Source: Eledone cirrhosa | Taxonomy: Eukaryota | DNA length: 64,000 bases | Reading direction: 5' to 3' | NCBI GenBank assembly: GCA_964016885.1 | Contig: OZ024755.1 | Location: forward strand, 1,798,001-1,862,000 | Part shown: piece by piece, positions 1 to 64,000 of the stretch | How the letters are laid out: each line of letters opens with the position of its first letter | How positions within the stretch are numbered: position 1 is the stretch's first letter | Position numbers and translations under genes: made by a program | The notes under the pieces: model-generated | Seen by the model: only the letters and a program-made list of their open reading frames with translations | What the model was told of the DNA's origin: nothing | Databases searched by the model: none

Positions 1-14595: not shown

Positions 14596-15669
14596 GTATA
14601 GAGACAGAGTTTGGTGTTTTAGTTGATGGAGTATAGAGACAGAGTTTGGTGTTTTAGTTGATGGAGTATAGAGACAGAGTTTGGTGTTTTAGTTGATGGA
14701 GTATAGAGACAGAGTTTGGTGTTTTAGTTGATGGAGTATAGAGACAGAGTTTGGTGTTTTAGTTGATGGAGTATAGAGACAGAGTTTGGTGTTTTAGTTG
14801 ATGGAGTATAGAGACAGAGTTTGGTGTTTTAGTTGATGGAGTATAGAGACAGAGTTTGGTGTTTTAGTTGATGGAGTATAGAGACAGAGTTTGGTGTTTT
14901 AGTTGATGGAGTATAGAGACAGAGTTTGGTGTTTTAGTTGATGGAGTATAGAGACAGAGTTTGGTGTTTTAGTTGATGGAGTATAGAGACAGAGTTTGGT
15001 GTTTTAGTTGATGGAGTATAGAGACAGAGTTTGGTGTTTTAGTTGATGGTGTATAGAGACAGAGTTTGGTGTTTTAGTTGATGGAGTATAGAGACAGAGT
15101 TTGGTGTTTTAGTTGATGGTGTATAGAGACAGAGTTTGGTGTTTTAGTTGATGGAGTATAGAGACAGAGTTTGGTGTTTTAGTTGATGGAGTATAGAGAC
15201 AGAGTTTGGTGTTTTAGTTGATGGAGTATAGAGACAGAGTTTGGTGTTTTAGTTGATGGAGTATAGAGACAGAGTTTGGTGTTTTAGTTGATGGAGTATA
15301 GAGACAGAGTTTGGTGTTTTAGTTGATGGAGTATAGAGACAGAGTTTGGTGTTTTAGTTGATGGAGTATAGAGACAGAGTTTGGTGTTTTAGTTGATGGA
15401 GTATAGAGACAGAGTTTGGTGTTTTAGTTGATGGAGTATAGAGACAGAGTTTGGTGTTTTAGTTGATGGAGTATAGAGACAGAGTTTGGTGTTTTAGTTG
15501 ATGGAGTATAGAGACAGAGTTTGGTGTTTTAGTTGATGGAGTATAGAGACAGAGTTTGGTGTTTTAGTTGATGGAGTATAGAGACAGAGTTTGGTGTTTT
15601 AGTTGATGGAGTATAGAGACAGAGTTTGGTGTTTTAGTTGATGGAGTATAAAGACAGAGTTTGGTGTTT
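14596..15669. repeat. 35-bp minisatellite, about 30 near-identical copies
   Basis: Unit gtatagagacagagtttggtgttttagttgatgga, with no spacers. Confidence 0.97.
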
Positions 15670-16098
15670 TTGTTGGAGGAGGTATTGGATCATCCAGGCT
15701 TCAGTTACTGAGCAGTAAGTGAGTTACAGTTTTGCTGAGCCTCTCTACATTAGTTTCTCAATTGCCATCGTTGGTGAAGTTACTGCCCAGATTAATTAAC
15801 TCCTAAAATGTTTATATGTCATTAAGTTTAACTCACTTCAAAGATTAGGCTAACTTCATGTTGATTAGTTAATCCTTTGATTAAATAATCAACAGGAATG
15901 TTTTACTTCAGGAATGCTAGACAATACATACATGTATACACACAGACATATATATATATGCATACATACACACATATACATACATATACACATACATACA
16001 CACATGCATACATACATAGACACACATAGGTGTGTATATATTCATATATATAGTTATATTAGCTCGCCTACAACCCCACTACACCTCATGTGCACCCT

Positions 16099-16188
16099 TC
16101 GTGGACCTAGAGAAGGATTTGATAGAATACCACAATCTGTCATCTGGTGGTCTCTAAGGAAACTAGGTGTAGAAGAATGGTTTGTGAG
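16099..16188 (+). mobile_element. RTE RT fragment, paralogous to 14436-14525
   Basis: FDRIPQSVIWWSLRKLGVEEWFV. Confidence 0.75.
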
Positions 16189-16493
16189 CAGGGCCAGATT
16201 TAATGGGGGGGGGGACGTCAAAGGGGTCAATTGCCCAGGGCCCCCACCAGTGATGGCCATAGCAATTTATTTGTACCTTCAGCTGGGCCTTTTCATTTTA
16301 GGATGGTTAGAATTTTTTTATTTAAACCTGTATGTACAACTTTTCTCAGCACATGACCCAACCATCTCATTCCATTTCTCATCACATTCACCACAGGCTC
16401 CCCTCCTCCCTCCCAGTCACTTTCATCATTCCTCCACACATGACCCAAGCATCCTACTTAATTTCTCTCCACAACATTCATCATAATTTTATA

Positions 16494-16790
16494 TCATCAT
16501 CATCATTTAATGTTTATCTTCCATGCTAGCATGGGTTAGATGGGAGTTGTCGCACTTGAAGCAAGATTGGTCAGGTGACCGTGTCTCGCTTGTATAGGAC
16601 TATCTGGCAGGTTTTCTATGGTTGGATGCCCTTCCTAACACCAACCACATTTACAGTGTGGACTGGGAACTTTTTACCGTGTTACCTACACGGCCACATT
16701 ACAGCGTGGACTGTGTGTTTTTTTGTCGTAACACCTACACGACCTCATTAGTTTGGACTGGATGTTGTGGTACCAACATAACTTTACAGA
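16494..16790 (-). mobile_element. SINE family A copy
   Basis: catcatcatttaatgtttatcttccatgctagcatgggttagatgg...ggatgcccttcctaacaccaaccac. Confidence 0.75.
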
Positions 16791-17559
16791 GAAAGGGGTG
16801 GTGTTGGTGGGAATGGGGGGATGGAGTGGGGGTAGTGGGTTGCGGTGGATGATGGTGGAAATATTAATAGGAATGTCTCACTGATAATAACCTTCGTTTA
16901 CAACACAATACAAAAAAATGGTCCTAGGAATAGACTTTGCCTGTTTCAACTGTTAAACTAGTAGCTGTCTTTTGAACTAATGGTTTTCATTCTGTTGAGA
17001 AATGTATTTTCCCCTTAAATCTTTAACATTAATTAAATTATTGAATTTAATCAATGTTATTCTTGTCATTGGGCTAATAGTATAAAATAATTTAACCACA
17101 GAAACTCAAATAAATAAATGTCTAATATATGATGCATAAATATCTACTAATTAATCTGATCACTGTATGAAAATTTAACAAGTTATATCTCCACTGAGTT
17201 CTTGTTTGTATCTGATACAAATAGCTATTTGCTATAGTTCTCATCATGGCGATATTTGCCTTCTAATGAACAACCAATGTGCTGTGAAACATTTAAGGAC
17301 AATCTCAATAATTTTCTGTATATAAAGAGATTAATAAGTATCTAGGCTGTGAAAATATTGCAGCTATTTCAGCAACCAGGATAGGAGCAACGGTTGCATT
17401 CCAGTGTCGTTATATATCATCAGTTTGAGCTCAATCATAGAAAATCCTACGCACCACCTCCCACTTCTAAATGAGATACGAATCAAGAAAAACACAATAT
17501 CTTAGTTTAATATATCAGAAAATATATTAAAACTGAAACTAGATTTCCTAAAAAAATTA

Positions 17560-17910
17560 CACCCCGCCCCATTTTACCCTTTCTTTCTCGTTGTTATGTG
17601 TAAATACCTGAAAATTATTAATTATATGAAATATAGTGTAGTGAATTAAAAAAACGATTGCGAGTTAGTCTAAGGAGTGATTCTATTTCCTGAACAACAA
17701 ATATACAATAAACCTCACCCACATCTGTCACGGTTATACCAACAAACTTTGTAAGTACTTTCATTATATTTTTCTAACCTTTTATATGGATTTTTCCCTC
17801 GTGATAAAATTAGAACGATTTAACTGATAAAAGGCCATTTGTACATTTTCACACAGTTCAATAAATCAGAATAAAGACATAAGCATAAATTTGACGTTCA
17901 CATTCTTGAA
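17560..17910 (+). promoter_or_regulatory. Candidate promoter and non-coding 5' exons of the 21795-23704 gene
   Basis: GC box ccccgcccc near 17562; consensus donors GTAAGT at 17751 and 17911; acceptor ttttcacacag ending near 17856. A further candidate exon lies at 19512-19599 (tag...|gtaagt). Linkage to the gene is inferred. Confidence 0.4.
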
Positions 17911-18025
17911 GTAAGTGTAAACTTTTCCACACTTCTTATATCTCATTTCTCTCATTTTAATTATCATTATGGCGATTAATTTGTTTTGCAAGGTTTTTGA
18001 TATGAAATGGTGTGTTGAAACAAAT

Positions 18026-18219
18026 ATTGTTATATTTGGGGGGGAGTCATATTGTTATAATATTGCCAGAATCAATGATAAACATTGATTGCCAGCTAAA
18101 TTAACTATAGGGATATAAAATATACAGAAGCGAAAACCAACCCAAACCAAACAGTGTGTGTGTTTTATTATTAATTCTGGCAATATTATAACAATATGAC
18201 CTTCCCCAAATATAACAAT
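18026..18219. repeat. Inverted repeat with about 56-bp arms (18026-18082 / 18164-18219)
   Basis: attgttatatttgggg..gtcatattgttataatattgccagaat.aat.ataaa and its reverse complement, about 80 bp apart. Confidence 0.85.
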
Positions 18220-18221
18220 TA

Positions 18222-18288
18222 TTATAATAATAATAATAATAATGAAATTATTGTGTACAGTGCTCAGGTGCACTATAACTCATCAATA
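18222..18288 (-). mobile_element. CR1-type 3' tail fragment
   Basis: Reverse complement matches the tail at 10256-10310. Confidence 0.7.
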
Positions 18289-18856
18289 TATATTTGGGGG
18301 CTGCTTTCGTGTTTCTGTAACTATACCCTAAAAGATATATTACCAATGTGTCACCTTTCATATGACGGGTAATTTGGGGGAGTATACTTTTGTCATTGTG
18401 GGTTAACATTAGGTAAATAAAAAAAATTTAATTAATTTTCTTTTAAGTTTCACGGTGCTATTGCAAGTGTCTTTGGCATATCTTTACAACTACATCTGCC
18501 TCGTATTTTTAAAGTAAAATTTATTTCTCCTATGGTTTCTGGAATGTATTAAACAAATATTGTATTCAAAACCAGCGAAATTGTTGTTTTTTATAGTTCA
18601 ATTTGGTGGAGAGAGTTTGGAAGCGATATTACACCGTCTCACTTTGGAGGTTAAATTTGTTTTTCCTATTGTTTTTAATGTTTTTTTAACGAAACTGTCC
18701 CCTCACCCAGTTAACTAAAAAACGAATATTTTCAGTACATCTGCTACGTACAGAGTCTACCTTTTCTGTAAGCCTGCCTACAACCTCACTACCATTATAC
18801 TGTATATATCGTTTCGAGTTCCTACAAACTCCTTTTCTACATATCGAGGACACTAA

Positions 18857-19180
18857 ATAGACAGACAATATATGGGTAGATATATAGATAGATAGACAAA
18901 TATATGGGTAGATAGATAGACAAATATATGGGTAGTTAGATAGACAGACAAATGTATGGGTAGATATATAGATAGATAGACAAATATATGGGTAGATAGA
19001 TAGACAAATAGACAAATATATGGGTAGTTAGATAGATAGACAGACAAATGTATGGGTAGTTAGATAGATAGACAGACAAATATATGGGTAGATAGATAGA
19101 TAGACAAATAGATGAGTTCTTAGATAGACATGCTGACAAACACATGGATAGTTAGACAGATAGATAGGTAGTTAGATATA
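18857..19180. repeat. GATA/GACA-rich minisatellite
   Basis: (gata)n-gacaaatatatgggta units. Confidence 0.85.
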
Positions 19181-19379
19181 TTTCTTTATTTGCCATAAGG
19201 GCGCACAAGAAAAGGGGTCAAAACAAAGACACATGCCAGGGATTTTACATAGTCGTGTAAAAATATTGAAACAAATTATAGCAATCGAAATCCCCAATAG
19301 GGGGGATGCGCCATAAATCGGTTGTTTAATACCCCGTCGATAGAACAACCCTCAACCAGGAGATAGTCAAGTGTGTGTA

Positions 19380-19438
<59 letters not shown>

Positions 19439-20408
19439 TTTGGAGTGTTAAAGATTATGACATAAAAACAAAGCAATTATAGTTTTACTTTTACAAGCCA
19501 TATTTTCGTAGAGAAAGTTTTCACAGATTGAAACTAAAACGAATGGGGATCCACATAAAAATTAATAATATATTTAGTGAACACTTCAATTGATTCCAAG
19601 TAAGTAAATAAGACCATTGAAACTCAGATTATTAAGCTTTGTGGAAAGAAGCTGATGTAAAGTTTTGATACTGAATTCATTTCCGTAAAAACAAATTTCA
19701 ACCAACTTCGGTACAAGAGATACATTTAGTATCTCGACAATGCTGGGTTATCTTGGGTTATTTTATTTTAAAATAAATCAAATATTCTGCTGTATATTTA
19801 TTTACCACTTGAAGTCATTTTTGATAACCAAACCAGCACAGAAATGTCAAGTTTATATTTGAAAAATAATTTTTACACGAAATCTATTTGTTTATATATG
19901 ATAAATGCAAACAAGAATATTTATATAAATACCTTCGTTATTGATTCTTTCCCCCTTTTTTTTTTTTAAATTTAATTAATAAATAATTCTCATATGTTCC
20001 TAGCCATCTTATTTTATGAACACAGTTCTTTGTCTCAGAGTCCGAAAATTACGAATCGAAGGTTTATGAAATTCGAAAAATGTATCACGTGACTAATGCG
20101 GTTAGTTACGAAACAAGAAATGGTTCAATTTCGTTTTACAGAAGTATAATGTGAAGCTCAGCGTGAGGGTGCTTGGCTATTCCAGCGTTTCAGACTCGCT
20201 TTCACCCGACCTTACTGAAGTATTATGTGATGCTCCATGTGACAGTGCTTGGCTATTCCTATGCCTTAGCCTCGCTATCATCTGGTCTTATAGAAGTATT
20301 AGATAATACCTGGCAGTTGCTTAACTATTCCAACACCTTAGCCTTGTTAACTGCCTATCTTACTGAGGATCTTGGCTACTCCATGTAATGTGTATGGAAG
20401 ATGACAGC

Positions 20409-20633
20409 TCATCATCATCATCATCATCGTTTTACGTCCGTTCTTCCATGGTTAGCATGGGTTAGACGGGTTGTCCTGTTGTGGACAGTGTCCGGTCGGC
20501 TGACCTTGTCTTGCTCATACGAGAACTGATTCTGGCTTGATTTCTACAGCTGGATGCCCTTCCTAACACCAACCTCATTTACAGTGAGTGCTGGGTGCTT
20601 TTTTGCCGTGGCGCCTACACATCCACTTTACAG
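20409..20633 (-). mobile_element. SINE family A copy (young subfamily)
   Basis: Closely matches 50843-50935 and the reverse complement of 52445-52630. Confidence 0.8.
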
Positions 20634-21442
20634 TGGGAGGGGGTGGGGGCATATTGTCTATAGGCTTCAGCTTTGGCTTGTACCCATGGGAAGCCAGGTC
20701 TTTTGTATTACTGCTGTATAAAGAAATGCAGGGAAATCTGTGGCTGGGACCTGTAGAAGAGGCAGACCCTGGGTGATTTGGAGTGGGATGGAAAAGACTG
20801 ACCTTAAGAAACTAAAGGACTGAAAATATAGTGACATACTATACTGGAGAAGATGCACAAAATGTGACCCCTGACCTATCCTCATCCCCCTCCCCCTTCA
20901 CTATTCTCACCATCACTTCACCCCCTTTAAAATTCATAGTAGCTACTCTCCATCATCTTTCTCCCCCACCACTATCACCCCTTAGTAGCTACTCCCCTCC
21001 CCTCCCCCACCACCACTATCACCCCTTACTAGCTACTCTCCATCACCCCTTCACTATTCTAACAATCATTACCCCCCCCCCCCATCTTGATTTTCTTTCC
21101 TCAAATTTCTTATAAATGTAAATTTTTAACAAAATTTTGTATGATGAAATAAAACAAATAATATTTTTTCCCAGCAATTCCAGTTGTTGAAAGAACTGAC
21201 GTTACGTATCAAAATAAAACCTATGGCATTATATCCTGGATGATATTTCTCATTAACAATATGAAACTGGAAGAGATAATAACAAATTTCCCAGTTTATA
21301 TTTAGAGTGGTATATTGCAGGTGTAGGTCTGAGTCACAGGGACGGTGCTGCAGAAATGTTTTCTATCTCCATGGTTTATATACCAAACTTAGACTATTTT
21401 CCATAGTAAAAAAACATTGATGTATATGTTTGTGTGTGTGTG

Positions 21443-21491
<49 letters not shown>

Positions 21492-21794
21492 GTGAAAGAG
21501 TGAAGAATAACATGGCATGGTTGGCTGTACAAAAAGGGTTTTATTTACAGTATTAATTGTTTCATTGATCAGGTGAGTCTAAAGGCCTCTAATCACTCGA
21601 AATTGCATCACTCGACCTTAAATACAGTGTGTGTCTCTGATCAAATCATCGGAATACTCTGGTGAGTAATGGTCTAACCAGAGTTCTCGAAATTTGGGGT
21701 AGTAGAGTGGGGTGGGTAATTCGAAAAATTTGGAGTCCTGAATTTTTCATATATACTGTGTTTTATGATTTATTCTCTTCATTTTAGTATCACA

Positions 21795-21938
21795 ATGGCC
21801 TATAAGGACGCTCTAGAAGATTCTTTGATTCAAGGAACTAGTGTCACCTACCAGTCATATATTGCTCTTTTAGATGAAATGACAAATCTGAAGAAAATTG
21901 TAGATTCCTGTAAGAATTTCACAGATAAACCTGTTCAG
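21795..21938 (+). CDS. Coiled-coil/CCHC zinc-finger protein (NEMO/optineurin/ABIN-like), coding exon 1
   Basis: Acceptor ttcattttag at 21787; ATG at 21795; MAYKDALEDSLIQGTSVTYQSYIALLDEMTNLKKIVDSCKNFTDKPVQ; donor cag|GTAGGC; phase 0. Confidence 0.8.
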
Positions 21939-22000
21939 GTAGGCAAAGCTTTTTACATTTCTCTTTTTTTACATCTCTCTTTATGTATCTATATTATTAT

Positions 22001-22250
22001 CATCAACATTTAATGTCCATTTCCCATGCTAGCATGGGTTAGACAAGCTGTCCTGTTGTGAGACAAGCCTGATCGGAGGACCATTTTTTGCTCACAGAAA
22101 ACTGATTTTGGCTTGGTTTCTACTGCTGGATGCCCTTCCTAATGCCAACCACATTTATAGTGTGTTTTGGGTGCTTTTTGTCATGATATTTACATGACCA
22201 CTATACTACAGTGTGGGTTGGGCACTTTTTATCGTGACTCTTACATGACC
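22001..22250 (-). mobile_element. SINE family A copy in intron 1
   Basis: catcaacatttaatgtccatttcccatgctagcatgggttagac...ggatgcccttcctaatgccaaccac. Confidence 0.8.
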
Positions 22251-22295
22251 ACATTAATATTTTAATTAATAATTTTTTAAATCAATTATTTTCAG

Positions 22296-22421
22296 TTTGA
22301 TGCCAGTGTACAGACCATAACAGGATTACAGGGTGTAGAATGTGAAGAAATACTAAATAGTTTGGCCTCTGCCTATGATGCGAAACAAGCAGAATGTGAG
22401 AAAATGTGTAAAAAATTCAAG
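22296..22421 (+). CDS. Same gene, coding exon 2
   Basis: tattttcag|FDASVQTITGLQGVECEEILNSLASAYDAKQAECEKMCKKFK|GTAAAT; 126 nt, phase 0-0. Confidence 0.85.
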
Positions 22422-22727
22422 GTAAATTCACTTCTTATTTATCTTCCCAGAATTATCTAAAGTCATAGTCTTACTCTCGTAGTAGATGTAGCATTACCTA
22501 AAGTCATAGTCATACTCTAAAAGTAGATGTAGCATGGCTAAATGGTTAAGGTTTGCTTCACAGACATGAGATTCTGTGTTCAACTTTATCCTTCTGCCGC
22601 TAACAAAATATAGTACCAGTCACACACTGGGATTGATTTAATCGACCACTTCACTAATTGTTTTCCTTTATGTAAAACCTTAATAAATATTAATAAATAT
22701 TATTGTTTATTTATTTATTTTTCCTAG

Positions 22728-22784
22728 GCACAAGAAATTAAATTGAAAGATTCTGAAGCAATAATCAAAGAACTCTATGAGAAG
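22728..22784 (+). CDS. Same gene, coding exon 3
   Basis: tttttcctag|AQEIKLKDSEAIIKELYEK|GTAAAT; 57 nt, phase 0-0. Confidence 0.85.
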
Positions 22785-23009
22785 GTAAATATATTGTTTG
22801 AAGACCCCCACCCCATTCTCTTCTCAAAAAGGATATATTATTTTAAGTCTTGAAGCAATTTTGTGCCATGTGCCAGTGTGTGTGTGTATGTATGTCTCTA
22901 TGTACCTCTGTATATGTGTGTTTCCATGTGTCTGTGTGTGTGTGTTTCATAAATTCTGTGTTTGTTATAATTTTCATCAGGGTTTGTATGTGGCCATTGT
23001 AATGGGGTT

Positions 23010-23218
23010 GTGTAGGTGACATATCAAAAAGCACCCAGCTCACACTGTAAATGTGGTTGGTGTTAGGAAGGGCATCTAGCTGCAGAAACCAAGCCAAAAC
23101 CCGTTCTGTATGAGCAAGTCATGGTCATTGAACCTGTCTTGTCTCACAACAAGGCAACTCATCTAACCCACGCTAGCGTGGCAAATGGACGTTAAACGGT
23201 GATGATGATGATAATGAT
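23010..23218 (+). mobile_element. SINE family A copy in intron 3
   Basis: aaaaagcacccag...gtggttggtgttaggaagggcatc...aaatggacgttaaacggtgatgatgat. Confidence 0.8.
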
Positions 23219-23314
23219 GTGTTATAATTTCAGTAGCTATTATGTTTTAACTTTCACATTAAGTTTTCTACAATTTTTATTCCCTTTCTTTCTGCCATCC
23301 TTCCCATCATGCAG

Positions 23315-23398
23315 CTTGATAAAGTGATGCAAGACTTGAAATCTGAGAAGGAAGAATGTAATCGTTTAAGACGGTTAAACAGAGCAACTGGAATCTCT
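23315..23398 (+). CDS. Same gene, coding exon 4 (degenerate UBAN-like segment)
   Basis: Long pyrimidine tract, then gcag|LDKVMQDLKSEKEECNRLRRLNRATGIS|GTAAGT; 84 nt, phase 0-0. Confidence 0.85.
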
Positions 23399-23494
23399 GT
23401 AAGTTAACAATATTGTTTTATTTTATTTGTTTGTTTGTTCTTCCTCTTCTTGGACTCTAATGCCTTCTTACTTAGATTCTTTTTCCATTTACAG

Positions 23495-23704
23495 AGCACC
23501 AATATGGCGCCCTTGACCAGTACCAGATGTTCCAGTGTTTCCCAAAGCATTTTCAAGCCCCATTATCAACCTCCTCTCGCTGAAGTTGATGGTGTAGTGG
23601 GTAATTCTGTGATAAACAGCATGAGGTGTGCATTTTGTAAGGAAACTTTCAACAGTGAGGCAGAGTTGATGGAACACTGGAAGACATGTTCTAAGTGTGT
23701 GTAA
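23495..23704 (+). CDS. Same gene, terminal coding exon with C-x2-C-x12-H-x3-C zinc finger
   Basis: ttccatttacag|STNMAPL...MRCAFCKETFNSEAELMEHWKTCSKCV*; TAA at 23702-23704. Confidence 0.85.
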   Translation, partial: STNMAPLTSTRCSSVSQSIFKPHYQPPLAEVDGVVGNSVINSMRCAFCKETFNSEAELMEHWKTCSKCV

Positions 23705-24093
23705 GATTGTGTGTATATGTGTGTGGGAAGTAGTTTGTAAGAGTGTGTGTGAGTGAAGTCAACTAATGCATATGTTTGCAAGTGTATACATGTCTGTGTG
23801 TGTTAGTGTTCGTGTGTAGGGAGCAGTGTGTTGTATATTTGTGTGTGTGTAGGGAGCAGTATGTTATGTCTCTATTGTAGCATTTAATAATATATTAAAA
23901 CCTCATCCCATGGACTGATTGCTCTACACATTGCATACCTTTTACCAAACCATTACGAGACTATATATATATAATCTTGTATATATTTAGTCCACCGATC
24001 CAGACGTATATTATTATTGTCTGGGATCCAGAAACCTTTGGTAATGGAGTAATTATATTTTGTGTTGTTCACTTTCTAATATATTTATATATA

Positions 24094-24125
24094 AATAAAA
24101 CATGTCATATTTGGTGGTTGTTTTT
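24094..24125 (+). terminator. Candidate polyadenylation signal
   Basis: AATAAA at 24094-24099 followed by GT/T-rich ttggtggttgttttt, about 390 nt after the stop codon. Confidence 0.5.
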
Positions 24126-24973
24126 AATTAAATTATAGAATTTTGCTGGGTCAACTACTCAGGTGTTGAATAACCCCCCCCCACACACACACTTATTAAT
24201 TTAACTCCTTCACTTATTAAATGTTACTAATCTATCTCCTGTGAAATTTTATTGCAAGTGATTCATATTGATACAGCAGCTGGAGAATCTAATAATTATT
24301 TTATTTTACATTAAAAAAAAAACATTATATATGACAAAAAAAGAACATTACAAGAAATCCCATATTTACAAACGTACACTATACAATTACCCCCCCCCCC
24401 CCCATTACTTGGGACCCGAGAGTACATAACAAAACATATATTTGGCTGTAACTGTGAATTAGTTGTAATTCATGTAGGTTGTATTTTAAGGAATGTCTTT
24501 ATATTACTGGTGATTAGATGGAAGAAAAGAGTTAGTTGAGAAATGTTGGTGCATACTAACAATCAGGTTAGTATGGAGACTAACAGTAAATATTGGTGTG
24601 GGTGGAACCCAGAACTTAGCAGCAATGAATGTCACAAACTATTCTATCTGACGTTCTAACGGTTCTGCCAATTCGCTGTCTATATTTATATCATACAACC
24701 AGATATTACCCACAGAGGCAGATGTATACTCAGACCTGCCAACCTCTAAAAACCCAAATAGGGAGTACCATGATAAAAAGTGACCCAAAACGAGGAGAAA
24801 TGAGGCAAAATGGGGATATTTTACATAATGAAAGCTATGCCCATTTTTACAAGAGATGACATATCTCACCCACCCCAAAGTGGGTGGGAGATCTCCCTCT
24901 CAATCGGGGAGAGTTGACAGGTCTGTATACTTTAAAACAATTACTCGTCATATAATGTGCACCATCTTAGTTG

Positions 24974-25169
24974 TTAACCCTTTAGTGTTCAAACTGGCCA
25001 GAATTCTCTACCTCTTTCTGTTGAAACTGGTCGCTCAAACTGATGTTAAGGTATTGTTCTCAAAATAAATACTTTCAAAATCTCATAGATTCGATATTAT
25101 GTGAGGTAAAGCCTTTACCATGAAAATATAATAGTATATATAAAATAATGTGAATGCTTAAAGGGTTAA
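24974..25169 (+). mobile_element. piggyBac-like MITE, copy 2
   Basis: TTAA-ccctttag...aaaggg-TTAA with the shared interior. Confidence 0.8.
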
Positions 25170-26492
25170 ATGGTGAAACTTTCCAAGCTAAACTAACATC
25201 AATAACATTCATTTTTAAAGACAAAATATCTGACCTCCTACTTTTAATTACCCACATACCCACTTAGCCAGTGGTTCTCAAACTTTGGGCGACGAAAGAA
25301 CAAATTCTATTTCAAATTGTGTAAAATATAAACTGAAAGTTGTATGAAAGTTCACACACATATTTGACATCAAAGAAGAAATGAGGGTTTGATTTTCTCA
25401 ACATTGAAAACATTTTCAAAACACAAACACCAAGCGCACGTTTTTCATTGCTAAATGAGTACATATAATTTTATTCTATCTATATTTCTACTTCTACTTT
25501 GTCAAAATAACATGTATAAATACCTCTTAAATTTTCGAATTTGGGTAGAGAGAGTGCCAAAATATTTTCACCTTGTTCTTAAGAGCACTGTGAATAATAA
25601 TAATAATGTTTCTACTTTTGGCACAAGGCCAGCAATTATTCCAGTGCATTACTGGTACTTTATTTTATCGACCCTGTAAAGGGCCATAACTCTATGCTGC
25701 AAAGCATAGTATCTGACGCTCTACCGATACTGCCAAACCATCGTTTTTCACTATTCATCCAAGGAAGGTAATTACCAAGTTTCTCAAAATACAAGGGAGG
25801 CAACTAATGACATTATTGTTTTGCTTCACTTAGCTTTCAAAACTTTGTAGGTTCGAAGTAAGGAGTAAGTAAGTACCCGTGGCTTTCACAGGTTCTTCAA
25901 GACCGGAGAAATAGATATCATTGATATTCTGTTTAAACCGTTACATGTATGCTCCTGCTAGAAAGACCTCGACGGAGAGTGAGCTCCACAGACTTCTAGG
26001 TAAGGACGTGACTGGTTAATGTATGGTCCAACGGACTAAACGCAGTATGGAGTAGTAACAGCTGCTCGTGTATAAGTACTGCGGAATTGCACCCCGCCCT
26101 ATTTTCACTCGATATTATCAGTAACATTCAATATAATGAGCCTTTTTTTTTCTTTAATTCTTTCTTTATACTTATACATTATATAAGGTTAATGTCAGTA
26201 AACCCCACGTTCATGAAAACTTACAAAAATCGTTGTATGGCATTGTAGTGTAAATCACAGTTCCAGCGATGCCATGTTTGGCTGTTGTGCGCATGCTTAC
26301 ATGTCCGAGGAAAGAAGCTTGCACGCTGGTTAGAGAAAGCAGACGACCATGTCCGAATGTCAGGTAGTGTTTATTGTTGACCCAGCCTGTGTTGTGCTTA
26401 AACACTGTACCATATTCTTCAATGTGATAAACTTTAGATGGTTATCATCCTTCCAGTTATTCTATTGTATAGAAACTTTAAATAATTTAACC

Positions 26493-44641: not shown

Positions 44642-44672
<31 letters not shown>

Positions 44673-45796
44673 GAGGGGGGGACAAGAAATAAAAAAATGT
44701 TAAGAGAGAAACTGCAGGTGTTAAGTCAAAATGAAGAAATTTAGTGATGAAACAACAACAACATTAATACTAATAATAGTGATGATGATGATGATGATGA
44801 TGAAACCTTTAATTGCCACAAAGAGATCACCCCACCCTCGTTTTAAAAATTAAAAATATATAGAGTATATATATATATATATATACACATACATGTACAT
44901 GAATATAGATACATATATACTTGTGTGTGTGTATCTCTGTGTATGGCTGTGCATGTGTATGTGTGTGTATACCGGAATGATGACCCAGCCAACCCTTGCT
45001 AGTAAGGAAAACAGATGTTAAATATATATATATAAATATATACATACTCACACACATATATATATATATATACATACACACACACACATATATACATATA
45101 CACACACTCGAATACTCACCTATACAGACACACATATACACACACACACATATATACATACACTCACACACACATACATACACTCACACACATATACATA
45201 CACTCACACATATGGATGAAGAGAAGCAGAAAATAAAGGAAGGAAAGAAATTATGAAAGAAAAAGAACCCAAGATGGAGAACGCCGCCCTCCTCCCAACA
45301 ACTATTATCACCACCACCCCACCACTGCCACCAACCCCCACTAACAGCAACCTCACCCCCACCACTATACCATTCTTTCCCTGATGATTGAAGTTTTTGT
45401 ACCAGTTAGAAAAAGGAATAAAATGAAGAATTGATTTTTAAAATTATAATGGGTTTTCTTTAGATCAGCACAAGGTTGGTAGATTTGGGATTGAATGAAT
45501 GTGTGTATATATATGTGTGTATCTATAGGTGTGAGTATATATCCAAAATGGCTGACTGAATAAACATGCTTTTTCTCAAAAAATGCTTTTGTTCCTTCCT
45601 CTTCTCGATGTCTTCTATCTTTCTATTTCATCTTTTATTTCTCATTCTATCTTCTAATGTTTGAAATTTAAAGACTCTTTTCCTACTATATCAAGTGTTA
45701 AACTAATATATTTATTCATTGTACTGTGCCGTTTGCTTTGTTGTTTCCGTTTACTTATTGCATACATATATATATATATATGATATGGAACAATTG

Positions 45797-45968
45797 ACTT
45801 TCGTCAAATCGGACCGAGGAAACAATGTTTCCGTTGGTCTTTCCAGTTGCTAATATTATCTATCGGTTACAACTCCAGGTAGAAGGAGAACGTGAAATAA
45901 AGTGTCTTGCTCAAGGACATAACACATCGCTCGGTCCGGGAATCAAACTCACAACCTCACAATTGCGA
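45797..45968 (-). mobile_element. SINE sharing the ccttgagcaagacactttatttcac core but with a different tail (second copy at 48800-48921)
   Basis: Two similar copies of ctttcgtcaaatcggaccgaggaaacaatg...cgtgaaataaagtgtcttgctcaagga. Confidence 0.7.
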
Positions 45969-46749
45969 ATCCATATATATGTGTGTGTGTGTGTGTGTAC
46001 ATACTCCCACCCAAATCCTTGTTCCTTGTCCAACCCATGCCAGCATGGGAAGCAAGGCATCCATAGCTGGAACTCACTCTCATCAAGGCTGACCCCATGA
46101 TTCAGTGTTTCCTCTCCCACATTCATATCATTACTCTCTATCTACTCCTCCATTCCTATGTCTTCTCAGTGCCAGTTGCACCTAGTCCACTCTGTAAAGT
46201 GGTCGTGCTGGTGCCATGATGAAAGGCACCAAGTAAGGTGGTAGTGCTACAGTCACAATAAAAAGGTTGTCAGTACATCCTGCAAAGTGGTTAGCAATAG
46301 AAAGGGTATCGAGGATTTAAGCATTTTTATATAGTATGTTGTAATGAAGAAATCATAACTGTTTTCACACAAACCCTGTCGTTTTTGACAGGTACTATGT
46401 TAGTCATGAAATATATGGTAAAAGTGTAAAATGTTTTATCTTATACACTCCTGTTTTCACTGTATTTCTAACTGGCTTTTCTAAAACAACTTTAACTACA
46501 TATCTCACAATACTTCCGAGAAACTATTTATGTGTGAATGTTTGTGTGTTTGTGTGAATGTGTGTGTGTGTGAATGTATGTGTTTATGTGAATGTGAATG
46601 TGTGTGTGTGTGAATGTGTGTGTGTGTGAATGTGTGTGTTTATCTGCATGTTTAAAGTTTATAAAAAAGAAATTTAAATTGTATTTAAACAATAAAAGAA
46701 AAATAAATATAAAAACTAAAAATACAACAAAACCCTCAACATCTACACC

Positions 46750-48392
46750 TGACACCACCACCACCACTACCACCACATTTACCACCACCACCACCACTAC
46801 ATTCACCACCACCACCACCACTTCACCACCACCACCACCACTACATTCACCACTACATTCACCACCACCACCACCACCACCACAACAACGAGCTGAAATC
46901 AATAGTGAAAAAGTATTGATTGGCTCCCCCTCCCTCCTCCAAATCAATTTAATTGTTGTTGTTAGCAGCTTCAAAGATGTAACTTTACTAATTATCAGGA
47001 GAGAAGGGGGGGGGGGGGGGGTAAGTGGATTGTTGTTTAGTGGGTGGTGGAGGTGGTAGTGATGTGACAGTGGTGGTGGTGTTGGTGGTGGTAGTGATGT
47101 GACAGTGGTGTTGGTGGTGGTAGTGATGTGACAGTGGTGGTAGTGTTGGTGGTGGTGTGATGTGACAGTGGTGGTGGTGTTGGTGGTGGTGTGATGTGAC
47201 AGTGGTGGTGGTGTTGGTGGTGGTGTGATGTGACAGTGGTAGTGATGTGACAGTGGTGGTGGTGTTGGTGGTGGTGTGATGTGACAGTGGTGGTGGTGTT
47301 GGTGGTGGTAGTGATGTGACAGTGGTGGTAGTGTTGGTGGTGGTGTTGGTGGTGGTGTGATGTGACAGTGGTAGTGATGTGACAGTGGTGGTGGTGTGAT
47401 GTGACAGTGGTGGTGGTGTTGGTGGTGGTGTGATGTGACAGTGGTGGTGGTGTTGGTGGTGGTGTTGGTGGTGGTGTGATGTGACAGTGGTGGTGGTGTT
47501 GGTGGTGGTGTGATGTGACAGTGGTGGTGGCGTTGGTGGTGGTGTGAGGTGACTGGTGGTGGTAGTGGTGCTGATGTGGCAGTGGTGGTGGTGATGATGT
47601 GACAGTGTTGGTGGTGGTTGTGATGTGACAGTGGTGGTGGTAGTGGTGCTGATGTGGCAGTGGTGGTGATGATGATGTGACAGTGGTGGTGGTGTTGGTG
47701 GTGGTGTGATGTGACAGTGGTGGTGTGATGTGACAGTGGTGGTGTGATGTGACAGTGGTGGTGTGATGTGACAGTGGTGGTGGTGTTGGTGGTGGTGTGA
47801 TGTGACAGTGGTGGTGGCGTTGGTGGTGGTGTTGGTGGTGGTGTGATGTGACAGTGGTGGTGGCGTTGGTGGTGGTGTGAGGTGACAGTGGTGGTGGTAG
47901 TGGTGCTGATGTGGCAGTGGTGGTGGTGATGTGACAGCGGTGGTGGTGGTGGTGTGACATGGTACCACTACTACCACCACCACCTCTACTACTTCTACTA
48001 CCACCACCACCTCTACCACTACTACTTCTACTACCATCTCTACCACTACTACCACCACCACCTCTACCACTACTACCACCACCACCTCTACCACTACTAC
48101 TTCTACTACCACCACCATCTCTACCACTACTACCACCACCACCTCTACCACTACTACTTCTACTACCACCACCACCTCTACCACTACTACCACCACCACC
48201 TCTACTACTACTACCACCACCATCTCTACCACTACTACCATTATCACCACCACCACTATCTCTACCACTACTACCACCACCACTACTTCTACTACCACCA
48301 CCATCTCTACCACTACTACCATTATCACCACCACTACTACGACCACCACCACTACCACCACTACGACCCCCACCACCACCACCACAACCACT
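46750..48392. repeat. (ACC)n / (GGT)n-gtgatgtgaca / (ACC,ACT)n triplet-derived arrays
   Basis: C-rich 46750-46885, G-rich 47041-47955, C-rich 47964-48392. Confidence 0.9.
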
Positions 48393-49204
48393 AATCCTTT
48401 GAATTGCATGTACAGTTCATCTGACAGGCTTCCAAACAGTTTCTGTCTACCAAACTTCACTAACAATAGTAACCTGCATGAAGTCTCACTTAACCTCTCC
48501 TTTTCTTCTGAAACTAGAGCATTTCTTAAGATTCTGTAGTGTTTTGGCCTAGTTTAATACAAAACTTTATAGCATAGCGACTTTCCAAATTGTCTGCATG
48601 TCCTCACTGTGCAAACTAGTCAGCTGTGACAAGCCATATTAGTATGGGTGGGTTCAAATTGTTATTACAGCCGTCTTGTTCAATATTGAATTACAAAAGT
48701 TTGCAGGTCAGCTTATTGGATGTACAGTCATGATATACTAAAATTAGTATAATCTAAGACATCTTGTAATATTTTAACATTTTTTGGGGGGATCGATCAA
48801 CTTTCGTCAAATCGGACCGAGGAAACAATGTCTTCGTTGGTCTTTCCAGTTGCTAATACTATCGATTGGTCGCAACTCCAGGTAGAAGGAGCAACGTGAA
48901 ATAAAGTGTCTTGCTCAAGGAGTCGTCAGAACATTGGATAGAATGTTCCAGCTGTCTGTGCTCTGAGTTCAAATCTTGCTAAGGTCATCTTTATATCTTT
49001 CAAGGTTTATAAAGTATTTGTTCAATATTGGAGTTGATTCTCTTTCTCTCTAGAAGAAATTGCTTTGGGTTTTTTTAATGTGGAGAGGAATGGGCTCTGC
49101 AATAATTGAGGTGGAGAATCTTGCCTACATGTATAAGTGACCCACATGTGAAAATTAGTTTGTGTTTAGAGAGAATTTAGACTACATGTGCTAAAAATAT
49201 ACCT

Positions 49205-49434
49205 TTAAACCTTTAGCATTTACATTACCCTACTATTGATATTATTGCTGTAAGGGCTTTACCTTATATAGTTATCTCAAATAATATTGAATCTTCGTGA
49301 TTTTAATGATGTTATTATTTATTTTAAGAACAATACCTTAATGTTGATATAAGTGGCTGGTTATGGCCAGTTTGAACAGAAAGAGATGAGAGAATTCAGG
49401 CCAGATATGGCTGGTTTAAATGCTAAAGGGTTAA
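49205..49434 (-). mobile_element. piggyBac-like MITE, copy 5
   Basis: TTAA-acctttagcattta...taaatgctaaaggg-TTAA. Confidence 0.8.
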
Positions 49435-49695
49435 CTCTTACATAACTATATTTGTAATGAAAGACACTGCTTATGATTTTCAAATGATTTTGTAAATCAA
49501 GAATTTGGAAGGATTTAGTAATATAACTAAGTTTCTCCATTACTAAACTGGTATTTGGAACATATGTTTAACAAAGGTTCTTATTTAATATTATGACAGA
49601 AGGTTTTTAGAGAAATATAAATATTTAAAAATAAATAGTTTTATATATTATAGAACAAAAAACAGGTTCAACCAGTTTGGTATCAAAAGGGTTAA
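49431..49695. mobile_element. Second TTAA-flanked MITE family
   Basis: Ends ggtatcaaaaggg-TTAA. Interior fragments recur at about 53570-53670, 55185-55310 and 58830-58940. Confidence 0.6.
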
Positions 49696-49846
49696 AACAA
49701 GTAGAAAATTATATTTGGCAGTTGAATCAAAATATCTTTTCTTTTTCTTCTTATAACTGCGTTTCTACAATTAGGAGGACATTTTTTTTCTTCTTATTGT
49801 TGAAACATATGGTAACATGCACTGACAGACATCATACGTCATAGTA

Positions 49847-50793
49847 ACATGTAGAGATATGTACATAGTCACACATATAGAGACATGTACGTAGTCACAC
49901 ATGTAGAGACATGTACGTAGTCACACATGTAGAGATATGTACGTAGTCACACATATAGAGACATGTACGTAGTCACACATATAGAGACATGTACATAGTC
50001 ACACATATAGAGACATGTACGTAGTCACACATATAGAGACATGTACGTAGTCACACATATAGAGACATGTACGTAGTCACACATGTAGAGATATGTACAT
50101 AGTCACACATGTAGAGACATGTACGTAGTCACACATGTAGAGACATGTACGTAGTCACACATATAGAGACATGTACGTAGTCACACATGTAGAGACATGT
50201 ACGTAGTCACACATATAGAGACATGTACGTAGTCACACATATAGAGACATGTACATAGTCACACATATAGAGACATGTACATAGTCACACATATAGAGAC
50301 ATGTACGTAGTCACACATATAGAGACATGTACGTAGTCACACATGTAGAGATATGTACATAGTCACACATATAGAGACATGTACGTAGTCACACATATAG
50401 AGACATGTACATAGTCACACATGTAGAGACATGTACGTAGTCACACATGTAGAGACATGTACGTAGTCACACATGTAGAGACATGTACGTAGTCACACAT
50501 ATAGAGACATGTACGTAGTCACACATATAGAGACATGTACGTAGTCACACATGTAGAGATATGTACATAGTCACACATGTAGAGACATGTACGTAGTCAC
50601 ACATATAGAGACATGTACGTAGTCACACATATAGAGACATGTACGTAGTCACACATGTAGAGACATGTACGTAGTCACACATATAGAGACATGTACGTAG
50701 TCACACATGTAGAGACATGTACATAGTCACACATATAGAGACATGTACGTAGTCACACATGTAGAGACATGTAGATATATCTACATAGTCACA
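49847..50793. repeat. 26-bp minisatellite, about 36 copies (diverged units resume at 51124-51258)
   Basis: Unit atgtac(g/a)tagtcacacat(a/g)tagaga(c/t). Confidence 0.95.
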
Positions 50794-51123
50794 CATCATC
50801 ATTTTACGTCCACTTTTCCTTACTTGCAAGGGTGGGACGGGAACTGATTCTGGCTTGATTTCTACAGCTGGATGCCCTTCCTAACACCAACCTCATTTAC
50901 AGTGAGTGCTGGGTGCTTTTTTGCCGTGGCACCTCCACGACCACTTTGCAGTGGAATGATAGGGACCCCAGTCCCTATCATCTCATTTCTACAGCTGAGT
51001 AAACTGGAGCAATGTGAAATAAAGTGTCTTGCTCAAGGAAACAACACATCACTCGGTCTGAGAATTGAACTCACAACCTTTCGATTGCAAGGCCAATGCT
51101 CTAACCACTAAGCCCTGTGCCCC
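50794..51123 (-). mobile_element. tRNA-derived SINE with head, core, hairpin and (GAT)n tail
   Basis: On -: A-box-like ggcttagtgg, B-box-like gagttcaattc, core ccttgagcaagacactttatttcac, hairpin atgatagggac-N4-gtccctatcat, family A tail. Confidence 0.85.
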
Positions 51124-51802
51124 TATAGAGACATATATAGTAACATGTAGAGATATATAGGTCGTCACACATATAGAGACATGTAGAGATATGTAGGTCG
51201 TCACACATATAGAGACATGTATAGAGATATGTAGGTCGTCACACATATAGAGACATATACAGAAACTGGGGAAATATACATTACATATGCATCAAAAGGC
51301 ATTTTAAGAGACATAAAAGTAATATGAACCCATATACAATATGTTTATTTGTAGTAAACAGACATTTAATCTGACTGTGGGGTATTCTAAGCTGGGATAC
51401 TGTCACAGCTACCCTAACATAGGGCTAAGTGCAGTGTATATTGATAATTCATACTAGTCAGCTAAAATTATACTAGATGTGAATAAGCTTTCACTAAGAA
51501 TAGATTGTTTAGAAAATCTATAAGATGTTAGTATGTTTCATACATCACCTTTATTGTGAATCACACTGTGTTAATACTATTGCTAATCTGATAGACACAG
51601 GAAGAAAATTAAGGCAATCATCATCATCATCATCATCATTATTATTTAATGTGCATTTATCTATACTTAGCAAAGCTAACCTTGGTGGGATTTCAACTCG
51701 GAATGTAAAGGACCGTAATAAATACTGTCAAACATTTGTCCGGCGCTCTACCGACTCTGCCAATCCACTATCCTATTAGTAACAGCAATGAAAGTAACTT
51801 AC

Positions 51803-51947
51803 TTCAATTATAAATGTGATGTCTGTCCGTTTCCCTGAGGGACTGAAGTCAGCTGACTCACTGGACCATTCCTGAAGAAATACACTTTTGGAACTGTTTC
51901 CTTCCAGCAGTTTAGGGGTCAAAGGATCACCATGTATTATGACACGT
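51803..51947 (-). CDS. Unidentified protein, internal exon
   Basis: tattctatttcctttcag|a-RVIIHGDPLTPKLLEGNSSKSVFLQEWSSESADFSPSGKRTDITFIIE|GTAAGT; 145 nt, phase 2-0; both splice sites consensus. Confidence 0.75.
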
Positions 51948-52028
51948 CTGAAAGGAAATAGAATAAATATTATAAATCTTCTTTTCAATAATATTGGAAT
52001 TGGAAAAAATGATACGTCTGGTTCACTC

Positions 52029-52324
52029 TACTATTTGGAGCTGAAACTTGGAGATCAACCCTTTACATTATACTATTTGGAGCTGAAACTTGGAGATCAA
52101 CCCTTTACCCTTTACATTATACTATTTGGAGCTGAAACTTGGAGATCAACCCTTTACCCTTTACATTATACTATTTGGAGCTGAAACTTGGAGATCAACC
52201 CTTTACCCTTTACATTATACTATTTGGAGCTGAAACTTGGAGATCAACCCTTTACCCTTTACATTATACTATTTGGAGCTGAAACTTGGAGATCAACCCT
52301 TTACCCTTTACATTATACTATTGG
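52029..52324. repeat. 49-bp minisatellite, about 6 copies
   Basis: Unit tactatttggagctgaaacttggagatcaaccctttaccctttacatta. Confidence 0.92.
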
Positions 52325-52337
52325 ATTTTCACAATAA

Positions 52338-52629
52338 TGATGTGTTGTTTCCTTGAGCAAGACACTTTATTTCACATTGCTCCAGTTTACTCAGCTGTAG
52401 AAATGAGATGATAGGGACTGTGGTCCCTATCATTCCACTGCAATAAAGCACCTAGTACTAACTGTAAATGAGGTTGGTGTTAGGAAGGACATCCAGCTGT
52501 AGAAATCAAGCCAGAATCAGTTCCCGTATGAGCAAGACAAGGTTAGCTGACCGGACACTGCCCACAACAGGACAACCTGTCTAACCCATGCTAGCGTGGA
52601 AGAACGGACGTAAAAACGGTGATGATGAT
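52338..52629 (+). mobile_element. 5'-truncated copy of the 50794-51123 SINE with a 14-bp TSD
   Basis: gattttcacaataa at 52324-52337 and 52630-52643. Confidence 0.85.
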
Positions 52630-52805
52630 GATTTTCACAATAAAGGCTTTATCTCACATAATATCAAATCGATGAGATTTTGATATCATTTATTTTGAGA
52701 ACAATACTTTAACATCAGTATGAGTGGTCAATCATAGCCAGTTTGAACAGAAAAAGGTGAGAGAATTCTGGCTGGATACAGTCGGTTTAAATGCTAAAGG
52801 GTTAA
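52630..52805 (-). mobile_element. piggyBac-like MITE, copy 6 (interrupted by the SINE; left end near 52295-52337)
   Basis: Interior, then aaatgctaaaggg-TTAA at 52802-52805. Confidence 0.75.
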
Positions 52806-54561
52806 GAGTTTCTCACTTAGGCACAAGCCCAACAATTTTTTGGGGGAAGGGAAAATTGATTAAATTGGACTCAGTGCATTACTGGTACTTTATTTTATCA
52901 ACCTCGTAAGTATGAAAGGCAAAGTTGACCTCGGTGGGAGCAGAGAGACAAAACAAAGACAACAAAGCATTCTAACAACTCTGCCAAATCGCCGCCTCGT
53001 TTTATATATATACCCTGCCCCACCATATAGCCATTTTTGTGTGAATTTATGTATACACATATGCATGTATATATGTGTGGGTGTTTATATGCAATTGTAT
53101 AAATATGGGTTACGAATTACATGATGTAACAATGAAACAATCAATTCACTACTACCACCACCACCACTGCCAATACCACCTTCAGAATCATCATCATCAC
53201 CACCTCCAGATATATCAATTAATTAGCTACCTACAACACACAATGGACTTTATGTAATTTAGATAAAACCTAATTTACATCAGTGGTCCCATGGTACCTT
53301 ACAGTAGTGACAGTGGAGTGGCAGTGGTGGAGTGATGGTGGAGTGATGGTGGTGGAGTGGCAGTGGTGGAGTGATGGTGGTGATGCCTAGACACCTCCTA
53401 ATTTACACTAGTAGTCCCATGGTACCTTACAGTAATGATTAAGAGTAACAGGTTTTGTTTCTATACCGGTTGATGTGGTTCTTCCTGTTGTTATATTGAT
53501 GATGGTGATGATGGTGGTGATGATGGTGTATAGACACCTCCTGTGTGGTAGTGGTGGTGGTGTTGTATTATAACCTTCTCATTACTAAGTTGGTGTTTGG
53601 AGCATAACTTAACAAAGGTTCTTATATAAAATTATGATAGATTTTTCAGATAAATATAAACACCTTAAAATAATCTGGAAAGAGATTTTGGGTAACATAG
53701 TCCTGAACAAATAGTGAAAAGAGGAAACTGGAGGGGATCAGTTTTGATCAGAGCTGACCTAGGGTTCAATAACACAGATCAGACTTGACCTAGGGTTCAA
53801 TAACACAGATCAGACTTGACCTAGGGTTCAACAACAACAAAAAGAAACACACACTTATCTCTATAATTGGTTCAAATAGTCAATCTCTCAATCTGTTTTC
53901 TACATGTGAAACTTTATACATTAGTAAAAGCACAAATTACCATTTTTAATGATGTACACTCAGTTACATGAACAATGTTTACATTGGGGGTGTATTTTGA
54001 TCTGTTTTGTGAATATATATATATATATACACATACATATACACACACACAATGGCTGCATCTCAGTTTTCAGAATTGCTATCCCTTGACCTTTTTCTCA
54101 TACATGGGTGGCAGGAACAGGACGTTTTAAGGACTTAGATTCCTTTCTGCCTAAGCTGTGGTAAAAAAACAAAGAAAAGGCCATGCTCACGCGACACACA
54201 TAAAAGTCATTTAGATCAAGTGATCCCACTCTCTGAACAATGGTGACAGCTATCCCAAAAGAACAGGTCAACACCAGAGTTTTCCTTCTGCTAGAATGAT
54301 GTCCTACCAAGAACTAGGGTTCTCTCACTCCCGGTGGGCCAACTGCATATTTCCATGTATAATAATAGATTAATTATTTCAAAATGACTTAATTAAAACA
54401 GTATATTATCGCTATATATATACAGTTATATACCATATGTTTATTAAACATATATTTAGTCTCTGTGATATTAGATCCCTTGTTACCCACAGATGCTTTG
54501 CAGCTGTATAAAATCTGGGGTGAATTTATTAGTTTCCCTTTTTATTAAAGGCTCGTCTTAC

Positions 54562-54583
54562 CTCTTCCATCTAAAATGATGAA
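54562..54583 (-). CDS. Candidate 22-nt exon of the - strand gene (or a 9-nt microexon at 54562-54570)
   Basis: ctacag|tt cat cat ttt aga tgg aag ag|GTAAGA; ends in phase 2, matching the 51947 acceptor (HHFRWKR-RVIIHGDP). Confidence 0.4.
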
Positions 54584-55662
54584 CTGTAGTAGTAGAAAGC
54601 TACTTATTAAAATGTAAACCAAGTAGATATAAATCCAGAACATTGCATCACTGTGTCATGTAAGAAGCAATTAAAATGGTTGGCACCAGGAAGAGCATCC
54701 AGCTGTAAAACATTGCCTAAAAAAGGACCTCATGAGGAGTATAAAATCTATCATAGAGTCCACAAGGGTTAATCCCTGATTTGGCTGGGAAAATGGCTCA
54801 TATTACAAATAGCACAGCTTATATACAAGTTATAGCTTACACCCTACGTAGGTTTTGTTGTCCTCCCACAAAGTTGCATCTCATAGGTATATTGGATGTT
54901 TAAATAACAAGGGCCCCAGTCCTATCATGAAAAGCAACATGTAATGAAGCTTCTGGCTCAAGAACACACTGTACTATTGAGTCCAGGAACTGAAACTGAC
55001 TGTATGGTTGTGAATCTACTCTAACCAACAGGCCACATTATCTTCACAGTGTATAATGGTAGAAGATTGAAGTCAATATGTACAATCTGAATTGAAAATA
55101 AAACACAATAGTGGTGGTGGTACAGAGTGTAGAGTGGAGTGTAAGTAGGAGACTGTAATTTGGAGTGAAGTGTAACTGGGTTAAATTAAGTTAGTGTTTG
55201 GAATATAACTCAACAAAGCTTCTTACATAAAATTATGGTAGGTCTTTACTTTAAACCAAACAGTTTTGTATTGTAAAAACAAGGGGTCTGACTAGTTACA
55301 AAGGGGTGAAATGAAAATAAAAAATATATTAAAATTTAACTTAAAAAAGCACCCAGTACACTCTGTAAAGTGGTAGTGTTGATGTCATGATAAAATGCAC
55401 CCAGCCCACTCTGTAAAGTGGTAGTGCTGATGTCATGATAAAATCTGTGTGACGTGTTAGGACTTGTACCATGATAAAACACAGACAGTGGCTGGTGTTA
55501 GGAAGGGTATCTTGCCATAGAAACCAAGCCAAACTGGAATATATGAGCAGGATGTGGTTTATATAAATGTGGAAAAGAGACATAAAATGGTGATGATTAC
55601 GATGATGAATAAATATATGTTTATTTCCAAACATATCTGGTGTCCATTGTGATATTAGATAC

Positions 55663-55718
55663 CAAATGAGGGAGAGGAAGGTTCTGAAAGATGAACTTTT
55701 GATTGCACCCATTCATTT
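55663..55718 (-). CDS. Candidate 56-nt exon of the - strand gene
   Basis: ttcaaattctag|a-NEWVQSKVHLSEPSSPSF-g|GTATCT; phase 2-1, compatible with the 22-nt exon; weak donor. Confidence 0.25.
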
Positions 55719-55907
55719 CTAGAATTTGAAACATTATTGGATAAAAAAAGTAAATTAATCTGCCCTACCAACAAAAAGAAAATCTATAAATAAAGTTTAA
55801 AAGAATGTATGTATGTGTGTATGTGTATATATATATATATAAAGGCACATGACCTGGGTTCAATTACTGGGTGGTATATTGTGTTCTTGATCAAAATAGT
55901 TTTCATA

Positions 55908-56075
55908 GGTGCAGGGCGTGGCTGTATGGTTAAGGAGTTCAGTTTGTAAACACATCTTTCTGGGATCAATGGTGTGGTGGTACCATGGGCAAATGTTTTC
56001 TACTGTAGCCTCAGGTTGACTAATGGCTTGTCAGTGGAATTTGGTAGGCGGATACTGCAGAGGACTATTCTATAT
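55908..56075 (+). mobile_element. tRNA-derived SINE of a further family
   Basis: A-box-like tggctgtatggttaag, then tgggcaaatgttttctactgtagcc...ggaatttggtaggcgga. Related fragments lie on - at about 31700-31745 and 48425-48460. Confidence 0.6.
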
Positions 56076-56713
56076 ATATAAAACAAGACCATCATGTGTA
56101 AGTGTGTCTCTCTCTCGCATATATAGATATATGTATCATCATCATCGTCATCGTTTAACGTCTATCTTCCACGCTAGCATGGGTTTAGACGGGAATTGTC
56201 CCACGTGAGGCAAGATTGGTTGTCTTGCTCGTATAGGACTGTCTGGTGGGTTTTCTACGGCTGGATGCCCTTCCTAACACCATGTATGTAAAAGGTAAAC
56301 AGAAATAACAACACAATCGGTACAGTATATGGAAGGGATATATTAGGTTAACACTTGATATAGCAGGAAGAGGGTCTTAACCTTTGGGACACTAGTCCTT
56401 CATCAGAAGAAAGAATGAGAAATGAGATAGATTGAGGGGACGGGTAGAATGAAAAAATAATTTTGTAAAGGGGAAACCTTTAAAAAATATTTTTTTAAAA
56501 TAAAAAACAATGGCAAAAAAGTGAAAGAAAAGACAGAGAAGTGGAAGGTGTTCAGTCATCGAGATGGACTTAGTTTTGACCTCTATATACACATGTATAG
56601 ATAATCCACAAACATAGCTTTGTTAAAGTTTAGTGAAGCCAAATATTTCTTCTCATTGTAAAACAATGGGTTGTATAGTAATATTAATTACAGCTGCAAA
56701 ACACTTATATGTG

Positions 56714-56764
<51 letters not shown>

Positions 56765-57240
56765 TTATGTATGTGTTTGTTTAAAACTATAATAGACAAT
56801 TGACTCAAGGACAGCTAATAACTCCCTAATTAAGTGGGGGAGGGGGTTGTAGAAGGAGGTGGAAATCATTGGTGGTGATGGTGGGTGTGGTGCAGTGATA
56901 ATGGTGATGGGAGTGGTAATGGTGGTGGTGGTGATGGTGATAATTGCTGAATATAAGAAATTTGATCCAGTTTTAATATAATTTTTGCCTGGATTCACAG
57001 TTCCTTTCTCACTACAAAAACAACTAACAATAACATTAACAACAACAAAATGTTGACTTTCTTACAAAAATATGGGCTAATTTCATTAGTAACTTAATTG
57101 ATGAAGCCAGAAAATGGGTACATATGTACGCACCCCCTCCCCCACACTAGTGCTACCCTCTCACTTTCATTTTGTTAGTCACTCCATCCCTCTGTCAGTC
57201 TATCTCTGGTGCTATATATATATATATGCATGTACATGTA

Positions 57241-57293
<53 letters not shown>

Positions 57294-57299
57294 TGTACA

Positions 57300-57335
<36 letters not shown>

Positions 57336-57462
57336 TGTATATGTGTATGTTACATGTATGTATGTCTGTACATATATATATACTTTATATAGAAAAGTGA
57401 TATCAAAATGTCTGTGTATTCATGTATGTTTATACATATACACACTCATGTTCTATGTATCT

Positions 57463-57498
<36 letters not shown>

Positions 57499-59364
57499 GT
57501 CTCTCTCTCTATATATATAGATAGATAGATATAAGCATGGAGAAATGGCTGTAAAAAGGGTGACGATGGTAATACGGACGAGAGAGGACATCTATTTCAC
57601 ATGCAGTCAGGTCATTGACTTCAATTGAACAGAAATAGAGTCCAACTATTTAAGAATGGTAGTTGTTGGTGTTGAACACTTCTCATGAAAGTGTTTATAG
57701 TTTAGAAGTTTAGAACTTGTGACTTCGGAGTTGTATACTAGTTTTAACTTATCTTGAGAGGCTCTTATAGCACTCATAACATTTTTCTTCTTTTTCTTAA
57801 AATAAAAACCTAGTAACTACATCATGTGACTGGGGGTCCTTATCTTTAAAACATCAGAGAAAGGTCCACTGAGATGCAATGTCCAGCTAAACCTACATAA
57901 GTGTGAGCTACAACAACTTGATAGGAGTAAGAACTCATTAAAACACCCATGAAACCTCTTTTCCTTTTCAAAATAAAAACGACTTATGACCCAGACATTA
58001 AAGCATGTGAGTGTGTGTATATATTTATGAGTGTATACTTATGTCCATGTGTGTATATATATATATGTATATGTGTGTATATATATGTATATGTGTACAT
58101 ATCCATATGTGTGTATATATATGTTTTCATTGCTTTATGAAACTAATCCACTTGATACAACATTAAGTAACTTAAACTGGAAAGTTATATAAAACTCACA
58201 TTTTTTAATATGACTATACATGTTTGTTTTAAAAAGTATTAGACTCAAATAAATACATAGCTTAGCAATATTTTATATCATTTTATTATTGTATATTATT
58301 TTATTATATTTATGTTATTATTCTTGGGGTTAAATTAAAAACATATGGTCTGTGACATTGTTTCAGTAAAATACATACATATACTATATATATATATATA
58401 GTATATGTATATATATATATACATACATGCGTCCATCTATATGTGTGCTCACATACAGTCATGGTTCTATTTCCTTACTCTCTTCCATTCTCTTCACACA
58501 TCTTTTCACCTGTTTCTATAAACAGTTTGGATGATACAACATATTTTCACACCTACAATTTCACCTAGAACTTTCTGTGAACTCTTATTTTAATATAATG
58601 TTTATAAGGTTTCATAGTATTCCATGGCTACCAATAAATGTTTCAAAGATAGTTTTGCTCCTTTATGAACATTATTCATTTAAACATCAATTCTTTGGGG
58701 AAATTGCTTTCCCCACTTCAATTAAACAGCAACAGTGGCTATCGATTGACCAAATAACTATTTTTCTTAAATATGTTTAGAAATGTTAAATACCCATTAA
58801 ATCTAATTTTTTTATAAAGTTATTTTTTTAAATTAAAAACATTGTCTTTGATTTTCGAATAATTTTGAAAACAATCAAGAATTTGGAGGAATTTAGTAAT
58901 ATAGCTACGTTATGTTCAGAACATAGGTTCTTATATAAAGCTATCACCCTCTTCACCAATAACACCATCACTGCCACTACCAATATCATTACCACCACTG
59001 TCACCCTCACTACCACTGTCTCTACCGTTGCCACTCCAAAATGTCCCCAATAGTACTAACTCAGATTAGAGAAGGTGCCACTTTCTTGGAAGACAGTTTC
59101 TTTTATGCTTAGTTTTCATGTTAAATACAGTTCTGACTGTTTCTGTCTGTGTTTGGATTTATATATGTATGTGTGTTGTGTTATGTGTATTTGTTGTGAT
59201 TTTAATGTGTTGTGTGTGTATATTTATATGTGGATTGTGTGTGTTTGTGTGTATATTTATATGTGGATTGTGTGTGTAAGTGTGTTGTGCTATGTGTATT
59301 GTGAATTGAATGTGTATGTATGCATGAGTGTGTTATGTAAACCACCAGACTGTATGTATGTGTA

Positions 59365-60765
59365 TGTGTTATATACACCAGCAGGCTATATATGTATGTG
59401 TGTATGTTATATACACCAACAGGCTATATATGTATGTGTGTATGTTATATACACCAGCAGGCTATATATGTATGTGTATGTGTTATATACACCAGCAGGC
59501 TATATATGTATGTGTGTATGTTATATACACCAGCAGGCTATATATGTATGTGTATGTGTTATATATACCAGCAGGCTATATATGTATGTGTGTATGTTAT
59601 ATATACCAGCAGGCTATATATGTATGTGTGTATGTTATATATACCAGCAGGCTATATATGTATGTGTGTATGTTATATACACCAGCAGGCTATATATGTA
59701 TGTGTGTATGTTATATACACCAGCAGGCTATATATGTATGTGTGTATGTTATATACACCAGCAGGCTATATATGTATGTGTGTATGTTATATATATACCA
59801 GCAGGCTATATATGTATGTGTGTATGTTATATATACCAGCAGGCTATATATGTATGTGTGTATGTTATATATACCAGCAGGCTATATATGTATGTGTGTA
59901 TGTTATATACACCAGCAGGCTATATATGTATGTGTGTATGTTATATATACCAGCAGGCTATATATGTATGTGTGTATGTTATATATACCAGCAGGCTATA
60001 TATGTATGTGTGTATGTTATGTAAACTAGCAGGCTATATATGTATGTGTGTATGTTATTATATATACCAGCAGGCTATATATGTATGTGTGTATGTTATA
60101 TACACCAGCAGGCTATATATGTATGTGTGTATGTTATATATACCAGCAGGCTATATATGTATGTGTGTATGTTATATATACCAGCAGGCTATATATGTAT
60201 GTGTGTATGTTATATACACCAGCAGGCTATATATGTATGTGTGTATGTTATATATACCAGCAGGCTATATATGTATGTGTGTATGTTATATACACCAGCA
60301 GGCTATATATGTATGTGTGTATGTTATATACACCAGCAGGCTATATATGTATGTGTGTATGTTATGTAAACTAGCAGGCTATATATGTATGTGTGTATGT
60401 TATATATACCAGCAGGCTATATATGTATGTGTGTATGTTATTATATATACCAGCAGGCTATATATGTATGTGTGTATGTTATATACACCAGCAGGCTATA
60501 TATGTATGTGTGTATGTTATATATACCAGCAGGCTATATATGTATGTGTGTATGTTATTATATATACTAGCAGGCTATATATGTATGTGTGTATGTTATA
60601 TACACCAGCAGGCTATATATGTATGTGTGTATGTTATGTAAACTAGCAGGCTATATATGTATGTGTGTATGTTATATACACCAGCAGGCTATATATGTAT
60701 GTGTGTATGTTATGTAAACTAGCAGGCTATATATGTATGTGTGTATGTTATATACACCAGCAGGC
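59365..60765. repeat. 38-bp minisatellite, about 37 copies
   Basis: Unit tatata(c/t)accagcaggctatatatgtatgtgtgtatgt. Confidence 0.95.
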
Positions 60766-60914
60766 ATAGATATATCTGATACAATCACACCCGGCAGTCT
60801 TAAACAACAACAACACATAATTCTACAACTGTGGATGTATGTTTGGTGTCTGCTGTCACTGTGTGTGTTTGTGTGTAAAGAGTTCTTTGTGTGTATGTAA
60901 TATGTATGAAATCA

Positions 60915-61160
60915 CAACCACTGCTATCATCTTCACTACCATCACCCCAACCACCACCACCACCACCATCATTACTATCACCCCAACCACCACCACCACC
61001 ATCACCATCATTACTATCACCCCAACCACCACCACCACCATCACCATCATTACCATCACCCCAACCACCACCACCACCACCACCAGCACAATCACCACCA
61101 CCATTACTATCACCCCAACCACCACCACCACCACTATCACTACCATCACCCCAACCAACA
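60915..61160. repeat. (ACC)n-derived repeat
   Basis: atcaccccaaccaccaccacc... higher-order units. Confidence 0.85.
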
Positions 61161-61288
61161 ATATCACTGCCTCTGCTTCTACCATTGCAACCAAAAATGT
61201 TCCCCTCCTCCGCTATCACCACCCCTAATTCTCCAGAGAGGGGTGCTGTTCAGGATATCAACTTTTTTTTTTTCTAAACAACTAAACA

Positions 61289-61302
61289 GTTACCATGGCA
61301 AC
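61289..61302. promoter_or_regulatory. RFX X-box motif
   Basis: GTTACCATGGCAAC fits the consensus GTYNCYATRGNAAC and lies in non-repetitive sequence. A + strand donor cat|GTGAGT is at 61411. Confidence 0.6.
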
Positions 61303-62059
61303 AGACAAAGGTGGAGAATAGTAGGCATCAAAATGGTTTGGGATAATTTTGAGCTGAAGAATTTCTCACATTTTGTCAGACTCTCACCCTGAAATTCTCT
61401 TGAATACCATGTGAGTGTGAGTGTTACCATTATACTAAGGGGTCACTGACACTTCCCATCTTTTTAGAAACACTTACAATACAACTAGGAACTAAAGCAC
61501 AGCACAACCATATGTAAAGGCATTTTATAAATTTATCAAAGCGCTGGGAGTGTTTGAAATTTGAAAATGTGAGTCATTTGCAAAAGATATGTCTTAATAA
61601 TGAAGAAAATTGGGTAAAGGTGAGACTTAGTACTCAATAACATAGTAGAGAGAAATAGTTGACAAAAGCTGAGTCTATATCTTCTGACAGTATTTAAGTG
61701 TTAAGTCTTAAGATCCTGTAAGAACAGGAGAAACTCCCAGAGAAACAGGCCACTGGTTCAATCTTAATAACTCCCTCTCTCTGTATATATAACACTGCCA
61801 CCAGGAATTGAACTCACAATGTTACAATATGTACCAAACACTTTCACCACTTGGTCTTCACGCACACACATACATCACACACAAACACACAGCCACCATA
61901 CAGACCTATTTTCAAAGTTGGTTCCAATTACCAATAGCTACATCTCTTATCAATCATCTCCAGAGATCAAATGTGGTATCATAGATATCTAATCCTCTTT
62001 ATTGTTTGTTTGGTTTTGTCTGTTGATTGGTTAGTCGGTCAGTTTGTTGGTTGGTAGTT

Positions 62060-62163
62060 CGGTCATCTGGCTTTGAGAGAGAGATAAGGGACGGATAGGG
62101 TCAGTTGGTCAGGCGGTATATCTTCCACGCTTACACATACTCTTGAGACCCGAGAGTGCACGT

Positions 62164-62203
<40 letters not shown>

Positions 62204-62380
62204 TTCCTGCCAGTTGGTTTTACCTGTAAAATCTGTAGTGATTCTTTCCTGAGACATTCTAACCACGTATCCATAGTATTGGAGTTGTGATCTCTCAATT
62301 CAGAGATTCTTTCCTGAGACATTCTAACCACATATCCATAGTATCGGAGCTGTGATCTCTCAATTCGAAGGATATACCGA
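62060..62380 (-). mobile_element. RTE LINE 3' fragment with an internal duplication of about 64 bp
   Basis: RIERSQLRYYGYVVRMSQERI...ILQVKPTGRKP (compare QLRW.GHV.RM...RP.GRP). Confidence 0.7.
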
Positions 62381-62827
62381 TAGAGTTTTATGTGGTTACG
62401 TTAGTTTATTTTAGTAAAAGTGAGAAAGCACCATCGTTTACTGTATATAGCCGTAACAGTTAAAACACATGTCATTAGATATGGTGAGTTGATGTTATAA
62501 TCTTGTTTACTTTTATATATTTCAGGAGTGTTTTTATTGTAAGTTGTAACTTCATGGTTGGCAACATTTCAAGCAACAAACATACATGTACACACACACA
62601 TATGTATATTTATATACATGCTTGTATATACATGAACAGAAGCATACACACGTGCTTTTGTGTGTCTATATCTGTATAGATTGGCAGAAATATATACATA
62701 CATACATACATTCACACATATATACATAATCCATCAACTAAAGCTAAAATAACATTGTTCTAAGCTGTAGACACCATTTCACTATATAACATATATCACC
62801 ACTGAATCGTATACAGAGGACACACAT

Positions 62828-63030
62828 ACTACTACTACTACTACTACTACTATTACTACCACTAACACTACCACCACCACCACTACTACCACTAACACTA
62901 CCACCACAACCATTACTACTACTACTACTAGTACCACTAACACTACCACTACTACCACCACCATTACCGCTACTACTACTACTAACACTACTACCACCAC
63001 CACCACTACTACTACCACTACTACTACTGT
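62828..63030. repeat. (ACT/ACC)n microsatellite
   Basis: Triplet repeat. Confidence 0.9.
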
Positions 63031-63116
63031 TATCACCATTATCATTATCTTGGGTGTCTTTAGCAAGATTTGTTCTGTTGCAATCATTTGGAGCATGTTC
63101 CTCCCTGATTTCATTA

Positions 63117-63245
63117 TATCTTTCTCCCTCCTTCACACCAACTTCAGGGGCCCTGATAAAGTGTTAAGGGCTCAGAATATCTTTCTCCCTCCTTCACACC
63201 AACTTCAGGGGCCCTGATAAAGTGTTAAGGGCTCAGAATATCTTT
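63117..63245. repeat. 61-bp perfect tandem duplication
   Basis: tatctttctccctcc...gggctcagaa twice. Confidence 0.9.
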
Positions 63246-63360
63246 TTCCCTAATTGTTTGTGTTGAAGTGTGTGTGTGGTGGGGAGGTTTAGTGGGGGTT
63301 GTGTGGTGATAAGTGAGTTCACAGAATCAGTGAACCATGCCGTAGCAGTGGAAAAAACAG

Positions 63361-63743
63361 AAGGTCTCTCTCTCAAGAGAATGGTGGACCAGCTAGGATA
63401 TAATAAATATTTGGGAACTAAAGGTCTCTCTCTCAAGAGAATGGTGGACCAGCTAGGATATAATAAATATTTGGGAACTAAAGGTCTCTCTCTCAAGAGA
63501 ATGGTGGACCAGCTAGGATATAATAAATATTTGGGAACTAAAGGTCTCTCTCTCAAGAGAATGGTGGACCAGCTAGGATATAATAAATATTTGGGAACTA
63601 AAGGTCTCTCTCTCAAGAGAATGGTGGACCAGCTAGGATATAATAAATATTTGGGAACTAAAGGTCTCTCTCTCAAGAGAATGGTGGACCAGCTAGGATA
63701 TAATAAATATTTGGGAACTAAAGGTCTCTCTCTCAAGAGAATG
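63361..63743. repeat. 60-bp perfect minisatellite, 6.4 copies
   Basis: Unit aaggtctctctctcaagagaatggtggaccagctaggatataataaatatttgggaacta; copies identical. Confidence 0.97.
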
Positions 63744-64000
63744 CTTTCTTTTATATTTTTTAATACAATCTTCAGTTGAAGAACCACAAGTTGATAACGC
63801 AGCACAACAGTGAAAACACAAACCTTAATAGCAACAACACTATCACCATCATTACCAACATCACTATCACAAACATCAATACTTCCATCATCAACACCAA
63901 TACCACAATGATCAATAGTAACATCACAATTATCACCATCTTCCTCATCACATTTTCTCTATCTATCTGTGCTGTTATTAACTGACATCCAATCTGTCCT

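What the first reader, a model, noticed from the sequence alone, without database searches (positions are those of the whole stretch)
21795..23704. Hidden 206-aa mini NEMO/optineurin/ABIN-like protein with a degenerate UBAN motif
Seen: five GT-AG, all phase-0 exons (48+42+19+28+69 aa) splice into one ORF encoding a coiled coil, an S/P linker and a terminal CAFCKETFNSEAELMEHWKTC. Known: C-x2-C-x12-H-x3-C at the extreme C-terminus is the NEMO/optineurin ubiquitin-binding finger. These proteins and ABINs carry a UBAN motif DFxxERxxRE upstream of it. Here the equivalent segment reads DLKSEKEECNRL, keeping D and E but replacing the F and R residues used for linear-ubiquitin binding. Inference: a short, divergent ubiquitin adaptor, possibly a decoy or modulator of NF-kB signalling or selective autophagy, about half the length of NEMO.
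Basis: partly seen in the sequence, partly recalled or inferred. Interest (0 to 1): 0.75.

Follow-up and report, generated by a model that had tools for sequence, protein, structure and literature searches.

The report
Spliced mini-adaptor with decayed ubiquitin sites
This is a real, spliced gene, likely from an octopus relative, for a 206-amino-acid coiled-coil protein ending in a zinc finger; it is likely a worn-down copy of an immune-signalling adaptor (ABIN-2/NEMO type) predicted to have lost its grip on ubiquitin, but its family is not proven.

Summary
The gene is real. The five coding exons are as described (206 aa, GT-AG, phase 0), and one public run holds a spliced 1,420-nt contig. That contig adds two upstream exons, which are non-coding (in-frame stop, no later in-frame ATG), so the protein is short, not a fragment. 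The family label is weaker than claimed. No exon hits the UBAN, NEMO-finger, EABR or TBK1-binding profiles, and the finger looks like a generic C2H2-fold finger. The genome already has separate NEMO-like, ABIN-2-like and NAP1/TANK-like genes. Weak clues point mostly to the ABIN-2-like gene: a shared EVDGV before the finger, and 3 of 4 introns within three codons. One intron sits exactly where the NEMO-like gene has it. A rival clue (FKPHY, finger spacing) points to the NAP1/TANK-like gene, and coil similarity is no better than to a control coil. If homologous, most UBAN ubiquitin contacts are replaced and the finger has Lys at the acidic contact position. Best reading (45%): a ubiquitin-blind ABIN-2-type paralog acting as scaffold or decoy. 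No orthologue was found, but those searches also missed a control.

The parts
17332..17750 (+).
   Evidence: spliced contig; translation
17857..17910 (+). 5' untranslated exon 2 (54 nt)
   Evidence: joints 17750>17857 and 17910>21788, both GT..AG
21788..21938 (+). first coding exon; ATG at 21795 with A at -3 and G at +4; residues 1-48, two predicted helices (2-13, 19-42)
22296..22421 (+). coding exon, residues 49-90; holds an N-x5-Y stretch (Asn69, Tyr75) that may be a decayed AHD1/EABR motif
   Evidence: motif match not significant
22728..22784 (+). coding exon, residues 91-109, likely coiled coil
23315..23398 (+). coding exon, residues 110-137; starts six codons before Asp116 of the UBAN-like segment (23333-23362)
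23552..23566 (+). FKPHY (157-161), identical to a linker word in the genome's NAP1/TANK-like gene
23582..23596 (+). EVDGV (167-171), identical to the word before the finger in the genome's ABIN-2-like gene
23627..23689 (+). CCHC zinc finger, Cys182-Cys185-His198-Cys202; predicted beta-beta-alpha fold; Lys200 at His+2
23495..24023 (+). last exon: Ser/Pro linker, finger, stop at 23702-23704, 3' untranslated part to at least 24023

Best explanation
An expressed, single-copy 206-aa protein made of a likely coiled coil, a Ser/Pro linker and a C-terminal CCHC finger, most likely a fast-evolving duplicate of the ABIN-2/TNIP2 branch of the NEMO family that is predicted to have lost ubiquitin binding. 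Shown: splicing, a complete short frame, the layout, and the residues at each position. Inferred: descent from the ABIN-2-type gene by loss of the N-terminal exon and shortening of others. Also inferred: the coil would dimerise with itself or with ABIN-2/NEMO coils while neither the UBAN-like segment nor the finger reads ubiquitin chains. It would then act as a scaffold or a dominant-negative decoy that ties up partners of the intact adaptor, possibly through the retained EVDGV linker word.
For: (1) The genome's ABIN-2-like gene (G000:C2:411656690-411661438, 377 aa; its UBAN exon's best PDB match is TNIP2, E 6e-6) has only phase-0 introns, a 28-codon penultimate exon and a 70-codon last exon; the window gene has 28 and 69. 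(2) EVDGV lies 13 vs 15 residues before the first finger Cys; a shared 5-mer between the two linkers arose in 3 of 5,000 shuffles, and EVDG preceded none of 361 other fingers. (3) With sequence anchors set before the offsets were computed, 1 of 4 of that gene's mappable introns matches exactly, 2 of 4 within one codon (p 0.017) and 3 of 4 within three (p 0.003). (4) The remaining window intron lies six codons before the UBAN-like Asp, exactly as in the NEMO-like gene (p 0.063). (5) The UBAN register ranks first in the protein; 1 of 538, 1 of 546 and 4 of 522 control coil windows score as high. (6) Loss of contacts: relative to Asp116, positions -11, -7, -3, +1, +8 and +9 read E, K, V, L, C, N, where both intact genes have Q(-7), Y(-3), F(+1). 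PMC6817665 (section 12) names the -11, -7, 0 and +1 positions as ubiquitin contacts conserved across the family. Its section 10 shows that the acidic residue at His+2 of the CEP55 finger is needed for binding; here it is Lys, in the ABIN-2-like gene Asp.
Against: No profile hit to CC2-LZ, EABR, TBD or the NEMO finger for 4 of 5 exons scanned singly (the 19-aa exon was too short to scan). The whole protein is not significantly similar to the ABIN-2-like protein (score 50, 95 of 2,000 shuffles; exons 1-4 alone 1,097 of 2,000). The best whole-length alignment is to the NEMO-like protein (score 74, p 0.003-0.017), in a different register; without the finger this falls to p 0.04-0.13, like a control coil (p 0.04-0.10). 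A 5-mer shared anywhere arises in 22-49 of 400 shuffles, and a second 5-mer points to another gene. The last-exon score against the ABIN-2-like gene (48) is reached by 150 of 361 other fingers, a set biased towards similarity. Finger spacing is x12 here, x14 in the ABIN-2-like gene. Anchors were picked by eye and several registers were tried. The 28-codon exon match and the UBAN mapping cannot both be literal exon homologies. No function was tested.
Confidence: 0.45

Rival explanations
1. An unrelated, lineage-specific coiled-coil protein with one ordinary C2H2-fold finger that happens to end in Cys; all likeness to immune adaptors is convergence and pattern-picking.
For: All finger matches are generic C2H2 fingers; 29 of 361 fingers in unrelated proteins also fit a CCHC pattern. 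Coil similarity equals that of a control coil. Two different 5-mers point to two different genes. hhalign probability 0.2%.
Against: EVDGV at the matching place and the intron concordance with the ABIN-2-like gene, plus the exact -6 intron, would all have to be chance.
Confidence: 0.27
2. A shortened relative of the genome's NAP1/TANK/SINTBAD-like TBK1 adaptor (G000:C1:240901225-240905237, 375 aa); exon 4 or exon 1 would be a TBK1-binding helix rather than a UBAN, and the protein would recruit or sequester TBK1.
For: Shared FKPHY (15 of 3,000 shuffles). Exon 4 begins LDK-x-M like that gene's second exon (score 26 over 8 residues). That gene's first finger is also C-x2-C-x12-H-x3-C and gives the best finger-only score (46 vs 39, 26, 25). 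A stop-interrupted frame of the 5' UTR resembles its exon 1 (score 46, p 0.006, one of nine tests; 0 of 336 background blocks).
Against: That gene's two introns are phase 1 and neither maps within three codons. Whole-protein alignments with the finger fixed are not significant (p 0.11-0.65). No TBD hit (the candidate parent also has none). The UTR stretch shows no DNA-level similarity (81 of 200 shuffles). The NAP1/TANK label of that gene rests on PF18112 plus recalled motifs.
Confidence: 0.17
3. A working mini-NEMO/ABIN ubiquitin adaptor: the altered UBAN or the finger still binds ubiquitin chains in a changed mode.
For: Asp116, Ser119, Glu120 and a basic residue at +5 are kept. The genome's own NEMO-like gene also lacks the second Arg/Glu pair, so this lineage tolerates drift. 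UBZ fingers bind ubiquitin in at least three modes (PMC6817665, section 10), and Glu197 precedes the His.
Against: The Phe after Asp and the Gln at -7, called strictly conserved in PMC6817665 (section 12), are replaced, and His+2 is Lys.
Confidence: 0.11

Closest known systems
ABIN-2/TNIP2 (and the genome's own ABIN-2-like gene on C2)
   Same: Coil, linker and terminal CCHC finger; D-x-x-S-E at the UBAN-like site; EVDGV before the finger; phase-0 introns at similar places; last exon of about 70 codons.
   Different: 206 vs 377 aa; no counterpart of the first coding exon; Phe, Gln, Tyr and the second Arg/Glu of the UBAN replaced; AHD1/EABR Trp and Arg absent; finger two residues shorter with Lys for Asp at His+2; no significant overall similarity.
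NEMO/IKK-gamma and optineurin (and the genome's NEMO-like gene on C17)
   Same: Intron six codons before the UBAN Asp; x12 finger spacing; best whole-length alignment, covering the last 190 residues of the NEMO-like model.
   Different: No PF16516, PF18414 or PF11577 hit; no kinase-binding N-terminal half; that alignment uses another register and is not above a control coil once the finger is removed.
CEP55 (PMC6817665)
   Same: Precedent for a divergent NOA/UBAN plus CCHC finger found by alignment in a protein with a job outside NF-kB.
   Different: CEP55 keeps the Asp-Phe pair, the -7 Gln and the acidic finger residue and binds ubiquitin; this protein keeps only the Asp.
NAP1/AZI2, TANK, SINTBAD TBK1 adaptors (PMC11883510; own-genome candidate on C1)
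   Same: Coil followed by linker and finger; FKPHY and an x12 CCHC finger shared with the C1 gene.
   Different: No TBD profile hit, no autophagy-receptor finger (PF18112), different intron phases and positions.

Membership tests
NEMO/optineurin/ABIN (UBAN family) | UBAN/CC2-LZ profile match | tested here: not met
   No PF16516 hit on exon 4 and no hit at this locus in the genome search; intact own-genome UBAN exon scores 35.2 bits; hhalign 0.2%. Only single exons could be scanned.
NEMO/optineurin/ABIN (UBAN family) | Asp-Phe pair and Gln at -7 that contact distal ubiquitin | tested here: not met
   Asp116 kept; Leu117, Lys109 (contacts from PMC6817665 section 12)
NEMO/optineurin/ABIN (UBAN family) | C-terminal CCHC beta-beta-alpha finger | tested here: met
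   Pattern in sequence; model pLDDT 84.5 with two short strands and a helix. Not specific to this family.
NEMO/optineurin/ABIN (UBAN family) | NEMO-type finger profile (PF18414) | tested here: not met
   No hit; the NEMO-like gene's finger hits at 27.4 bits, but the intact ABIN-2-like finger also misses it
NEMO/optineurin/ABIN (UBAN family) | Shared intron positions with own-genome members | tested here: inconclusive
   Exact -6 match to the NEMO-like gene (p 0.063); 2 of 4 within one codon for the ABIN-2-like gene (p 0.017); anchors chosen by eye
NEMO/optineurin/ABIN (UBAN family) | Parallel coiled-coil dimer that binds M1/K63 chains | not testable with these tools
ABIN-2/TNIP2 | AHD1/EABR motif upstream of the UBAN | tested here: inconclusive
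   N-x5-Y register ranks 1 of 121 in a 20-residue window but 199 of 300 shuffles reach it; rank 9 of 115 in a longer window; no PF12180 hit, though the intact gene scores only 12.5 bits
NAP1/TANK/SINTBAD | TBK1-binding domain (PF12845) | tested here: inconclusive
   No hit, but the profile found nothing anywhere in this genome and missed the candidate parent too
NAP1/TANK/SINTBAD | Autophagy-receptor-type finger (PF18112) | tested here: not met
   No hit on exon 5; two other loci pass the cut-off
Classical C2H2 zinc-finger proteins | C-x2-C-x3-F-x5-L-x2-H-x3-H, usually in arrays | tested here: not met
   Spacing, Phe and Leu fit, but the last ligand is Cys, the finger is single and all scores are below Pfam cut-offs

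The most novel reading that the evidence does not exclude
A natural ubiquitin-blind pseudo-adaptor: an ABIN-2 duplicate that lost both ubiquitin-reading surfaces but kept its dimerising coil and an x-E-V-D-G linker word shared with the intact ABIN-2-like protein. That word fits a caspase-type cut site (consensus recalled, not tested), so the protein could be a cleavable brake on NF-kB or autophagy signalling, the adaptor counterpart of a pseudo-enzyme.
Probability: 0.15. Interest if true: 0.62.

Novelty: new variant of a known kind. Interest (0 to 1): 0.36.

Why it matters
The gene is a confirmed, expressed, short coil-finger gene for which no search here found a relative. If it is an ABIN-2 duplicate blind to ubiquitin, it would be a natural loss-of-binding variant of a family whose function in mammals depends on that binding (for ABIN-3, PMC8286839 passages). 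It would give a direct test of decoy regulation in cephalopod innate immunity, beside intact NEMO-like and ABIN-2-like genes in the same genome. If the family link fails, it is one more lineage-specific coil-finger protein of modest interest.

Tried and rejected
Further upstream coding exons: rejected for the one transcript seen; other isoforms are not excluded. Retrocopy or nearby paralog: searches with exons 1, 2 and 5 found only this locus and none lay within 40 kb on either side of the window; these searches score only the best candidates. Orthologue searches were blank: exon 5 and exon 1 among longer proteins; exon 5 against 1.84 billion representatives gave 32 hits, whose multiple matched stretches point to multi-finger proteins; ESM Atlas gave generic fingers and unnamed clusters; 3 metagenome loci were pattern noise. 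These blanks say little, because the genome's NEMO-like UBAN exon also found nothing. No RNA holder was listed by record; the spliced contig came from a run of unrecorded kind. PDB sequence searches with exons 1, 2 and 4 gave nothing at E below 0.1. The five PF11577 hits in the genome were repeats or noise; PF12180 and PF12845 rang nowhere. In the exon-by-exon matrix only the last exon vs the ABIN-2-like last exon stood out. A YK-anchored match of the first coding exon to the ABIN-2-like second exon was dropped from the intron count because it was found by comparing exon starts; one search is the count without it. No coding-vs-UTR selection test was possible (2 differences in UTR, none in the coding part, one run). 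Ten literature searches listed no paper on a short NEMO/ABIN-like protein of a mollusc; most were seen as listings only.

Full report
Observation. The five coding exons are in the sequence as described, with GT-AG phase-0 introns and a 206-aa spliced frame; four residues follow the finger. No run was on record as RNA, but run X4 holds a 1,420-nt contig at depth 61 that skips the introns. Five joints are listed as GT..AG; the sixth follows from record coordinates and from the seven exons summing to 1,420 nt. This is one run of one study. The contig adds two upstream exons (17332-17750, 17857-17910). They carry an in-frame stop 141 nt before the ATG and no later in-frame ATG, and the ATG has A at -3 and G at +4. 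Exon searches found only this locus in the 3.0-Gb genome and no copy in 144 kb around it. That the genome is octopod comes from unchecked notes of the scan.

Profiles and folds. Four of five exons were scanned singly; the 19-aa exon was too short, and the spliced protein was not scanned as a whole. None hit CC2-LZ, EABR, TBD or the NEMO finger; the finger gave only sub-threshold C2H2 hits. It folds as beta-beta-alpha (pLDDT 84.5), and its structural neighbours are ordinary C2H2 fingers, none at E 0.001. Searches for relatives were blank, but so was a control with the genome's NEMO-like exon, so the blanks show neither novelty nor absence.

Comparison with the genome's own adaptors. I modelled three genes from the DNA, without transcript support: a NEMO-like gene on C17 (partial, 501 aa), an ABIN-2-like gene on C2 (377 aa) and a two-finger gene on C1 (375 aa) that I call NAP1/TANK-like from PF18112 and recalled motifs. 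The window gene is none of these, so it is an additional gene.

For the ABIN-2 link: EVDGV sits just before the finger in both genes (3 of 5,000 linker shuffles; absent before 361 other fingers). Both have only phase-0 introns and last exons of 69 and 70 codons. Using the N-x5-Y, UBAN-Asp and EVDGV anchors, 1 of 4 introns matches exactly, 2 of 4 within one codon (p 0.017) and 3 of 4 within three (p 0.003). The window's other intron lies six codons before the UBAN-like Asp, as in the NEMO-like gene (p 0.063); the ABIN-2-like gene reads through a CAG/GT at that place.

Against it: the UBAN register is reached by 28, 41 and 121 of 300 shuffles, and hhalign gives 0.2%. Overall similarity to the ABIN-2-like protein is not significant. 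The best whole-length score is with the NEMO-like protein (74; 1 of 2,000 shuffles; p 0.003-0.017 with heptad-preserving shuffles), but without the finger it is no better than a control coil (one control, itself a weak CC2-LZ hit). The last-exon score of 48 is reached by 150 of 361 other fingers, a set selected for likeness. The C1 gene shares FKPHY (15 of 3,000), an LDK-x-M start and the x12 CCHC spacing, and gives the best finger-only score, although its introns differ in phase and place. A 5-mer shared anywhere occurs in 5-12% of shuffles. Several registers and three parents were tried, so the p values are optimistic.

Ubiquitin contacts. Taking the UBAN register, the protein keeps Asp116, Ser119, Glu120 and Lys121, and replaces the positions -11, -7, -3, +1, +8 and +9. 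PMC6817665 (outline, passages, sections 10 and 12, first part of the discussion) names -11, -7, 0 and +1 as contacts conserved across the family; multiple mutants there lost binding more than 500-fold, though they also dimerised poorly. The same paper shows a 20- to 26-fold loss when the acidic His+2 residue of the CEP55 finger is mutated; here that position is Lys, in the ABIN-2-like gene Asp. The paper also lists three UBZ binding modes, so binding in another mode is not excluded. Its supplementary alignments (Figures S1, S2, S4) were not seen and bear on this mapping.

Mechanism. Shown: a spliced short gene, its layout and residues. Inferred: origin from the ABIN-2 branch; loss of ubiquitin binding; action as a dimerising scaffold or decoy that competes for partners of the intact adaptor. 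Confidence 0.45; rivals are an unrelated coil-finger protein (0.27), a NAP1/TANK-type relative (0.17) and a still-working ubiquitin adaptor (0.11).

Known and new. It is built like ABIN-2, NEMO and CEP55 but fails the UBAN membership tests, so it is not filed as a member. Other papers seen as passages only: PMC8286839, PMC4599966, PMC12221755 (places D311 and E315 in exon 8 but not the intron), PMC11883510, PMC7697625. Ten searches listed nothing on such a protein in molluscs. The scan's index held no note near this place, by sequence or by these words. Verdict: observation confirmed, interpretation partly supported, interest 0.36.

Noticed in passing
G000:C17:12329955-12356684 (-), L004, L006, L012-L015: The NEMO-like gene itself has a partly altered UBAN (Gly-Ile in place of the second Arg-Glu) and a C2H2, not CCHC, finger. 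Only two clear UBAN genes were found in the genome.
   Followed up: partly
G000:C2:411656690-411661438 (+), L019-L020: Compact, intact ABIN-2/TNIP2-like gene of six phase-0 coding exons, 377 aa, with EABR-like, UBAN and CCHC parts.
   Followed up: yes
G000:C1:240901225-240905237 (-), L052-L053: Three-exon, 375-aa gene with an N-terminal coil and two C-terminal fingers (CCHC, then PF18112); looks like a NAP1/TANK/SINTBAD-type TBK1 adaptor by recalled motifs, without a TBD profile hit.
   Followed up: partly
G000:C8:3232776-3232856 (+), L039: Last exon with two tandem autophagy-receptor-type fingers, likely a TAX1BP1/CALCOCO-type gene (label recalled).
   Followed up: no
window 17424-17546: A stop-interrupted frame of the 5' UTR aligns without gaps over 41 codons to exon 1 of the C1 gene (p 0.006, one of nine tests; no DNA-level support). 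Unexplained, probably chance.
   Followed up: yes
window 17319-17750: TATATAAA just before the contig's 5' end; three upstream ATGs in the UTR; the C-to-T difference at 17655 in run X4 would add a fourth, out of frame.
   Followed up: partly
window 20040-20200, 21573, 21662: CpG-rich stretch with TCACGTGAC (20085-20093) and two strong donor sites inside the long UTR intron, unused in the one contig seen; possible alternative first exons.
   Followed up: no
window 14600-15660: Long tandem array of a unit of about 35 bp, seen by eye.
   Followed up: no
window 26700-27900: Looks by eye like a decayed hAT-type transposase remnant; not tested.
   Followed up: no
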